Part shown: in pieces, positions 1 through 64,000 of the stretch | Position numbering within the stretch: position 1 is the stretch's first letter | Layout: every line of letters begins with the position of its first letter | Assembly: GCA_030695925.1 (NCBI GenBank) | Contig: JAUYOH010000031.1 | Span: forward strand, 5,188 to 69,187 | From: Candidatus Omnitrophota bacterium | GTDB lineage: Bacteria > Omnitrophota > Gorgyraeia > Pluralincolimonadales > Pluralincolimonadaceae | DNA length: 64,000 bases | Direction: 5' to 3' | Position numbers and translations under genes: made by a program | Notes under the pieces: model-generated | Told to the model about the DNA's origin: nothing | Databases searched by the model: none | The model's input: the letters and a program-made list of their open reading frames with translations, nothing else

Positions 1-459
1 GAACAGGCTGACGGTTCATTGAAAGTTTATTTGGACGGCGAGAACGTGACAATGGCCATAAGGACGCCCGAGGTCACCAATTCGGTGAGGTATATAGCGA
101 GGGCGAAACCGGTCCGGGCGCATATGGTCACCTTGCAACGGAAGCTGGGAGAGAATGGCGGTGTCGTCCTGGAAGGGCGCGACATAGGCACGGTCGTCTT
201 TCCCGACGCGGACAAGAAATTTTATCTCGACGCCTCTTTTGAAGTGAGGGTCGGCAGGCGCTATAAGGAACTTAAAGAAACAGGCGCAAATGTCAGCGAG
301 GAAGATGTAAAGAATGACCTCAAGAAGCGCGATGACAGCGATATCAACCGTTCCATCGGCCCGTTGAAAAAAGCCGATGACGCCGTATTTGTGGATACGA
401 GCGATTTGACGATAGAGGGTGTAGCCGGCAAGATAATAAGTCTGCTAGATACCAGATAA
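1..459 (+). CDS. cmk: cytidylate kinase, 5'-truncated by window edge
   Basis: VLEGRDIGTVVFPDA and RD..D..R...PL..A.DA..DTS motifs; frame open from base 1. Confidence 0.95.
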   Translation, partial: EQADGSLKVYLDGENVTMAIRTPEVTNSVRYIARAKPVRAHMVTLQRKLGENGGVVLEGRDIGTVVFPDADKKFYLDASFEVRVGRRYKELKETGANVSEEDVKNDLKKRDDSDINRSIGPLKKADDAVFVDTSDLTIEGVAGKIISLLDTR

Positions 460-463
460 ATTT

Positions 464-1087
464 ATGGCCTATTTCATCGTAAGAAATTTTCTCAAACTGT
501 TCTTTAAAATAATTATGGGCTTTAAGGTTTACGGCGTTGAAAACGTCCCTAAGAAAGGCGGTTTCATCCTTGCCGGCAATCATGTAAGCCACTTGGATCC
601 GCCGGCTTTGGCTTCCGCCAGTCCAAGGGTGCTTCATTTTATGGCAAGGCATACATTGTTTAATAACTGGGTGCTTGGCTGGATTATAGGTTCGTGTAAC
701 TCTTTTCCCGTTAGAAGGGGAGAGGCAGATCTCGGAGCCATTAAAGAAGCGGTCCGTCGCCTTAAGAATGGGAAAGTCCTTTTGATATTTCCCGAAGGGA
801 CGAGGAGCCAAAGCGGAGAGATTCAAGCAGCGCAGCCCGGCATCGGTTATCTTAGTCTGATGGCAGGTGTTCCGATACTTCCGGCTTACGTCAAGGGGAC
901 GGACGAAGCAATGCCGAAAGGGGCGCAGTCTATAAAACGCGTGCGTATCTCGGTATATTTTGGTAGTATGATAGAACCCCAAAAGTTAGGTCTTCCGGCT
1001 GACAGGAGGCAGGCGTCTCAGCAATTGGCCGATCATATCGTCGAAGAGATCAAACGATTGGGCGAAGCAAAAAATAAAATCCAATAA
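464..1087 (+). CDS. plsC: 1-acyl-sn-glycerol-3-phosphate acyltransferase
   Basis: NHVSHLD (HxxxxD) and FPEGTRS motifs. Confidence 0.93.
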   Translation: MAYFIVRNFLKLFFKIIMGFKVYGVENVPKKGGFILAGNHVSHLDPPALASASPRVLHFMARHTLFNNWVLGWIIGSCNSFPVRRGEADLGAIKEAVRRLKNGKVLLIFPEGTRSQSGEIQAAQPGIGYLSLMAGVPILPAYVKGTDEAMPKGAQSIKRVRISVYFGSMIEPQKLGLPADRRQASQQLADHIVEEIKRLGEAKNKIQ

Positions 1088-1105
1088 AGAAAGGGGCTGT
1101 TATAG

Positions 1106-2671
1106 GTGATGGTAGACGAGAAACCCGTCGATATGTCAAGCATATACGACGAGACGTTCAAAGACGTAAAGGAAGGCGAAGTAGTAAAAGGAAGGGTGAT
1201 AGGCGTCACTGCTAAGGAAATACAGGTCGATATAGGCTACAAATCCGAAGGCGTGATCTCCGCGGAGGAATTTTATGACCCGAAGTCAATAAAGGTCGGT
1301 GACGAGATAGAAGTCCTCATCGAATCCAAAGAAAATGATGAAGGCATGGTCGTCCTCTCCAAGAGGAAAGCCGAGCGCATGCAGGTCTGGGAGAAGATAG
1401 TCTCCGAGCACAAGGAAGGCGATATGGTATCCGGCCGTGTCGTAAAGAAGGTCAAGGGCGGGCTTACGGTGGATATCGGGGTCGAAGCGTTCCTTCCGGC
1501 GAGCCAGGTATTCCTTAAGGGTTTCGGCAATTTAAACCAACTGCTCGGCCAGACATTAAACTTCGTGATAGTAAAGATAAATAAGCCAAGAAAGAACATC
1601 GTTGTCTCGAGAAAAGACGCGATATTAAGGGAAAGAGACGTCGCCAAGGTCAAGATTATGGACGACCTGAAGACCGGCCAGCTTATCCCGGGGACCGTCA
1701 AGAACATAACCGACTTCGGAGCGTTCATTAATATAGGACCAAGCGTTGACGGTCTTCTACACATAACCGATATGTCGTGGGGCAGGATCTCGCATCCGAG
1801 TGAGATGCTGGCTGTCGGCGACAAGATAGAGGTCATGCTGTTAGCTGTGGATAAGACTACGGGAAAGGTCTCGCTGGGGTTGAAACAGAAGACTCCGAAT
1901 CCGTGGGAGCAGGTCGAGGCCAAATATCCCGTCGGAAACAGGGTCAAGGGGAAAGTTGTAAACCTTGTGCCGTACGGCGCTTTTGTGGAACTCGAGAAAG
2001 GAATCGAAGGCCTCGTCCATATCTCAGAGTTCTCGTGGACGAAGAGGATAGGCCACCCCTCCGAGGTCTTGGCTATCGGCGATATGATAGAAGCGGTGGT
2101 CTTAAGCATAGATAAAGCGAATCAGAAGATCGCCCTCGGCATCAAGCAGACAGAGATGAACCCGTGGCTTGAGGTCGCCGGAAAATATCCCGTCGGCACA
2201 CAGGTCAAAGGTAAAGTCAGGTCGTTTATCGATTACGGCGCTTTCATAGAATTAGAAGAGGGGATAGACGGGCTTTTGCATAATTCCGATATCTCCTGGA
2301 CGAGGAAGATAAATCATCCCTCAGAGGTCTTAAAGAAGGGCCAGAAGATAGACGCGGTCGTGCTCTCGGTGGAGGCGGATAACAGAAAGCTATCGCTCGG
2401 CATGAAACAGCTCGTCGCCGACCCGTGGGCCGAATTTTCCGCGAAGTTCCAGCCGGGAACGGTCGCTGAAGGGGCAATAACGAAGATAACAAACTTCGGC
2501 CTATTTGTCGAGCTGACGGCGGACCTGGAAGGGTTGGCTCATATATCGGAACTGCCGATAGAGCAGAACGCGAAAGTCGAGGAATCATTTAAGGTCGGAG
2601 ACAAGGTCAGGGTTAAGGTCATGCGCGTCGACGACGCGGAAAGAAGGATAGCGTTAAGCCTTAAGGTGTAA
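1106..2671 (+). CDS. rpsA: 30S ribosomal protein S1
   Basis: six S1 repeats (FGAF..GLLHI.D.SW); follows cmk. Confidence 0.97.
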   Translation: MMVDEKPVDMSSIYDETFKDVKEGEVVKGRVIGVTAKEIQVDIGYKSEGVISAEEFYDPKSIKVGDEIEVLIESKENDEGMVVLSKRKAERMQVWEKIVSEHKEGDMVSGRVVKKVKGGLTVDIGVEAFLPASQVFLKGFGNLNQLLGQTLNFVIVKINKPRKNIVVSRKDAILRERDVAKVKIMDDLKTGQLIPGTVKNITDFGAFINIGPSVDGLLHITDMSWGRISHPSEMLAVGDKIEVMLLAVDKTTGKVSLGLKQKTPNPWEQVEAKYPVGNRVKGKVVNLVPYGAFVELEKGIEGLVHISEFSWTKRIGHPSEVLAIGDMIEAVVLSIDKANQKIALGIKQTEMNPWLEVAGKYPVGTQVKGKVRSFIDYGAFIELEEGIDGLLHNSDISWTRKINHPSEVLKKGQKIDAVVLSVEADNRKLSLGMKQLVADPWAEFSAKFQPGTVAEGAITKITNFGLFVELTADLEGLAHISELPIEQNAKVEESFKVGDKVRVKVMRVDDAERRIALSLKV

Positions 2672-2673
2672 AG

Positions 2674-3936
2674 ATGGAAGATACAAAAAAGCAGCTGGAG
2701 ACAATAAAACGCGGCGCTGTCGAGATAATCTCGGAGCACGCTTTAGTTGAGAAACTAAAGAAGGGGAAGCCCCTTATCATAAAAGCCGGGTTTGACCCGA
2801 CAGCGCCGGATATCCATCTGGGCCACACCGTCCTTTTAAGGAAGCTCAGGCATTTTCAGGACTTGGGACACAAGGTTATCTTTCTCATCGGCGACGCGAC
2901 TGCTTTGGTGGGCGATCCTTCCGGGCAGTCTTCTACGCGAAAGACGATGACTTGGGATGAAGTGGATAAAAACGCGATAACCTATGAAAAACAAGTCAGT
3001 AAAATTTTAAATACTGAAGATAGTAAGATGTTTGAACGCCGACATAATAGCGAGTGGTTTTCGAGACATGGCCATACAGAGAAGGAATTTCCACCATTTA
3101 CCTTTGAGCAGTTTGTCGAACTTGCCCAACGCTACACGGTGGCGCGGCTTTTAGAGAGAGACGATTTTCAGAAGAGGTTAAAAGAAAATAAACCGATAAG
3201 TTTTCTCGAATTATTCTATCCGCTTATGCAAGGCTACGATTCCGTTAGAATAGCTAAACTCTTCGGCAGTTGTGACGTTGAAATAGGCGGGACCGACCAG
3301 AAATTCAATATGTTAGTTGGCCGAGACCTGCAGCAATCTTATGTGCAAGAACCGCAGGTCGTCATCACTATGCCGCTTTTGGTCGGCACCGACGGTGCCG
3401 CCAAAATGTCCAAGTCATACGGCAATCATATCGGTATCAACGAACCTGCCAGCGAGATATACGGCAAGACAATGTCTATCCCCGACGATGTGATGTCCCT
3501 GTATTACGAGCTCCTCACCGACGTCCCGCTGGATGAGATAGAGGCTATGAAGAAGGGGATAAAGGACGGGACTGTCCATCCCAAGGAAGCCAAATCACGC
3601 CTGGGTATGATGTTGGTCGAGATGTATCACTCGAAAGAAGAGGCGGTCAAATCCAGAGATAATTTCGAGCGCCTATTTAAAGAAAAAAAGATTCCGAATG
3701 AGATCCAGGATTTGCCCTATCCCGAGAGCAAACTCAAGGATGGTAAAATCTGGCTTCCTGAAGCTTTGAAAACTGGTGCATTGGCAGGAACTAATAGCGA
3801 AGCAATTAGGCTCATTAAGCAGGGTGGTGTTAAGATAGATGGCAAGAAAGTTACCGTTACCGAAGTTGATGCTGTCGACGGTATGATTATCCAGGTTGGC
3901 AAGCGTAATTTCGTGAAGTTCCGTATCAAAAAATAA
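2674..3936 (+). CDS. tyrS: tyrosine--tRNA ligase
   Basis: GFDPTAPDIHLGH, GGTDQKFN, KMSKS, C-terminal S4 domain. Confidence 0.97.
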   Translation: MEDTKKQLETIKRGAVEIISEHALVEKLKKGKPLIIKAGFDPTAPDIHLGHTVLLRKLRHFQDLGHKVIFLIGDATALVGDPSGQSSTRKTMTWDEVDKNAITYEKQVSKILNTEDSKMFERRHNSEWFSRHGHTEKEFPPFTFEQFVELAQRYTVARLLERDDFQKRLKENKPISFLELFYPLMQGYDSVRIAKLFGSCDVEIGGTDQKFNMLVGRDLQQSYVQEPQVVITMPLLVGTDGAAKMSKSYGNHIGINEPASEIYGKTMSIPDDVMSLYYELLTDVPLDEIEAMKKGIKDGTVHPKEAKSRLGMMLVEMYHSKEEAVKSRDNFERLFKEKKIPNEIQDLPYPESKLKDGKIWLPEALKTGALAGTNSEAIRLIKQGGVKIDGKKVTVTEVDAVDGMIIQVGKRNFVKFRIKK

Positions 3937-3948
3937 GTAAAAAAATGC

Positions 3949-3977
3949 TTGACAAGCTCTTGGCCCAATGGTATATT
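3949..3977 (+). promoter_or_regulatory. sigma70 promoter of rrn operon
   Basis: TTGACA(3949)-17 nt-TATATT(3972), preceded by A-tracts (UP-like). Confidence 0.8.
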
Positions 3978-4252
3978 TAACAGTTACCAAAGCGGTAAGT
4001 TGTGTTTATTGCCGTAGTTTGGGATGGCATTCTTTCGCGTTTAAATTAACGTAGCTTCGCTGCCAGGAAGGAGAAAGAAGAGTTTGAAAAAACTCTTTGA
4101 TAATTCTGGATGATTTAAAATAAGAGAGGATGCGGCAGGGCCGAAAATTCAAGGCATCGTCTTCGATGCCTTTTTTATTTCTAAATTTTCCGATCTTTGA
4201 AAATTAAATAGCCAAGTTCAACTTTAGCGAGAAAGTCAAGGGTTAACTCATA

Positions 4253-5818
<1,566 letters not shown>

Positions 5819-5918
5819 CTAAGGAGTAATCCTTACAGAAAGACACTAGAAGTAAATAATCCTTACTTTCAAGCTATCGTTGCTTGGCTATTTAATTTTT
5901 TATTGGTGTACCAACTGC

Positions 5919-5995
5919 GGGCCCATAGCTCAGTTGGTTAGAGCACAGCCCTGATAAGACTGGGGTCAGTGGTTCGAATCCACTTGGGCCCACCA
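5919..5995 (+). tRNA. tRNA-Ile(GAT)
   Basis: cloverleaf, GAT anticodon, encoded CCA, in 16S-23S spacer. Confidence 0.96.
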
Positions 5996-6010
5996 GACTT
6001 AGAAAGATTT

Positions 6011-6086
6011 GGGCCTGTAGCTCAGCTGGAAGAGCACCTGATTTGCATTCAGGGGGTCAGGAGTTCAAGTCTCCTCAGGTCCACCA
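6011..6086 (+). tRNA. tRNA-Ala(TGC)
   Basis: cloverleaf, TGC anticodon, G3:U70 identity pair, CCA. Confidence 0.97.
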
Positions 6087-6167
6087 ATAACACAAAGAGA
6101 TTTATCGCTCTTTGACAACTGCATAGTAATTTAGGTCTTTTTGGCTACAATTTCGACGAGAATTTGT

Positions 6168-9174
<3,007 letters not shown>

Positions 9175-9229
9175 CTTTTTTTAATCAAAATTGTAGCCAG
9201 ATCTTTTACTATGCAGTTGTCGATAAATT

Positions 9230-9347
9230 TCCTGGTGGTAATACCGAGGGGGTCACACCCGTTCCCATTCCGAATACGGAAGTTAAGCCCCTCAGGGCCG
9301 ATGGTACTTAGCTGGTAACGGTTCGGGAGAGTAGGACGTCGCCGGGA
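9230..9347 (+). rRNA. rrf: 5S rRNA
   Basis: tcctggtgg...cccgttcccattccgaatacggaagttaag...gatggtac...gagagtagg...gccggga. Confidence 0.97.
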
Positions 9348-9353
9348 TTAATT

Positions 9354-9385
9354 AAAGGCTTGCTAAAAATTTAGCAAGCCTTTTT
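9354..9385 (+). terminator. rrn intrinsic terminator 1
   Basis: aaaggcttgctaaa/tttagcaagccttt stem followed by T run. Confidence 0.85.
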
Positions 9386-9394
9386 ATTTGTGCT

Positions 9395-9591
9395 GCGGCG
9401 TCCTACTCTTAAAAAGGGAGTTTCAGAGGGAAAAGATCGTTTTCCCTCTGAAGGCTTGACTCTTCCTTGCGGACGGAAGATAAATACTAAAAAGAAACCA
9501 TCAGGGTTTCCTTTTAGGGAGCGAGGCGCAAGCCAAGCGACGTTGCAGGGGAGATGGATTTCCGAGCGACAGAGTAGCGACGTCGCCGGGA
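9395..9591. repeat. structured element bounded by antisense (9395-9409) and sense (9571-9591) copies of the 5S rRNA 3' tail
   Basis: direct comparison with 9328-9347; several internal hairpins. Confidence 0.75.
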
Positions 9592-9598
9592 ATAATAT

Positions 9599-9634
9599 AA
9601 AGCCTGCTGTTATTAATTTAATAGCAGGCTTTTT
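9599..9634 (+). terminator. intrinsic terminator 2 after the duplicated 5S tail
   Basis: aaagcctgctgtta/taatagcaggcttt stem followed by T run. Confidence 0.75.
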
Positions 9635-9668
9635 GCTTTTATCTGCGGCGGACTCCCTCTTTATAACC

Positions 9669-9698
9669 TTGACATTTAACGGCTCTATGCGTTATTAT
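9669..9698 (+). promoter_or_regulatory. putative sigma70 promoter for prepilin/EF-G paralog (near-leaderless)
   Basis: TTGACA(9669)-18 nt-TATTAT(9693); ATG at 9707 with no SD. Confidence 0.5.
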
Positions 9699-9706
9699 TT
9701 TAAATC

Positions 9707-10141
9707 ATGAGGAAGGGCTTTACGCTTATCGAGATGACGATAGTCCTCGTCATTATCCTCGCTTTTTTGGCGATGAGTGTTCCTTTTTTCGCGAATTTCT
9801 CTTCCGCGACCGGCATCAATACCGCTACGCGCGAGATCTCGACCCTGCTTAGGACGACGCGCAGTTACGCCATCGCGAAAAATGAAAATTATGACGCCGT
9901 ATTCGATACTACCACCACTCCTAACAGATTCTGGATACGGGATTCGGCGACGACTACTATGGTCGGTAAGGGCCTTTCACTTCCTACCGGTGTGACATTT
10001 AATGCGCCTGTAACGGTGACTTTTACTTCAACGGGGGGTATAACCGGCAGTGCCGATGTTACCATTACGATTGGGAATGCCAAGGGGAAGACCAAGACAA
10101 TAAAAGTTTACTACGTGACAGGGATGGTGGAGATCCAGTAG
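9707..10141 (+). CDS. type IV prepilin-like protein (GspH/FimT-like minor pseudopilin)
   Basis: KG|FTLIE prepilin cleavage site, hydrophobic helix, R..AI motif, C-terminal TG.V. Confidence 0.85.
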   Translation: MRKGFTLIEMTIVLVIILAFLAMSVPFFANFSSATGINTATREISTLLRTTRSYAIAKNENYDAVFDTTTTPNRFWIRDSATTTMVGKGLSLPTGVTFNAPVTVTFTSTGGITGSADVTITIGNAKGKTKTIKVYYVTGMVEIQ

Positions 10142-10143
10142 AT

Positions 10144-12222
10144 ATGGAAAGATATCCCACGCAGAATATCCGGAACATAATCTTTGTTTCCCATTCTGGT
10201 TCAGGGAAAACCTCTCTTATTGAAACGTTGCTATTCAATGCCAAGATGACCACCCGTTTAGGGAAGGTCGCCGAAGGAAATACCCACTCAGATTATAATA
10301 GTGATGAGATAGAGAGAAAAATCTCCATCAGTTCAAAGCTTCTTCACGCCGTCTGGAAGAATACGAGGATCCACCTTTTGGATACGCCGGGATACGCGGA
10401 TTTTGTCGGCGAGGTGCTCGCCCCCTTGCGCGCAGCCGACGCGGCAATCCTGATAATAGAGGCGGTCCACGGGATAGAGGTAGGCACCGAGCGCGTCTGG
10501 GAATTTCTGGAGACGAGAGGCCTTCCGCGGCTTATCTTCATAAATAAACTCGATAAAGAAAATTCCAGTTTCGAGAACACCTTAAACTCAATCCGCGATA
10601 GATTCGGAAGGCAATGCGTGGCGCTTGAGTATCCTCTCGGCGAACACGCCTCATTTAAGGGTGTCGCGAATATATTATCCAAGGACGAGTTGGCTAAACT
10701 CGCGGAGCCCGATAAATCAAAAGCTGAGAAATTAAGGGAGGAATTACTTGACGCTGTTGTCGAGACGGATGATACCTTGACCGAGAAATATCTTGAAGGC
10801 AAGGAATTATCCGCCGATGAGATAACAAAAGCCCTGAAATCCGCCTGCGTAAACGGCAAAGTCATACCCGTTTTTTGCGGTTCGGCGATTCAGAATATAG
10901 CGATAACGCCGTTACTGGACGCGATTACAGATTTATTGCCGTCACCGGCAGAGCGCCCGGCTGCAGAAGGTGTACACCCCAAGACAAAAGAGCCACAAAA
11001 AAGAAACCCCGCCGATACCGAACCGTTCTCGGCTTTTATTTACAAAGACCTCTTCGATCCTTACGTAGGCCATCTGACGCTCTTCAAAGTATTTTCCGGA
11101 ATGATAGATTCTAACACGGGTTTTTACAATTCCACAAGGGACCTTAAGGAGAGGATAGGCCAGTTATATGTCTTGCAAGGCAAGGAGCAGATCCCCGTCG
11201 AGAAGGCTGGCGCCGGCGATATAGTGGCGGTCGCAAAACTCAAGGACTCTCATACTAATGACACGATATGCGACGAAAAACAAACCATCCTGTTTGAACC
11301 TACGGTTTTTCCGGAGCCGGCCATCTCGAGTTCGGTAAAGCCCAAGACCCGTCATGATGAAGAGAAGATAATGGGAGCGTTACACCGCCTTGCCGCGGAG
11401 GATCCGACTTTCAAGATCAGCCGCGACGAACAGACGCATGAACTGGTCATATCGGGTATGGGCGACCTGCATCTTGATGTCATGGTAGACAGGATGAGGA
11501 AGCGCTTCGGTGTCGATGTGGAAGTAGGCACTCCTAAAGTCCCGTATAAAGAGACCATCAAGAAGTCCGTGAGGGTGCAGGGCAAGTTCAAGAGGCAGTC
11601 CGGCGGGCGCGGCCAATACGGTGACTGTTGGCTGGAACTCGAGCCCCTGCCGCACGGGAAACAATTTGAGTTTGTGGATAAGGTCGTGGGCGGAGCGATA
11701 CCGAGGCAGTATATACCTTCGGTCGAAAAGGGAGTAAGGGAAGCGATGAACAAAGGTTCCCTCTCTGGATATCCCGTCGTCGATGTCAGGGTCACCGTAT
11801 GCGACGGCTCTTTCCATGAGGTCGACTCCTCGGATATGGCGTTCCAAATAGCCGGTTCCATGGCCTTTAAGAGCGGGCAGGAGCAGGCCGGCCCGGTCTT
11901 GCTCGAACCTGTAATGAGCGTAGAGATAATCGTGCCCAACGATTATCTCGGCCAGATCACCGGAGATATAAATTCGCGGCGCGGCAGGATAATGGGTATA
12001 GAAGGCAGGGGTAAGCAGGAATACGTTAAGGCCACTATCCCCTTAGCCGAGATGTTCAAATATGCCACCGAGCTTCGTTCGATGACCGGCGGCCGCGGCT
12101 CATATTCCATGAAGTTCGACCACTACGATGAAGTCCCCGCGAAGATAACTCAGATGATAGTCGCCCAGACCAAGAAGTCCACCGAAGAAGTCCACGCGCA
12201 CAACCACGAGCACCATAAGTAG
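10144..12222 (+). CDS. fusA: elongation factor G paralog (EF-G2-like)
   Basis: 692 aa; DTPG, NKLD, GMGDLHL, QSGGRGQYG; divergent G1 SHSGSGKTS and G2 RKISI; outside the str operon. Confidence 0.9.
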   Translation: MERYPTQNIRNIIFVSHSGSGKTSLIETLLFNAKMTTRLGKVAEGNTHSDYNSDEIERKISISSKLLHAVWKNTRIHLLDTPGYADFVGEVLAPLRAADAAILIIEAVHGIEVGTERVWEFLETRGLPRLIFINKLDKENSSFENTLNSIRDRFGRQCVALEYPLGEHASFKGVANILSKDELAKLAEPDKSKAEKLREELLDAVVETDDTLTEKYLEGKELSADEITKALKSACVNGKVIPVFCGSAIQNIAITPLLDAITDLLPSPAERPAAEGVHPKTKEPQKRNPADTEPFSAFIYKDLFDPYVGHLTLFKVFSGMIDSNTGFYNSTRDLKERIGQLYVLQGKEQIPVEKAGAGDIVAVAKLKDSHTNDTICDEKQTILFEPTVFPEPAISSSVKPKTRHDEEKIMGALHRLAAEDPTFKISRDEQTHELVISGMGDLHLDVMVDRMRKRFGVDVEVGTPKVPYKETIKKSVRVQGKFKRQSGGRGQYGDCWLELEPLPHGKQFEFVDKVVGGAIPRQYIPSVEKGVREAMNKGSLSGYPVVDVRVTVCDGSFHEVDSSDMAFQIAGSMAFKSGQEQAGPVLLEPVMSVEIIVPNDYLGQITGDINSRRGRIMGIEGRGKQEYVKATIPLAEMFKYATELRSMTGGRGSYSMKFDHYDEVPAKITQMIVAQTKKSTEEVHAHNHEHHK

Positions 12223-12244
12223 CTTTATCCCGTCTAAAATTGCC

Positions 12245-12273
12245 TTTACATGCACCCCTTAAAATGCTATAAT
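12245..12273 (+). promoter_or_regulatory. sigma70 promoter of yebC-ruv operon
   Basis: TTTACA-17 nt-TATAAT with TG extension. Confidence 0.75.
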
Positions 12274-12302
12274 TTTACTCTCAAAATGGAGGTTTTTAAG
12301 AA

Positions 12303-13052
12303 ATGTCCGGACATTCAAAATGGAAAACCACAAAGAACAAAAAAGCCGCCGCTGACGCGGTAAAAGGCAGGCTGTTTACCAAAGCGACCAAAGAGATCAC
12401 CGTTGCCGCGAAGGACGGGGGCGGCGACCCAAATATGAACCCGAGGCTTCGCATTGCCTTGGCAAAGGCCAAAGAGGCGAATATGCCAAAGGAAAATGTG
12501 GAGAAGGCGATAAAGAAGGGCACCGGCGAGCTTCCGGGCGTCATCTATGAGACGATAATGTATGAGGTCTACGGGCCGGGCGGGGTAGCGATAATGGTTG
12601 AGGCCTTGACTGACAACAAGAACAGGGCCTCAGCCGAGATAAAGAATATACTTTCCCGCAGGGGCGGAAACATGGCAGGCCCCGGCGCGGTATCGCGTTT
12701 CTTTCACAAGAAAGGATCGATCCTCATCGAGAAGTCGAAAATAGATGAGGACAAGCTGCTGGATATAGTCCTCAATGCAGGTGCTGAGGATATGAAGACT
12801 GAAGATAAGATCTACGAGATAACGACCGACCCGAAGGATTTCGAGAAGGTCAAGAAAGCCCTCGACGACAACAAAGTCGAATGCCATGTCGCAGAAGTGA
12901 CCATGGTCCCGACCATGACGGTAAAGGTCGCGAGTGATCACGCCAAGCAGGTATTGGCGCTTGTGGATTCTCTCGAGGATTACGAAGACGTCCAGAACGT
13001 ATACGCGAATTTTGATATACCGGACGAGATATTGGAGCAGGCGAAGGGATAA
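12303..13052 (+). CDS. yebC: YebC/PmpR family protein
   Basis: MSGHSKW N-terminus, YGPGGVA, TDNKNR; precedes ruvC. Confidence 0.96.
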   Translation: MSGHSKWKTTKNKKAAADAVKGRLFTKATKEITVAAKDGGGDPNMNPRLRIALAKAKEANMPKENVEKAIKKGTGELPGVIYETIMYEVYGPGGVAIMVEALTDNKNRASAEIKNILSRRGGNMAGPGAVSRFFHKKGSILIEKSKIDEDKLLDIVLNAGAEDMKTEDKIYEITTDPKDFEKVKKALDDNKVECHVAEVTMVPTMTVKVASDHAKQVLALVDSLEDYEDVQNVYANFDIPDEILEQAKG

Positions 13053-13549
13053 TGAGGATACTGGGCGTCGATCCCGGACTGTGTATTACGGGTTATGGCG
13101 TCATAGAGACAGGCCCGCGCAGTTTTAAACTGCTCGAAGCCGGTGTAATAAGGACTTCGGCCAAAGAAAAGATCGATGCCAGAGTGGCCAAGATCTACGA
13201 AGGGTTAAAAAGCCTGGTAGAAGAATTTAAGCCGGAAGCGCTGGTGCTCGAACAGCTCTACTCGCATTACAAACATCCGACGACAGCAATTTTAATGGGG
13301 CATGCCCGCGGCGTCATCTGCCTTCTGGCTAAGCAATATGGCATCAAGCTTGCCGGATATTCGGCCACGAGAGTAAAGAAAGCCGTTACCGGCGCCGGGC
13401 ACGCGAGCAAATACCAGATGCAGCGGATGGTCCAGAATATCTTCAATATGAGATCGGTACCCGATCCCGCGGACATCGCCGACGCGCTTGCTTTAGCGGT
13501 CGCTCATGTGCATATGTCTGGAAAAGAAGGGATAGCCCGCATAAGATGA
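13052..13549 (+). CDS. ruvC: Holliday junction resolvase
   Basis: ILGVDPG, TG.G.A.K.Q, D.ADALA. Confidence 0.96.
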   Translation: MRILGVDPGLCITGYGVIETGPRSFKLLEAGVIRTSAKEKIDARVAKIYEGLKSLVEEFKPEALVLEQLYSHYKHPTTAILMGHARGVICLLAKQYGIKLAGYSATRVKKAVTGAGHASKYQMQRMVQNIFNMRSVPDPADIADALALAVAHVHMSGKEGIARIR

Positions 13550-14175
13550 TATCGCACATACGAGGAAAGATAGCCAAGCGTAAAAATTCATCGATAATCA
13601 TAGACGTGGACGGCGGGTTCTCGTATGAAGTGCTTATCCCCGGCTGCGTGATGAGCGCGCTGGATAAGAGCGTAAATCCCGACGGCACGATAAAACTTAT
13701 CACCTACCATTACCACCACACCGATCCCGCGAAGAGCATCCCGGTATTGATCGGATTCTTAAATGAGATAGAAAAGGAGTTTTTTGAGAAATTCATCACT
13801 GTCTCAGGCATCGGTCCGAAGGCGGCCGTCAAGGCCCTGAACGCCTCGATCCCCAAGATAGTCAAGGCGATCGCCGACGGCGACTTGACCACTTTGAAAT
13901 CGCTGCCCGGCATCGGAGAACAGAGGGCCAAAGAAATAGTCGCGAAACTACAGAATAAAGTCGGCAAGTTCGGGTTGATACAGGAATACGGCGTGGAAAT
14001 TTCAGTTGCAGAAATGCCGAATTTCCAGGAAGAGGCGATGGATGTCCTTCTGCAGTTACAATACAAGAAACCGGAGGCCAAGGAGATGATACAGAAGGCG
14101 CTCGAACGTTCGCCGGGTATAAAGACAGCCGAAGACCTCTTAAACGAAGTTTATAAGCAGAAGAAATCAAGATGA
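13546..14175 (+). CDS. ruvA: Holliday junction branch migration protein RuvA
   Basis: VSGIGPK and LPGIG HhH motifs; between ruvC and ruvB. Confidence 0.93.
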   Translation: MISHIRGKIAKRKNSSIIIDVDGGFSYEVLIPGCVMSALDKSVNPDGTIKLITYHYHHTDPAKSIPVLIGFLNEIEKEFFEKFITVSGIGPKAAVKALNASIPKIVKAIADGDLTTLKSLPGIGEQRAKEIVAKLQNKVGKFGLIQEYGVEISVAEMPNFQEEAMDVLLQLQYKKPEAKEMIQKALERSPGIKTAEDLLNEVYKQKKSR

Positions 14176-15224
14176 ACTCCGATAAGACGAAGAAAGAAGA
14201 AGCCATTCGAGAGAAACTTGTCTTCAGCCAGGAGACAGAAGAAGATGCAATATTAAATCTTTCTTTGAGGCCCTCGAAGGTATCCGATTTCGTAGGCCAG
14301 AAGTCGGTCGTGGATAATCTGCTCATCTCTATAGCTGCGGCAAAGAGAAGAAAAGAGCCATTAGAGCATATTTTGTTCTCAGGGCCGCCCGGTTTAGGGA
14401 AGACGACACTGGCGCACATAATAGCCAACGAGATGGGGACGAAGATAACCGCCACCTCCGGCCCGGCCATAGCGAAGGCCGGCGACCTCATCGGGATACT
14501 TACGAACTTAGGCGAGGGTGATATTTTGTTCATAGACGAGATACACCGCTTATCGAAAATCGTTGAGGAATTCCTGTATCCCGCCATGGAAGACTTTCAG
14601 ATAGATTTCGTGATAGATAAAGGGCCGTATGCCAAGACGATAAAATTCAACCTGAAACCTTTTACGCTGATAGGAGCGACCACGCGTTCCGGACTTTTGA
14701 GCGCGCCGATGCGCGGAAGGTTCGGGATGTCTTACAGCATGGATTTTTATTCTCCCGAGGATTTGGTCCTGATAGTGAAACGCTCGGCGAAGATCCTTAA
14801 GATAGAGCTGAATAAAGAAGCGGCTTTTGAGATCGCCTGCCGCGCACGCGGTACTCCACGAGTAGCGAACAGGTTATTGCGCCGCGTCAGGGATTACGCG
14901 CAGGTAAAAGGCGACGGCAAGATTTCTAAGGAGACGGTCGATAAATCTCTCGCCATGTTGGGGATCGATGAGAAGGGGCTTGATGCCCTCGACAGGAAAG
15001 TTATGAAGGCGATATTGGAGACTTATAGCGGCGGACCTGTCGGGATAGAGTCGCTCGCCGCGACCTTAAACGAGGAGCCGGACACTATCGCCGATGTGGT
15101 CGAGCCGTTTCTTCTGAAGATAGGTTTCTTGAAGCGCACGCCGCGCGGCAGAGAAGCCGCAAAGGCGGCATACGAGCATTTTAGGTTGTCACATAAGAAG
15201 GAAACTCAAAAAGAGCTTTTTTGA
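14172..15224 (+). CDS. ruvB: Holliday junction helicase RuvB
   Basis: GPPGLGKTT, FIDEIHR, GATTR, RGTPR. Confidence 0.98.
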   Translation: MNSDKTKKEEAIREKLVFSQETEEDAILNLSLRPSKVSDFVGQKSVVDNLLISIAAAKRRKEPLEHILFSGPPGLGKTTLAHIIANEMGTKITATSGPAIAKAGDLIGILTNLGEGDILFIDEIHRLSKIVEEFLYPAMEDFQIDFVIDKGPYAKTIKFNLKPFTLIGATTRSGLLSAPMRGRFGMSYSMDFYSPEDLVLIVKRSAKILKIELNKEAAFEIACRARGTPRVANRLLRRVRDYAQVKGDGKISKETVDKSLAMLGIDEKGLDALDRKVMKAILETYSGGPVGIESLAATLNEEPDTIADVVEPFLLKIGFLKRTPRGREAAKAAYEHFRLSHKKETQKELF

Positions 15225-15241
15225 TTATATATAAAGGTAGA

Positions 15242-16396
15242 ATGCGAAGATATGTTTGTTATTTGACAATTTGTGTTTCGGCAGTTGTTTTTTTTATGTC
15301 CGCATCTTCCGCCAAGAATACGACGGAACCGATACTTGTCCGTGTCGCGGTAGCCAAAAACGTCCCTTCCGTGAAGATCTTCGTTGCCGGCAGTTATAAA
15401 ATAATCAACGCTATAACAAGAGAAGCGCTGTCAGAAGGAAGGTATTTGCGCAGTACCATATTGACGGCTGCGGATAAGGGTTTCAGGCTCGGTGATGCGG
15501 AGCTCAACGCCAATGTCATAGAGATAGAATCCGTCGGCGGGGCAAGGATCTATATCAACGACCGTATCTTTAGAGGCGAGATCAGAGTCCTGAAATCCGA
15601 TAAGGGCTTGGTCGCGGTAAATACGGTCGAGTTGGAGGGGTATCTTTACGGCGTAGTCCGTAATGAAGTCTCGACGTGGTGGCCGATGGAAGCGATAAAA
15701 GCGCAGGTCATCGCGGCGCGGACATATGTCCTTTATCAGATCAAGGAATCAAAGGGAAAGGATTATGATGTGACGGCCGATGTCGGTTCACAGGTTTATG
15801 GCGGTATATTCTCGGAAAAATGGAGGACCAACCGCGCTGTCGACCTGACGAGAGGGAAAGTTCTCGTATATAACGGCGCGATATTCCCCGCTTATTTCCA
15901 CGCTACCTGCGGCGGGGCGACATTCGATGCCGCAAATCTCTGGAATATAAGCCTGCCGCCGCTAAAGGGGGTCAAATGCGACTGGTGTAAAAAATCCCCC
16001 CACTATTCTTGGGAGAGATGGGTGCCTCTTAAAGAGGCGAAGACAAAACTTGAGAATGCGGGATATGCGGTAGGCGATATAGAGGCTTTCGAGGTAATAA
16101 AGAAAGACCCTTCGGGCCGCATTATGGAGATCGAGGTCAAGGGAAGCCAAGATACGGTTGATATGTCGGGGAAGGATCTCAGGTCGATAATAGGGGCGGA
16201 TATGCTGCGAAGCACAAATTTCAAAACGACGATAATAGGCGATTATATCGTATTCGAAGGATTTGGGTGGGGGCACGGTGTCGGAATGTGCCAATGGGGC
16301 GACTATTATATGTCGCGTGCCGGAAAGAAAGCGGAGGAGATATTAAATTTTTATTACCCCGGCTCGACGATAACGAATTACAAGGATACAAGATGA
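15242..16396 (+). CDS. SpoIID/LytB domain peptidoglycan hydrolase
   Basis: signal peptide; E.YL.GVV..E, KAQ..AARTY, SQVY.G, GHGVGMCQWG; alternative TTG start at 15221. Confidence 0.9.
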   Translation: MRRYVCYLTICVSAVVFFMSASSAKNTTEPILVRVAVAKNVPSVKIFVAGSYKIINAITREALSEGRYLRSTILTAADKGFRLGDAELNANVIEIESVGGARIYINDRIFRGEIRVLKSDKGLVAVNTVELEGYLYGVVRNEVSTWWPMEAIKAQVIAARTYVLYQIKESKGKDYDVTADVGSQVYGGIFSEKWRTNRAVDLTRGKVLVYNGAIFPAYFHATCGGATFDAANLWNISLPPLKGVKCDWCKKSPHYSWERWVPLKEAKTKLENAGYAVGDIEAFEVIKKDPSGRIMEIEVKGSQDTVDMSGKDLRSIIGADMLRSTNFKTTIIGDYIVFEGFGWGHGVGMCQWGDYYMSRAGKKAEEILNFYYPGSTITNYKDTR

Positions 16397-17436
16397 GGTT
16401 AAGCGAATTTAATTATGATTTACCGGCGGATTTGATCGCCCAGTATCCCTGTGAGAGGCGCGACGGCTCACGCCTTATGGTCGTAAGGAAGATAAGCAAA
16501 GCAATCGAACACAGGAATTTCCGCGATATCGCGGAGTATCTGAGCCCCGGCGATTGTCTCGTGGTCAATGATACGAAGGTCATAAAGGCAAGGCTGCCGG
16601 CGAAGAGGCAGGATACGGGCGCCAAGGCAGAGATATTATTGCTGGAGAAATTAAACGATAAATTATATAAGTGCCTCGTGGATACCTCTACGAAGATAAA
16701 AGTGGGGACGAAATTCGTTTTCGGAGAGAGCGACCTCACCGCGACAATAAGGGCCGAAAGTGACGGGATAAGGCTTATTGAGTTCAACGTAAATGGCGGG
16801 CAATTCAGCCAACTTCTGGAGAAGTTCGGCGTTATGCCGCTTCCCCCTTACATAAAACGAAGCGCCGATAAATCGGATGAAGAAAGGTATCAGACAGTCT
16901 ACGCGAAGGCCCCCGGCGCCATCGCCGCTCCGACCGCGGGGCTCCATTTTACACAGGAAGTTTTAGAGCGGATAAGAGCGAAAGGCGCTTCGGTCGAATC
17001 GGTCACCTTACACGTCGGTTACGGGACGTTTAAGCCGGTCGCGGTCGATGATGTCGCGCGGCATAAACTGGAGGCGGAATATTTCGAGATAAAAGACCAG
17101 GCCGTCCAAAGATTAAACGAAGTCAAGGAAAATGGCGGAAAGATATTCGCGGTTGGGACAACGACCTGCAGGGCGCTTGAATATCAGGCGAGGCTCGTCA
17201 AAGGCTCTAAGAACAGGATCGAGAAAGGTAAGGGGTGGACAAACCTTTTTATATATCCGCCGTATAATTTTAAATTCGTGGACGCGCTGATCACAAATTT
17301 TCATCTTCCCAAGACGACGCTCGTCATGCTGGCGGCCGCGTTCTGCGGAAAAGAAATCCTGTTCCACGCCTATGAGGAAGCCGTCAGGGAGAAATACAGG
17401 TTTTATAGTTACGGCGACTCGATGTTGATAGCATGA
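16393..17436 (+). CDS. queA: S-adenosylmethionine:tRNA ribosyltransferase-isomerase
   Basis: PLPPYI, AAPTAGLHFT, TNFHLP, FYSYGD; ATG at 16393 overlaps upstream stop. Confidence 0.97.
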   Translation: MRLSEFNYDLPADLIAQYPCERRDGSRLMVVRKISKAIEHRNFRDIAEYLSPGDCLVVNDTKVIKARLPAKRQDTGAKAEILLLEKLNDKLYKCLVDTSTKIKVGTKFVFGESDLTATIRAESDGIRLIEFNVNGGQFSQLLEKFGVMPLPPYIKRSADKSDEERYQTVYAKAPGAIAAPTAGLHFTQEVLERIRAKGASVESVTLHVGYGTFKPVAVDDVARHKLEAEYFEIKDQAVQRLNEVKENGGKIFAVGTTTCRALEYQARLVKGSKNRIEKGKGWTNLFIYPPYNFKFVDALITNFHLPKTTLVMLAAAFCGKEILFHAYEEAVREKYRFYSYGDSMLIA

Positions 17437-18539
17437 ATTTTGAACTTATAGCGAAAGATAAGGATACGTCAGCGCGGGTCGGCAAGGTCAAGACATCGCA
17501 CGGCATCTTTGAGACGCCTGCTTTTATGCCGGTCGGGACACAGGCGACCGTAAAGACCTTATCCAATCAGGACCTTTCGGATTGCGGCGTCCAGATAGTT
17601 CTTTCAAACGCGTATCATTTATATCTTCGGCCGGGCGAGGATATCATCAAGGCGGCGGGGGGACTGCATAAATTTATGGGATGGGATAAGCCCATCCTTA
17701 CAGATTCCGGCGGATTTCAGGTATTCAGCCTCGCCGTTTTGCGGAAGGTAAGCGATGAAGGCGTCGAATTCCAGTCGCATATCGACGGTTCGAAACATTT
17801 TCTGACGCCAGAGAAGATAGTCGGTTTCCAGACCACACTCGGAAGCGATATAATGATGGTCCTTGACGAATGCGTCCATTATCCTTGCGAGTATGATCTG
17901 GCAAAGCGCGCGGTAAAGAGGACGCTTGACTGGGCAGGGCGTTCAAAGAAAGAGTTCAAGCCGAACAAAGGACAGAACCTCTTCGGGATCGTCCAGGGGG
18001 CGTCATATAAGGATTTAAGAGAGGAGTGCGCCAAAGCGCTGGTAGCGATGGATTTTGACGGTTACGCCTTAGGAGGACTTGCGGTCGGCGAGCCGAAGGA
18101 AATAACGCGGGAGATGACGCAATTTACGGTGGAGTTTCTTCCGGAGGACAAGCCGCGTTATCTTATGGGGGTGGGTGAGCCGCAGGACCTAATTGACGCG
18201 GTGGCATCCGGGATAGATATGTTCGACTGTGTGGTCCCTACGAGGAACGGCCGCAACGGCACGGCCTTTACAAAGACAGGCCGCGTCCTGCTCAGGAACG
18301 CCGAAAACGCGAAGGATTTCAGGCCGATAGAAGAGGGCTGTGGATGTTATGCCTGCAGGAGCTACACCAGAGGTTACATAAGGCACCTATTCAATGTAGG
18401 CGAGATATTGGGGTTGAAGCTGGTCTCGCTTCATAACGTATATTTTTATCAGCGCCTGATAGAGGAGATGAGGGATGCCATCAAGGAGAATAGATTCTTA
18501 AAATTAAAGGAGGAAAGACAATGGAAGGCCAAGCTGTAA
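17433..18539 (+). CDS. tgt: tRNA-guanine transglycosylase
   Basis: TPAFMPVGT, TDSGGFQ, DMFDCV.PTR, C.C..C zinc site. Confidence 0.98.
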   Translation: MNFELIAKDKDTSARVGKVKTSHGIFETPAFMPVGTQATVKTLSNQDLSDCGVQIVLSNAYHLYLRPGEDIIKAAGGLHKFMGWDKPILTDSGGFQVFSLAVLRKVSDEGVEFQSHIDGSKHFLTPEKIVGFQTTLGSDIMMVLDECVHYPCEYDLAKRAVKRTLDWAGRSKKEFKPNKGQNLFGIVQGASYKDLREECAKALVAMDFDGYALGGLAVGEPKEITREMTQFTVEFLPEDKPRYLMGVGEPQDLIDAVASGIDMFDCVVPTRNGRNGTAFTKTGRVLLRNAENAKDFRPIEEGCGCYACRSYTRGYIRHLFNVGEILGLKLVSLHNVYFYQRLIEEMRDAIKENRFLKLKEERQWKAKL

Positions 18540-18820
18540 ACCCGATAGCAAGTTTTTTGCCGTTGATTCTGATATTTGTGGTATTCTATTTTCTGCTTAT
18601 TCAGCCGCAGCGGAAGCAGAAAAAACAGCACGAACAGATGATAAAGAATTTGGGCAAGAATGATGAGGTCGTCACAAGCGGCGGGATACACGGCACGATA
18701 CTGAACGTAAAAGAGACGACCGTGGTCTTGCGCGTGGACGATAACGCCAAATTGGAGGTCGAGAAATACTCCATAGCGGCCGTCACTAAAAAGAGGTCGG
18801 GAGAGGAAGCGGGAAAATGA
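18521..18820 (+). CDS. yajC: preprotein translocase subunit YajC
   Basis: FYFLLI.PQ, VVTSGGIHG. Confidence 0.95.
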   Translation: MEGQAVNPIASFLPLILIFVVFYFLLIQPQRKQKKQHEQMIKNLGKNDEVVTSGGIHGTILNVKETTVVLRVDDNAKLEVEKYSIAAVTKKRSGEEAGK

Positions 18821-19509
18821 AGAGGGGTCTTATTAAAAGGAACTATAAAACCGCAACGTTAAAAGATGTGAAGGCTAACCCGGTAGTGGACGCCTATATA
18901 AAAAAAGCGGATGAACACATGGCTGCGATCGGCTATACTGAGCACGGTTTCAGGCACGCCAGTTTGACCGCCAATATCGCGCATAATATAATCGAGCAAC
19001 TGAGGTTGCCCGAAAGGGACGCCGAGCTTGCGGCCATAGCCGGCTATCTGCATGATGTCGGGAATCTTATCGGCAGATACGACCACGGCGAGGGCAGCGC
19101 CCTTTTAGTCAATTCCATATTAAAAGATATGGAGATGGATCCGCTCGAGATCGCGAGCATAATGGGCGCGATCGGAAACCATGAGGAAGAAAAAGGCGTC
19201 CCGGTAAGTACTATCGCGGCGGCCCTGATACTGGCTGATAAGTCCGATGTGCACCACTCGCGCGTCCGCAATCCTCACATGATCTCATTCGATATACATG
19301 ACAGGGTCAATTACGCGGCGAAAAAGTCTTTTGTCCGGGTCAACAAGAAGGAAAAGACGATAACCCTCGAGGTCATCATAGATACCGAGGTATCGCAGGT
19401 AATGGAGTATTTCGAGATATTTTTATCCAGGATGATCATGTGCCAGCATGCCGCGAAATTTTTAGGCTGCCGTTTTAGTCTGGTCATTAACAATGTAAGG
19501 CTTCTATAG
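18817..19509 (+). CDS. HD-domain phosphohydrolase
   Basis: EHGFRH, YLHDVGN, NHEE, ILADKSD. Confidence 0.85.
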   Translation: MKRGLIKRNYKTATLKDVKANPVVDAYIKKADEHMAAIGYTEHGFRHASLTANIAHNIIEQLRLPERDAELAAIAGYLHDVGNLIGRYDHGEGSALLVNSILKDMEMDPLEIASIMGAIGNHEEEKGVPVSTIAAALILADKSDVHHSRVRNPHMISFDIHDRVNYAAKKSFVRVNKKEKTITLEVIIDTEVSQVMEYFEIFLSRMIMCQHAAKFLGCRFSLVINNVRLL

Positions 19510-19518
19510 GAGAGGAAG

Positions 19519-21756
19519 ATGAACAGAGGTTATATCTGGAAGGTCTTGCTTATTCTTGTCTTGGTCGGGGCCTCTTTATGGCTTATTTATCCGCCATTTG
19601 ATATTAAAGACAAAGAGGGAAAGGTAGTAAAAGAGGGTAAGATAAAATTAGGCCTCGACTTAAAAGGCGGTATGCACCTTCTGCTTAAGGTCGATACAAG
19701 TCGTATCCCCGTCAAGGACAGAGAAGACGCCGCCGACCGCGCAATAGAGGTCATAAGGAACAGGATTGACCAGTTCGGCGTAAGAGAGACCTCTATTCAG
19801 AGGCAGGGAAAAGACGAGATAGTGGTGCAGTTGCCCGGCGTCACCGACAGGGATCGCGCGCTGGGGATTATAGGCCAGACAGCGCTTCTTGAGTTTAAGC
19901 TTGTATCGGAGGACCCGGAAAAATTAAAGCAAGCCTTAGCGGGGAACGTGCCCGACGGTTACGAGCTTAAGTATGCCGAGGAAGACAATGAGCCGTTGCT
20001 TTTGGAGAAGCAGGCGGTCCTGACCGGCGCGGCTATTTTGAATGCCACCATACATTTTGAGCAAAGCGGATTCAATGAGCCGCAGGTCGGCGTGGAATTA
20101 AACGCCGAAGGCGCCAAGAAATTCGCCAAGATAACCGGTGAGAATGTCGGAAGGCGGCTTGCCATAGTCTTAGACGGTAAAGTGCAATCTGCCCCGGTCA
20201 TAAGGGAGGCGATACCGTCGGGTGAGGCGGTGATCAGCGGACGATTTACAGTTGAGCAGGCTAAGGACCTTTCATTGGTTTTAAGGACAGGCGCTTTACC
20301 GGCACCCATGTATGTAGAGGAAGAGAGGACGATTGGCCCTTTACTGGGGCAGGATTCGATAAATAAAGGCGTCAAGGCGAGCCTTGTAGGCGGCGCACTT
20401 GTTTTTATATTTATGGCGGCTTACTATCTTTTTGCGGGCCTTGTCGCCAATATGGCGCTTTTGCTTAACCTCCTGTTTACACTGGGATGTTTGGCCTTTC
20501 TGCCGTATATAGTCCCGGGTGTCTCCGCGACATTGACGCTGCCCGGTATCGCGGGCATAGCACTTTCCTTGGGCATGGCGGTTGATGCTAACGTCCTTAT
20601 CTATGAACGCATAAGGGAAGAGTCGTCTTCGGGAAAACCGTTACGTCAGGCGCTGGGGTTAGGTTACGACAAGGCCTTCACCGCTATATTCGACTCTAAC
20701 GTGACGACGTTGATAGCGGCGTTATTCTTGTTCCAGTTCGGCACCGGCCCGATAAGGGGTTTCGCGGTGACCTTGACCATCGGCCTTCTCGCGAGTATGT
20801 TCACCGCTATAGTAGTGACAAGGGTCATATTTGAAGGCCTTATTAATGCCGGTTTATTAAAGTCATTGCCGATGCTGCAGCTTATAAAGAATACGAAGAT
20901 CGACTTTATCGGGAAGAGAAAGATCTTTTACGCCGCCTCGCTTATCGTGATCGGTTTAGGTCTGTTTACTTTCTTCGGCAAAAAAGATAAGGCATACGGC
21001 ATAGATTTTTCAGGCGGGCAGCTACAGGAATACATGTTCGCAACACCCCCTGCGATGGATAATGTACGGAAGGTCTTAAAGGAACTGGGCCTTGAGGACG
21101 CTTCCATCCAGCAGTTTAAAGACAATCCCCGTGTGGTGCTTATCAGGACAGCAGCCGATAAGACAAGTGAGATGACGAAGAAATTAAAAGAGGTCTTTCC
21201 GGATCAGGATATCCAGATACTCAGGATAGAGCATGTCGGCCCGGTAGCCGGGACGCACCTGAAGACCAAGGCCATTCACGCCATCATATGGTCTTTACTC
21301 GGTATTTTAATTTACGTGGCCTTCAGGTTTAAGCATTTTAATTTCGCCGCGGCCGGCGTCATCGCCCTCATCCATGACGTCCTGGTGGCTTTAGGCCTAT
21401 TGGCAGTCACAAACAGGGCCGTAGACCTCTTGAGCGTCACCGCATTCCTGACCATAGCCGGTTATTCCATGAACGACACCATCGTAATATACGACAGGGT
21501 AAGAGAGAACCTGCGCCTTAACAAAAAGTTGAGCTTAACCGAAATTATAAATTTAAGCGTCAACCAAACTCTGGGCAGGACCATTCTGACTTCCGGCGTG
21601 ACGCTAATGATGGTCCTCGCGATCTTTTTGTACGGCGGAGAGGTATTGGGTAATTTCGCGTTCACCCTGTTGGTAGGTTTTATATGCGGTGTTTATTCGA
21701 CCGTCTATATCGCCAGCCCGCTTGTATTGGCGTTCCAGGGAAGAAAGAAAAAATGA
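19519..21756 (+). CDS. secDF: fused protein translocase subunit SecDF
   Basis: LGLDLKGG, GMAVDANVLIYERIREE (SecD) and GIDFSGG, GYSMNDTIVIYDRVRE (SecF) in one ORF. Confidence 0.96.
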   Translation: MNRGYIWKVLLILVLVGASLWLIYPPFDIKDKEGKVVKEGKIKLGLDLKGGMHLLLKVDTSRIPVKDREDAADRAIEVIRNRIDQFGVRETSIQRQGKDEIVVQLPGVTDRDRALGIIGQTALLEFKLVSEDPEKLKQALAGNVPDGYELKYAEEDNEPLLLEKQAVLTGAAILNATIHFEQSGFNEPQVGVELNAEGAKKFAKITGENVGRRLAIVLDGKVQSAPVIREAIPSGEAVISGRFTVEQAKDLSLVLRTGALPAPMYVEEERTIGPLLGQDSINKGVKASLVGGALVFIFMAAYYLFAGLVANMALLLNLLFTLGCLAFLPYIVPGVSATLTLPGIAGIALSLGMAVDANVLIYERIREESSSGKPLRQALGLGYDKAFTAIFDSNVTTLIAALFLFQFGTGPIRGFAVTLTIGLLASMFTAIVVTRVIFEGLINAGLLKSLPMLQLIKNTKIDFIGKRKIFYAASLIVIGLGLFTFFGKKDKAYGIDFSGGQLQEYMFATPPAMDNVRKVLKELGLEDASIQQFKDNPRVVLIRTAADKTSEMTKKLKEVFPDQDIQILRIEHVGPVAGTHLKTKAIHAIIWSLLGILIYVAFRFKHFNFAAAGVIALIHDVLVALGLLAVTNRAVDLLSVTAFLTIAGYSMNDTIVIYDRVRENLRLNKKLSLTEIINLSVNQTLGRTILTSGVTLMMVLAIFLYGGEVLGNFAFTLLVGFICGVYSTVYIASPLVLAFQGRKKK

Positions 21757-22619
21757 CCGATGTCAAATATATCCAGATACGGAAGATACTGATCTGGATC
21801 CTCGCCTTAAACTGGGGTGTCGCCCTCGCCAAGATAATCTACGGCCACATCACGAATTCTCTGGCCATGTTTGCCGACGGCCTGCATTCGCTCTCTGACG
21901 GCTCTTCCAATATAATCGGGCTTATCGGCATCTCTGTCGCGGCAAGGCCGAGGGATGTCGGCCATCCCTACGGCCACAGGAAATACGAGACACTTGCCTC
22001 TATGGCGATCGCGTTAGTTTTATTCTTGATAGCTTTTAACGTCATGAAGGAATCTGTACACCGGCTCTTTCACAGACACCTGATAAATCCGGAGGCGAAC
22101 ATTTTAAGTTTCGTAGTAATGGGAGCCACCTTATCGGTAAATATCGGCGTTATGATATACGAATACAGAAAAGGCAGACAATTGAGGAGCGATTTTTTGG
22201 TCGCGGATTCAATGCATACATTTTCGGACATCTTCGCCTCTTTATCGGTTATCGTCAGTTTGATCTGTGTGAGGATGGGCATCCCGGTCGTCGACGTCAT
22301 CGCCGGCATCATAATATCGCTTCTTATCGGATATGTCGGCTGGGATATAACAAAACACAGCTCAAGGGTCTTATGTGATTATGCCGTCATAGATGCCCAG
22401 AATATCAAAGATTGCCTTTCGGGTATGCGCGAGATAATAGGTTGCCACAGGATAAGGACCCGGGGAAGGTCCGACGATATACACATCGATCTACATATCA
22501 CCGTCGATAAAGATATGCCGGTCGGAAAAGCGCACGACCTCTCGACCGCCATAGAGAAACTTCTTCGCGAGAAGTTCCCCGGCGTGACGGATGTGATGGT
22601 ACATATAGAGCCTGCCTAA
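21753..22619 (+). CDS. cation diffusion facilitator family transporter
   Basis: ADGLHSLSD, HPYGH.KYE, ADSMHTFSD, C-terminal VHIEP. Confidence 0.92.
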   Translation: MTDVKYIQIRKILIWILALNWGVALAKIIYGHITNSLAMFADGLHSLSDGSSNIIGLIGISVAARPRDVGHPYGHRKYETLASMAIALVLFLIAFNVMKESVHRLFHRHLINPEANILSFVVMGATLSVNIGVMIYEYRKGRQLRSDFLVADSMHTFSDIFASLSVIVSLICVRMGIPVVDVIAGIIISLLIGYVGWDITKHSSRVLCDYAVIDAQNIKDCLSGMREIIGCHRIRTRGRSDDIHIDLHITVDKDMPVGKAHDLSTAIEKLLREKFPGVTDVMVHIEPA

Positions 22620-22620
22620 G

Positions 22621-24297
22621 ATGCAGACGGCATGGGAGATAAACTCGTTTAAGATGCAGGCCTGCGAGGGCTTGCATAAGGCGTTAAATATCTCGCCCCT
22701 CTTAGCGCACCTGCTCTTGAAGCGCGGCGTATCTACCGTTGAAGACGCGCGCAGTTTTCTTTCCTGTGACCTTTCCTATCTCCACGATCCCTTCCTCCTG
22801 AAGGATATGGACAAAGCCGTCGAGAGGATCAAATCCGCCGTCAAGAGAAAGGAATCGATCCTGATATACGGCGATTACGATGTGGACGGCCTGACCGCGA
22901 CCGCGCTTTTATTCCTGACATTGAAAGGATACGGCGCACGGCTTAGTTACTATATCCCGGACCGCGTCAAGGAAGGCTACGGCCTTAATCTTGAGGCGTT
23001 AAAGAAGGCGAAGGATAACGGCGCGGATTTAGTGATCGCTGTCGATTGCGGTATAACCGCCGTAGAGGAAGCAGGTTATCTTAAGAAGCATAATATAGAC
23101 TGCATAATCCTAGACCATCACCAGCCGCTTGAAGGCGTCATTCCTGACGCCGTCGCCGTAATAAACCCGTTGCGGCCTGACTGCGATTATCCCTATAAGT
23201 ATCTGGCCAGCGTAGGGCTTGTCTTCAAATTGACTCAGGCCTTAAAGGCGCCTGAAGATAATCTCGACCTTGTTGCGCTTGGGACTATCTCGGATGTGGC
23301 GCCGCTTACCGGCGAAAATAGGATATTGGTCAAGCACGGATTGAAGGATCTGGCGAATACGCGTAAAACAGGATTACGCGCCCTTATCGAAGCCGCCGGC
23401 GTCGGCAAGAAGAAGGAATTTTATACGGATACGGTCGGTTTTATACTGGGGCCGAGGATAAACGCCTCGGGCCGCGTAAGTTCATCATTACAGTCGCTGA
23501 AATTATTGCTTACCGAAGATGCCGAAGAAGCCAGGACTCTGGCTGAAGGGCTGAATAGGGATAACCGCGAGCGTCAGGCCATGCAAGAAACGATCCTGAA
23601 AGAGGCGGTATCAAAGGTCGAGCGCGAAGTCAATTTCAAGAGCCATAAAGTGATAGTGGTCTCAAGCGATAAATGGCATCCGGGAGTGATAGGCATTGTC
23701 GCCTCGCGGCTCGTCGAGAAGTTTTACCGGCCGACGATCTTAGTCGCGTTTAACGAGGATATCGGCAAGGGCTCCGGGCGGTCCATAAGGAATTTTCATC
23801 TATTTGAGGCGCTGTCCAAATGCAAAGAACATTTAGTCGAGTACGGCGGGCATAAGCATGCCGTGGGTATTACCATCTCAAAAGATAATATCGACGTATT
23901 CCGTGAGCGGTTCAATTCGGTAGCGAGCGAGGTCCTGCAACCGCTCGATCTGATACCGCGGCTTGAGATAGATGCCGAGATCTCCTTGAGTGACTTGACC
24001 ATGAAATTTGTCAAGGAATTGGCGTTATTGGAGCCTTACGGGGTAGGTAATCCCAAGCCCGTCTTCGCCGTAAGAGGCCTATCGCTGAAGACAAAGCCGA
24101 AGATATTGACCGCTAACACGCTTAAGTTGTGGGTTACTGATGGCAAGCTTACTTATGAGGCAGTAGGATTTAAGAAGGCCTTCAATTTCAAATTAGACCC
24201 CGCCCCGCGAAATTTTTCCTTGGCTTTCACTCCTTCGGTGAATACCTGGCAGGGGCATGAGAATATACAATTAGTGATCAAGGACCTTCAGATTTAA
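22621..24297 (+). CDS. recJ: ssDNA exonuclease RecJ
   Basis: GDYDVDG, DCG, DHH, GPRINA.GR, GGH..A.G. Confidence 0.97.
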   Translation: MQTAWEINSFKMQACEGLHKALNISPLLAHLLLKRGVSTVEDARSFLSCDLSYLHDPFLLKDMDKAVERIKSAVKRKESILIYGDYDVDGLTATALLFLTLKGYGARLSYYIPDRVKEGYGLNLEALKKAKDNGADLVIAVDCGITAVEEAGYLKKHNIDCIILDHHQPLEGVIPDAVAVINPLRPDCDYPYKYLASVGLVFKLTQALKAPEDNLDLVALGTISDVAPLTGENRILVKHGLKDLANTRKTGLRALIEAAGVGKKKEFYTDTVGFILGPRINASGRVSSSLQSLKLLLTEDAEEARTLAEGLNRDNRERQAMQETILKEAVSKVEREVNFKSHKVIVVSSDKWHPGVIGIVASRLVEKFYRPTILVAFNEDIGKGSGRSIRNFHLFEALSKCKEHLVEYGGHKHAVGITISKDNIDVFRERFNSVASEVLQPLDLIPRLEIDAEISLSDLTMKFVKELALLEPYGVGNPKPVFAVRGLSLKTKPKILTANTLKLWVTDGKLTYEAVGFKKAFNFKLDPAPRNFSLAFTPSVNTWQGHENIQLVIKDLQI

Positions 24298-24521
24298 GCT
24301 TTGGTTATCTTGCCAGATCTGATACACGCGGTGCAGACCTTTATGGTCTTAATGACCCCGTTAAGGTTGACTTTGAGCTTTTGCAGGTTTGGCTTAAACG
24401 TTCTTATGCTTCTTCCGGTTATCTTACGGCCGACACCGCCATCTTTCTTGGCCATACCGCGCCGTTTAATTACTTTACCCGCCCACTTGCGTTTCCCGCA
24501 TATATCGCATACCTTTGACAT
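24294..24521 (-). CDS. rpmB: 50S ribosomal protein L28
   Basis: MSKVCDICGK...F.PNLQ...CT.CIRSG; AAGGAGG SD upstream on - strand. Confidence 0.95.
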   Translation of the reverse strand: MSKVCDICGKRKWAGKVIKRRGMAKKDGGVGRKITGRSIRTFKPNLQKLKVNLNGVIKTIKVCTACIRSGKITKA

Positions 24522-24553
24522 AAATTCCTCCTTGCTGTATTATTAAGGTTATA

Positions 24554-24582
24554 ATGATAACATATCAGGGCTTAAACATCAA
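24554..24582 (-). promoter_or_regulatory. putative rpmB promoter overlapping the recG start
   Basis: - strand TTGATG(24582-24577)-17 nt-TATCAT(24559-24554). Confidence 0.55.
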
Positions 24583-26683
24583 CACTAAAAAACAACGCTT
24601 AAACGAGATTCCCGTCCGCTATGTCAAAGGTGTCGGGCCGGCGAGGGCCGAGACGTTAAAACGCCTTGAGATAGAAACCGTCGAGGACCTGTTATATCAT
24701 TTCCCGCGCCGATACGAGGACAGAAGCAAATTCAAACCGATATCGCAGGTCAAGATCGGAGAATACGGGACCGTCAAGGGCGAGATACTCACGCTGGGCG
24801 GCCACCGTATCGGGAAAGGCAAAAGCATATTCAGGGTCAAGGTCGGCGACGAAACCGGGGCCATATATGCCGTATGGTTTAACCAGCCGTATATGAAGAA
24901 TTGGTTTAAGTCCGGTGACAAGATAATACTTTACGGCAAGGTCGAGATATATAAAGATGTTCAGATAACCGCGCCCGAGTTCGAGATCATAACGGAAGAG
25001 GGGAAAGAGACGATACATACCGGCAGGATAGTCCCGATATATCCCCTTACCGAGGGGTTAAGCAACAGAGGGTTGCGCTCCATAATGAAGAATGCTCTGG
25101 ATAAATATTTAGATGAAGTCGATGAGGCGCTTCCCTCCGAGATACGCGCGCGGCATAAGTTATTGGACCTAAAGCAGGCCATCGGAAATTTGCATTTCCC
25201 CGAGGCCGAGGCATTAAGGCAGGCGGCTTACGAGAGGGTAGTATTCGATGAATTTTTTATTCTGCAACTGGCATTGGCGTTGCGCAAGACGAAGATAAAA
25301 GAGGCCGATGGCGGTATAGCTCATAAGGTCGGCGGAGAATTATTGGGATCCTTTAAAATGTTGATCCCGTTTAGATTGACCGATGCCCAAAGGAAAGCGA
25401 TAGAGGATATAGAGAAGGACATGGCAAGTCCCAAGCCGATGAACCGGCTCCTGGAAGGAGATGTCGGCTCAGGTAAGACGATAGTCGCCGCATATGCCCT
25501 TGTTCTGACCGTCCAGAACGGCTATCAGGGCGCTTTAATGGTGCCGACAGAGATACTGGCGCGGCAGCATTTTAACAACCTTAACGGCTTGTTGAGGCCT
25601 TTGGGGATCAATATCGTTTTATTGACTAACGCGGTCATCGGTGAATCGCGGGAGGAAGCAAGCAGGATGGTGGAAGACGGCACCGCGAATATCATCGTCG
25701 GGACGCATGCCTTGATACAGGAGGGTGTTAAGTTTAAAAATTTGGGCCTCGCTGTTATAGATGAACAGCACAAATTCGGCGTTGACCAGCGCTCTAGCCT
25801 GAAAGAGAAAGGCTCGAATCCGGATGTCCTTTTTATGACGGCCACCCCAATACCGCGTACCCTCGCGATGACCCTTTACGGCGACCTTGACCTCTCGGTG
25901 TTAGACCAGATGCCTGAGGGCAGGATACCGCCTAAAGCATACTGGGTCGGGGAAGAGAGGCGGCAGGGAATATATAAATTCATAGCTCAGGAGGTCTCAG
26001 CCGGACGGCAGGCGTTCATAGTCTATCCGATTATCGAAAAAAAGAAGGACAAAGGTCTCCCCGCCAGAGGCGGGTCCGCCTCCGGCGGAAAAGCGGCTAC
26101 AGATATGTATGAAAAATTTAAGAGAGAAATATTCCCCAAGTTTAAAGTTGGCCTTGTCCACGGCAGGCTGGAGGACAGCGAAAAGGAACGCGTCATGGAT
26201 GATTTCAAGGACGGAAAGGTGCAGATACTGGTCTCGACCACGATTATAGAGGTCGGTATAGACAATCCCAACGTCTCTGTCATGCTGATAGAGAATCCTG
26301 AGAGGTTCGGTTTAAGCCAGTTGCATCAATTGCGCGGAAGAATAGGCCGTGGCAACCAGCGTTCATATTGCATCCTTTTGTCCGAGACGGAATCGGAACA
26401 GGCCAAGAAGAGGCTCAAGGCGCTTATAAGCACGACCAGCGGTTTTAATATAGCCGAGGAGGACCTCCAGATACGCGGCCCGGGCGAGTTCTTCGGGATT
26501 AGACAGCACGGCCTTCCGGAGTTGCGATACGCGAACCTCGTCTCCGACGTAAGGCAGCTCGAGGCTGCCCGAAAAGAAGCATTCAATCTGATCAATTGTG
26601 ATGGTGATCTATCTTTGCCGAACCATAAACAGCTCAAAGAGATCATAAAACGTAAATTCTCAGAGAAAATCCCCTCACCTTAA
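24554..26683 (+). CDS. recG: ATP-dependent DNA helicase RecG
   Basis: GDVGSGKT, DEQH, TATPIPR, QLRGRIGRG, RGPGE. Confidence 0.97.
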   Translation: MITYQGLNINTKKQRLNEIPVRYVKGVGPARAETLKRLEIETVEDLLYHFPRRYEDRSKFKPISQVKIGEYGTVKGEILTLGGHRIGKGKSIFRVKVGDETGAIYAVWFNQPYMKNWFKSGDKIILYGKVEIYKDVQITAPEFEIITEEGKETIHTGRIVPIYPLTEGLSNRGLRSIMKNALDKYLDEVDEALPSEIRARHKLLDLKQAIGNLHFPEAEALRQAAYERVVFDEFFILQLALALRKTKIKEADGGIAHKVGGELLGSFKMLIPFRLTDAQRKAIEDIEKDMASPKPMNRLLEGDVGSGKTIVAAYALVLTVQNGYQGALMVPTEILARQHFNNLNGLLRPLGINIVLLTNAVIGESREEASRMVEDGTANIIVGTHALIQEGVKFKNLGLAVIDEQHKFGVDQRSSLKEKGSNPDVLFMTATPIPRTLAMTLYGDLDLSVLDQMPEGRIPPKAYWVGEERRQGIYKFIAQEVSAGRQAFIVYPIIEKKKDKGLPARGGSASGGKAATDMYEKFKREIFPKFKVGLVHGRLEDSEKERVMDDFKDGKVQILVSTTIIEVGIDNPNVSVMLIENPERFGLSQLHQLRGRIGRGNQRSYCILLSETESEQAKKRLKALISTTSGFNIAEEDLQIRGPGEFFGIRQHGLPELRYANLVSDVRQLEAARKEAFNLINCDGDLSLPNHKQLKEIIKRKFSEKIPSP
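26060..26089. repeat. 30-bp double-hairpin palindrome inserted in frame in recG
   Basis: cccgcc-aga-ggcggg + tccgcc-tcc-ggcgga; encodes PARGGSASGG. Confidence 0.75.
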
Positions 26684-26717
26684 TCCTCTCCCCTCTGGGG
26701 AGAGGGCAAGGGTGAGG
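26671..26717. repeat. BoxC-like palindromic repeat at recG/rsmD junction
   Basis: cctcacc...cctctcccc-tct-ggggagagg...ggtgagg; related copy at 58663. Confidence 0.8.
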
Positions 26718-26731
26718 AGGAACGAGGCAGT

Positions 26732-27280
26732 ATGCGAATAACAAGCGGAGCATTCAAGAGCAGGATAATCAAGGCGCCGGGCGGGATAAGGCCGACTCTT
26801 GATAATGTGCGCAAGAGCGTATTCGATATACTAGGAGAGAAGGTAATAGGCGCAAGAGTTCTGGATCTGTACGCCGGCTCGGGGGCTTTCGGCTTAGAGG
26901 CCTTAAGCCGGGGAGCCGGTTCCTGTGTCTTTGTGGACAATAGCCGCGCCTCGGTTGCGGCGATAAGGGATAACCTGCAGGCGCTTAAGCTCTCCGAGAC
27001 AGGCGAGATAGCCATCATCTATGCTGACTCTCTGACGGTTATGGCGAAATTCGCTCATACCGCCGGTTTCGACCTCATATTCCTCGACCCGCCATACTAC
27101 AAATCTATAGCGAAAAAATCCTTGTCTTTGCTTGGCGAATGTGATATATTAACAAAAACTGGCATCGTAATTGTCGAGCACTCTAAGCATGATGAACTGC
27201 CCGCCAAGGCAGGCGAATTAACACTTTTCCGCAACGCCAGATATGGCGATACGGAAATTTCTTTTTACCGCAAGGAATAA
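26732..27280 (+). CDS. rsmD: 16S rRNA m2G966 methyltransferase
   Basis: MRITSG, RPT, LDLYAGSG, EALSRGA, DPPY. Confidence 0.95.
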   Translation: MRITSGAFKSRIIKAPGGIRPTLDNVRKSVFDILGEKVIGARVLDLYAGSGAFGLEALSRGAGSCVFVDNSRASVAAIRDNLQALKLSETGEIAIIYADSLTVMAKFAHTAGFDLIFLDPPYYKSIAKKSLSLLGECDILTKTGIVIVEHSKHDELPAKAGELTLFRNARYGDTEISFYRKE

Positions 27281-27286
27281 TACTCT

Positions 27287-27766
27287 ATGGGATTAAAGGC
27301 GGTCTATCCGGGGACTTTTGACCCCGTAACTTACGGTCATATCGACCTTATAAAGCGGGCCGTTAAGATATTCGACACGGTTATCATCGCCGTCGCCCGC
27401 AATGCGGATAAGGGCCCCCTCTTCACGGCGCAGGAGCGTGTCAGCATGCTCAAAGAGGCGACAAAGGGGATAAGGGGTGTCGTCATTGAGGATTTTGACG
27501 GTCTGGTCGTTAACTATGTCAGGAAGAAGGGTTCCTCTGTTATGATACGTGGCCTGCGCATGATCTCTGATTTTGAGTATGAGTTCCAGATGGCGCTTAC
27601 CAACAGGAAACTGGCGCAGGACATAGAGACTATCTTTATGATGCCGTCGGAGTCATATTGTTATCTCTCGTCTAAACTCATAAAGGAGGCGTTTGCGCTT
27701 GGGGCAGATGTCAAGGCGTTTGTCCCGGGGTTCGTCACGAAGGCGCTCGCTAAAAAACTAAGATGA
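27287..27766 (+). CDS. coaD: phosphopantetheine adenylyltransferase
   Basis: YPGTFDP.T.GH, RGLR..SDFEYE. Confidence 0.97.
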   Translation: MGLKAVYPGTFDPVTYGHIDLIKRAVKIFDTVIIAVARNADKGPLFTAQERVSMLKEATKGIRGVVIEDFDGLVVNYVRKKGSSVMIRGLRMISDFEYEFQMALTNRKLAQDIETIFMMPSESYCYLSSKLIKEAFALGADVKAFVPGFVTKALAKKLR

Positions 27767-28218
27767 AGATAAAGATAAACGATATACCCAAAGACGGCTT
27801 GGAATTGACGGAAAGTCAGGGCGCGGGCGCCCTGGATCTGGCAAGGGATGATTTGAGATTTGTTTCACCGGTCGACATATCGGCATTTATCTCGAGAGAT
27901 AAAGACGAGGTTTATGCCCGCATAACGACAAAGGGTAAGCTTGAGATAACCTGCGCACGGTGCCTTTCGCCGGACAGGATAGATTTTAAGAAGGACTTCG
28001 ATTTAAGTTACGACGTCAAGGGGAAGACAAGCCTTGATCTGACCGATGATATAAGGCAGGAGATAGTCTTGGAGTGCCCCTTAAAGCCGCTCTGCAGGCA
28101 GGATTGCAAGGGCCTTTGCCCGGTCTGCGGAAAGAACCTTAACGAAGGTTCCTGCGGCCATAAATCGGATTCTCAAAAATGGAGTGAATCGAAAGGTAAC
28201 ACAATCAAGGAGGAATAA
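27763..28218 (+). CDS. yceD: DUF177/YceD family protein
   Basis: CARCL and PLC...C.GLCP.CG.NLN; precedes rpmF. Confidence 0.88.
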   Translation: MKIKINDIPKDGLELTESQGAGALDLARDDLRFVSPVDISAFISRDKDEVYARITTKGKLEITCARCLSPDRIDFKKDFDLSYDVKGKTSLDLTDDIRQEIVLECPLKPLCRQDCKGLCPVCGKNLNEGSCGHKSDSQKWSESKGNTIKEE

Positions 28219-28222
28219 ATAA

Positions 28223-28420
28223 ATGGCTTTGCCCAAGAGAAAACATTCAAAAGCGAGAAGAGATAAATCAAGGACCCATCAGGCCCTGTCTAGTCCCCAA
28301 CTTACTAAATGCCCACAATGTTTTACGTTAATAAGACCCCACCATATCTGTCCCGCCTGCGGGTATTATAAGGGACGCAAAGTGGTGGACATAAAGGTTA
28401 AGAAAGAGAAGAAGAGATGA
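28223..28420 (+). CDS. rpmF: 50S ribosomal protein L32
   Basis: MALPKRK.S, CPQC...HH.C..CG.Y. Confidence 0.96.
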   Translation: MALPKRKHSKARRDKSRTHQALSSPQLTKCPQCFTLIRPHHICPACGYYKGRKVVDIKVKKEKKR

Positions 28421-29406
28421 GGATCGCTGTTGACGGAATGGGCGGTGACTACGCGCCTCAAGTAGTAGTCGAGGGCGCGGTTACGGCTGCTTTGGAATAT
28501 GGTTTTGATATCGTTATAGTGGGCGAGCGCTCAAAGATCGAAGCAGAATTATCGAAACTTCCTTCAGTGCCTTCTTCTATAAGCGTCCATCATGCCTCCG
28601 AGGTGATAGATATGCATGAGCCGGGCGCGGTAAGTGTCCGCGCCAAGAAAGACTCTTCTATATGGGTCGCAGCCGAACTAGCGAAAGAAAAAAAAGTGGA
28701 TGCGGTGGTCTCTGCCGGCAATACCGCCGCATTCGTAAGCGCGGCGATGCTTTCCCTGAAGCGGCTTGAAAACGTGGAACGCCCGGGCATAGCGGTGCTT
28801 GTACCCTCTCTTAAGGGCCCCGTACTAATGATAGATGTGGGGGCGACGATAAATCCCGAGGCGGAACACCTTGTTACTTTCGGTTTGATGGGTGAGGTAT
28901 ACGCGAAATATATTCTCAAAAAGAAAAATCCCGTGATAGGCCTCTTGAACATAGGGGAGGAATCTTCCAAAGGGCCGGAATTTTTGAAGGAGACGCACCG
29001 GCTTCTGGAATTAAGCAAATTCAATTTTCAGGGTAATGCCGAAGGAAGGGACATCTTCGCCGGCAAATTCGACGTAGTCGTATGCGACGGCTATACGGGA
29101 AACGTGGTTCTGAAGGTTGCCGAATCGATAGCGGGTATCATCGCTTCGTTTATAAAGGAAGAATTGAAGAAGGACCCATTAAGGATGCTCGGAGGCCTCT
29201 TGAGCGCGTCGGCTTTTGAAGCGGTAAAGAGACAAATAGACTATGCCGAATACGGCGGGGCTCCGCTCTTAGGGGTCAACGGCATATGTATAATCAGCCA
29301 CGGACGTTCCTCGGCAAAAGCGATAAAGAACGCTATAAGGGTCGCCGGAGAATTCGTCGAACATCAGGTAAACAAACATATTATGGAGGCGATAAAGGCC
29401 TTTTGA
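28417..29406 (+). CDS. plsX: phosphate acyltransferase
   Basis: IAVD.MGGD.AP, LLNIGEE..KG, GGAPLLG, SHGRS. Confidence 0.97.
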   Translation: MRIAVDGMGGDYAPQVVVEGAVTAALEYGFDIVIVGERSKIEAELSKLPSVPSSISVHHASEVIDMHEPGAVSVRAKKDSSIWVAAELAKEKKVDAVVSAGNTAAFVSAAMLSLKRLENVERPGIAVLVPSLKGPVLMIDVGATINPEAEHLVTFGLMGEVYAKYILKKKNPVIGLLNIGEESSKGPEFLKETHRLLELSKFNFQGNAEGRDIFAGKFDVVVCDGYTGNVVLKVAESIAGIIASFIKEELKKDPLRMLGGLLSASAFEAVKRQIDYAEYGGAPLLGVNGICIISHGRSSAKAIKNAIRVAGEFVEHQVNKHIMEAIKAF

Positions 29407-29407
29407 T

Positions 29408-30421
29408 ATGGTTACTAAAAAAGTTAAATATATCAAAAAGCAGGTAAGAAGGGCAGGGATAATCGGCCTCGGTTCATATCTGCCGAAAAAAGTCCTGACC
29501 AACACTGACCTCGAGAAGATGGTCGATACTTCGCCCGAATGGATAATGACCCGTACCGGCATAGCCGAACGCCGTATCGCCGACCCCAAAGAGGTGACCT
29601 CTGACCTGGCCGCAAATGCGGCCAAGCAGGCGCTAAGGAACGCTAAGTTAGCTCCCGAGGACGTAGAGTTGATAGTCCTCGCTACGATAACGCCGGATAT
29701 GCAGTTTCCGGCCACCAGTTGTTTTGTCCAGGCCAAAATAGGCGCGGCCAATGCCGCTTGTTTCGATATCAACGCCGCCTGCTCCGGTTTTATACACGGT
29801 TTAGTTATCGCCCAGCAATTTATCGCAAGCGGCACTTATAATAATGTATTGGTCATCGGCGTAGAACTACTGTCGCGTTTCATAGATTGGAAGGACAGGT
29901 CCACCTGCGTCTTATTCGGAGACGGGGCTGGCGCCGCGGTCGTCGCTCCGGTGAAGTCAGGCGGGATAATCTCCTCGTACCTAGGGGCTGATGGGAATAA
30001 AAGCGACCTTTTGATGTTTCCCGCCGGCGGTTCACGTATGCCCACCTCGCATAAGACGGTAAGCGAGGGGATGCACTCTTTGAAGATGCAGGGAAACGAC
30101 GTATTTAAATACGCTGTTCGTGTAATGGCCAATGCAGCTCATAAATCGCTGAAGAAAGCGGGCCTTAGCCCCAAGGACGTAGATTGCGTTATACCTCATC
30201 AGGCGAACATCAGAATAATCGAAGCGGTAGCCAAGAGGGTCGGCGTTCCGATGGAAAAGGTATTTGTGAACGTGGATAGGTACGGCAACATGTCGGCCGC
30301 CTCGGCTATAGTAGCCCTGTGCGAAGCGGTCAATGAGGGCCGCGTTAAGAAGGGCGATACCGTCCTCTTGGTGGCCTTCGGCAGCGGTTTTGTATGGGGT
30401 TCCAGCGTCATCAAATGGTAG
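29408..30421 (+). CDS. fabH: 3-oxoacyl-ACP synthase III
   Basis: AACSGF, FGDGAGA, PHQAN.RI, GN.SAAS. Confidence 0.97.
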   Translation: MVTKKVKYIKKQVRRAGIIGLGSYLPKKVLTNTDLEKMVDTSPEWIMTRTGIAERRIADPKEVTSDLAANAAKQALRNAKLAPEDVELIVLATITPDMQFPATSCFVQAKIGAANAACFDINAACSGFIHGLVIAQQFIASGTYNNVLVIGVELLSRFIDWKDRSTCVLFGDGAGAAVVAPVKSGGIISSYLGADGNKSDLLMFPAGGSRMPTSHKTVSEGMHSLKMQGNDVFKYAVRVMANAAHKSLKKAGLSPKDVDCVIPHQANIRIIEAVAKRVGVPMEKVFVNVDRYGNMSAASAIVALCEAVNEGRVKKGDTVLLVAFGSGFVWGSSVIKW

Positions 30422-31344
30422 ACCTCGCCCTGATCTTTCCGGGCCAGGGTGCCCAATATGTCGGCATGGGGAAGGAACTATACGAAGGATTTCCCGCCGC
30501 GAAAGTAATCTACGAAAAAGCGAACAATGTCTTGGGGTTTGATGTCGCCAAAATTTGTTTTGAAGGCCCCAAAGAAGAATTGACCCGAACGGACATATGC
30601 CAGCCCGCTATTTTAGTGACTTCAATAGCCGCTCTAAGGTCACTGGAGTTGGCCTTATCTTCACCCATCTCTCCGGCTGCAGTCTTGGGATTAAGCCTCG
30701 GTGAGTATACTGCTTTGGTATGCTCGGGTTCGTTAGGATTCGAGAACGCCGTTTCTCTTGTGCGTAAACGCGGCCAGTTTATGGAAGAAGCGTCGCGGCA
30801 GAATCCCGGTACCATGGCTTCCGTTATCGGATTGTCTGTCGAGGAGGCAAGGAAGGTCTGCATGGAGACAGGGGCCGAGGTGGCCAATGTAAATTGTCCC
30901 GGACAAGTCGTCATCTCGGGCACTAAAGAGAAAGTGGAGGCGGCCTCGGAATTGGCGAAGCATAGAGGGGCAAAGAGGGTCATACCTTTGGATGTAAGCG
31001 GCGCCTTCCATTCGAGTTTGATGCAGTCTGCCGCGGACAGATTAAAAGCGGAGCTCGATAATATAGAAGTAAAAGCGCCGAAGATAAAGATAGTGACAAA
31101 TGTCAGCGCCAAATATGAAGTTATGCCCCAAGAGATAAAGGATAATCTGGTCTCCCAGGTCAAATCATCGGTACTATGGGAGGACTCGATAAGGTACCTG
31201 GCGGGGCAGGGGGTCAGAAGGTTTATCGAGGTCGGGCCCGGAAAGGTTCTCTCGGGGCTCTTGCGCAGGATCGACCCTGCCCTTGAGACTTATAACATGG
31301 AAAATCCGGCTGATATCGCGGCCGTAAAAGAGGTCATCGGGTAG
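30415..31344 (+). CDS. fabD: malonyl-CoA:ACP transacylase
   Basis: FPGQGAQ, GLSLGEY, VSGAFHS. Confidence 0.96.
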   Translation: MVDLALIFPGQGAQYVGMGKELYEGFPAAKVIYEKANNVLGFDVAKICFEGPKEELTRTDICQPAILVTSIAALRSLELALSSPISPAAVLGLSLGEYTALVCSGSLGFENAVSLVRKRGQFMEEASRQNPGTMASVIGLSVEEARKVCMETGAEVANVNCPGQVVISGTKEKVEAASELAKHRGAKRVIPLDVSGAFHSSLMQSAADRLKAELDNIEVKAPKIKIVTNVSAKYEVMPQEIKDNLVSQVKSSVLWEDSIRYLAGQGVRRFIEVGPGKVLSGLLRRIDPALETYNMENPADIAAVKEVIG

Positions 31345-31353
31345 GAGGAAAAG

Positions 31354-32094
31354 ATGATTTTAAAGGACAGAGTTGCTTTAATAACCGGCGGGGCAAGGGG
31401 GATAGGGCGGGATATGGCGCTTCTCTTCGCTCAGGAGGGTTCGGATATCGCCATCTGTGATGTCAATCAGGAAGCCCTTGACGCGACCAAGAAGGAGATA
31501 GAGGCTTTGGGACGGCGCGCCGAGGGTTTTATCGTCGATGTCACTAACTTGGCACAGGTAGAGGACATGATCAACAAAATCCTTGACAAATTTCAGAAAA
31601 TTGATATACTCGTAAACAACGCAGGCATAACCAGAGACAGTCTCATTGTCAGGATGAGCGAGAAGGATTTCGACTCGGTCATCGCCGTAAACCTAAAGGG
31701 CACATTTAATTGCACCAAGAGCGTCTCGAAGGTTATGATGAAACAAAGATACGGCAAGATAATTTCCATCGCATCGATAATTGGGATTATTGGCAATGCC
31801 GGTCAGGCCAATTACGCCGCGTCCAAAGCCGGTATAATCGCTCTAACTAAGAGCGTGGCGAAGGAATTAGCCTCACGCAATGTCAACGTCAACGCGATAG
31901 CGCCCGGTTTCATAGAGACCGATATGACGGCGAAGCTGGCAGACGATGTAAAATCCCAGATGCTCACCCTGATCCCTTTAAATAGATTCGGCAAGGCAAT
32001 CGATGTGGCGAAGGCGGCTCTGTTTTTGGCATCGGACACGTCGTCCTATATAACGGGCCAGGTTATTCAAGTCGACGGCGGAATGGTGATGTAA
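31354..32094 (+). CDS. fabG: 3-oxoacyl-ACP reductase
   Basis: TGGARGIG, NNAGITRD, YAASK. Confidence 0.96.
   Translation: MILKDRVALITGGARGIGRDMALLFAQEGSDIAICDVNQEALDATKKEIEALGRRAEGFIVDVTNLAQVEDMINKILDKFQKIDILVNNAGITRDSLIVRMSEKDFDSVIAVNLKGTFNCTKSVSKVMMKQRYGKIISIASIIGIIGNAGQANYAASKAGIIALTKSVAKELASRNVNVNAIAPGFIETDMTAKLADDVKSQMLTLIPLNRFGKAIDVAKAALFLASDTSSYITGQVIQVDGGMVM
31583..31610 (+). promoter_or_regulatory. putative internal promoter in fabG
   Basis: TTGACA-16 nt-TATACT with TG extension. Confidence 0.5.
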
Positions 32095-32098
32095 GTGA

Positions 32099-32273
32099 GG
32101 ACATAAGTTATGGAGTTTTTGTTTAACCATTATAAACGACATAACTTATGTGTCCGAACTTACCCCCGCTGCTTCGCTTTGCGAAGCAAAGCGACGGGGG
32201 TCAAATTCGCACGCACAGAGTAGCGACTCTATGGAGAACAACTTACGTCACTGTCGTTCCGTAAGTCGTGTGC
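32099..32273. other. structured intergenic region upstream of acpP (inverted repeats/hairpins)
   Basis: 12-bp perfect IR 32101-32112/32140-32151; acccccg..tgcttcgc-ttt-gcgaagca..cgggggt; agagt-agcg-actct; acttacg/cgtaagt. Confidence 0.6.
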
Positions 32274-32299
32274 TCATTTGAAAAGGAGGAGTCAAAGAC

Positions 32300-32545
32300 A
32301 TGTCAGCTGTTGGAGATAAAGTAAGGGAGATAATAGCCAAGCAGTTAGGTGTAAAATTGGAGGAAGTGACCCCCCAGGCGACATTCATCGATGACCTGGG
32401 CGCCGATTCGCTGGATACGGTAGAGATCGTCATGGCGCTGGAAGAGGAATTCAAGCTCGAGATCCCGGATGAAGACGCCGAGAAGATGACCAACGTCGGC
32501 GAAGCCATAAAATACATAGAAGAAAAATCAGGCGCCAAGGCCTAA
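32300..32545 (+). CDS. acpP: acyl carrier protein
   Basis: [11 protein letters not shown]; strong SD AAGGAGGAG. Confidence 0.98.
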
Positions 32546-32556
32546 AATCGATATTA

Positions 32557-33804
32557 ATGGAAAAAAGAAGAGTAGTAGTAACCGGCTTAGGCGCCGTTAC
32601 TCCGCTGGGAAATTCCAAGGATGAGTTTTGGAAGGCCCTCCTTGAAGGAAAGAGCGGAGTAGGAAGAATGACACATTTTGATCCCACCGGGTTCGACTGC
32701 CAGATCGCAGCCGAAGCAAAGAACTTCGATCCTTCCAGACATATAACCAATGCCAAAGAATTAAGAAGAATGGAACGTTTTGTCCAGTTTGCGGTATGTT
32801 CGGCCATAATGGCGGTCGAAGACGCCAAACTTGATATATCCAAGGAAGACCCTTACCGTATAGGCGTCATAGTCGGCTCCGGCATAGGCGGATTAAAGAT
32901 AATCCAGGACCAGTCCATCGTCTGGCATGAAAGAGGTCCCTCGAGGCTGGCCCCGCTCCTCATCCCGATGCTTATCGTGAATATGGCGCCGGGACAGATC
33001 TCGATTACGCTGGGAATAAAAGGGCCGAATTCATGTATCGCCACCGCCTGCGCGACAGGCAATCACTCAATCGGGGAGGCATTCAGGATAATACAACACG
33101 GATATGCCGACGTGATGATATCCGGAGGGACCGAGGCGGCGATAATCGAGACGGCCGTCGGAGGTTTCTGCGCCCTTAAGGCGCTTTCAACCAGAAACGA
33201 CGACCCCGGACACGCGAGCCGTCCTTTTGACAAGGACCGTGACGGATTTGTGATGGGAGAGGGCAGCGGTATCGCGATACTTGAATCTTTGGAACACGCG
33301 CAAAGGCGCGGCGCTAATATTTACGCGGAAGTGGCGGGTTACGGCATGTCAGGCGACGCCTATCATATGACGGCACCGGATCCGGACGGAGAGGGTGCTG
33401 CCGCGTGCATGAGATTCGCGCTGAAAGACGGCGGCATAAAACTGGAAGAAGTCTCATATATAAACGCCCACGGTACCTCGACAAAGCTTAATGATAAGAT
33501 AGAGACATTGGCCATAAAGAAAGTATTCGGTCAGTACGCATATAAAATACCGATAAGTTCCACCAAATCAATGACCGGCCATCTCTTGGGCGCGGCAGGC
33601 GGGGTTGAGTTTATTGCCAGCGCGCTTGCGGTCAAGGAGGATATAATTCCTCCTACTATTAATTACGAGACTCCGGATCCGGAATGCGATCTGGATTATG
33701 TCCCCAATAAGGCGAGGAAGGCCAAGGTCAACGTGGCGATCTCTAATGCCTTTGGTTTCGGTGGGCATAATGCCTGCATCGCGGTCAAGAAGTTCCTATC
33801 CTAA
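32557..33804 (+). CDS. fabF: 3-oxoacyl-ACP synthase II
   Basis: VVVTGLG, TACATG, NAHGTST, GHLLGAAG, NAFGFGGHN. Confidence 0.97.
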   Translation: MEKRRVVVTGLGAVTPLGNSKDEFWKALLEGKSGVGRMTHFDPTGFDCQIAAEAKNFDPSRHITNAKELRRMERFVQFAVCSAIMAVEDAKLDISKEDPYRIGVIVGSGIGGLKIIQDQSIVWHERGPSRLAPLLIPMLIVNMAPGQISITLGIKGPNSCIATACATGNHSIGEAFRIIQHGYADVMISGGTEAAIIETAVGGFCALKALSTRNDDPGHASRPFDKDRDGFVMGEGSGIAILESLEHAQRRGANIYAEVAGYGMSGDAYHMTAPDPDGEGAAACMRFALKDGGIKLEEVSYINAHGTSTKLNDKIETLAIKKVFGQYAYKIPISSTKSMTGHLLGAAGGVEFIASALAVKEDIIPPTINYETPDPECDLDYVPNKARKAKVNVAISNAFGFGGHNACIAVKKFLS

Positions 33805-33823
33805 AATACAATTAGGAGCGAAA

Positions 33824-34978
33824 ATGGACTATTTATTAACTGAAGAACAGGTGATGATACGCGACTTGGCGCGCAAGATCGCGGTCGAGAAGGTTGCCCC
33901 GGTCGCGGCCGAGTATGACGAGAAAGAGGAGTTCCCGTGGCCTATAATAAAGATCCTCGCGGAAACCGACCTCTGCGGCGTATATATAGAGGAAAAATAC
34001 GGCGGGATGGGCGGCGGCGCTATGGAGCTCTGCCTTGTGACCGAGGAACTCTCGCGGGCTTGCGGCGGAATCGCGATATCTTTCGCGGCGACGGCGCTGG
34101 GGACATATCCTATAATATTATTCGGCAATGACGCGCAGAAACAAAAATATCTGCCGGATATAGCAAGCGGAAAAAAACTTGCGGCTTTCGGACTGACTGA
34201 AGCGGGTGCAGGCTCTGATGCCGGCGCCATAGCCATGACGGCAAGAAAAGAAGGAGATCATTATATATTAAACGGCACCAAGCAATGGATAACAAACGGC
34301 GGTGAAGCCGAGGTATACACGGTTATCGTGATGACAGACAGGGCAAAGGGCGCGAGGGGTGCCAGCGCTTTTATAGTAGAGAAGGGTACGCCGGGTTTTG
34401 ATTTCGGAAAGAAAGAGAAGAAATTGGGGATACGCGCCTCGTCTACTCGGGAACTCATCTTTAACGAGTGCAAGGTGCCGAAAGAAAATCTGCTGGGGCG
34501 CGAAGGCATGGGATTCATAGTCGCGATGCACACCTTCGATAAGTCGCGTCCGGGGGTCGCCGCGCAGGCGGTCGGCATCGCGCAGGGAGCGCTTGACCAC
34601 GCCGTAAAGTATTCGCGCGAGAGAAAGCAGTTCGGAAAGCCGATATCGGGCTTTCAGGGCGTGCAATTTATGCTCGCGGATATGGCGACCGAGACGGAAG
34701 CCGCGCGCGCGTTGACTTACGCGGTGGCAAGGATGGTGGATGCCGGCGTCAAGGATGTCGCTAAAGAATCGGCGATGGCAAAGCTCTTCGCTTCCGATAC
34801 GGCGATGAAAGTAACTACCGACGCGGTCCAGATATTCGGCGGATACGGTTATATGCGCGATTATCCGGTCGAGAAGTATATGCGCGACGCCAAGATAACC
34901 CAGATATATGAAGGCACAAACCAGATACAGCGCTCCGTGATAGCGCTAGAGTTGATCAAGGAACGTCTGAAAAAATGA
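33824..34978 (+). CDS. acyl-CoA dehydrogenase (butyryl-CoA dehydrogenase-like)
   Basis: FGLTE..AGSD, LNGTKQWITN, R.QFGKPI, QIYEGTNQIQ; SD AGGAG before ATG 33824. Confidence 0.93.
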   Translation: MDYLLTEEQVMIRDLARKIAVEKVAPVAAEYDEKEEFPWPIIKILAETDLCGVYIEEKYGGMGGGAMELCLVTEELSRACGGIAISFAATALGTYPIILFGNDAQKQKYLPDIASGKKLAAFGLTEAGAGSDAGAIAMTARKEGDHYILNGTKQWITNGGEAEVYTVIVMTDRAKGARGASAFIVEKGTPGFDFGKKEKKLGIRASSTRELIFNECKVPKENLLGREGMGFIVAMHTFDKSRPGVAAQAVGIAQGALDHAVKYSRERKQFGKPISGFQGVQFMLADMATETEAARALTYAVARMVDAGVKDVAKESAMAKLFASDTAMKVTTDAVQIFGGYGYMRDYPVEKYMRDAKITQIYEGTNQIQRSVIALELIKERLKK

Positions 34979-35772
34979 ATATAATAGTCTGTATAAAGCA
35001 GGTCCCCGATACGCAGGATATCAGGATAAATCCCGAGACGAATACTTTGATGCGCGAAGGCGTACAGTCGATAGTCAATCCTTTTGATATGTATGCTATC
35101 GAGGAAGCCTTAAGGATAAAGGAGAAGTTGGGCGGAAAAGTTACCGTCATTACGATGGGGCCCGATCAGGCGCAGGAAGCGCTGCGCGAAGCGGTCTCGA
35201 TGGGCGCGGACGAGATAATCCTAATGTCGGATCGGGCCTTCGCCGGTGCCGATACGTGGGTTACCAGTTATACGCTCGCGAAGGGAATCGAGAAATTAGG
35301 CAAATACGATTTGATAATCTGCGGAAAGCAGGCCATAGACGGAGATACGGCGCAAGTCGGCCCCGGCATCGCGGCACAGCTTGATATACCGCAGGTTACC
35401 TACGTGAAGAAGACGGAGGAGATAAAGGAGGGCATGGCCAGATTCGAACGTATGACCGAAGAAGGTTATGAGATCATCGAGACGCCGCTTCCTTGTCTGA
35501 TTACCGTCGTAAAAGAGATAAATATACCGCGGATGCCTTCACTCAAAGGAAAAATACGCGCGAAACAGGCACCCGTCGTTAAACTTGCCGCCAAGGACAT
35601 AACCGCTGAGCCCGGTAAACTCGGCTTGAAGGGTTCTCCCACGGTCGTAGACAAGATATTTGTTCCTCAGAAGAGGGCAGGCGGACAAATATTGCAGGGC
35701 GAGACGCAGGAAGTGGTAAATAAACTTGTAGAGGCGTTGAAGGACGTCGTAATTTCAGCGGGTAAGACATAA
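34975..35772 (+). CDS. etfB: electron transfer flavoprotein beta subunit
   Basis: IKQVPDT, FAGADT, GKQAIDGDTAQVGP. Confidence 0.96.
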   Translation: MNIIVCIKQVPDTQDIRINPETNTLMREGVQSIVNPFDMYAIEEALRIKEKLGGKVTVITMGPDQAQEALREAVSMGADEIILMSDRAFAGADTWVTSYTLAKGIEKLGKYDLIICGKQAIDGDTAQVGPGIAAQLDIPQVTYVKKTEEIKEGMARFERMTEEGYEIIETPLPCLITVVKEINIPRMPSLKGKIRAKQAPVVKLAAKDITAEPGKLGLKGSPTVVDKIFVPQKRAGGQILQGETQEVVNKLVEALKDVVISAGKT

Positions 35773-35773
35773 A

Positions 35774-37000
35774 ATGGCCGAACAGAATAATCCTCAAGAG
35801 TGTTCCATACGTATATTACTGGATAAATGTACGGGATGCACGTTGTGCGTTAAGAGCTGTCCGTTTGGCGCGATAACCATGCAGGACAAAAAGGCCGTCA
35901 TCGATTTCGGGAAGTGCACGTTATGCGGCGCGTGTGTGGCGACGTGCAAGTTCAAGGCGATAGAGCTTACTATCTGTAAGGTCCAGCCGAAAGCGGATTT
36001 GAGCGCCTACAAGGGCGTCTGGGTATTCGGCGAGCAGAAGAAAGGTAAAGTACAGAGCGTTGCATTCGAACTCTTGGGAGAAGGAAGGAAACTCGCCGAT
36101 GGGTTGGGCACCGAACTCGCCTGCGTATTGATAGGCGACGGTATGCAGCAGAAGGCGGAGGAGCTCTTTTGGCGCGGCGCCGACAAAATCTATCTGGTGG
36201 AAGATCCGAGGGTAAAAAATTATCAGGACGAGCCGTATACAAATATAATAGTCGAGTTAATAAAAGAGTTCAAACCAGAGATAGTCCTTTACGGCGCTAC
36301 TTCTATCGGAAGGTCGCTCGCGTCACGCATCGCGGTTAAAGTATACACGGGTTTGACCGCCGATTGCACTAAATTAGATATCGACAAAGAGAAGCGCCTT
36401 CTTCTCCAGACGCGTCCCGCGTTCGGCGGTAATATCATGGCTACGATCCTTTGCACAAATTATCGTCCGCAGATGGCGACTGTACGCCACAAGGTGATGA
36501 AGGAAGCGCCGGAAGACAAATCGCGGAAAGGTCAGATAATAAAGAAGACCTATCCCGATAGCGTATACGCCTCACGCACCAAATTAATCGATATAATCGA
36601 AGAGATATCCGAGACCGTAAACTTAGCCGAGGCCAATATAATAGTCTCGGGCGGCAGAGGGCTTGGCAAGGCCGAAGGTTTTAAGATTATTGAGGAACTC
36701 GCCAAGGTATTAGGCGGAGCCGTCGGGGCGTCGCGTTCGGCGGTAGACGCCGAATGGATACCTTATTCCCATCAGGTCGGCCAGACAGGCAAGACCGTAT
36801 GTCCCAAGGTCTATTTCGCGTGCGGGATATCAGGCCAGATCCAGCATCTGGCAGGTATGTCATCTTCGGATATAATAGTCGCGATAAATAAAGATCCCAA
36901 CGCGCCTATCTTCTCGGTGGCGACCTACGGTATAGTCGGTGACGCATATGAAGTCGTCCCCGCCTTAACTCAGAAATTCAGAGAAATTTTAAAGAAGTAG
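35774..37000 (+). CDS. etfA: electron transfer flavoprotein alpha subunit with N-terminal 2x[4Fe-4S] domain
   Basis: two CxxCxxCxxxC motifs, GLTADCT, TRPAFGGN, QVGQTG, GISG.IQH. Confidence 0.95.
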   Translation: MAEQNNPQECSIRILLDKCTGCTLCVKSCPFGAITMQDKKAVIDFGKCTLCGACVATCKFKAIELTICKVQPKADLSAYKGVWVFGEQKKGKVQSVAFELLGEGRKLADGLGTELACVLIGDGMQQKAEELFWRGADKIYLVEDPRVKNYQDEPYTNIIVELIKEFKPEIVLYGATSIGRSLASRIAVKVYTGLTADCTKLDIDKEKRLLLQTRPAFGGNIMATILCTNYRPQMATVRHKVMKEAPEDKSRKGQIIKKTYPDSVYASRTKLIDIIEEISETVNLAEANIIVSGGRGLGKAEGFKIIEELAKVLGGAVGASRSAVDAEWIPYSHQVGQTGKTVCPKVYFACGISGQIQHLAGMSSSDIIVAINKDPNAPIFSVATYGIVGDAYEVVPALTQKFREILKK

Positions 37001-37017
37001 CTCACAATACGTAGTTC

Positions 37018-37060
37018 ATAATAATGATGCCCTTTCCCACGAGGGCATCATTATTATTTT
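37018..37060 (+). terminator. intrinsic terminator after etfA
   Basis: 16-bp perfect stem ataataatgatgccct/agggcatcattattat followed by T's. Confidence 0.8.
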
Positions 37061-37116
37061 ATACCTTTATTTTTGTTATTTTGTGTGATATATTTAAGTA
37101 AATAGGATGACAGGCG

Positions 37117-37815
37117 ATGTTAAAAGATAGTTTTAAAATATTTTTAATTGCTTTGTGCTATCTTTCTTTTTTTCTTGTTCCCCCTTCCCGTGCGGAGAAT
37201 TTTATCCTCAATAGTAGCTTCGAAGATACGTTGGAAAACAAGAATCCGGTCGCGAGTAAGGATGCCGATGGCATTAAATACTGGATGCGATGGCTGCATC
37301 AAAATAATGAACGTTCAGATATAGCCGCCCATACCGGAAAATATTCATTTAAGAATTGGGAGAGCGGCGGCATATATCAAAATTTCGCGGCGCCGATAGA
37401 AAAAGGCAAGACCTACCGAATCAGTTGTTATATGTATACCCCAACCAGCGACCGCCTCAAAGGCGGCTCATACGAAATAATAAAGTTAGAGTGGTTAGAT
37501 ACAAATGGTGTCGTCATGGGGCCGGATACGGTTCAGAGCCCCCATTTCGACAGCAACATGCCAGCCGATACTTGGCATTTAATATCCGTACAGGGGAGTG
37601 CTCCTGAAAAAGCGGTAAACGGACGAGCGGTCCTGGAATTCATACCGTCCCAAGGCGGTTCAGGTGCGATATTTTGCGATGATGTAGAAGTCGAGGTCCT
37701 TGGCGGGGAGGGAGGCCAATTGACGGTATCTAAAGAAGAGATTAAGAAGGAAGAGGTGGTAAAGGAAGAGGTGGTAAATGAAAAGGAAGACGAAACTATA
37801 GATTGGCAATGGTAA
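37117..37815 (+). CDS. exported protein with CBM4/9-like (galactose-binding fold) domain and acidic tail
   Basis: signal peptide ending SRA; N.ILNSSFE, AHTGKYS, DDV pattern; fold inferred. Confidence 0.6.
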   Translation: MLKDSFKIFLIALCYLSFFLVPPSRAENFILNSSFEDTLENKNPVASKDADGIKYWMRWLHQNNERSDIAAHTGKYSFKNWESGGIYQNFAAPIEKGKTYRISCYMYTPTSDRLKGGSYEIIKLEWLDTNGVVMGPDTVQSPHFDSNMPADTWHLISVQGSAPEKAVNGRAVLEFIPSQGGSGAIFCDDVEVEVLGGEGGQLTVSKEEIKKEEVVKEEVVNEKEDETIDWQW

Positions 37816-40265
37816 AGCCCTTATTACTCGCAGTATTATTTTCTTTCTTGTCGCTAACCGTTATAAATTTAGCGAATGCCGAAACAGACAGCGAGCTATT
37901 TTCCCGCGGAGAAAAATTTTTAAATAATAGCGAATTCGACAGCGCTATTAAAACTTTTCAGACCTTAATAGATAAATATCCTTATAGCAAATTCATCCCA
38001 TATGCCATTTATGATCAGGCCCTCGCTTTTTTGGAGATCGGTGAATACCAACAGGCGGAAGCGAATTTCAAGAGGATCGGCAAAGACTTTGCATATTTAA
38101 AAGATTTAATACCGAAGGCCCAGTTTGGGTTGGCAGAATGTTATTTAAGGATGGGGAAGGACGACCTGGCGGATTCGATCTATAGTTCCTTATTAAATAA
38201 GGATTTAGCCAAGGCGCCCGATGTGCTTTTTAACAAGGCATGGGTTTATTATAAGCAGAATAAATGGGATTTAGCGGCCGCATTTTTTAAAAGAATGGTC
38301 GAGCGCTATCCGACCGATCAGAAGGCATTAGACGCAAAGTTTATGCTGGCCAGCATCTATAAAGAGCAAGGAAGATATAAAAGGGCGGTAGATGTTTTTA
38401 AGACGATACCCAAGGATTCAAAGTTGGCCAACGATACCTATTTTAATCTGGGCGAGATCGCGTTTACGGTCAAGAATTATTCTAAGGCGGTAGAATTTTT
38501 CCGCAACGTAAAGCCCAAAAGCGAGATTTTCGGAGAAAAGGCAAATTTGGCAGAACTCGCGCGGTATCAAACGGGGCTGGCTTATTATGAACAGGGCAAA
38601 ATATATGAGGCGCGGATAATATGTGAGGATTTTCTGGAGAGATATCCCGAAAGTAAATTGACAAAGGATGTGTGCCATCTATTGGTCATCACTTATTTAA
38701 AACAAAGAAAAGTTGACGAGGCGGCCCAGGCATATAAAGATTACTCGCGCCTTGACCCGGAGGGCGCGCGGAAACTTAATATAAATTTCTTCATAGGGGA
38801 ATCCTTTTACGAAAAGGGCGAATATAAAGAGGCAATAGGATTTTATCAAAAGCAACTTGCGGAATCCAAAGAGGCCGAGTATACCGAGAAGGGCCTGGCG
38901 AGATTAGGGGAAAGCCACTTTTACCTTAATGACTATACTAAGGCAGAAGAGGCCTATAAGGAATATCTCAAGACGTATCCGAACGGGCCGTCAGCGCCGC
39001 ATTTCGCTTTTAGATTGGCGTATATCTTCGCGACTCAAAATAATTACGCTTCGGCGCTGAAGCTCTATAAGATGATCGAGGAGAAGTTCCCTAAGTTGGA
39101 GTATATAGATAATGTGATTTATAACATAGGGTGGTGCTATTCCCGGTCGGGAGAGTCCGGTGAAGCGCTGGCCTATTTTAAAAAATTCATAGAGAGCTAT
39201 CCGGAAAACAAATTGGCGTCGGCCACTACGTATGAGATCGGGAATATATATTTTAATAACAGGCAATACGCTCAAGCCGCCGAGTATTATAAGCAATTGG
39301 TTGAGAAATATCCCCAAAGCGAAACAATAGAAGCTGCTTCGTATCGGCTGGGCATCAGCTATCTATATTCCTCAAAACGGGATGAGGCATTGAACGAACT
39401 GAAGATCTTCTTAAACAAGAATCCTACCAGCCCATTAGCCGTTGAAGTCATAGATAGTATTTACAATATCTATTTGAACCAGAAAAAATACAGGGAAGGA
39501 ATCGCGGCCTTCGAGGAGCTGGCGAAAAAACATTCCCAGCAAAAAGCCATCTTGGCGGAACTGTACAGTTGCCTTGCAAATCTCTACCTTATTTCCGGAG
39601 ATTCGCCGCATGCCACCAAGACCGTGCAGGAAATGCTGTCGGCATATAATGATTTTTCAGATACGTCTCCTTCTGAAAATGCCGCTTATTCCATCGGCCA
39701 AATTTTAGTCGAAGCAAACAATAGTTCAGAGGCCGTTAAATTTTATAGCGACATTTTAGCCAGATATAAAGATGATACGCTGACCGAAGTGTCTTTATTC
39801 GGGAGGGGACAAGCGTATCTAAAATTAAAGTCATGGCAGGATGCAGCCGGAGATTTCAGCGAATTAATGTTTAAATATCCCAACACAAAATATGCGAGCA
39901 GAGCCAAATTAGGGATCGCGAATTCCTATTATAATCGCGATATCTTTAGCGAAGCGGTCAGATATTATAAAGATGTCGTCGATAATTACAAGGATGAGAC
40001 AACGGCCGAGGCCCTCTTCAAATTAGGCGACAGCTATTTTGCGCAAAAAAAATATGCTGAGTCCTTGCCAAACTTCCAGCGGGTTGCTATACTATATCCG
40101 CATCGCGAAGAATTGGCCGCCGAGTCCTTGCTTAAAGCCGGAGAATGCCAGGACAAACTGGGAAACAAGCAGGAAGCAAAAGCTTTATACGAGAAGCTCG
40201 TAGTCAAATACCCTAAAACGGAGGAAGCGAAAAAGGCGCAGGAGAGATTAAGGTCAATAAAGTAA
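37809..40265 (+). CDS. large exported tetratricopeptide-repeat protein
   Basis: signal peptide (ANA); many TPR_6/CpoB-like repeats ending ..KYP. Confidence 0.88.
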   Translation: MVKPLLLAVLFSFLSLTVINLANAETDSELFSRGEKFLNNSEFDSAIKTFQTLIDKYPYSKFIPYAIYDQALAFLEIGEYQQAEANFKRIGKDFAYLKDLIPKAQFGLAECYLRMGKDDLADSIYSSLLNKDLAKAPDVLFNKAWVYYKQNKWDLAAAFFKRMVERYPTDQKALDAKFMLASIYKEQGRYKRAVDVFKTIPKDSKLANDTYFNLGEIAFTVKNYSKAVEFFRNVKPKSEIFGEKANLAELARYQTGLAYYEQGKIYEARIICEDFLERYPESKLTKDVCHLLVITYLKQRKVDEAAQAYKDYSRLDPEGARKLNINFFIGESFYEKGEYKEAIGFYQKQLAESKEAEYTEKGLARLGESHFYLNDYTKAEEAYKEYLKTYPNGPSAPHFAFRLAYIFATQNNYASALKLYKMIEEKFPKLEYIDNVIYNIGWCYSRSGESGEALAYFKKFIESYPENKLASATTYEIGNIYFNNRQYAQAAEYYKQLVEKYPQSETIEAASYRLGISYLYSSKRDEALNELKIFLNKNPTSPLAVEVIDSIYNIYLNQKKYREGIAAFEELAKKHSQQKAILAELYSCLANLYLISGDSPHATKTVQEMLSAYNDFSDTSPSENAAYSIGQILVEANNSSEAVKFYSDILARYKDDTLTEVSLFGRGQAYLKLKSWQDAAGDFSELMFKYPNTKYASRAKLGIANSYYNRDIFSEAVRYYKDVVDNYKDETTAEALFKLGDSYFAQKKYAESLPNFQRVAILYPHREELAAESLLKAGECQDKLGNKQEAKALYEKLVVKYPKTEEAKKAQERLRSIK

Positions 40266-41101
40266 TGACAGTCAAAAAATTTAAACTACTTTTTAAGTTT
40301 TTATTTATGTGCCTTTTATTAAGGTGCGCTTTATCTTTTGCGCAGGACGAGATCATATTGAAAAACGGCAACGTTATAAGAGGTTCTATATTAAAAACGG
40401 ATAAGTCCGGTTTGAGCATAGAACTCTCTGAACCAAAAGCGATTATAGTGGTACCGCTGGCGAATATAGATAAGTTCAGGATAGAAATGCCGGATTTCTT
40501 CCGTATAGCGGAGGATTATTATCTCGCTAAAAAATATGATCAGGCTTACCCGCTCTATTTAAAGACTATTCAAAAATATGGGGGGTTTAACTGGGGAGAG
40601 GATGCCTATTTTAAGGCAGCCGATTGCCAGGTAAAGACAGGCGATGTCCCTAAAGCGATAGAGCTCTATAATGATTACATCGGTGATTATCCGGACGCCA
40701 AATTGGTAAATAAAGCCAGGATGAACTTAGCGGCTCTTTTATCCGGAAAGGGCGATTATGACAGCGCGATAAAAATTTACGACGCGGTGATACGTTCAAA
40801 AGATGAATTAAGCCGTCCCGATGCCTATTATGGAAGCGCGGAATCCTATTTTGCTCAAGGCGCATATGAGCAGGCTTTGGTTAATTACCTTAAGATAGAG
40901 GTGCTTTATTACGATAAGAGTAATTTAGTCGCGAATGCTAAATTTAAAAGCGGAGAATGTTATGAGAAATTAGGTGCAGGCGAAAAGGCGCTGGTAACTT
41001 ATAGGGAGATAATAGCTGGATTTCCTAAAAGCGACTTCGCCGGCAAATCGAAGGCTAAACTAAAGAAGTTAGAAGAAAGGGGGAAGAAAGATGCTACGTA
41101 A
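40265..41101 (+). CDS. exported TPR protein with N-terminal D.I.LKNG..I.G.I domain
   Basis: signal peptide (SFA) and TPR helices. Confidence 0.8.
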   Translation: MTVKKFKLLFKFLFMCLLLRCALSFAQDEIILKNGNVIRGSILKTDKSGLSIELSEPKAIIVVPLANIDKFRIEMPDFFRIAEDYYLAKKYDQAYPLYLKTIQKYGGFNWGEDAYFKAADCQVKTGDVPKAIELYNDYIGDYPDAKLVNKARMNLAALLSGKGDYDSAIKIYDAVIRSKDELSRPDAYYGSAESYFAQGAYEQALVNYLKIEVLYYDKSNLVANAKFKSGECYEKLGAGEKALVTYREIIAGFPKSDFAGKSKAKLKKLEERGKKDAT

Positions 41102-41825
41102 AAATGCGGTGAGGATTATCGGTTTTGTATCGTTGTCGGTGATGGTTTTATTTGCGTTTTCCGCGATGGCGGAAGATGCTGCCGCCACGTCCGCGCCGAA
41201 AGCCATGACATTATGGGATACATGGGTAGCCGGCGGCTGGTGTATGCCCCCGATCGCATTATGTTCGGTGTTCGGCGTGGCCCTGATAATAGAAATGTTC
41301 ATTGTATTGCGCAAATCCGAGATGTTGCCGATTGATTATCTGGGGGCGGTCAAGATGGCGATAAAGAACGGGGATATACAGGGGGCAATAAATTTAGGCA
41401 GCTTAAGAAAAGGTTTCCTGGCCAATGTCATCCAGGCAGGGCTCGAAAAAAACGGCCAAGAATTACAGATCATCCAGGATGCGATGACCATGTCAGGCGT
41501 CAAGGAGGCAACGAGCCTTCAGCAGAGGATCGGCTACCTTTCATCGATAGGCACGATCTCGCCGATGCTCGGTCTGCTCGGGACAGTTTTTGGTATGATC
41601 TCGTCATTCAATGTAATCGCCTTCCAGGCGGGGTTGGGCAAGCCGACGTTATTGGCCAAAGGCGTCGCCGAGGCCCTGATCACTACCGCGTTCGGATTGA
41701 TCGTAGGTATTCCGGTTATGGCCTTCTTTTTTTATTTCCGTAATAAGGCCAATGAGATAACCACGGAGATAGAGATCAATGCCAGTGAGGTCGCGCTGTT
41801 GCTGGCCGGAAAGACAAAGGGATAA
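41091..41825 (+). CDS. MotA/TolQ/ExbB proton channel protein
   Basis: SPMLGLLGTVFGMI, GVAEALITTAFGL; N-terminal signal-like extension. Confidence 0.93.
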   Translation: MLRKNAVRIIGFVSLSVMVLFAFSAMAEDAAATSAPKAMTLWDTWVAGGWCMPPIALCSVFGVALIIEMFIVLRKSEMLPIDYLGAVKMAIKNGDIQGAINLGSLRKGFLANVIQAGLEKNGQELQIIQDAMTMSGVKEATSLQQRIGYLSSIGTISPMLGLLGTVFGMISSFNVIAFQAGLGKPTLLAKGVAEALITTAFGLIVGIPVMAFFFYFRNKANEITTEIEINASEVALLLAGKTKG

Positions 41826-41829
41826 AGAA

Positions 41830-42240
41830 ATGAGATTCACAAAAAAAGAGCAGGAAGAGCCCGGGTTCCAGATGGCGCCGATGATCGACTGCGTATTCCT
41901 GTTGCTGATATATTTCATGTGCGTATCCAGTTTCCATCAATTGGAATCGATCGAAAGTATACAATTGCCCGTTGCGGACCAATCCCGGGCCGCTGAAGGA
42001 GCGGAGCAGAAGGTTTCAATAAATATTAAAAGCGACGGGGCGATAATCATGAACCAGAATATATACGAGCCCGAACAACTCGCGAAAGTGTTGTCCGGGA
42101 CCGGGATAAAACAAACGATCGTAATAAGGGCGGATAAAATTGTCCCGCATAGCAGGGTCCTCGATGTTTTGAGCGCCTGCGCCGCGGCGGGGATCTGGGA
42201 TATATCGTTTGCTACCTATCAGGAAGAGCCAAAAAAATGA
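41830..42240 (+). CDS. ExbD/TolR family protein 1
   Basis: MAPMIDCVFLLLIYF with TM Asp; IRAD motif. Confidence 0.92.
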   Translation: MRFTKKEQEEPGFQMAPMIDCVFLLLIYFMCVSSFHQLESIESIQLPVADQSRAAEGAEQKVSINIKSDGAIIMNQNIYEPEQLAKVLSGTGIKQTIVIRADKIVPHSRVLDVLSACAAAGIWDISFATYQEEPKK

Positions 42241-42249
42241 GACGGGAAA

Positions 42250-42696
42250 ATGAGATTTTTTAAGGGCGGTAACGAAGAGCCCGGGTTCCAGATGGCGCCG
42301 ATGATCGACTGCGTGTTCCTGTTGCTGATATTCTTCATGTGTTCTTCCAGCTTTACGGCGCCTGAGGCCGAGCTGAACATAGATCTGCCGGCGGTATCGA
42401 CCAAGACACAGGCAAAGATCGGGGAAGATGTAATAGTAAATGTCCTGTCGGACGGCAGTATTATGGTGAATGAGAAACAATACGGCAGCCCGGAATCAAA
42501 GGATATCCCCGAATTGGTGACGATGTTGACCGATTTGACTCAGATATTCGAAACTCAGCCGGTCATAATATTCGCCGACCCGGACGTTTCGCATGAAAGG
42601 GTAGTAGACGTTCTAAACGCCTGCGCCGCGGCGAAGATAAAGTCGGTGTCTTTTCTTGTTCCCGAAGAGCGTATTTTAAAGATCAGCAACAGATAA
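42250..42696 (+). CDS. ExbD/TolR family protein 2
   Basis: MAPMIDCVFLLLIFF with TM Asp; IDLP, IFAD. Confidence 0.92.
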   Translation: MRFFKGGNEEPGFQMAPMIDCVFLLLIFFMCSSSFTAPEAELNIDLPAVSTKTQAKIGEDVIVNVLSDGSIMVNEKQYGSPESKDIPELVTMLTDLTQIFETQPVIIFADPDVSHERVVDVLNACAAAKIKSVSFLVPEERILKISNR

Positions 42697-42712
42697 AAGA
42701 TCAAAGCAAGGA

Positions 42713-43819
42713 ATGCTAATGCGAGAAGAGGTTAAAAAATCCGGCAGTTTTGCAGTGTCGCTGTTTGTTCATATAGCGGTATTGCTGATCATAGGACACA
42801 TAATTGTAATGAAGCCCCAGCCAAAAGAGACGTTCTTTGAAGGAAAAATACTGTCCACAAAAAATGTTAGTGTTCAGCGAACTGCTAAGTTCCAGCCGGA
42901 AGTAAAAATGCCGCAGGAAGCGGCTACTTCGCCGACGAAAGAGATAACCGCACCGGAACGAAAGGCCCTCGCGGTCGATAGGGCTCTCGAACTTCCAGCT
43001 CCATCTATTGCCAAAACCCCTGAGATCGTGCCCGGGGAAATGAAAGTGGGGGAACGCAAAGAGGTGGTATCCGCGAAACCGTCCCGCGCGACGCTGGATT
43101 TCTCCTCAAAGGCCCAGGTAACCGGAAGCGGCGGTTCGATAAAGGGCACTTTCATTTTTCCGATTTCTACCTACTCGGATTGGGATAATGACCCGTCGAC
43201 CATCCCGAACTTAATGAATGAGTTCGGCAGGAGGACGAAGATCAAAGTTTCCATAGACCAGCGGCCCATAAATTTTGATGATAAGGAAAAAATCTTCCAA
43301 TATCCGCTGATATACACAAACGGCCATTCAAATTTTAGTTTTACGGAAAAAGAGGTGGAGAATATCCGGGAATATCTTATGCGTGGCGGCTTCTTGTTCA
43401 TAGTCAATGATAATGCGCAAGGCGGAGCTTTCGAGGAGTCGCTTTACAAAGAGATGAAAAGGATTTTCCCCAATTCCGAGTTTCAGAAAGTCCCGATGAG
43501 CCATCCGATATATCATATTTTTTATGATTTTCAGGGAGACCGGCTACCCGATGCTCTATATAAGGGCTTGCCGCCGGAAGGATACGCGATTTATTACGGA
43601 GACAGAATGGTCGTTTATTATCTGGCGACCGGCGATGTTTGCGACGGCTGGACAGAAGCAGAAGGGTCCAAATGGCCGGGGACAAGATACACCCCAACCG
43701 CAAGTCATAACTTCGGGAGGCTTTCCCAGCAATCCTTCGGCGCAGGAGACGAGGGTATAGAAAACTCCTTCAAGATAGGAGTAAACGTCCTTGTTTATAT
43801 CCTCTCCAACATGCCGTAA
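42713..43819 (+). CDS. TonB/TolA-like anchored protein with C-terminal DUF4159-like domain
   Basis: TM with S-x3-H (SLFVH), P/K/E/T-rich linker, then DW..DP, YP.IY..GH, E...IR.YL..GGF, HPI.H, GVN...Y. Confidence 0.72.
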   Translation: MLMREEVKKSGSFAVSLFVHIAVLLIIGHIIVMKPQPKETFFEGKILSTKNVSVQRTAKFQPEVKMPQEAATSPTKEITAPERKALAVDRALELPAPSIAKTPEIVPGEMKVGERKEVVSAKPSRATLDFSSKAQVTGSGGSIKGTFIFPISTYSDWDNDPSTIPNLMNEFGRRTKIKVSIDQRPINFDDKEKIFQYPLIYTNGHSNFSFTEKEVENIREYLMRGGFLFIVNDNAQGGAFEESLYKEMKRIFPNSEFQKVPMSHPIYHIFYDFQGDRLPDALYKGLPPEGYAIYYGDRMVVYYLATGDVCDGWTEAEGSKWPGTRYTPTASHNFGRLSQQSFGAGDEGIENSFKIGVNVLVYILSNMP

Positions 43820-43850
43820 TTAAAGAAATTAAAGCAAATTTTCCCTTGCC

Positions 43851-43879
43851 TTGACAATCCTCTATCCATATGGTATACT
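43851..43879 (+). promoter_or_regulatory. sigma70 promoter upstream of cvpA
   Basis: TTGACA-17 nt-TATACT with TG extension. Confidence 0.8.
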
Positions 43880-43906
43880 TTTTTCAAAAATCAGGAGAAC
43901 CAAGCT

Positions 43907-44455
43907 TTGTCTGAAGCTTTTCATCGGATCAATTGGGTCGATATATTAATTGTAATCCTTTTAATCAGAACGAGTTATATAGGGGCAAAGACCGGTCTCT
44001 CAACAGAGATCTTTAAGATAATCGGCGTTCTTTTGGGCCTTTATTTCGGTATGAAATATTATTCGATTGTCGGCTCCTGGGTGGCTTCCAAAATTTCCCT
44101 CCCCCTAGAAGTGTCGGAAAGCTTCGCTTTTTTAATACTTGTTTTAATATCGATGATAAGTTTAAAATTAGTGGGCTTCGGCCTCGAGAAGATAGTCAAG
44201 TTTGCTTTTGCCGACAAATTGAGCAAATGGGGCGGGTTTATAATCGGCCTTTTGCGCGGCGGGCTCATTTTAAGTCTCTTATTTATGTTTTTCGGTATCA
44301 TTCAGGTAGACTATTTGGTGAAGTCAGTCGAAGAGCGTTCATTGACAGGCCCCGCTATCCAGAAGATAGCGCCGGTTACGTATCAGGCCATCTCAAAGGC
44401 TACGCTGGGAGAGTTTCAGATTAGAATGCCGTCAAAGGCAGGTGAGAAGAAGTAG
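43907..44455 (+). CDS. cvpA: CvpA (colicin V production) family membrane protein
   Basis: NWVDI, G...G...E, GG.IIG..RG; TTG start with AGGAG SD. Confidence 0.8.
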   Translation: MSEAFHRINWVDILIVILLIRTSYIGAKTGLSTEIFKIIGVLLGLYFGMKYYSIVGSWVASKISLPLEVSESFAFLILVLISMISLKLVGFGLEKIVKFAFADKLSKWGGFIIGLLRGGLILSLLFMFFGIIQVDYLVKSVEERSLTGPAIQKIAPVTYQAISKATLGEFQIRMPSKAGEKK

Positions 44456-45372
44456 CAAGGATAATATTAGACTGCGATCCGGGTATCGACGATTCGTTAG
44501 CCATCCTTCTGGCTTTGAGTTCGAAAGAATTAGAACTGAAAGCCGTCACGACGGTCTTCGGCAATGCCCCGTTATGGCAAACCACCAGGAACGCCTTAAG
44601 CGTTCTGGAGCTATGTGAATTAAGCGAGCCCCCCGTCGTAGGGGCGGGAAGCGGGCAACCGCTGAAGGTTTCTTCTCTGCCCGCGCGTGAAGTTCACGGC
44701 GCCGATGGCTTGGGAAACGCCGGTCTACCAGAGCCCGGATTAAAGGCGGCGACCGATGACGCGATCGGGCTGATGATCTCCAAGCTCGCTTCCGGCGAGG
44801 CAGATACGATAGTCGCGACCGGGCCGCTTACTAATTTAGCGCGCGCGATATCACGGGATCACGATATCGTCAAGAGAATAAAAGATATTTACATAATGGG
44901 CGGGGCGGTCTTTGTTGAAGGGAACGTGACGCCGTACGCGGAATTTAATTTTTATTCGGATCCGGACGCGGCCGATTATGTCTTAAACAGCGAAGTCGCC
45001 GTGACACTTATAAGCCTGGATGTCACTCATAAAATTAACGTGACAGAAGAAGATATCGAGCCTTTTAAGAGATATAAGACAAGGCTTGCGGACTTCGTGA
45101 CGGGCATAATAGGGTATTCGATGAATTTTCACAAGAAGTATCGCGGCGCGGCAGGCGCGCATCTGCATGATCCTTTGGCGGTGGCGATCGCGGTAGCGCC
45201 CCAACTCGGGCAATATGAGCGGCTCTCGCTTAGCGTTGATTGCGGCGATAAACGCGGAAGGGTAAATATCAAAGAAGGCGTAAAGAATATTAGATTTGTA
45301 AAGGATATCGACACAAACGGTTTCTTAAAATTATTCTTAAACAGGATAGGAGGAAGAATTGAAACTATCTAA
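44452..45372 (+). CDS. inosine/uridine-preferring nucleoside hydrolase (start non-canonical/uncertain)
   Basis: IILDCDPGIDD at 44461 in frame; VHGADGLG, TGPLTN, AEFN...DP, LHDP. Confidence 0.88.
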   Translation, partial: VARIILDCDPGIDDSLAILLALSSKELELKAVTTVFGNAPLWQTTRNALSVLELCELSEPPVVGAGSGQPLKVSSLPAREVHGADGLGNAGLPEPGLKAATDDAIGLMISKLASGEADTIVATGPLTNLARAISRDHDIVKRIKDIYIMGGAVFVEGNVTPYAEFNFYSDPDAADYVLNSEVAVTLISLDVTHKINVTEEDIEPFKRYKTRLADFVTGIIGYSMNFHKKYRGAAGAHLHDPLAVAIAVAPQLGQYERLSLSVDCGDKRGRVNIKEGVKNIRFVKDIDTNGFLKLFLNRIGGRIETI

Positions 45373-46312
45373 GATCTATGATTTCGTGGTAAGAGAAGGC
45401 ATCGCGGCTGACCCGCGCGGCAAAGATATCATATCGAAGGCCCTGGTGGGGGTTAAAAAAGAATACGAGGCGTTAAAAGAAAAGGACAAAGCGTTATTCG
45501 ACAAAGAGAAACTTAGCAATCCTTACGCGGATACCCGTATCGTGAACGGCGATCACGCGACGGAAGTAAAAAAGGTATTGCTCGGCATAGATATTGAGGT
45601 AGGCGAAGTCCTTCTGGCGGACAGATTAATACAGACGGGTAAAAAGATAGACCTTGTTATCTCCCATCATCCGGAAGGCAGCGCTTACGCGAATTTTTAT
45701 GAAGTCATGGGTATGCAGGCCGACATCCTGAATAAATTCGGCGTTCCCATAAACATCGCGGAGGGGATGTTAAAGGAGAGGATGAAAGAGGTGGAGCGCA
45801 GGGTCATGCCGGCAAATCATACCCGCGCCGTTGACGCGGCCAGGATTTTAGGCATCCCGCTGATGTGCTGCCATACGCCGGCTGACAACCATGTTGTCAG
45901 TTACCTGCAGAGGTTATTCGATACCAAGAAACCCGATACGGTAGGCGAGATCCTTGATATCCTCAAGGAGATACCGGAATACAGGGAAGGGATGAAGATA
46001 AACGTAGGACCGAAGATCCTCTTCGGTGAGCCGAAGAACCGCGCCGGAAAGATATTCGTCGATATGACCGGCGGGACAGAGGGCCCGAAAGATATCTTCG
46101 AGAAACTTGAGACGGCGGGTGTGGGCACGATAGTCGCGATGCATCTGGGCGAGGAACATTTTAAGAACGTCCAGAAAGGGCATATAAATGTCGTCATAGC
46201 CGGACATATCCAGAGCGATAACTTGGGACTTAACCTCCTATTAGATAAATTGGTAAAAGAGGATAAGCTGGAATTCATAGAATGTTCGGGGTTTAAGAGG
46301 ATAGCTCGATAG
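45359..46312 (+). CDS. Nif3-like metal-binding protein
   Basis: SHHPEG, HTPADN, AMH, AGH..SD; AGGAGG SD before TTG. Confidence 0.8.
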   Translation: MKLSKIYDFVVREGIAADPRGKDIISKALVGVKKEYEALKEKDKALFDKEKLSNPYADTRIVNGDHATEVKKVLLGIDIEVGEVLLADRLIQTGKKIDLVISHHPEGSAYANFYEVMGMQADILNKFGVPINIAEGMLKERMKEVERRVMPANHTRAVDAARILGIPLMCCHTPADNHVVSYLQRLFDTKKPDTVGEILDILKEIPEYREGMKINVGPKILFGEPKNRAGKIFVDMTGGTEGPKDIFEKLETAGVGTIVAMHLGEEHFKNVQKGHINVVIAGHIQSDNLGLNLLLDKLVKEDKLEFIECSGFKRIAR

Positions 46313-46315
46313 AGA

Positions 46316-48088
46316 ATGGCGTTTTCGGAACAAATATTAGAAGAAATACAGAGCAAATCTGATATAGCGGAGGTCATAGGCAGTTATATCCCGCTTAAGC
46401 GCGCGGGCAGGAACTTCAAGGCAAACTGCCCTTTTCATAAAGAAAAGACCCCTTCCTTTATGGTGAGCCCTTCAAAACAGATATTCCACTGTTTCGGCTG
46501 CGGCGCCGGGGGAAACATATTTCATTTTGTGATGAAGTTCGAGGGGATCGAGTTTCCTGACGCGGTAAGGGCCCTCGCGGAGAAGGCAGGCGTGGAACTG
46601 CCGCGTTTTACGCGCAGCGAATTCGAGCAGAGCGCCTACGCCGTTCAGATATACAAGATAAACGAGTTCGCCGCTTCTTATTATCATAGTACGCTCTTGA
46701 AGACGGAGGCCGGAAAGCGCGCGGCGGAATATCTCGAGAAACGCGGCGTAAGCGAGGAAACGATAACGCAGGCGAAATTAGGATTTGCCGCGGACGCCTG
46801 GGACGGTTTTATAAATTTCGCGAAGAGCAAAGGATTCGAGACGGCGTTATTAGAACGTTCCGGCCTGGTAATCTCGCGCGAAGAAGGGGGCCATTACGAC
46901 AGGTTCAGGAACAAGATAATATTTCCGATCTTCGATATCAAGAACCGGGTCGTGGCGTTCGGCGCCCGCGTCCTGGATGATTCTCTCCCTAAGTATATAA
47001 ATTCGCCCGAGACAGAGGTCTACGTAAAGAGCAGGCATTTATACGGGTTGAATTTTTCGCTTCAGGCGGTAAAGGAGAGAGATTTTTGCGTGATAGTGGA
47101 GGGCTATCTTGATTTTCTGATCCCGTATCAGAACGGTATAAAAAATATCGCGGCCTCACTTGGGACAAGCCTGACCGAGTCGCAGGCGCGCCTTATAAAG
47201 AGATATACAAGGAACGCGGTGATATTATATGACGGCGATTCGGCCGGAGAAGCCGCCTCCTTACGCGGACTCGACCTCTTTGTCCAAGAGGGGGTAAATG
47301 TCAAAGTCGCGGTCCTGCCGAAGGGGTACGACCCCGATTCGTTCGTAAGGAGCGAGGGAACAGCGGCATTTAATTCGCTCATTGATTCGGCGGCGGACCT
47401 CTTCGAGTACAAATTAGGTATCTTGACCTCGAGATACGATGCGCGTAATGCCGCGGCAAAATCCAGGGTCTGCGCCGAGATGCTTCCGACGATAGCAAGG
47501 GTAAATAACGCAGTGTTGAAATTTGAGTATATAAAACGTTTGGCCGAGAGATTACAGGTAAGGGAAGAAGATCTCCTTACGGAATTAAAGAAGGTAAAGC
47601 CCGATTATACCTACGAGCCGTCCGCCGATGCGGTGGCCGCGACGGATGTATGTCCGGGCGCTAAAGCCGAGAAGATCCTGATCGGGCTTATGCTGGATGA
47701 TGCCGAGCTCATCGCCGAGGTCCAGAAACACTTGAAGGCGGAAGATTTCGCGGATGAGAAGACGCGTAAGGTTATCTGTGAGATATTCAAGTCATACGCG
47801 GCGGGTAAGGCCCTCAGCGCCGCCGGCCTTATAAACTGCCTCGAAGGCGATAACTTATGCAGCATAGTATCGGAGGCAGCCAGCCTGACCGAGATAATAA
47901 CCGACAGACAGAAGAACCTGATCGATTGCGTAAAGAATATAAAAGAGCAGAATAATAAGAACAAACTCACGGAATTACGGAATCTGATAAACGTCGCGCA
48001 GGTGATGGGCGACGGTAAAAAGGTGGAACAGTTATTGGCGGAGCTTAGTGGCCTTTTGAGAAGTTCGAAGGAATTTGCGAGGAGATGA
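46316..48088 (+). CDS. dnaG: DNA primase
   Basis: CPFH.EKTPSF zinc finger, [19 protein letters not shown]. Confidence 0.97.
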
Positions 48089-49683
48089 AGGCTGTGAAGA
48101 AGAAGACCGATATCAGAAAAAGGATAAAAGGCCTCGATAAACTTATTGCCTTGGGAAAAGAGAAAGGGCACCTTACCTTTGAGGAGGTGAATAATCTTCT
48201 TCCCGAGCAGATAACCTCTTCCGAAGAGATAGATGAGATTTTCGCCCTGCTGGATAAGGAGAATATCAAGATAATAGACGCGGATGAGGAGAAGGAACTC
48301 AAGGAAGAGGCGCAGGAAGAAGAGAAGGAAGAAGCGCATAAGGTCGAGATTGAAGCGGAAGAAGTGCCACGTATGGCCCAGATGGAAGACCCTGTTCGTA
48401 TGTACTTAAAGCAGATGGGCCAGATTCCTCTTCTTTCCCGCGAAGATGAGTTGAGCCTTGCCAAGAAGATCAAGGAAGCGGAGCTCAGGTTCAGGGAATC
48501 GGTCTTTGAATGCAAGTTCTGCAAGAAAGAGATATTGCAGCTCGTCAATAAGATCTTTGCCAAGCAGGTAAATATCGACGAGGTGATAAATATAGACCCT
48601 ACCGAAAGGATAGAGAAGACCTTAAGGAAGACCGTGCGGCTTATGAAGAGATTAAGAGGGGCGAAGAAGACGACGAACCTTGTCCCTCTTCTGATGGAGT
48701 TTAGGTTCTCCATTGTCGTGGTCGAAGATGCGGCTAACAGGATCAAATCGCTGGTCTCAGAGATAGATAAGATTAACCGCGAGACGGACAGATTAAGGGA
48801 AAGAGGCGCCCGCGGACAAATCTCCGCACTGAAAGAAAGAAAACGTAAGATAATTGGGGATTTCAGTGAACCGCTCCTTAAGGTCAAGGATCGCCTGGCG
48901 TTCATCAGAAAGCGGGAATGGCAATTTGAGAGAGCCCAGAAGAAGCTGGTCGAAGCGAACTTAAGGCTTGTCGTCTCGATCGCTAAAAGATACACCAACC
49001 GAGGCCTCTCGTTCCTTGACCTGATACAGGAAGGCAATATCGGGCTTATGAGGGCGGTTGACAAATTCGAATACGAGAGAGGATATAAATTCTCGACTTA
49101 CGCGACATGGTGGATAAGGCAGGCCATAACGCGCGCTATCGCCGATCAGGCCCGCACTATCAGGATACCCGTCCATATGACTGAGACTATCAATAAATTG
49201 ATCCGTGTCTCGAGGAATCTGGTACAGGAGACCGGAAGGGAGCCGGTGCCCGAAGAGATAGCGCATGAGATGAGAATGGCTACCGAGAAGGTGCGCGGTA
49301 TCCTTAAGATAGCGCAGGAACCCATCTCGCTGCAGACGCCTGTAGGCGATGAGGGCGATACCCATTTCGGGGATTTTATAGAGGATAAAAGGGCCATCTC
49401 GCCTGCTAACGCGACCGCCTATTCTATGCTGAAGGAACAATTGGAAGGGGTGCTTACCACCCTTACGGAGAGGGAGAAGAAGGTCTTGAAGCTTCGTTTC
49501 GGGATAGGCGACGGCTGCCCGCGCACCCTCGAAGAAGTCGGCTCTATCTTTAACGTGACGCGCGAAAGAGTAAGGCAGATAGAAGCGAAAGCACTCCGTA
49601 AGCTCAGGCATCCGATCCGCTCGAAGAAATTGAAGACATTCCTGGAGATCGGCCTCGGATTAGGTGAGGAGAGCGCGTCTTAA
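48085..49683 (+). CDS. rpoD: RNA polymerase primary sigma factor
   Basis: [35 protein letters not shown]. Confidence 0.98.
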
Positions 49684-49687
49684 TTCG

Positions 49688-49850
49688 GTAAGAAAGTCGT
49701 CTCAGGCTGTTTTTTTTGGCGTTATTTATTTATCTGTTTCTGTACTCATACAAAACTCCTCTTCCCGCCGATATATTTCTCAAGACAGACCCTTTGCTCA
49801 CCCTCCTGACTTTGATATGCGGCAGGTTCTTCATCGTAATCGGCATATTC
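49688..49850 (+). pseudogene. frameshifted remnant resembling the N-terminus of a membrane polyferredoxin (4Fe-4S binding) protein
   Basis: VRKSSQAVF / LALFIYLF...FLKTDPLLTLLTLICGR split by a T8 run at 49710-49717; family recognised by eye only. Confidence 0.45.
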
Positions 49851-49913
49851 CCGGTAAGTCTAAGCCGAGGCCGGGCTAGGAACGAATTCTCTTCCGCGAC
49901 GATATTTTTTGTC

Positions 49914-49942
49914 TTGCCAAAAATCCTCAAAGATAGTATCAT
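49914..49942 (+). promoter_or_regulatory. promoter for tRNA pair
   Basis: TTGCCA-17 nt-TATCAT. Confidence 0.6.
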
Positions 49943-49970
49943 AAAACACTGCCTTTTGACAGGTAGAGAT

Positions 49971-50047
49971 GGGCCCATAGCTCAGTTGGTTAGAGCAGCT
50001 GACTCATAATCAGCGGGTCATAGGTTCGAGTCCTATTGGGCCCACCA
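49971..50047 (+). tRNA. tRNA with CAT anticodon, most likely tRNA-Ile2 (lysidine)
   Basis: cloverleaf; first 27 nt identical to tRNA-Ile(GAT) at 5919; paired 1:72 and no 3 G-C anticodon-stem pairs, so not the initiator. Confidence 0.85.
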
Positions 50048-50049
50048 TT

Positions 50050-50126
50050 GGGCGATTGGCTCAGTTGGTTAGAGCGCCACATTCACATTGTGGAGGTCAG
50101 AGGTCCGAATCCTCTATCGCCCACCA
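50050..50126 (+). tRNA. tRNA-Val(CAC)
   Basis: ccaca-tt-CAC-at-tgtgg anticodon arm, CCA end; atypical T-loop TCCGAAT. Confidence 0.88.
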
Positions 50127-50138
50127 TTTGGAAAATAA

Positions 50139-50870
50139 ATGCAGAAGATAAATGTCGAAGAACAGCTGAATATCCTCATAAGATTGCAGGCCCTTGATGC
50201 CCAGCTCTATCGCCTCCGGAAAGAGAGAGAAGCAAAGCCGAAGTTGATCGAGGAACTCGAAGCCCGCAGGAACGAGGAGCAGGCCGCGGTAAAGGGGATC
50301 GAAGAAAAGAGCAAGACAAATCAATTGAAGCGCAAGCAGAAAGAAATGGACCTGCAGACGGAGGAAGAGAGCGTAAAGAAATTAAGCACCCAACTCTATC
50401 AGATAAAGACGAACAAAGAATATCAGACAATGCAGCATGAGATAGAGGGGCACAAGGCCGACAACTCGCTGCTTGAGGACGAGATACTCGCTATAATGGA
50501 AGAGGCGGATAGCTTTAGCAAGGAACTCATTAAGGAAAGAGAGCTCTTCGCCGAAGCCGAGAGGCGCCTTAACGAAGACAGGAAGAAGATAGAGGGCGAG
50601 ATCGCGGTCATAGACAATGAGATAGCGAATTTCGAGTCGCAGAGGGAGGAGCTGACCGCGCAAGTAGATAAAAAGGTCCTTTCTCAATATGAAAAAGTTC
50701 TGGCAAACCGCGAGGGGGTGGCGCTCGTCGCCGTAAAGAACCACGCCTGTCAGGGATGTTTCATAAACCTTCCGCCGCAGGTGATAAACGAGATCCGGAT
50801 GAAAGACAAGATCACGGTCTGTGAGAGCTGCGCGCGAATACTATACATAGAGAACGACGCGGATGTCTAA
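50139..50870 (+). CDS. coiled-coil protein with C4 zinc ribbon (DUF164 family)
   Basis: LQ.LD, long coiled coil, C.GC...LPPQ...CE.C.RIL. Confidence 0.88.
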   Translation: MQKINVEEQLNILIRLQALDAQLYRLRKEREAKPKLIEELEARRNEEQAAVKGIEEKSKTNQLKRKQKEMDLQTEEESVKKLSTQLYQIKTNKEYQTMQHEIEGHKADNSLLEDEILAIMEEADSFSKELIKERELFAEAERRLNEDRKKIEGEIAVIDNEIANFESQREELTAQVDKKVLSQYEKVLANREGVALVAVKNHACQGCFINLPPQVINEIRMKDKITVCESCARILYIENDADV

Positions 50871-51276
50871 GAGGCTGGTTATCTATGTCGACGGCGGCTC
50901 CCACGGAAATCCGGGGCCTTCCGGCATAGGCGTCATCATCTGCGACGAAAAAGGGAACGTCGCCAAGAATATCTCAAAGTTCATAGGTGATACGACAAAT
51001 AACGTCGCGGAGTACACGGCCCTGATCTACGGTCTGCAGGAGGCCTTGATTTTGAGGGCCGATGAGGTTATAATAAATACGGACTCGGAACTGCTCGCGA
51101 AGCAGTTAAGCAAAGAATATAAGACCAAAGACGCGGGGCTTAAGCCTTTATACGAACAGGTCTCGCATCTTCTGACGGGATTTAAGAAATACGAGATAAA
51201 GCATATCGACCGCTCTGAGAATAAAGGGGCGGATAGATTAGCGAATAAAGCCGTAGGTGAAGAGTCGCTCTTTTAA
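50863..51276 (+). CDS. rnhA: ribonuclease HI family protein
   Basis: YVDG.S.GNPG, TNNVAEY, DSEL, R..N..AD.LAN. Confidence 0.9.
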   Translation: MSKRLVIYVDGGSHGNPGPSGIGVIICDEKGNVAKNISKFIGDTTNNVAEYTALIYGLQEALILRADEVIINTDSELLAKQLSKEYKTKDAGLKPLYEQVSHLLTGFKKYEIKHIDRSENKGADRLANKAVGEESLF

Positions 51277-51290
51277 AATATTTTAAGGAT

Positions 51291-51671
51291 GTGGGCAGGT
51301 CGGATGGTCGCCCCCTGCTGATTTGCTTCGGCCTCTTTGGCCAGAAGTAAATCAATGCGCTGGGGGAGGAAAGTCCGAGCTCCACAGGGCAGCGTAGCGG
51401 GTAACGCCCGTCGCTCGTAAGAGTAGGATTAGAGCCACAGTGACGAACAATCCTAAACCGGGGCCTGACGGCCTAAGGTTGGGACGAAGTGAAACGCGGC
51501 AATCTCTACGCGGAGCAAGGCCAAATAGGCCCCGACTTTAGAACGGCCCGTTCTATAAAGTCGTCGGGGCGGGTTGGCCGCTTGAGCCCGCGAGTAATCG
51601 CGGGACTAGATGGATGACCGTCGCTTCGACATATCGTCGGAGGACAAAACTCGGCTTATAGACCTGCCCAT
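51291..51671 (+). ncRNA. rnpB: RNase P RNA (type A)
   Basis: GAGGAAAGTCCGAGC and ACAAAACTCGGCTTA (P4); terminal P1 gtgggcaggtc/gacctgcccat. Confidence 0.95.
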
Positions 51672-51707
51672 TTTGTAAAATTTAGGCAATAAGAAAAGGA
51701 CAAAATT

Positions 51708-52070
51708 ATGGCCGGTATGGAGAGTCGTGGCGGCGTCAGGGTAGGGATTAACGCTACGGCGATGGTAGAAGTCGATAAGGCGATGAAGGAACAGGTCCGT
51801 ATCCTGCGTGAACCGCAGAAGGTCGTCATCGCCGATGTGAGCACCGTGGGATTAGGCGTTGTATCTCCTGTTTTTTTGCCGAAAGGGGCGATATTAGAGA
51901 TCAAGATGGAGTCAGCTATATTTAATTTCGATAAGCCGATAACCATAAAAGGCGAAGTGCGTTATTGCAAACCGGCGAAAGAAGGCAGTTATAAGGTGGG
52001 GATAAAATTTATCGAGGTGGAAAGCGACATATTGAGCAAGATCAAGGAGTATGTGACCAAGAGCGGATAA
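51708..52070 (+). CDS. PilZ domain protein
   Basis: RxxxR (RGGVR) and DxSxxG (DVSTVG) motifs, C-terminal GIKF. Confidence 0.85.
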   Translation: MAGMESRGGVRVGINATAMVEVDKAMKEQVRILREPQKVVIADVSTVGLGVVSPVFLPKGAILEIKMESAIFNFDKPITIKGEVRYCKPAKEGSYKVGIKFIEVESDILSKIKEYVTKSG

Positions 52071-52072
52071 TA

Positions 52073-53167
52073 ATGGAAATAAAAAAGATATTTAAATCGA
52101 TGATAGACGCAGAGGCTTCCGATCTATTCCTTAAGGTTGGAAGCCCTATTAATTTACGGGTAGACGGCCTGCTGAAGCCCCTCGAAGGCAGTGTTCTTTC
52201 AGAAGATGACATACGGAAGGTCATCACTACGCTCTTAAATGACGCCCAGAGGAAAGTCTACGAAAAGAGCTTTGAGGTGGATTTCGCGGTAGACATTGAG
52301 GATCTCGGCAGGTTCAGGGGAAGCATATTTAATCAGAACGGGATGCCCGGGGCGGTATTCCGTTATATAAAAAGCGACGTGAAATCCTTTGAAGGACTGA
52401 ATCTGCCTGCCAAAGTCTTAAGTAAGATCTCGCTTGAGAAAAGAGGGATGGTCCTCGTGACCGGCGCCACAGGAAGCGGCAAATCTACGACAATAGCAAG
52501 TGTGATCGAGCATATAAATCAGAATATGCCTTATCATATAGTCACGTTAGAAGACCCCATAGAATTCACATTCAAGGATAATAAGTCCGTAATTGAGCAG
52601 AGGGAATTAGGCATAGACACGCCTTCATATCTTGAGGCCCTAAAGCATATTATGTATCAGAGCCCGGATGTGATATTCATCGGGAACATCCGTGATCAGG
52701 ATACGATGTCCGCGGCGATGAATGCTGCCGAGACCGGACAATTGGTCTTAACCACTATCCATTCGATAAATACGACACAGACCATCGAGCGTATTGTGAA
52801 TTTTTACCCGCCATACCAGCATCAGGAAGTGAGAATACAATTGTCACTTCTCTTAAAGGGAGTTATATCACAGCGGTTGGTGCCGGTTGTCGGCGGGAAG
52901 GGCAGGATTCCGGCATGTGAAGTCATGCTGCTTACTCCCACAATAGCGGCCTTGATCCGCGAAGGGAAGACCAACGAACTGGTAAGTTATATTGAGGACG
53001 GAAAGTTATTCGGTATGGAGACCTTCGACCAGTGCCTTGCCAGATTATGCCTCGAGAAGAAGATCGCCGTTGAAGAAGCGAAGAAATTCTGCGATTCGGA
53101 AGCGGTCTTGGACCTCGCATTAAAGGGAATAAAGCGCACCGAGCGCGGCACCGCAGAAAGACACTAA
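52073..53167 (+). CDS. PilT/PilU family ATPase-like protein (degenerate active site)
   Basis: ASDL, GATGSGKST, TLEDPIEF, QRE.G.D, SQRL; Walker B reads IFIGNIRD. Confidence 0.88.
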   Translation: MEIKKIFKSMIDAEASDLFLKVGSPINLRVDGLLKPLEGSVLSEDDIRKVITTLLNDAQRKVYEKSFEVDFAVDIEDLGRFRGSIFNQNGMPGAVFRYIKSDVKSFEGLNLPAKVLSKISLEKRGMVLVTGATGSGKSTTIASVIEHINQNMPYHIVTLEDPIEFTFKDNKSVIEQRELGIDTPSYLEALKHIMYQSPDVIFIGNIRDQDTMSAAMNAAETGQLVLTTIHSINTTQTIERIVNFYPPYQHQEVRIQLSLLLKGVISQRLVPVVGGKGRIPACEVMLLTPTIAALIREGKTNELVSYIEDGKLFGMETFDQCLARLCLEKKIAVEEAKKFCDSEAVLDLALKGIKRTERGTAERH

Positions 53168-53268
53168 TCCCGCCGTAAGTCCCCTGTAGTTCCATCGTTA
53201 TATTTTCCAATAAGTTGCTTCGGCTTTTATCCCTGAGGATATTCGGGATGAAGGAAGATATTTTTTCC

Positions 53269-53334
53269 TTGACAAGAGTGGGGGCATGGGGTATACTTTG
53301 CACTATCAGGTGGATGAAAGTGGTTTAAAGTGGA
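53269..53334 (+). promoter_or_regulatory. dcw promoter with MraZ-box repeats
   Basis: TTGACA(53269)-17 nt-TATACT(53292); GTGG at 53310, 53320, 53330 (10-bp period) and at 53278. Confidence 0.8.
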
Positions 53335-53484
53335 GGATAAGGTTGTGGATTCCAAAAATGCCTTTGTCGGGGAGCCCTCGAGAGAGGGAAAGGCAAAGAT
53401 AAAAAGGCCGTAGCCGGTCCTTATAAATTTAGGGGTCCACAACCTTTAATTTTTTATAGATAGCGAAACACAAAGGATCAAGAA

Positions 53485-53934
53485 ATGTTCTACGGCGAGT
53501 ACGAACATACTATCGACAGAAAAGGCAGGATCATAATCCCCTCGAAGTTCAGAGAGGTATTCAAGGAACATTTCGTAGAAAAATTTTATGTGACAAGGGG
53601 CCTGGATAAATGTTTGTTCGTTTTCGCCGAGGAAGAATGGCGCCTTCAGGAGCAGAAATTCAAGTCGATGTCGTTTACGAAGGCGGAGGCGAGGAAGTTT
53701 AACCGCCTCTATTTTTCCGGCGCGGTGGATGTCACCTGCGACAAGCAGGGGAGGATACTCTTGCCGCAATATCTGAAGGATTACGCGGGCATAAAACATA
53801 ACATAATGATAGTCGGCGTCTCGAACAGGATAGAGATCTGGGCCAAGGACGAATGGCGTAAGTATTACGAAAGCGCGATGCCTACTTTCGAGAAGACCGC
53901 CGAGAATTTGCTCGACTTGGAAGAGAAAGGCTAA
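53485..53934 (+). CDS. mraZ: transcriptional regulator MraZ
   Basis: MFYGEY.H.ID.KGR..IP, D.QGRI, IEIW. Confidence 0.97.
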   Translation: MFYGEYEHTIDRKGRIIIPSKFREVFKEHFVEKFYVTRGLDKCLFVFAEEEWRLQEQKFKSMSFTKAEARKFNRLYFSGAVDVTCDKQGRILLPQYLKDYAGIKHNIMIVGVSNRIEIWAKDEWRKYYESAMPTFEKTAENLLDLEEKG

Positions 53935-53937
53935 AGG

Positions 53938-54849
53938 ATTAGCGGGGAGATTTTACATAGGCCCGTTCTTTTAAAAGAGGTAATTGAGGCGCTGGAACTC
54001 GCGCCCGGAAAAATCATCGTCGATTGCACCGTAGGCCTCGGCGGGCATGCCGAGGCGATATTAGACAAGATCGCGCCGGGCGGGAAATTGATCGGCATAG
54101 ATAAAGATGCCGAAGCGCTTGAGATCGCGAATGATAGATTAAAAAAGTTCCGGGAGTCAGTTATTTTAGTCCACGACAGCTTTGATGATCTAAGAGCGAT
54201 CTTTGAAAAGTCGGATATAGAAAAGGCCGATGGCTTCCTCTTCGACCTGGGGATCTCGTCGCTGCAGCTTGATAGCGCCAGCCGCGGATTCAGCTTTCGG
54301 TATGACGCGCCTCTGGATATGCGCATGGATAAAGAAGGCGAAGTCAATGCCTACGATATCGTTAACGGCTCCGGCGAGGCTGAACTGTCCTGGATCCTCG
54401 AACATTACGGCGAGGAACGGTTCAGCCGCCGGATCGCAAAAGCGATAGCGCTCCGGAGGAAGATAGCGCCGATCAAGACGACCGGGGAGCTGGTCGAGGC
54501 CATCCTTAGCGCCGTCCCGTATAAGGGAAGGCACGGGAGAGTCCACCTTGCGACGAGGACGTTTCAGGCCTTAAGGATAGCGGTGAATAAAGAGCTGGCC
54601 GCGCTGGAGAAAGCGCTTGATGAGGCGATAGGGCTTCTTAAGCCTTCAGGTCTGATATGCGTCATATCATATCATTCGCTGGAAGACAGGATAGTAAAGA
54701 ATAAATTTAAGGGGGCCAAAGCCGGCGGCATATTAGAGTTAATTTATAAGAAACCCCTGACTCCCGGGGAAGCGGAGATAGAGGAGAATCCGAGGTCGCG
54801 GAGCGCGAAACTGCGCCTCGCAAGGAGAACGAAGGATGAAGGTTTATAA
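53938..54849 (+). CDS. rsmH: 16S rRNA m4C1402 methyltransferase (probable ATT start)
   Basis: in-frame HRPVLLKE and DCTVGLGGH upstream of ORF-track start 54088; DLGISS.Q, TFQALRI.VN, NPRSRSAKLR. Confidence 0.93.
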   Translation: MSGEILHRPVLLKEVIEALELAPGKIIVDCTVGLGGHAEAILDKIAPGGKLIGIDKDAEALEIANDRLKKFRESVILVHDSFDDLRAIFEKSDIEKADGFLFDLGISSLQLDSASRGFSFRYDAPLDMRMDKEGEVNAYDIVNGSGEAELSWILEHYGEERFSRRIAKAIALRRKIAPIKTTGELVEAILSAVPYKGRHGRVHLATRTFQALRIAVNKELAALEKALDEAIGLLKPSGLICVISYHSLEDRIVKNKFKGAKAGGILELIYKKPLTPGEAEIEENPRSRSAKLRLARRTKDEGL

Positions 54850-55219
54850 GTTTTTGACTACAACGACGGTGGTTACGGCGGTCGCGCTGATATATGTCAG
54901 CCAGCAGACGGCGCTCGTCTGCCTGAGTTATGACATAAAACAAAATGAGAAGTCATACTCGGAGCTCCTTGACCGCAATAAAATTTTGTTATATAATGTA
55001 AGACAATTGGAATCACCGGCGCGCCTTGAACAAGCGCTGCTGGCGAAGAATATGAAATTAGAAGTTCCATCGAGAGAGCGCGTGATCTTAGTCTCCGCTG
55101 GTCCCGAGAAACCAAATAATGTCAAGGCCGCAATCGGAATATTCGGAAAGATCAGGCAGATAACCGCAAGCCTCTTTACGTTAGGACCTGAAGCACAGGC
55201 AAGACCTGTCGTTAAATAA
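54836..55219 (+). CDS. ftsL: cell division protein FtsL-like
   Basis: TM, coiled coil, L.SP.RLE; between rsmH and ftsI. Confidence 0.7.
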   Translation: MKVYKFLTTTTVVTAVALIYVSQQTALVCLSYDIKQNEKSYSELLDRNKILLYNVRQLESPARLEQALLAKNMKLEVPSRERVILVSAGPEKPNNVKAAIGIFGKIRQITASLFTLGPEAQARPVVK

Positions 55220-55277
55220 ATAGATTTTATAGAATACCCTTTATGATTTCCGCCGAATAAAAAGGGTTGGATATATC

Positions 55278-57008
55278 GTGTATAATAGAGCCCATAAAAC
55301 CCGCCTTAATCTCGTTTTTTCTTTATTTATCTGTTTATTAAGCATCCTCTTAATCCGCATCTTCTACATTCAACTTGCGCGCGCCCATAATTTCGCCGCT
55401 CTCGCCAAGAAACAGCATACCGCGATAACCGAACTCCAGCCGAAACGCGGCTCGATATACGACAGGAATATGCATCCTCTGGCCGTCTCCTTAAATCTGG
55501 ATTCGGTCTTCGCCAACGCCAGGGAGGTCAAGAACAAGAAGAGCGCCGCGCGCGCGCTTTCCTCCGCTTTAGGTTTAAGCGAAAGTTTCTTGCTCGAGCG
55601 TTTAAGCAGGGACAAGGGCTTTATCTGGCTTAAACGCAAGATAGCTCCCTCCGAATCAAAGCGCGTAAAGGAACTCAATATCAAAGGCATCGAACTCGTA
55701 AAGGAACCCAAGAGGGTCTATCCCAACGCTTCGCTCGCCAGTCAGGTGATCGGTTATGCCGGGACGGACAATAAGGGCTTGGAGGGCCTGGAGCTCTTAT
55801 ACGATCAATACCTCAAAGGGGCGCCCGGATACCGCGCTACTTTCAGGGACGCGAGGCGCCGCGAGATAGCGTCCTTTGAGTATGAATATTTTCCCTCGGT
55901 CGACGGTTTCGATCTGGTACTTACGATAGACGAGATAATACAGCATATAGCCGAGCGCGAGATAGACAGGGCGATGAAGGATTATCATCCGATAGGCGCC
56001 TCCATAATAGTAATGGACCCGAAGACCGGCGACATACTTGCGCTTTCCAGCCGCCCCACGTTTAGTTTAAACGCGTTTGAGAAAGTGACACCTGACAAGA
56101 AAAGGGACCGCGCCGTAACGGATGTGTTCGAGCCCGGTTCCATATTCAAGATAGTCACCGCTTCCGCGGCGCTAGAGAAAAAGAAGGTAGGATTAAAGGA
56201 CAAATTTTTTTGCGAGAACGGACAATGGAAACACGCTGGAGGAAAAGTACTGCATGACCATAAACCGCACGGCTGGCTCACCTTCAGGCAGGTCATCGAA
56301 AAATCCTCCAATATCGGCACGGTAAAGGTAGCGCAGAAATTGGGCGCTTCCGAGTTATATGACTCCATCAAGCAATTCGGATTTGCGGCCCTTACAGACA
56401 TCGACCTGCCCGGCGAAGTACCGGGATTTATCCGTCCGCCGTCAAAATGGTCGGGCACTTCTATATACGCGATCCCGATGGGACATGAAGTAACGGTCAC
56501 GCCCATCCAGATGGCGCGCGCTATGGCTGTCATCGCAAACGGCGGCGAATTGGTAAAGCCCCGCGTAGTAGAGACTATTCAGGACAAGCACGGCGAGATC
56601 ATAAAATCCTTTGAGCCGGTTGTCGTAAGGCGTGTCCTCTCGGAGTCCACGGCGGCGACCATGAGGGATATATTAAGCGGTGTCGTCTCGGACGGGACCG
56701 GACAATGGGCGAAGGTGGAAGGATATAATGTGGCGGGCAAGACCGGCACATCCCAGAAGATAGAGCCCAACGGCACCTATTCGCATTCCAAGTTCATCGG
56801 CTCGTTTGTCGGGTTCGCGCCGGTAGAAGACCCGAAGATAGTCATAGTCGTGATCCTGGACCAGCCGCATCCGTTTTATTACGGAGGTGTTGTCGCCGCG
56901 CCCGTCTTTAGCAGGGTCGCGCGGGATGCGTTAAGGTATTTGGACATCAAACCTGAAAGGTTGACAGAGGTCAAGAGGGAAGTCGAGATCTCCAGCGTAG
57001 AGGATTAA
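55278..57008 (+). CDS. ftsI: class B penicillin-binding protein (FtsI/PBP3)
   Basis: RG.IYDRN, EPGSIFK (SxxK), SSN, KTGT. Confidence 0.93.
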   Translation: MYNRAHKTRLNLVFSLFICLLSILLIRIFYIQLARAHNFAALAKKQHTAITELQPKRGSIYDRNMHPLAVSLNLDSVFANAREVKNKKSAARALSSALGLSESFLLERLSRDKGFIWLKRKIAPSESKRVKELNIKGIELVKEPKRVYPNASLASQVIGYAGTDNKGLEGLELLYDQYLKGAPGYRATFRDARRREIASFEYEYFPSVDGFDLVLTIDEIIQHIAEREIDRAMKDYHPIGASIIVMDPKTGDILALSSRPTFSLNAFEKVTPDKKRDRAVTDVFEPGSIFKIVTASAALEKKKVGLKDKFFCENGQWKHAGGKVLHDHKPHGWLTFRQVIEKSSNIGTVKVAQKLGASELYDSIKQFGFAALTDIDLPGEVPGFIRPPSKWSGTSIYAIPMGHEVTVTPIQMARAMAVIANGGELVKPRVVETIQDKHGEIIKSFEPVVVRRVLSESTAATMRDILSGVVSDGTGQWAKVEGYNVAGKTGTSQKIEPNGTYSHSKFIGSFVGFAPVEDPKIVIVVILDQPHPFYYGGVVAAPVFSRVARDALRYLDIKPERLTEVKREVEISSVED

Positions 57009-57009
57009 A

Positions 57010-58473
57010 TTGAAGATAAAGGAATTGTTAAGGGGCATCGAATACAAAAGTCCTTCCTCATTCTCAGGCGATATCGAGATAAAGGGGATAGCCTGCGATT
57101 CCAAGGCCGTAAATAAGGATTACCTCTTTATCGCTGTCGCCGGGACGAAGACAGACGGCCATAAGTTCGCCAATGAGGCCCTCGAGAGGGGGGCTGTCGC
57201 CGTCGTCATAGAGCGGGAAATCCCGCTCGATGACGGCATCGCCAAGATTTACGTAAAGGATTCGAGGGCGGCGTTGGCAAGGATCGCCAACGAATTTTAC
57301 GGCAGGCCGGCGGAAAAATTAAGATGCGTAGGAATAACCGGCACCAACGGGAAGACGACCATATCGTATCTTATGGACAGTATTGTCTCGGCGGCAGGGC
57401 ATAAGGCCGGTCTTATCGGCACGATAAATTACAGGATAGGCGAAAGGATAATTCCCGCCGTCAATACCACACCCGGGCCGGTCGAACTATATAATTTTAT
57501 GAGCAAGATGCTGCAGAATTCCATAGACCACCTCGTGATGGAAGTATCGTCGCATTCGCTCGACCAGCGGAGAGTCGAGGGGATAGGTTTCGCGGCCGCG
57601 ATATTCACGAACTTAACCGGGGACCATCTCGATTATCATAAGACAATGGAGGGATACTTTGAGGCAAAGGCTAAGTTGTTCGAAGGGCTGGACAGCGGTT
57701 CTTACGGGATAATAAATATTGATGATGAATGGGGCAGGAAACTTTTAAGGCGCTCGAAAGGCAGGGTCATGACTTACGGGACGAAGCAGGGCGCCGATTT
57801 TCTTGCCGGCGGCATAGAACTATCATTAAACGGGACAGGGTTTATCATTGATACGCCGGACGGACGGGTAAAGATAGACACAAAATTGATCGGATTGCAC
57901 AACGTATATAATATCACCGCCTCTGTGGCGGCCGGCGCGGCCTTGGGTTTTTCTCCTGAGGCGGTAAAGCGTGGTATTGAGAACGTAAGAGCTGTCCCGG
58001 GCCGTCTTGAGGAGATAGACTGCGGCCAGCCTTTCAAGGTGTTCGTGGATTATGCGCATACGGATGATGCCCTGTGTAATGTCCTGTCCGCTTTAAGGCC
58101 GCTCATCTCAGAGAGGATAATAGTCGTATTTGGCTGCGGAGGAGACAGGGATAAGACCAAACGGCCTAGGATGGGTAAGGTAGCCGGCAAATTGGCGGAT
58201 CTCGTAATAGTCACCTCAGATAATCCGCGCGGCGAAGACCCCAAGACGATAACCGATGAGATAGTAGCGGGGATCGGGTCCGCGAACTACAGGGTGATAG
58301 TGGACAGGATGCAGGCGATAGGGCAGGCGCTATCAGCTGCGCGCGACGGAGATTGCGTCCTCATCGCCGGCAAGGGCCACGAGACATATCAGGTATTAAA
58401 GAATACGACAGTAGCTTTTGACGACAGGGAAGTCGCGAGAAAAATATTATGCTCGACACAAAAGATATCTTAG
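57010..58473 (+). CDS. murE: UDP-MurNAc-dipeptide:meso-DAP ligase
   Basis: GITGTNGKTT, MEVSSH, DYAHT, DNPR (DAP-type), AGKGHE. Confidence 0.96.
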   Translation: MKIKELLRGIEYKSPSSFSGDIEIKGIACDSKAVNKDYLFIAVAGTKTDGHKFANEALERGAVAVVIEREIPLDDGIAKIYVKDSRAALARIANEFYGRPAEKLRCVGITGTNGKTTISYLMDSIVSAAGHKAGLIGTINYRIGERIIPAVNTTPGPVELYNFMSKMLQNSIDHLVMEVSSHSLDQRRVEGIGFAAAIFTNLTGDHLDYHKTMEGYFEAKAKLFEGLDSGSYGIINIDDEWGRKLLRRSKGRVMTYGTKQGADFLAGGIELSLNGTGFIIDTPDGRVKIDTKLIGLHNVYNITASVAAGAALGFSPEAVKRGIENVRAVPGRLEEIDCGQPFKVFVDYAHTDDALCNVLSALRPLISERIIVVFGCGGDRDKTKRPRMGKVAGKLADLVIVTSDNPRGEDPKTITDEIVAGIGSANYRVIVDRMQAIGQALSAARDGDCVLIAGKGHETYQVLKNTTVAFDDREVARKILCSTQKIS

Positions 58474-59849
58474 AAGCGACCGAAGGAAAGCTCTTAAAAG
58501 GCGGAGCAGGAATCAGATTTTCCTCTGTCTCGACCGATACGAGGACCATAAAACAAGGCGCCCTCTTTATCGCCATAAAAGGCCCGAATTTTGACGGACA
58601 TAATTTTATTGAGGAGGCAAAGACAAGAGGCGCTATAGGTGCTCTCGTAAGTCGCGATGTGGCCCCTCACCTGCCCTCTCCCCTAAGGGGAGAGGGAAAG
58701 GGTGAGGGGTTTATCATTATCGAGGTCAAGGATACAGTTAAAGCGCTGGGTGATATCGCGAGGTCCCACAGGAGAAAATTCGATATCCCGATAATCGCGG
58801 TGACAGGCTCAAATGGCAAGACGACCACCAAAGAGATGGCCGCGGAGATCCTCGCCAGGAAATACAACGTCCTTAAGAATGAGGGGACGGAGAATAATTT
58901 TATCGGCGTTCCGCTTACGCTTTTGAGATTAGACAACGCTTATGAGATAGCGGTATTGGAACTCGGCTCAAACCATTCGGGCGAGATAGCGCGGCTTTCC
59001 GAGATAGTCCAGCCCAGTTGCGGTGTGGTCGTGAATGTCGGCCCCTCGCATCTGGAATTTTTTAATACGGTAGATAACGTAAGAAAAGAGAAACTGAACC
59101 TGTTAAAGCGCCTCGGAAGTGACAGCGTCTCGGTTGTAAACGGCGATGACGCGCAGCTCGTAAAGGAAGCGAAGGCGATGTGCGCCGAGGTAGTGACGTT
59201 CGGTTTAAGCGCGGGTTGCGATTTTAGGGCGACAGATGTAAGGGAGGGCGAGGACGGAATAGATTTTATCTTAAATAGCGGCTACAGATTTCATCTTAAC
59301 CTTTTAGGAAGGCATAATATATATAACGCATTGGGGGGTGTGGCGGTAGGTTCGCTATACGGCGTCTCCGCGGAAGAGGCCGCGGCCGTATTAAAAGATT
59401 TCAGGTTGCCGAAGTTAAGGATGGAGTTTATAGAAGAGGGCGGTATTAAATTCATATTCGACTGCTATAATTCCAATCCCTCATCGATGGCCGGCGCTAT
59501 AGAGACCATAAAAGGAATGAATCCCTCCGGGAGGAAGATAGTGGTCGCCGGCGATATGCTGGAGCTGGGCGCGGCAAGTCCGGATCTGCATAAGAAAATA
59601 GGCAGGCTCGCCGCCGAAGCCAAAGTCGACATTTTAATGAGTGTGGGCCCGCTCTCCAGGTTTATCCTGGAGGGCGCACAGGAGGAGGGTATCGGCGGAG
59701 ACTCCCTCCTCCATTTTGATAATTCCGTCGCTGCCGCAAAGGCGCTTAAGGATATATTAAAGGCAGGGGATCTTGTGCTCGTCAAAGGTTCGCGTGGAAT
59801 GAAAATGGAGGAGATAAAAAGGTGTTTTACCACCTCTTATACCCGCTAA
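58449..59849 (+). CDS. murF: UDP-MurNAc-tripeptide:D-Ala-D-Ala ligase
   Basis: DTR, FDGH.F, TGSNGKTTTK, D.YN.NP, GDMLELG, KGSRG. Confidence 0.96.
   Translation: MLDTKDILEATEGKLLKGGAGIRFSSVSTDTRTIKQGALFIAIKGPNFDGHNFIEEAKTRGAIGALVSRDVAPHLPSPLRGEGKGEGFIIIEVKDTVKALGDIARSHRRKFDIPIIAVTGSNGKTTTKEMAAEILARKYNVLKNEGTENNFIGVPLTLLRLDNAYEIAVLELGSNHSGEIARLSEIVQPSCGVVVNVGPSHLEFFNTVDNVRKEKLNLLKRLGSDSVSVVNGDDAQLVKEAKAMCAEVVTFGLSAGCDFRATDVREGEDGIDFILNSGYRFHLNLLGRHNIYNALGGVAVGSLYGVSAEEAAAVLKDFRLPKLRMEFIEEGGIKFIFDCYNSNPSSMAGAIETIKGMNPSGRKIVVAGDMLELGAASPDLHKKIGRLAAEAKVDILMSVGPLSRFILEGAQEEGIGGDSLLHFDNSVAAAKALKDILKAGDLVLVKGSRGMKMEEIKRCFTTSYTR
58663..58709. repeat. BoxC-like palindromic repeat inserted in frame in murF
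   Basis: cccctcacc..ccctctcccc-taa-ggggagaggg..ggtgagggg; encodes PHLPSPLRGEGKGEG. Confidence 0.82.
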
Positions 59850-60913
59850 AAGATCTATTCTTCGGTTTTAACGTATTTAAATATATCACATTCCGGGCCG
59901 CGGGCGCGGCTATAACGTCGTTCTTGATCTGTATAATTTTAGGCCCCGTGATAATCCGCAAGTTAAAAGAGTTTAAGGTGGGGCAGGTCATACGCCAGGA
60001 AGAAGAGGCGAGGGGAATTTATGAGTTCCACAAAAATAAAGCAGGCACGCCGACGATGGGCGGGCTCTTGATCGTGACCGCGATAATCTTATCCACAGTC
60101 CTATGGGCGGACCTGACCAACAAATACGTCCTTCTGGCCATACTCTCGACCGTCTGGCTCTGTGTACTGGGTTTCGTGGACGATTACATAAAATTATCGC
60201 TTAAGAGGTCAAAGGGCCTGACCGCGAGGTCAAAGTTAATCGGCCAGATAGTACTGGGCCTGTTGATAGGGCTTTATATCTATTTCGACCCGCAGATAGG
60301 CGAGAACCTCGACATCCCGTTCCTAAAAAACGCGTTTATCGATCTGGGGATCTTTTATATCCTATTCACGATGCTGGTGATAGTCGGCTCGTCTAACGCG
60401 ATGAACCTGACCGACGGCCTCGATGGGCTGGCGATAGGCTGCACGGTAATGGTCGCTTTGACCTACACGGCCTTAAGTTACATAACCGGCAATTTCAAGA
60501 TAAGCGATTACCTCAATATCACTTATATACCGGGGACAGGAGAACTGGCGGTATTCTGCGCGGCGATCATGGGCGCGGGCCTGGGTTTTCTCTGGTTTAA
60601 TTCCAATCCCGCGGAGGTCTTCATGGGCGATACCGGCTCTCTGGCATTGGGCGGGGCTATCGGCATCGTCGCGATATTTATAAAGAAGGAATTGCTTCTG
60701 CTTCTGGTCGGGGGCATATTCGTGGCCGAGGCATTGTCCGTCATCTTGCAGGTGGCATCGTTTAAATTATTCAAGAAGCGGATATTTCTGATGGCTCCCT
60801 TTCATCATCACTTTGAGAAGATGGGATGGCCCGAAAACAAGGTGGTCGTGAGGTTCTGGATCGTGGCCGCGATATTGGCGCTCTTGAGCCTATCGTCATT
60901 AAAAATTAGATGA
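59822..60913 (+). CDS. mraY: phospho-N-acetylmuramoyl-pentapeptide transferase
   Basis: GTPTMGG, DDY.K, NLTDGLDGL, FMGDTG, HHHFE. Confidence 0.97.
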   Translation: MFYHLLYPLKDLFFGFNVFKYITFRAAGAAITSFLICIILGPVIIRKLKEFKVGQVIRQEEEARGIYEFHKNKAGTPTMGGLLIVTAIILSTVLWADLTNKYVLLAILSTVWLCVLGFVDDYIKLSLKRSKGLTARSKLIGQIVLGLLIGLYIYFDPQIGENLDIPFLKNAFIDLGIFYILFTMLVIVGSSNAMNLTDGLDGLAIGCTVMVALTYTALSYITGNFKISDYLNITYIPGTGELAVFCAAIMGAGLGFLWFNSNPAEVFMGDTGSLALGGAIGIVAIFIKKELLLLLVGGIFVAEALSVILQVASFKLFKKRIFLMAPFHHHFEKMGWPENKVVVRFWIVAAILALLSLSSLKIR

Positions 60914-62217
60914 AAGATAATTTTAAAGATAAGAAGGTTACGGTGGTCGGGCTGGCGCGAAGTGGTATGGCCGCGGCGCTTCTCTTAAAGAAAAAGGGAG
61001 CCGAGGCCTACGCGACTGATTGCGGAGATTCCGCCGGCCTAAGAAAGAATGCCGGATCGCTTCGCAAGAAAGGCATCAAAGTCGAGATAGGAATTCATAC
61101 GCGCGGATTCGTTAAAGGGAAAGACCTGATCGTCATAAGCCCGGGCGTCCCCGAAGATTCTCCTATATTAAAATGGGCTGCCGAAGAAAAAGTTCCGGTA
61201 ATAGGCGAGATAGAATTAGGTTATCTGTGTTGCGAGGCGCCGATAGTCGCAGTTACAGGCACGAACGGCAAATCAACTACCGCGACCCTTATAGGCAAGA
61301 TATTAAAGAAGGGCGGCAAGAGTGCTGTGGTATGCGGGAATATAGGCAATCCCTTCTGCGGCGAGATATCAAAGGTCAAGAAGGATTCGGTCGTCGTCCT
61401 TGAGGTTAGCTCTTTTCAATTGGAAACCATCAGAAGATTCAGGCCCTGTGTCGCTGTGGTGCTTAACATCTCGCAGAATCACTTTGATAGGCACCCCGAC
61501 TTAAAGTCGTATATTAAGGCGAAGTCGCGCATATTCGAGAATCAGAAAACAAGCGACTGGGCGGTCTTAAATTATGATGACCCGCTGGTCAGAGGATTGA
61601 GGGCAAAGACGAAGGCCAAGACGATATTCTTCTCCAGGAAGAAGGGAATTCCGGAGATGGTTTGCCGGCAGGAGGAACTCAAGATAAAGGGCGGACATAA
61701 TATAGAGAACGCGCTCGCGTCTTTATGTGTGGCCTCGATATTCGGTGTAAAACCAGAGGCAGCGAGAGAAGCGCTGATGGCGTTTAAGGGTTTAGAGCAC
61801 AGGTTCGAGCATGTGGCCGAGATAGGCGGTGTCGAGTTCATAAACGACTCAAAAGGGACCACAGTCTTGGCCACGATAATGGCGCTTGAGTCCTGCGATA
61901 AACCCGTCATACTCATCGCGGGCGGGCACGATAAAGGCAGCGATTTCAGGAAAGCCGGGCCGGCCGTCGTCTCAAAGGTTAAAAAACTAGTCTTGATAGG
62001 AGAGGCGAAGGATAAGATAAGAAAGCATTTAAACGGCGCGGTCCCCGCTATCGAGGCGGGTTCGATGGAGGACGCGGTAAAGAAGGCGTATTCCGAGGCG
62101 GAACCCGGCGACTGCGTTCTCTTGTCTCCGATGTGCGCGAGTTTCGATATGTTCAAAAATTTCGAGGAACGCGGCAAGGTCTTTAAACAGGCGGTGAAAG
62201 GGTTATTGGGCGTATGA
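60910..62217 (+). CDS. murD: UDP-MurNAc-L-Ala:D-Glu ligase
   Basis: GLARSG, SPG, TGTNGKST, EVSSFQL, NDSK.T, SP..ASFD. Confidence 0.96.
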   Translation: MKDNFKDKKVTVVGLARSGMAAALLLKKKGAEAYATDCGDSAGLRKNAGSLRKKGIKVEIGIHTRGFVKGKDLIVISPGVPEDSPILKWAAEEKVPVIGEIELGYLCCEAPIVAVTGTNGKSTTATLIGKILKKGGKSAVVCGNIGNPFCGEISKVKKDSVVVLEVSSFQLETIRRFRPCVAVVLNISQNHFDRHPDLKSYIKAKSRIFENQKTSDWAVLNYDDPLVRGLRAKTKAKTIFFSRKKGIPEMVCRQEELKIKGGHNIENALASLCVASIFGVKPEAAREALMAFKGLEHRFEHVAEIGGVEFINDSKGTTVLATIMALESCDKPVILIAGGHDKGSDFRKAGPAVVSKVKKLVLIGEAKDKIRKHLNGAVPAIEAGSMEDAVKKAYSEAEPGDCVLLSPMCASFDMFKNFEERGKVFKQAVKGLLGV

Positions 62218-63317
62218 GGCAGATAAGGATCAGGTTGTTTATGATAACGGTCATCCTTCTCGCGGTAGGGGTGGTCATGGTCTACAGCGCCAGCGCCATC
62301 AACGCCTATGAGACGATGAAAGACAGTTCATATTATCTGAAACGCCATCTCATCTATCTGCTATTGGGGGTCATAGCGTCATTGTGGATCATGTCCATAG
62401 ACTATGAGGTGATCAGAAGATATATCAAACCGGCCCTGATAATCTCATTTCTTCTGTTGGTATTGGTCCTGATTCCGGGGATAGGCCGTGAGGTCGCGGG
62501 CGCGAGCCGCTGGTTCAGGTTTTCCGTCCTAAGTTTTCAGCCGTCGCAGGTCGCGAAACTCGTCCTTATCCTGTATTTCGCGGACGTCCTCTCGAGAAAA
62601 CAGAGCGAGATAAAGAGTTTCGCCCACGGGTTTATGCCGCCTATGATAATGCTCGGCCTAAGCGTGGGGCTGATATTGCTTGAACCCGATCTCGGGACCG
62701 CGGTGGCGATAAGCGTGGTCTCGTTTATAATGCTCTTTGTGGCCGGGATAAGGCTGTTCCATTTGTTGCCTGTCCTTGTCTCTTCTCTGCCGGCTTTGGC
62801 TGTTATAATCCTTGCGAAGCCCTACAGGATGAAGAGGATCCTTGCGTTCCTCGACCCTTGGCAGGATCCGCAGGGGATAGGGTTCCAGATAATACAATCA
62901 TACATAGCGCTGGGTTCAGGCGGGCTCTTGGGTGTGGGATTGGGACAATCGCGGCAGAAGTTGCTTTATCTGCCGGGCTGCCATACGGATTTTATATTTT
63001 CTATAATAGGAGAGGAACTGGGGCTTTTGGGCGCCGTGTCGATCATTATTTTATTTATGCTCTTCGTATGGCTGGGCATCAGGATAGCGGTAAGGTCCCG
63101 TGACCTCTTCGGGCATCTTGCGGCCTTGGGGATAGTATCTATGATAGCCCTTGAGGCGGTCATAAATATAGGGGTGGCGACGGGTTCAATACCGACGAAA
63201 GGGCTTTCGCTTCCATTTATAAGTTACGGCGGTTCGTCGCTTGTATTCGATATGATCGGGGTGGCGCTATTGCTTAATATCGCGAAGTATAGCGAGAAGT
63301 CTTACGAGAAGACATGA
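62214..63317 (+). CDS. ftsW: SEDS peptidoglycan polymerase FtsW
   Basis: MVYSAS, QPS...K, EPDLGT, HTDFIF, LPFISYGGSS. Confidence 0.95.
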   Translation: MRQIRIRLFMITVILLAVGVVMVYSASAINAYETMKDSSYYLKRHLIYLLLGVIASLWIMSIDYEVIRRYIKPALIISFLLLVLVLIPGIGREVAGASRWFRFSVLSFQPSQVAKLVLILYFADVLSRKQSEIKSFAHGFMPPMIMLGLSVGLILLEPDLGTAVAISVVSFIMLFVAGIRLFHLLPVLVSSLPALAVIILAKPYRMKRILAFLDPWQDPQGIGFQIIQSYIALGSGGLLGVGLGQSRQKLLYLPGCHTDFIFSIIGEELGLLGAVSIIILFMLFVWLGIRIAVRSRDLFGHLAALGIVSMIALEAVINIGVATGSIPTKGLSLPFISYGGSSLVFDMIGVALLLNIAKYSEKSYEKT

Positions 63318-64000
63318 GAGTCTTAATCGCGTGCGGTGGGACCGGAGGCCATATATTTCCGGGTTTGAGCTTGGCGCAGGAACTGCAAGCCAGAGGGATC
63401 AACGAAGTCCTTTTGCTCGGGACAGACCATCCGCTTGAAGTAAAACTCTTCGGCTCGTTCGGCCTGCCCTATAGGTTGATGCCGGTCGCGAAACTTTCCG
63501 CTAATCCGGTGAAATTTTTAAGATTTCTGGTGAGTTTTCTGAGGGCTTGCCTGAGATCGGCAAAGTTATTATTCGAATACAAACCGGATATCGTAGTGGG
63601 CTTCGGCGGATACGCGTCGTTTCCCATATGCAAGTTCGCCGCGCTAATGGGAAAACCGCTGTTTCTCCACGAGCAGAATTGCGAAGCAGGGCTGGCGAAC
63701 AGGATATTAGCGCTTCTCGCCAGGCGTGTAGCGGTAAGTTTTAAAGAGACACAGAAGGCCTTCGGCAGGAAAGCGGTATTTACCGGAAACCCGATACGCA
63801 AGAGGCTCTTGACGGCAAAAAGAGAAGAGGCGCTAAAGCTTTATAAACTGAGCCCGGATAAATTCACCGTTCTGGTCTTGGGCGGGAGTCAGGGCTCGCA
63901 GCGGATAAATACGATAGTCGGCGATATGCTGGGGATATTAAGCGAAGAAGAAAAAAAGCAGATCAGCATAATCCATATAGCGGGTATGAAGAATATTGAT
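63314..64000 (+). CDS. murG: lipid I N-acetylglucosaminyltransferase, 3'-truncated by window edge
   Basis: ATG 63314 MRVLIACGGTGGHIFPG; GFGGY, HEQN, TGNP.R, GGSQG (absent from the ORF track because no stop falls in the window). Confidence 0.95.
   Translation, partial: MRVLIACGGTGGHIFPGLSLAQELQARGINEVLLLGTDHPLEVKLFGSFGLPYRLMPVAKLSANPVKFLRFLVSFLRACLRSAKLLFEYKPDIVVGFGGYASFPICKFAALMGKPLFLHEQNCEAGLANRILALLARRVAVSFKETQKAFGRKAVFTGNPIRKRLLTAKREEALKLYKLSPDKFTVLVLGGSQGSQRINTIVGDMLGILSEEEKKQISIIHIAGMKNID

Follow-up and report, generated by a model that had tools for sequence, protein, structure and literature searches.

A candidate electron-bifurcating enoyl-ACP reductase encoded in a fatty acid synthesis operon of Candidatus Omnitrophota

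Which enzyme reduces enoyl-ACP in a bacterium whose fatty acid synthesis operon encodes none of the usual reductases, and runs instead into genes for an acyl-CoA dehydrogenase (ACAD) and both Etf subunits? The question is raised by a 64,000-nt window of contig JAUYOH010000031.1, from an uncultured Candidatus Omnitrophota bacterium. All coordinates below are those of the window, and all genes of the run are on the + strand.

Gene order and the three terminal subunits

The run is headed by rpmF (ribosomal protein L32, 28223..28420; TIGR01031, 78 bits), which by ORF coordinates overlaps the start of plsX by 4 nt. We identified genes for phosphate acyltransferase (plsX, 28417..29406; TIGR00182, 359.7 bits, cut-off 243), beta-ketoacyl-ACP synthase III (fabH, 29408..30421; NF006829, 445 bits; TIGR00747, 436 bits), malonyl-CoA:ACP transacylase (fabD, 30394..31344; TIGR00128, 338 bits), 3-oxoacyl-ACP reductase (fabG, 31354..32094; TIGR01830, 341.8 bits), acyl carrier protein (acpP, 32300..32545; TIGR00517, 112.5 bits) and beta-ketoacyl-ACP synthase II (fabF, 32557..33804; TIGR03150, 655.5 bits). 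AcpP has a pI of 4.2 and carries the DSL phosphopantetheine site, of which D36, S37 and L38 are invariant (alignment A2).

The run continues with ACAD, etfB and etfA. The spacer between the fabF stop codon (TAA) and the ACAD start codon (33805..33823, AATACAATTAGGAGCGAAA) is 19 nt long and contains an AGGAG ribosome-binding site; a simple pattern scan found no terminator-like site in it. The ACAD ORF opens at 33698, and homology supports the ATG at 33824 as the start. The end of ACAD and the start of etfB share 4 nt (ATGA), and a single nucleotide separates etfB from etfA. An intrinsic-terminator-like hairpin with a 17-bp stem and a U-rich tail (37018..37057) lies 18 nt past the etfA stop. It folds with -25.4 kcal/mol (z = -8.54), and none of 200 shuffles was equally stable. 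The pattern scan missed this hairpin and listed only weak intragenic sites on the + strand (e.g., 33635 and 34060). Thus, the gene order and junctions from plsX to etfA given in the initial annotation hold in the ORFs and the junction reading, and folding and shuffling agree with its placement of the first clear terminator after etfA.

The ACAD (33824..34978) is a Bcd-like flavoenzyme of 384 aa with all three ACAD Pfam domains, and is the proposed enoyl-thioester reductase. It has the motif YEGT at aa 362-365, with a presumed catalytic Glu363 that is invariant in an alignment of 27 fab-linked homologues. Among solved structures it scores 432 bits against 5OL2_C, 421 against 4L1F and 323 against CarC (6FAH_C). 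Scores are lower against ACADs that depend on carrier proteins (PigA, 251 bits; prolyl-ACP dehydrogenase 4IRN, 207; MbtN, 75). The sequence therefore lies nearest to CoA-dependent short-chain enzymes (Bcd of C. difficile and of A. fermentans), which counts against an ACP-bound substrate.

EtfB (34975..35772; PF01012, 177 bits) is of the bifurcating type, with DGDTAQVGP at aa 122-130. It scores 258 bits against CarD (6FAH_B), 240 against LctB and 238 against 5OL2_B, compared with at most 99 bits against non-bifurcating ETF-beta chains. EtfA (35774..37000) scores 459 bits against CarE (6FAH_A) in a match that spans residues 11-405 and takes in an N-terminal ferredoxin domain (2x[4Fe-4S]), which Fer4 families also match. 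Its two Cx2Cx2Cx3C cluster motifs are CTGCTLCVKSCP (aa 19-30, 35828-35863) and CTLCGACVATCK (aa 48-59, 35915-35950), and TRPAFGG is at aa 213-219 (36410-36430). For both Etf subunits, bifurcating Etfs of solved structure give two to three times the score of non-bifurcating ones. The motifs reported earlier for EtfA and EtfB were thus located, and the proposed match to the electron-bifurcating Etfs of Bcd-EtfAB and CarCDE agrees with the scores against solved structures.

Enoyl-ACP reductases in the assembly and in relatives

Profile searches confirmed that the window encodes no FabI, FabK, FabV, FabL or FabZ. FabZ is on another contig, as an LpxC-FabZ fusion, and AccA/AccD-like carboxyltransferases were also identified in the genome, which thus has the remainder of FAS II. 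In the whole assembly (94.56% complete, 7.4% contamination), a search that had been suggested for the canonical reductases gave no match to any of them. FabG is the single match to PF13561, so no FabI or FabL was found; matches to TIGR03151 reach only about 20 bits, under the FabK cut-off, and are HisA/F, PyrD and IMPDH-like proteins. PF12241 (FabV) gave no match in the assembly, in a search that is unvalidated, as control genomes also gave none. The single MDR protein is Tdh/polyol-dehydrogenase-like, and its gene adjoins one for an aldolase.

We compared the assembly with 40 relatives from the same class (41 genomes with its own) and with 101 genomes of the phylum. An ACAD ortholog (65-95% identity) is present in 35 of the 40 class relatives and an ETF in 36. 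The four genomes without ETF (G024, G027, G030 and G032) are four of the five without ACAD. FabI occurs in this class sample only in G027, and a FabL-like SDR only in G030 and G032. FabG is the sole PF13561 match in half of the class relatives (20/40), some of which are 97-100% complete in 7-30 contigs. Across the phylum, 46 genomes have the ACAD ortholog, 30 FabI, six the FabL-like SDR and 19, at the thresholds applied, none of the three. One genome with none of the three is G024 (96% complete), in which fabF is followed by leuCD-leuB-asd. ACAD ortholog, FabI and FabL-like SDR do not co-occur in any of the 41 class or 101 phylum genomes, so the anticorrelation proposed as a check is borne out for FabI and the FabL-like SDR. 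Genes for NMO/FabK-like proteins (143-283 bits, cut-off 453) do occur alongside ACAD, in 8/40 class and 7/101 phylum genomes. As the genomes are related and so not independent, a small number of events may underlie the complementary pattern. The distribution of the trio, FabI and the FabL-like SDR could also partly track lifestyle.

Genes of the three kinds also replace one another in place. Directly after fabF, where ACAD is found in 23 of 30 class loci (it is not beside fabF in the other seven), G027 has FabI (334 bits) and G030 the FabL-like SDR. A second slot, between secretin and smc genes, holds the FabL-like SDR in G032 and ACAD-etfB-etfA in G020, G031 and four further named loci. In Nitrospirota loci the trio lies between fabH and fabD, the position that fabK occupies in some Firmicutes.

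Substrate and direction of the reaction

We consider it probable that the trio is a CarCDE/Bcd-EtfAB-like enoyl-ACP reductase, probably electron-bifurcating, that takes the place of the missing usual enzyme. The initial annotation had raised this role as a possibility; the lack of a recognised reductase, linkage, anticorrelation and replacement in two slots support it, with the ACP-bound substrate as its inferred part.

The trio could instead be a Bcd/Etf system of energy metabolism that acts on CoA esters, with an accidental position beside fabF and a true enoyl-ACP reductase that is unrecognised elsewhere. We regard this as unlikely, although the nearest solved structures are those of CoA-dependent Bcd enzymes and the best NCBIfam model for the ACAD is the acryloyl-CoA reductase AcrC (477 bits, but below its cut-off of 640). 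A recognisable reductase is not rarely missing (the 19 phylum genomes above), and thus an unrecognised one may exist. Close ACAD homologues (66-87% identity) from many phyla lack any fab gene within the flanking sequence available at 45 of 80 loci. At the other 35, however, fab genes adjoin in no fewer than four arrangements: fabF precedes the ACAD in 18, plsX-fabH in 11 and plsX in four, and the remaining two have fabD downstream only. This linkage, preserved across phyla and consistent with that in the class loci, argues against accident, as do the FabI and FabL-like SDR genes in identical slots where the trio is absent. Genes for known Bcd-EtfAB complexes lie beside those for crotonase, Hbd and thiolase. 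We identified no crotonase, 3-hydroxyacyl-CoA dehydrogenase or thiolase, nor any other butyrate or beta-oxidation gene, among 81 neighbours in 23 non-fab loci of the subfamily. A CoA pathway is also unlikely in 30 of the 36 ETF-bearing class relatives, in which the crotonase family (ECH_1) was not found.

An oxidative role is very improbable; here the ACAD would be an acyl-ACP dehydrogenase that inserts a double bond on the way to unsaturated fatty acids and passes the electrons to Etf. The trio is fab-linked, no FabA/FabB-type genes were seen, and there is a precedent in H. pylori FabX, reported to be an Fe-S cluster dehydrogenase that backtracks in FAS II (PMC8626469). However, a separate reductase would then be needed, so the missing enzyme would stay unexplained, as would the mutual exclusion and slot replacement with FabI and the FabL-like SDR. 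FabX also belongs to a protein family different from ACAD.

We give very little credence to a mainly catabolic role. The window EtfAB is the sole ETF in the assembly, and contig C96 has a complete beta-oxidation cluster (thioesterase, AMP-binding enzyme, thiolase, FadB-like protein and a 644-aa VLCAD-like ACAD) adjoining cytochrome b/Rieske and SdhAB genes. Because there is no other ETF, the window Etf could also serve the VLCAD-like ACAD; if this were its main electron source, the shorter ACAD would be a short-chain partner. However, the VLCAD-like ACAD and ECH occur without any ETF in G027, G030 and G032, and most trio carriers have neither of these two genes. In G017, which has the fab-linked trio, beta-oxidation genes form a cluster apart, with an ACAD of their own (46% identity), ferredoxin-less EtfAB and a FixC-like protein. 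Moreover, the window Etf appears by sequence to be the bifurcating, NADH-using type, and C96 could be part of the contamination.

Least probable is the other role offered in the initial annotation, the priming of FabH with short acyl-CoA such as butyryl-CoA. A Bcd-like ACAD and a fabH gene in the operon fit this role, but thiolase, 3-hydroxyacyl-CoA dehydrogenase and crotonase were not found in most carriers (see the crotonase count above), which leaves no source of crotonyl-CoA, and the reductase gap would remain.

Proposed function and relation to known systems

For the preferred reading, enoyl-ACP reduction, the closest model in make-up is CarCDE, the three-subunit caffeyl-CoA reductase-Etf of Acetobacterium woodii (PDB 6FAH). 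It reduces enoyl-CoA with NADH while ferredoxin is reduced. The match of EtfA to CarE is full-length and takes in the ferredoxin domain, and CarD is the best match of EtfB. Unlike CarC, the window ACAD is nearer to Bcd. The genes of the trio are in a fatty acid synthesis operon rather than one for caffeate respiration and are not accompanied by one for a CoA ligase or transferase, and the proposed substrate is ACP-bound. The Bcd-EtfAB complexes of C. difficile (5OL2) and A. fermentans (4L1F/4KPU) are nearest in the ACAD and share the YEGT motif with the catalytic Glu, and the window Etf scores 307 and 238 bits against 5OL2 chains A and B. However, their EtfA chains lack the ferredoxin domain, and the genes that flank them were not found beside the window subfamily.

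The trio shares its proposed role and operon position with FabI, FabL (an SDR), FabK (an NMO-type flavoprotein) and FabV. These are single NAD(P)H enzymes of unrelated fold and cofactor logic, whereas the trio is predicted to form a three-protein complex with three flavins and two clusters. MbtN, PigA/RedW and prolyl-ACP dehydrogenase (4IRN) demonstrate that the ACAD fold can take an acyl group tethered by phosphopantetheine to ACP or PCP, although they are oxidative enzymes of secondary metabolism and more distant in sequence.

We infer an enoyl substrate bound to ACP and not to CoA, with all chain lengths accepted, and NADH as the donor, with ferredoxin co-reduced. The trans-2-enoyl-ACP would be formed by FabZ (here the LpxC-FabZ fusion), and its double bond reduced by the ACAD, in the reductive direction as in Bcd and CarC, with electrons from the ACAD FAD. 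This FAD would be refilled from the alpha-FAD of Etf. Hydride from NADH would enter Etf at the beta-FAD in EtfB, where bifurcation probably sends one electron downhill to the ACAD and the other uphill to ferredoxin via the two N-terminal [4Fe-4S] clusters of EtfA. Four matches to the alpha subunit of 2-oxoacid:ferredoxin oxidoreductase in the genome point to a ferredoxin pool. Literature searches returned no description of such a trio. If the reading is correct, the reduction of enoyl-ACP by the trio may conserve energy.

The fab operon and its attached dehydrogenase and Etf genes

We identified a run of forward-strand genes by ORF and family searches, comprising rsmD (at 26732), coaD (27287), yceD (27763), rpmF (28223), plsX (28417–29406), fabH (29408–30421), fabD (30394–31344), fabG (31354–32094), acpP (32300–32545) and fabF (32557–33804), followed by genes for an acyl-CoA dehydrogenase (ACAD), etfB (34975–35772) and etfA (35774–37000). 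The listed ACAD ORF begins at 33698, and every family and structure match starts at its residue 43. This supports an ATG at 33824, 19 nt beyond the fabF stop codon and with AGGAG in front of it. The ACAD gene overlaps etfB by 4 nt, and 1 nt separates etfB from etfA. A hairpin with a 17-bp stem and U-rich tail on the same strand (37018–37057; −25.4 kcal/mol, z = −8.5, matched in stability by none of 200 shuffled sequences) was overlooked by a terminator pattern scan and confirmed by folding. The initial annotation's description of gene order, spacings and a terminator after etfA is confirmed in every detail by the ORFs, families and folding. One metatranscriptome run contained 7% of the sampled words. 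Its contigs are short (82–263 nt) and mostly 90–95% alike, and thus derive from relatives; none bridges the fabF-ACAD junction, and the run is neutral as to co-transcription. The DNA beyond the terminator (37117–41101), of lower G+C (0.43–0.46 vs about 0.50), encodes a 232-aa protein that matched no family and two proteins with TPR repeats of YbgF/BamD-like type (820 and 278 aa).

The ACAD has all three domains of its family (PF02771, PF02770 and PF00441) and a C-terminal YEGT motif (aa 362–365) in which the presumed catalytic E363 is invariant across an alignment of 27 fab-linked homologues. The domains and this glutamate place it in the Bcd/SCAD-like branch of the acyl-CoA dehydrogenases. 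Among solved structures it best matches two Bcd enzymes, from C. difficile (5OL2_C, 432 bits) and A. fermentans (4L1F, 421 bits), followed by CarC (323 bits) and prolyl-ACP dehydrogenase (4IRN, 207 bits). EtfA matches the PF01012 (ETF), PF00766 (ETF_alpha, FAD domain) and Fer4 families and carries two Cx2Cx2Cx3C motifs. Its N-terminal 2x[4Fe-4S] ferredoxin domain assigns it to the CarE/LctC subtype, and it matches CarE of the caffeyl-CoA reductase complex at 459 bits over residues 11–405, ferredoxin domain included. EtfB contains DGDTAQVGP (aa 122–130), which we take to be the signature of a second FAD/NADH site in EtfB, replacing AMP. The five top solved matches of EtfB are all bifurcating-type beta chains (CarD, LctB and Bcd-associated; 224–258 bits), vs at most 99 bits for non-bifurcating chains, and with the motif these identify a bifurcating (group 2) ETF. 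The Etf motifs quoted earlier were thus read in the proteins to which they had been ascribed.

Based on these structure and family matches, the trio is, by sequence, a CarCDE/Bcd-EtfAB-type module. Electron bifurcation is established for enzymes of this type, and we infer by homology that the trio may couple NADH-dependent ferredoxin reduction to reduction of an enoyl thioester. Assignment as acryloyl-CoA reductase AcrABC (NF042972/NF042971/NF042970) was rejected, as all three proteins score under the curated equivalog cut-offs (ACAD 477 vs 640, EtfB 252 vs 475, EtfA 376 vs 600).

Enoyl-ACP reductases in the source genome and the phylum

Four classes of bacterial enoyl-ACP reductase are known. 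The trio is not FabI, FabL, FabK or FabV, because its families are ACAD and ETF rather than the SDR, NMO or FabV fold; it could be at most a functional analogue of these classes.

The source assembly (1.70 Mb, 169 contigs, 94.56% complete, 7.42% contamination) encodes a single PF13561 SDR. This is the operon's FabG, which excludes FabI and FabL at the HMM level. A profile search of the whole assembly for FabK found only 20-bit matches, rejected as HisA/F, PyrD (dihydroorotate dehydrogenase) and an IMPDH-like protein. FabV had no match in the assembly, and its family also matched none of 14 control genomes, which hold no FabV. The absence of FabI, FabK, FabL and FabV, first noted for the window, thus extends to the whole assembly by profile searches, with that for FabV run without a positive control. 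The sole MDR-family protein was also rejected as an enoyl reductase, as it is Tdh (threonine)/polyol-dehydrogenase-like (177 bits, below cut-offs) and adjoins an aldolase.

Other genes of fatty acid synthesis are present. An LpxC-FabZ fusion (443 aa), the only form of FabZ in this genome, is encoded in an lpxD-lpxC/fabZ-lpxA-lpxI cluster (contig C103, locus L014:4736–8700), and AccA/AccD-like carboxyltransferases were found. Four matches to the alpha subunit of 2-oxoacid:ferredoxin oxidoreductase indicate a ferredoxin-based metabolism.

Among 40 relatives of the same class, an ACAD ortholog (65–95% identity) is present in 35 and ETF in 36. The FabI model NF006369 matched only G027 (334 bits), and the FabL-like SDR of G030 was found in that genome and in G032 (67% identity). 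FabV was identified in none of the 40, with 20-bit echoes only, on the two FabL-like SDRs. Partial scores for the FabK family TIGR03151 (93–284 bits, none reaching the cut-off of 453) occur in eight relatives, all with ACAD. The four relatives without ETF (G024, G027, G030 and G032) all lack ACAD as well. A fifth without ACAD, G011, has ETF genes and also lacks FabG, probably because the fab region of this genome was not assembled. FabG is the sole PF13561 match in half of the relatives (20/40), including G003 (98% complete), G004 (97%, 10 contigs), G007 (7 contigs) and G009 (100% complete). Thus, the missing reductase is no artefact of the fragmentation of the source MAG.

The phylum sample (100 Omnitrophota genomes and the source genome) includes 46 genomes with an ACAD ortholog (18 families), 30 with FabI (6 families) and six with the FabL-like SDR (3 families); none of the 101 has more than one of the three. 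The proposed check for anticorrelation is therefore positive for FabI and the FabL-like SDR. This complementary pattern is clean, but the genomes are related and not independent, and it may rest on few events. In G083 the only matches are an ACAD paralog of 46% identity and a fragment of FabI. None of the three enzymes was identified in 19 genomes (15 of one family, f34, together with G024, G120 and two others), which also lack FabK at the thresholds used. FabV had no matches in the five of these f34 genomes that were searched, with a family that matched 0/14 controls. These 19 genomes point to a possible further reductase type in the phylum.

In seven phylum genomes, all ACAD carriers, NMO/FabK-like genes score 143–190 bits. 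Such genes (340–378 aa; 143–284 bits, all under the FabK cut-off) are confined, within the samples, to genomes that carry the ACAD (G033, G034, G036, G037, G040, G060, G067, G074 and G124). In a Spirochaetales MAG one lies directly 3' of ACAD (L087:11180–12220). The top FabK-like score (284 bits) is in G033, where the order is fabF-ACAD-smc without adjacent etfBA.

The chromosomal position of the trio may be held by another reductase. FabI lies immediately 3' of fabF in G027, as does the FabL-like SDR in G030 (best model FabL, 170 bits, under cut-off). In G032 the FabL-like SDR is flanked by a secretin gene and smc, an interval that contains ACAD-etfB-etfA in G020, G031 and four named Omnitrophota loci; other genomes have the order fabF-ACAD-etfB-x-etfA-smc. 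These are two separate in-situ replacements, in which a classical reductase type either took the place of the trio or gave way to it. Extra genes lie within the fabF-ACAD-etfB-etfA run of some Omnitrophota (L151, from contig C59 of G039, at 4924–6393 and 8529–9386; also L081 and L082), where a PLD-like (cardiolipin-synthase-like) gene separates fabF from ACAD and a URO-D-like gene separates etfB from etfA.

Possible roles in acyl-CoA metabolism

A role in beta-oxidation draws on a cluster on contig C96 (L013:8274–19751) of the source genome, with genes for a 4HBT thioesterase, an AMP-binding enzyme, thiolase, a FadB-like protein and a 644-aa VLCAD-like ACAD, adjoining cytochrome b/Rieske and SdhAB genes. 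The window's pair is the assembly's sole ETF. Together, these findings weigh against a simple picture of the trio. The VLCAD-like ACAD and ECH occur without ETF in G027, G030 and G032, so this beta-oxidation enzyme is independent of the window's Etf. G017, of the same order, retains the fab-linked trio and has in addition a complete beta-oxidation cluster that encodes a separate ACAD (46% identity), an EtfAB lacking the ferredoxin domain and a FixC-like protein. Between the genes for this paralogous ACAD and for EtfB of the cluster are two that encode short proteins with an ETF domain (182 and 212 aa; L158, contig C25, 5073–6256). The C96 cluster of the source genome also adjoins genes for a sulfite reductase-TusA fusion and ThiS/ThiF/JAB sulfur carriers.

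The alternative offered in the initial annotation, that the complex makes short acyl-CoA primers for FabH, is poorly supported, as is the butyrate/beta-oxidation reading. In addition to the findings for G017 and the ETF-free genomes, ECH_1 (E ≤ 1e-10) is absent from 30 of the 36 relatives with ETF, among them every high-quality genome of the source genome's family. At 23 homologous loci that lack fab genes, the 81 neighbouring proteins include no crotonase, 3-hydroxyacyl-CoA dehydrogenase or thiolase. The trio was rejected as a butyrate-pathway Bcd (bcs cluster), since no crotonase, 3-hydroxybutyryl-CoA dehydrogenase or thiolase gene adjoins the window's ACAD.

Homologues in other phyla and proposed function

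Species-representative genomes contain at least 595 relatives of the ACAD, of which the best 80 (66–87% identity) were used for locus comparison. These are from Omnitrophota, Nitrospirota/Thermodesulfovibrionales, Elusimicrobia/Endomicrobium, Margulisiibacteriota, Cloacimonadota, Bacillota, Thermodesulfobacteriota, Lentisphaerae, Planctomycetota, Spirochaetales and other groups. Genes of the fab pathway adjoin ACAD in 35 of these 80 loci, and many of the other 45 are short contigs. Upstream fabF occurs in 18 of the 35 fab-linked loci, the order plsX-fabH-ACAD-etfB-etfA-fabD-fabG-acpP-fabF in 11, plsX-ACAD-fabD... in four, and fabD downstream only in two; etfB does not directly follow ACAD in 13. 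The linkage outlasts these rearrangements, which argues for a functional tie between ACAD and the fab genes. ACAD is better conserved than FabF within the same loci (for example, 74% vs 59% in L074 and 67% vs 56% in L144).

The best-supported reading, on comparative evidence, is that the trio is an enoyl-ACP reductase, and we rate it as a CarCDE/Bcd-Etf module that was probably recruited as a biosynthetic reductase. The ACAD would reduce trans-2-enoyl-ACP using electrons from NADH delivered by Etf, and the second electron of each NADH would pass via the EtfA ferredoxin domain to ferredoxin, on the CarCDE model. Recognition of ACP, acceptance of long chains (C4 to C16/18) by a Bcd-like pocket, and bifurcation are predicted features. 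A co-fold of the ACAD dimer with ACP scored 0.01 (vs a mark of 0.32), which weighs neither for nor against ACP recognition.

Searches of full-text literature, with subscription journals outside their coverage, and passages of PMC4916218, PMC5317091 and PMC13126070 turned up no ACAD/Etf complex described as an enoyl-ACP reductase. We tentatively propose, with less than even confidence, that the trio represents a fifth, undescribed class: a flavin-based, electron-bifurcating, energy-conserving ACAD/Etf complex with a housekeeping role in about half of Omnitrophota and in many other anaerobes, including lineages of Nitrospirota/Thermodesulfovibrionia, Elusimicrobiota, Margulisiibacteriota and Thermodesulfobacteriota. 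If so, two NADH would be used per double bond and one reduced ferredoxin returned, and energy would be conserved in every elongation cycle of fatty acid synthesis.

Of the steps of bacterial fatty acid synthesis that vary, the one catalysed by enoyl-ACP reductase has been studied most, and it is a drug target. A Bcd/Etf-type enzyme at this step would account for many anaerobe genomes in which no enoyl-ACP reductase is recognised. Electron bifurcation would gain a biosynthetic role beyond fermentation, and what anaerobes spend in redox equivalents and energy on making membranes would have to be re-estimated. The widespread annotation of such genes as markers of butyrate metabolism or beta-oxidation, when metabolism is reconstructed from metagenomes, would also be corrected.

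Follow-up and report, generated by a model that had tools for sequence, protein, structure and literature searches.

What kind of envelope machine is encoded by a locus that carries proton-channel subunits and a TonB/TolA-like arm, and whose gene content includes no TonB-dependent receptor, no TolB, no Pal and no other outer-membrane partner? The locus occupies positions 37117-43819 of the window, by which we mean the whole stretch of 64,000 nucleotides that was analysed (Candidatus Omnitrophota bacterium, GCA_030695925.1, contig JAUYOH010000031.1, positions 5,188 to 69,187 of the forward strand). All features given below lie on the + strand. An ORF check at coordinates claimed earlier returned seven co-oriented ORFs that overlap or nearly abut, with intergenic gaps of -13, -1, -11, +4, +9 and +16 nt when the start of the first ExbD gene is taken at 41830. 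The 5' boundary of the operon is formed by an intrinsic-terminator-like hairpin (37018..37057) at the 3' end of the upstream etfB/etfA unit. Its perfect 17-bp stem is followed by a U-rich tail, and its predicted energy of -25.4 kcal/mol (z -8.07) was equalled by none of 200 shuffles; this hairpin is not among the calls of a consensus terminator scan. At the 3' boundary there is a promoter-like site for a cvpA-like downstream gene (43851..43879), which reads TTGACA-17-TATACT, matches at 11 of 12 positions and has the TG element. Thus, all parts of the arrangement described in the first-pass annotation, seven tightly packed genes between a terminator and the cvpA promoter, could be located. The AT-richer 5' half that it mentioned agrees with a GC content of 0.39-0.45 at 37.0-41.0 kb, compared with 0.47-0.51 at 41.0-43.7 kb and 0.49-0.56 upstream.

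There is one ExbB/TolQ-type proton-channel subunit of 244 amino acids (41091..41825), which matches PF01618 (MotA_ExbB; E 1.5e-29, 102.8 bits). It is followed by two ExbD/TolR paralogs that match PF02472 and share 48% identity. The first has 136 amino acids when read from the ATG at 41830 (41830..42240; E 2.5e-24, 86.2 bits), and its earliest possible start is at 41779, as given in the ORF list. The second has 148 amino acids (42250..42696; E 6.9e-24, 84.8 bits). Both copies were said to keep the transmembrane Asp, and each indeed reads APMIDCV with Asp20 at the expected place (41887-41889, within APMIDCVFLLL, and 42307-42309). An Asp occupies the canonical column in both paralogs at 35 of 38 related two-ExbD loci. 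When compared with the NCBIfam equivalogs, ExbB scores best with TolQ and both ExbD copies score best with TolR, all below cut-off; for ExbB this holds for the TolQ, ExbB and MotA models alike.

One may ask whether this motor serves, or also serves, a client that is encoded elsewhere. The description of the system as receptor-less is correct for the locus and fails for the genome, which has a single TonB-dependent receptor (BtuB-like) on another contig with its own adjoining TonB (S-x3-H helix, TonB_C at 31.9 bits). No ExbBD is found beside that pair, and the only other ExbD of the assembly, at the second motor locus (C151, whose ExbB shares 34% identity with that of the cassette), carries Asn where the membrane Asp is expected. 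These observations would fit a scheme in which ExbB and the two ExbD proteins serve, perhaps additionally, as the housekeeping Ton motor for the distant TonB, with the DUF4159 protein described below as a second client. However, a third, separate ExbB-ExbD pair with Asp is present in all five family members examined, and the receptor is present in all five as well, including three that lack the cassette. A tblastn search did not recover the third pair from this assembly (94.6% complete, 169 contigs), which may reflect an assembly gap. We therefore regard a housekeeping Ton role for these subunits as improbable.

The last gene (42713..43819) encodes a 368-amino-acid candidate force transducer with a TonB/TolA-like N-terminal helix, a disordered linker and a C-terminal DUF4159 domain (PF13709; E 9.4e-42, 143.2 bits, cut-off 25.9). 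It matches no NCBIfam family, no TonB_C model in Pfam or NCBIfam and no Pfam VWA domain, and its AF2 model has a pLDDT of 78 overall. The transmembrane helix (residues 11-32; 42743..42808; pLDDT 90-94) contains S16-L-F-V-H20, with the His codon at 42770-42772. The linker (residues 36-140; 42818..43132) would span the periplasm; it is modelled as disordered, with pLDDT below 50 for residues 43-120, and consists of 31% Pro, Lys and Glu, compared with 18% in the C-terminal domain. The earlier description of an S-x3-H helix and a P/K/E-rich linker lacking TonB_C is therefore accurate. Of the S-x3-H pattern itself, it is the His that proved to be conserved: all 15 close homologs and all 11 sequences of a mixed alignment have it, and it is present in 62 of 74 members of the wider family, where the substitutes are Tyr (9), Ala (2) and Ile (1). 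Four residues before it, these 74 sequences have Ala (41), Ser (30) or Thr (3). Because the His is replaced in 12 of 74 sequences, some of them still located behind ExbB-ExbD-ExbD, comparison of these sequences indicates that it is not universally required. Immediately after the helix, P33, F40 and I44 are invariant in a 15-sequence alignment (P0001 numbering, two lower than that of the 368-residue protein), and an LF.G/K motif is still found in distant relatives. This conserved segment (ETFFEGKILS) may be an ExbD-binding box comparable to the D-box of TonB that is described in PMC12905483.

The annotated DUF4159-like character of the C-terminal domain also stood. The head (residues 144-365; 43142..43807) is modelled as a three-layer alpha/beta fold of the GATase1/GIFT type rather than as TonB_C, and the closest known structure is 4i66, a crystallised DUF4159 protein, by Foldseek (E 2e-12, target TM-score 0.84), by VIA-align (Z 22.8, rmsd 2.4, 196 residues aligned, 25% identity) and by an hmmsearch of the PDB (E 3e-13). 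The next VIA-align neighbours are the GIFT domain of IFT52 (Z 8.8) and the GATase1-like 3rht (Z 8.5). There is no Cys nucleophile in the head, and an invariant Asn is found at the elbow position.

Two TPR proteins with signal peptides, both predicted to be periplasmic and both matching many Pfam TPR families, are encoded upstream of ExbB. The larger has 820 amino acids (37803..40265; TPR_6, E 9e-81) with TPR_6 repeats of the CpoB-BamD type; the ybgF/CpoB-type repeat model TIGR02795 reaches 276.9 bits over 10 stretches, and the BamD model matches too. It aligns end-to-end with its paralog, the 823-amino-acid TPR protein that heads the C151 locus (23% identity, E 7e-48). The smaller protein has 278 amino acids (40265..41101; TPR_6, E 3e-19) and consists of a small N-terminal beta domain (IILKNGNVIRGSI) followed by about four to five TPRs; 19 sequences align over the full length, including the N-terminal domain. 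Its orthologs lie directly upstream of ExbB in Omnitrophota loci, and those of the larger protein keep its own place in the gene order; both TPR genes are present in all six Omnitrophota loci with enough flank. In metagenome cassettes, the small protein directly upstream of ExbB is a TPR protein by Pfam in 12 of 12 cases, and a TPR protein of 930-1017 amino acids is located two genes upstream of ExbB in seven loci (Pfam TPR in 7/7).

The CpoB-type repeats and the TolQ/TolR scores, together with a genome in which TolB was not found and in which another arrangement might therefore supply Tol function, suggest one alternative. The cassette could be a divergent Tol-Pal-like system for envelope integrity or division, wherein the TPR proteins act as CpoB and the DUF4159 head replaces TolA domain III. 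Against this, the cassette occurs in only 5 of 401 genomes of the phylum and in two of five sampled family members. This rarity and its absence from the other three show that it is dispensable, and a dispensable system is ill-suited to an essential housekeeping role. Moreover, the locus found in all 31 relatives is the housekeeping-type one represented by C151 (TPR-ExbB-ExbD-TonB_C-like), neither Pal nor TolB is encoded within the cassette or close to it, and the sole OmpA-family gene of the genome is on C65. A Tol-Pal substitute is thus very unlikely.

All related Omnitrophota loci that have flank contain the six-gene core, which excludes the CBM-like first gene, and ExbB-ExbD-ExbD stands directly upstream of the transducer gene in 7 of 7 Omnitrophota loci with upstream sequence. 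The neighbourhood of the core in relative G105 differs from that in G000 and G049, indicating that the core travels as a unit. Among 71 metagenome loci with full-length, helix-anchored DUF4159 genes, ExbD is directly upstream in 37 and is not in 28; the flank is too short to judge in the remaining six. In a sample of 201 genomes from the class to which a Pontiella MAG belongs (Kiritimatiellia-class), ExbD-ExbD is found upstream in 19 loci, and ExbD upstream is combined with an FG-GAP gene downstream in 18 of 18 loci assessable on both sides. Of 55 loci that could be judged on both flanks, 17 have neither ExbD nor FG-GAP as a neighbour. The FG-GAP propeller gene is not found in the Omnitrophota clade of this cassette. 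The gene set therefore does co-occur in other genomes, in Omnitrophota, metagenome and Kiritimatiellia-class loci, and one ExbB with two ExbD proteins is the rule in all cassettes surveyed.

The first gene (37117..37815) encodes a secreted protein of 232 amino acids that is probably a CBM_4_9-like beta-sandwich. It has a signal-like N-terminal segment and an acidic, Lys-rich tail, whose C-terminal EKEDxTIDW[EQ]W is kept in 11 of 11 sequences. CBM_4_9 clusters were matched with a score of 0.94 in an Atlas feature search; the Pfam match to CBM_4_9 (E 6e-4, 20.6 bits) is below the cut-off of 25.9, and hence the CBM-like label is a lead. AF2 modelled the protein poorly (pLDDT 55). There are 10 homologs with 63-95% identity, three of which are named, as Omnitrophica MAG proteins or as plain 'hypothetical protein'. 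G049 has the gene in full synteny, and it is missing from the G105, G255 and L010-L016 loci, a distribution that marks it as a clade-specific accessory outside the conserved core.

In Myxococcus, the AglRQS-Glt machinery combines one TolQ-like and two TolR-like subunits (AglR/AglQ/AglS) with TPR proteins encoded nearby. In the earlier proposal, the cassette would work in a similar way, with the CBM-like protein and the DUF4159 head as the parts by which it pulls on the cell wall, on a polysaccharide or on the surface of a host or prey; the shared motor layout and the weak CBM_4_9 signals of the first gene speak for it. Among the neighbours of the head there are GIFT domains (IFT52, and OST48 at Z 7.6), and glycoside hydrolases are represented by their middle domains (Z about 7). 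Z values of 7-9 are, however, a common background level for VIA-align, and the tie between DUF4159 and sugars is confined to a weak fold likeness. The FG-GAP accessory proteins of relatives begin and end like CBM_4_9 jelly rolls, with a CBM_4_9 match in 1 of 13; hhalign found no relation between them and the first gene (probability 1.3%). Omnitrophota are reported to be host-dependent in a preprint (bioRxiv 10.64898/2026.06.07.730766). However, the GltE model reaches 16.8 bits (cut-off 225), the Glt outer-membrane genes are absent from the flanks, and the paired ExbD proteins occur in every surveyed cassette and are not specific to gliding systems. With the CBM_4_9 match below its cut-off and the first gene limited to the closest relatives, we find a glycan-gripping or gliding function unlikely.

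We consider it likely that the locus encodes a Ton/Tol-like envelope machine that is driven by the proton-motive force (PMF), has a non-TonB/TolA arm and is a sister of the vWA transducers. Domain calls, fold, transmembrane His and co-occurrence all agree with a PMF-motor cassette whose transducer is TonB/TolA-like and lacks TonB_C. From motifs, synteny and analogy, we infer how the motor might be composed, how its arm might dock and transmit force, and how the TPR proteins might act as scaffolds. ExbB, presumably a pentamer, would form the inner-membrane motor with a mixed ExbD1/ExbD2 pair. The 368-amino-acid protein could dock on this motor through its His-bearing helix and the conserved post-helix motif, wherein the disordered linker of about 100 residues would span the periplasm and present the DUF4159 head where TonB_C would otherwise be. 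The head is expected to be a binding module rather than an amidotransferase, and the large and small TPR proteins would be conserved periplasmic partners, possibly scaffolds as CpoB is for Tol. An FG-GAP propeller gene accompanies the DUF4159 head in most other lineages; it is lacking in this Omnitrophota clade, whose closest members have the CBM_4_9-like secreted protein instead.

With Ton systems, the cassette has in common its MotA_ExbB and ExbD subunits, the membrane Asp of ExbD, the S-x3-H helix and the periplasm-spanning linker, but it has no TonB_C or local receptor, its ExbD comes as two paralogs, and two TPR proteins are dedicated to it. It resembles Tol-Pal/CpoB in its best-scoring motor models and its TPR_6 repeats, whereas the TolA C-domain, a genomic TolB and a Pal in the locus are lacking and the distribution is rare and patchy. 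The likeness to AglRQS-Glt lies in gene content; other Glt components are absent, and the head of the transducer bears no relation to that system. Hoch_4089 of Haliangium ochraceum (PDB 4i66) has the same domain as the cassette head but is a stand-alone DUF4159 domain, whereas the cassette head sits on a helix and linker. No ExbB or ExbD was found within 8 kb of stand-alone DUF4159 genes in 57 genome loci of other groups (Poribacteria, Acidobacteriota, Planctomycetota, Verrucomicrobiota and others).

[quoted passage not shown] 2025; PMC12204202, section 8). In these proteins, an N-terminal helix carries an SHLS-type His, about 100 disordered residues form the linker, and the C-terminal domain is globular and not of the TonB type. 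Upstream of the transducer gene lie a TPR gene, a single tolQ-like gene and two tolR-like genes that differ from each other (PMC12204202). Thus, similar ExbBD-TPR loci do occur in PVC bacteria, as had been stated, and because the layout matches these loci more closely, the AglRQS-Glt parallel is not specific. The class sample also contains vWA-type loci, with TPR, ExbB, ExbD and ExbD genes followed by a protein of 446-460 amino acids with weak VWA matches. When the DUF4159 family was compared with a vWA-type transducer by hhalign, only the membrane helix aligned (32 columns, E 8e-4). A literature search met the word DUF4159 only in a Pfam database paper, and the FG-GAP propeller gene that usually follows the DUF4159 family is unmentioned in the main text of PMC12204202. 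The three-part transducer and the TPR-tolQ-tolR-tolR layout are the same in both, and the head differs, being DUF4159 with a GATase1/GIFT-like fold rather than vWA. Our reading of these sequences is that the DUF4159 type is a sister head variant of the vWA transducer class, in which operon plan and anchor would be shared and the head exchanged. The cassette would then be related as a sister to the motor-driven envelope machine whose first description dates from 2025.

The operon consists of seven ORFs on the + strand (37117-43819) that overlap or abut one another, with gaps of -13, -1, -11, +4, +9 and +16 nt if the gene for ExbD1 starts at the ATG at 41830 (the first possible start is at 41779). 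Its 5' boundary is a hairpin at 37018-37057 with a perfect 17-bp stem and a U-rich tail (-25.4 kcal/mol, z -8.1), which does not appear in the output of the consensus terminator scan, and its 3' boundary is a promoter-like site at 43851 that matches at 11/12 positions. GC content is 0.39-0.45 across genes 1-3, which encode a CBM-like protein and two TPR proteins (TPR1 and TPR2), and 0.47-0.51 across the motor genes (ExbB, ExbD1 and ExbD2; genes 4-6) and the gene for a transducer candidate (gene 7). Because the gene calls, Pfam families, motifs, boundaries and GC content all hold, the seven-gene operon described in the first-pass annotation, with its boundaries and motifs, is confirmed by ORF, Pfam, hairpin and promoter evidence, and this cassette is a real, conserved PMF-motor gene set. 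By position, the region at 37000-41000 (CBM-like, TPR1 and TPR2 genes) lies 5-10 GC points under the motor and transducer genes (41000-43800) and the flanks; this low GC content may stem from repeats rich in Lys, Asn and Tyr or from a separate origin.

The protein encoded by gene 4 belongs to the MotA_ExbB family in Pfam (PF01618, 102.8 bits vs a cut-off of 22.9) and falls under every NCBIfam equivalog cut-off, and those encoded by genes 5 and 6 are ExbD proteins by Pfam (PF02472, 86.2 and 84.8 bits). The motor subunits are closest to the TolQ/TolR models in NCBIfam, far under the equivalog cut-offs. As had been reported, the transmembrane Asp is present in both ExbD copies, each of which reads ..APMID20CV.., and this residue is found in both paralogs at 35/38 two-ExbD loci. 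Genes 2 and 3 encode members of TPR families (TPR_6 in Pfam, E 9e-81 and 3e-19). Model TIGR02795 reaches 276.9 bits on TPR1, but this is a sum over 10 repeat stretches of the 820-aa protein, and the CpoB equivalog NF008068 reaches 118 bits vs a cut-off of 383.

Gene 7 encodes a DUF4159 protein (PF13709, 143.2 bits vs a gathering score of 25.9) whose match extends over profile positions 10-202 of 202. There is no NCBIfam family for this protein, and Pfam gives no match at E up to 0.01 either to TonB_C (PF03544) or to VWA families. Its AF2 model (74-sequence alignment, pLDDT 78) has a helix at residues 11-32, disorder at 43-120 and an alpha/beta domain at 144-365, and Pro, Lys and Glu together make up 31% of the linker vs 18% of the head. 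The S-x3-H helix that had been proposed is present as S16-L-F-V-H20 within helix 11-32, and it is the His rather than the Ser that is conserved in homologs. The H20 column holds His in 15/15 of the closest homologs (47-100% identity), in 11/11 sequences of a mixed alignment that includes 8 distant relatives of full length, and in 62 members of the 74-member family alignment, where Tyr (9), Ala (2) and Ile (1) account for the others. Position -4 from H20 is Ser in 5 and Ala in 10 of the closest homologs, mostly Ala in the mixed alignment, and Ala (41), Ser (30) or Thr (3) in the family alignment.

The helix is followed by the motif ..ETFFEGKILS.., in which P33, F40 and I44 are invariant (numbering of the 15-homolog alignment, two residues lower) and which is retained as LF.G/K in distant relatives. 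By analogy with the ExbD-binding D-box of TonB, as described in the accessible part of PMC12905483, this motif may be the D-box counterpart.

Foldseek (E 2e-12, TM-score (target) 0.84), VIA-align (Z 22.8, 196 residues aligned at rmsd 2.4) and hmmsearch (E 3e-13) all match the head to 4i66, a crystal structure of a DUF4159 protein. Thus the first-pass annotation was right that the C-terminal domain is not TonB_C-like. VIA-align next lists the GIFT domain of IFT52 (Z 8.8) and the GATase1-like 3rht (Z 8.5), with ThuA-like proteins and OST48 also at about Z 8, a level that the tool rates near background. No TonB_C or vWA chains are among the 50 matches listed by Foldseek or VIA-align, and such absence excludes no family. 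The elbow of the fold, which we take to be the Cys position of GATase1 enzymes, reads ..FIVNDNA.. with an Asn that is invariant in 11/11 sequences, and the nucleophile Cys of class I glutamine amidotransferases is absent. The placement of DUF4159 in the glutaminase-I clan rests on structure alone, according to the accessible part of the Pfam database paper (PMC4702930), which holds the only mention of DUF4159 in the literature searched. Given this purely structural placement and the Asn at the Cys position, the head is read as a putative binding module.

The CBM-like label of gene 1 survives as a lead only. The protein scores 20.6 bits against CBM_4_9 (PF02018), under the cut-off of 25.9, over profile positions 2-76 of 136, and an Atlas feature search gives 0.94 to CBM_4_9 clusters. 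Its AF2 model, made with 11 close homologs, has a mean pLDDT of 55, with 70-86 only at residues 85-195, and is too poor for a fold search. The C-terminus (window 37720-37815) is an acidic/Lys-rich spacer followed by EKEDxTIDW[EQ]W, and this tail is more conserved than the spacer across all 11 homologs. To judge from its sequence, the tail, with its alternating hydrophobics, could serve in strand addition or bind TPRs.

There are 65 loci in a scan of species-representative genomes, and 8 of them are close loci of the full-length type from Omnitrophota-labelled MAGs. ExbB-ExbD-ExbD genes lie directly upstream of the DUF4159 gene in 7/7 close loci having upstream sequence, and both TPR genes are present in 6/6 having enough flank, so that the gene set does co-occur in other genomes. 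The CBM-like gene is absent from all 8 close loci. At the remaining 57 loci, which come from other groups (among them Poribacteria, Acidobacteriota, Planctomycetota and Verrucomicrobiota), the DUF4159 protein lacks the N-terminal anchor, and neither ExbB nor ExbD is encoded within 8 kb.

Only 5 of 401 sampled genomes from the phylum carry the cassette, including the genome of the window itself, and they fall into two families (2/5 and 2/3). A Tol-Pal-like role is hard to square with such a distribution. In one relative (G049) the full neighbourhood is syntenic with the window, CBM-like gene included, whereas in another (G105) the six-gene core (genes 2-7) lies amid unrelated genes. This difference in neighbourhood, together with the rarity in the phylum, indicates that the core acts like a module that can be transferred or is readily lost. 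The form in the window's own genome is reduced and accessory, not housekeeping.

An exhaustive profile search at E up to 0.001 finds 3,745 representatives of the DUF4159 family. In several distant relatives the match runs from the anchor through to the end of the head, and the few named relatives are Auribacterota and Omnitrophota MAG proteins. When metagenome contigs were scanned with eight relatives as seeds, 80 loci were found, with 71 full-length anchored DUF4159 ORFs. ExbD is encoded directly upstream of 37 of these ORFs and not upstream of 28, and 6 have too little flank. Where ExbD adjoins and the flank allows, two ExbD genes and one ExbB gene are found upstream every time. The gene before ExbB encodes a small TPR protein (12/12), which aligns with TPR2 over its full length, small N-terminal beta domain included, and the next gene upstream encodes a TPR protein of 930-1017 aa (7/7). 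The gene after the transducer encodes an FG-GAP propeller in 10/13 metagenome cases. The neighbours of the 28 ORFs that have no adjacent ExbD show no uniform pattern by gene size.

A census with purpose-built HMMs was confined to loci assessable on both sides. In the class sample (201 genomes from the class of a Pontiella MAG, which the NCBI lineage gives as Kiritimatiellia), all 18 assessable loci have ExbD upstream and FG-GAP downstream, with 0 for FG-GAP only, 0 for ExbD only and 0 for neither. The 55 assessable metagenome loci divide into 19 with both, 8 with FG-GAP only, 11 with ExbD only and 17 with neither. All 7 assessable loci of the window's Omnitrophota clade have ExbD only (0 with both, 0 with FG-GAP only and 0 with neither), and a 9-sequence FG-GAP profile finds no match in the window's own genome (94.6% complete).

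At most non-Omnitrophota loci (L081-L148 and L177-L198), the gene immediately after that of the anchored DUF4159 protein encodes an FG-GAP propeller protein of 490-640 aa, which is also present in 8 loci without adjacent ExbD. Its two ends, NL..N..FE at the N-terminus and ..F.LDD..L at the C-terminus, resemble a jelly roll of the CBM_4_9 type that has been split. Homology between gene 1 and these proteins was rejected because of an hhalign probability of 1.3% over 29 columns, and the N..N..FE start that they have in common is a motif only. No mention of FG-GAP was found in the literature searched on force transducers and ExbD. An FG-GAP propeller beside an alpha/beta DUF4159 head may be a parallel to the integrin head. 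One conceivable scheme is an integrin-like capture head under motor tension, of which DUF4159 would form the alpha/beta half and the FG-GAP propeller, in most lineages, the partner. In the window's Omnitrophota clade, which is host-dependent, a small CBM-like lectin plugged in through its conserved C-terminal TIDWxW strand would have taken the place of the propeller, and the result would be a PMF-powered grip on a host or prey surface glycan. We consider this whole scheme improbable.

The window's own assembly (1.70 Mb, 169 contigs, 94.6% complete, 7.4% contaminated) belongs to an organism that the names of homologs assign to Omnitrophota, and contains one DUF4159 gene, two ExbB genes and three ExbD genes. 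The gene for the sole TonB-dependent receptor is on another contig, C48, next to that of a TonB (245 aa, S-x3-H helix), and there is none in the cassette locus. Thus the description of the system as receptor-less is true of the locus and not of the cell. The receptor (644 aa, Plug and barrel) and the TonB are part of an island at C48:28776-37167 that also includes a btuFCD-like ABC transporter and cobalamin salvage genes, and that looks like a vitamin B12 uptake system without its own exbBD.

A second motor locus (C151:1370-5608) encodes an 823-aa TPR protein, ExbB, one ExbD and a protein of 265 aa that matches TonB_C weakly. The TPR protein aligns with TPR1 from end to end (23% identity, E 7e-48), and an ortholog of the ExbD is present in 31/31 relatives. 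This locus is apparently the standard system of the lineage, and the cassette of the window apparently a specialised paralog. The membrane Asp is thought to be essential for TolR and ExbD. The C151 ExbD has Asn in place of this proton-binding Asp, and among its orthologs in relatives (loci L242-L271) the Asp is missing in 17/17 genomes of the window's family (Asn in 12, Ser in 2 and Gly in 3) and present in 11/13 order- and class-level relatives.

The Asn of the C151 ExbD speaks for the possibility that the cassette motor doubles as the housekeeping Ton motor. This explanation is weakened by the third, stand-alone ExbB-ExbD pair with the Asp that occurs in 5/5 family members examined (L272, L273, L280, L281 and L283; genomes G027, G049, G029, G229 and G105), and by the receptor, which is found in 5/5 family members, three of them without the cassette. 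A tblastn search finds no counterpart of the third pair in the window's 169-contig assembly, which is probably an assembly gap. Two contig ends (C21:110-448 and C169:259-534) have near-identical short ORFs with TonB_C matches. These are apparently the same gene, represented in the bin by two strains, which fits the 7.4% contamination estimate.

A mechanism can be sketched for the observed parts list, motifs, fold and conserved synteny from the Ton/Tol paradigm and published models. ExbB and a mixed ExbD1/ExbD2 pair would turn proton flow into movement, and the helix of gene 7 would ride on this motor via His20. The linker would cross the periplasm, and the DUF4159 head would grip a partner that is pulled or remodelled. 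The two TPR proteins, whose genes are retained in every cassette with flank, are likely periplasmic scaffolds. A complex prediction for TPR2 (27-278) and the periplasmic part of gene 7 (36-368), with alignments as input and without controls, gave no answer on binding (0.00 vs a mark of 0.32) and speaks neither way.

The first-pass annotation, correct in its sighting of the cassette, over-read its function by proposing a machine that grips a glycan and resembles the AglRQS-Glt gliding machinery of Myxococcus. The glycan grip rests on the sub-threshold CBM match of gene 1, which lies outside the core, and on fold neighbours at Z 7-9. For gliding, the sole testable Glt marker fails, since the GltE model NF033758 gives 16.8 bits on TPR2 vs a cut-off of 225, and by this comparison the cassette also differs from the Agl-Glt system.

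To our knowledge, Ton and Tol were long the sole known routes by which inner-membrane energy reaches the diderm outer envelope. The cassette shares with the Ton system a MotA/TolQ/ExbB channel subunit, an ExbD with the membrane Asp and an S-x3-H helix, but it is without TonB_C and has no receptor client in the locus. It differs from Tol-Pal in that TolB (TIGR02800) has no match in the 94.6%-complete genome, and the single OmpA-family gene is on contig C65, outside the cassette locus. The literature searched for Omnitrophota and ExbB yielded nothing, and the accessible parts of that on Omnitrophota and TonB do not describe the cassette.

A 2025 survey added vWA-headed transducers of PVC bacteria (Williams-Jones et al. 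2025, PMC12204202). According to its accessible text, these have a helix with an SHLS motif and a conserved His and a disordered linker of about 100 residues; AF3 sets the helix on the motor via the His, and the function is unknown. As far as that text goes, gene 7 is similar in its His helix, its disordered linker of about 100 residues and its globular C-terminal domain, and the gene order (TPR, tolQ-like, two different tolR-like, transducer) is found in the cassette and kept in its relatives. The difference is in the head, which is DUF4159 in the cassette and does not show the von Willebrand A fold.

For comparison, 30 ExbD loci were drawn from 41 class-sample genomes, and five two-ExbD loci were extended. 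In 3/5 of these, TPR-ExbB-ExbD-ExbD is followed by a 446-460-aa protein with a weak VWA match (E 2e-4 to 2e-3) and no DUF4159. An hhalign comparison of the DUF4159 family with one Kiritimatiellia-class vWA-type transducer aligns the membrane helix only (32 columns, E 8e-4). From these weak-VWA loci and the helix-only alignment, DUF4159 and vWA heads both occur on a similar anchor. The same two observations weaken the idea that the published vWA family is the DUF4159 family under another name; what the survey described is most likely the vWA type. The helix-anchored proteins of the three loci (L238:4526-5908, L240:4546-5886 and L239:3186-4565) are probably the published vWA transducers, and at one of these loci a PEGA-domain protein is encoded next. 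A further two-ExbD locus, L241, has a downstream gene for a 644-aa protein without a Pfam match and an alpha-1,3-glucanase-like gene beside the motor genes.

The cassette is of moderate interest in its own genome and of more interest as a family, because the roles of the DUF4159 head, the FG-GAP partner and the TPR pair are putative in every organism. The cassette and its relatives give DUF4159, with about 3,700 representatives, a first functional context, and the DUF4159-headed form, closely linked to FG-GAP in most lineages, is found in Omnitrophota, the Kiritimatiellia-class sample, Auribacterota-named proteins and many metagenome contigs. Cultivable Kiritimatiellota offer tractable organisms for testing the job of such motors. 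In the cassette and its relatives, the chassis known from the vWA type, with a large and a small TPR protein, ExbB, an ExbD pair and an anchor that has the His, carries a second head, DUF4159, that is unrelated to vWA. We therefore class the cassette as a DUF4159-headed, FG-GAP-less and CBM-accessorised form of the 2025 force transducers, set apart from the published family as that family is described in the main text of the survey.
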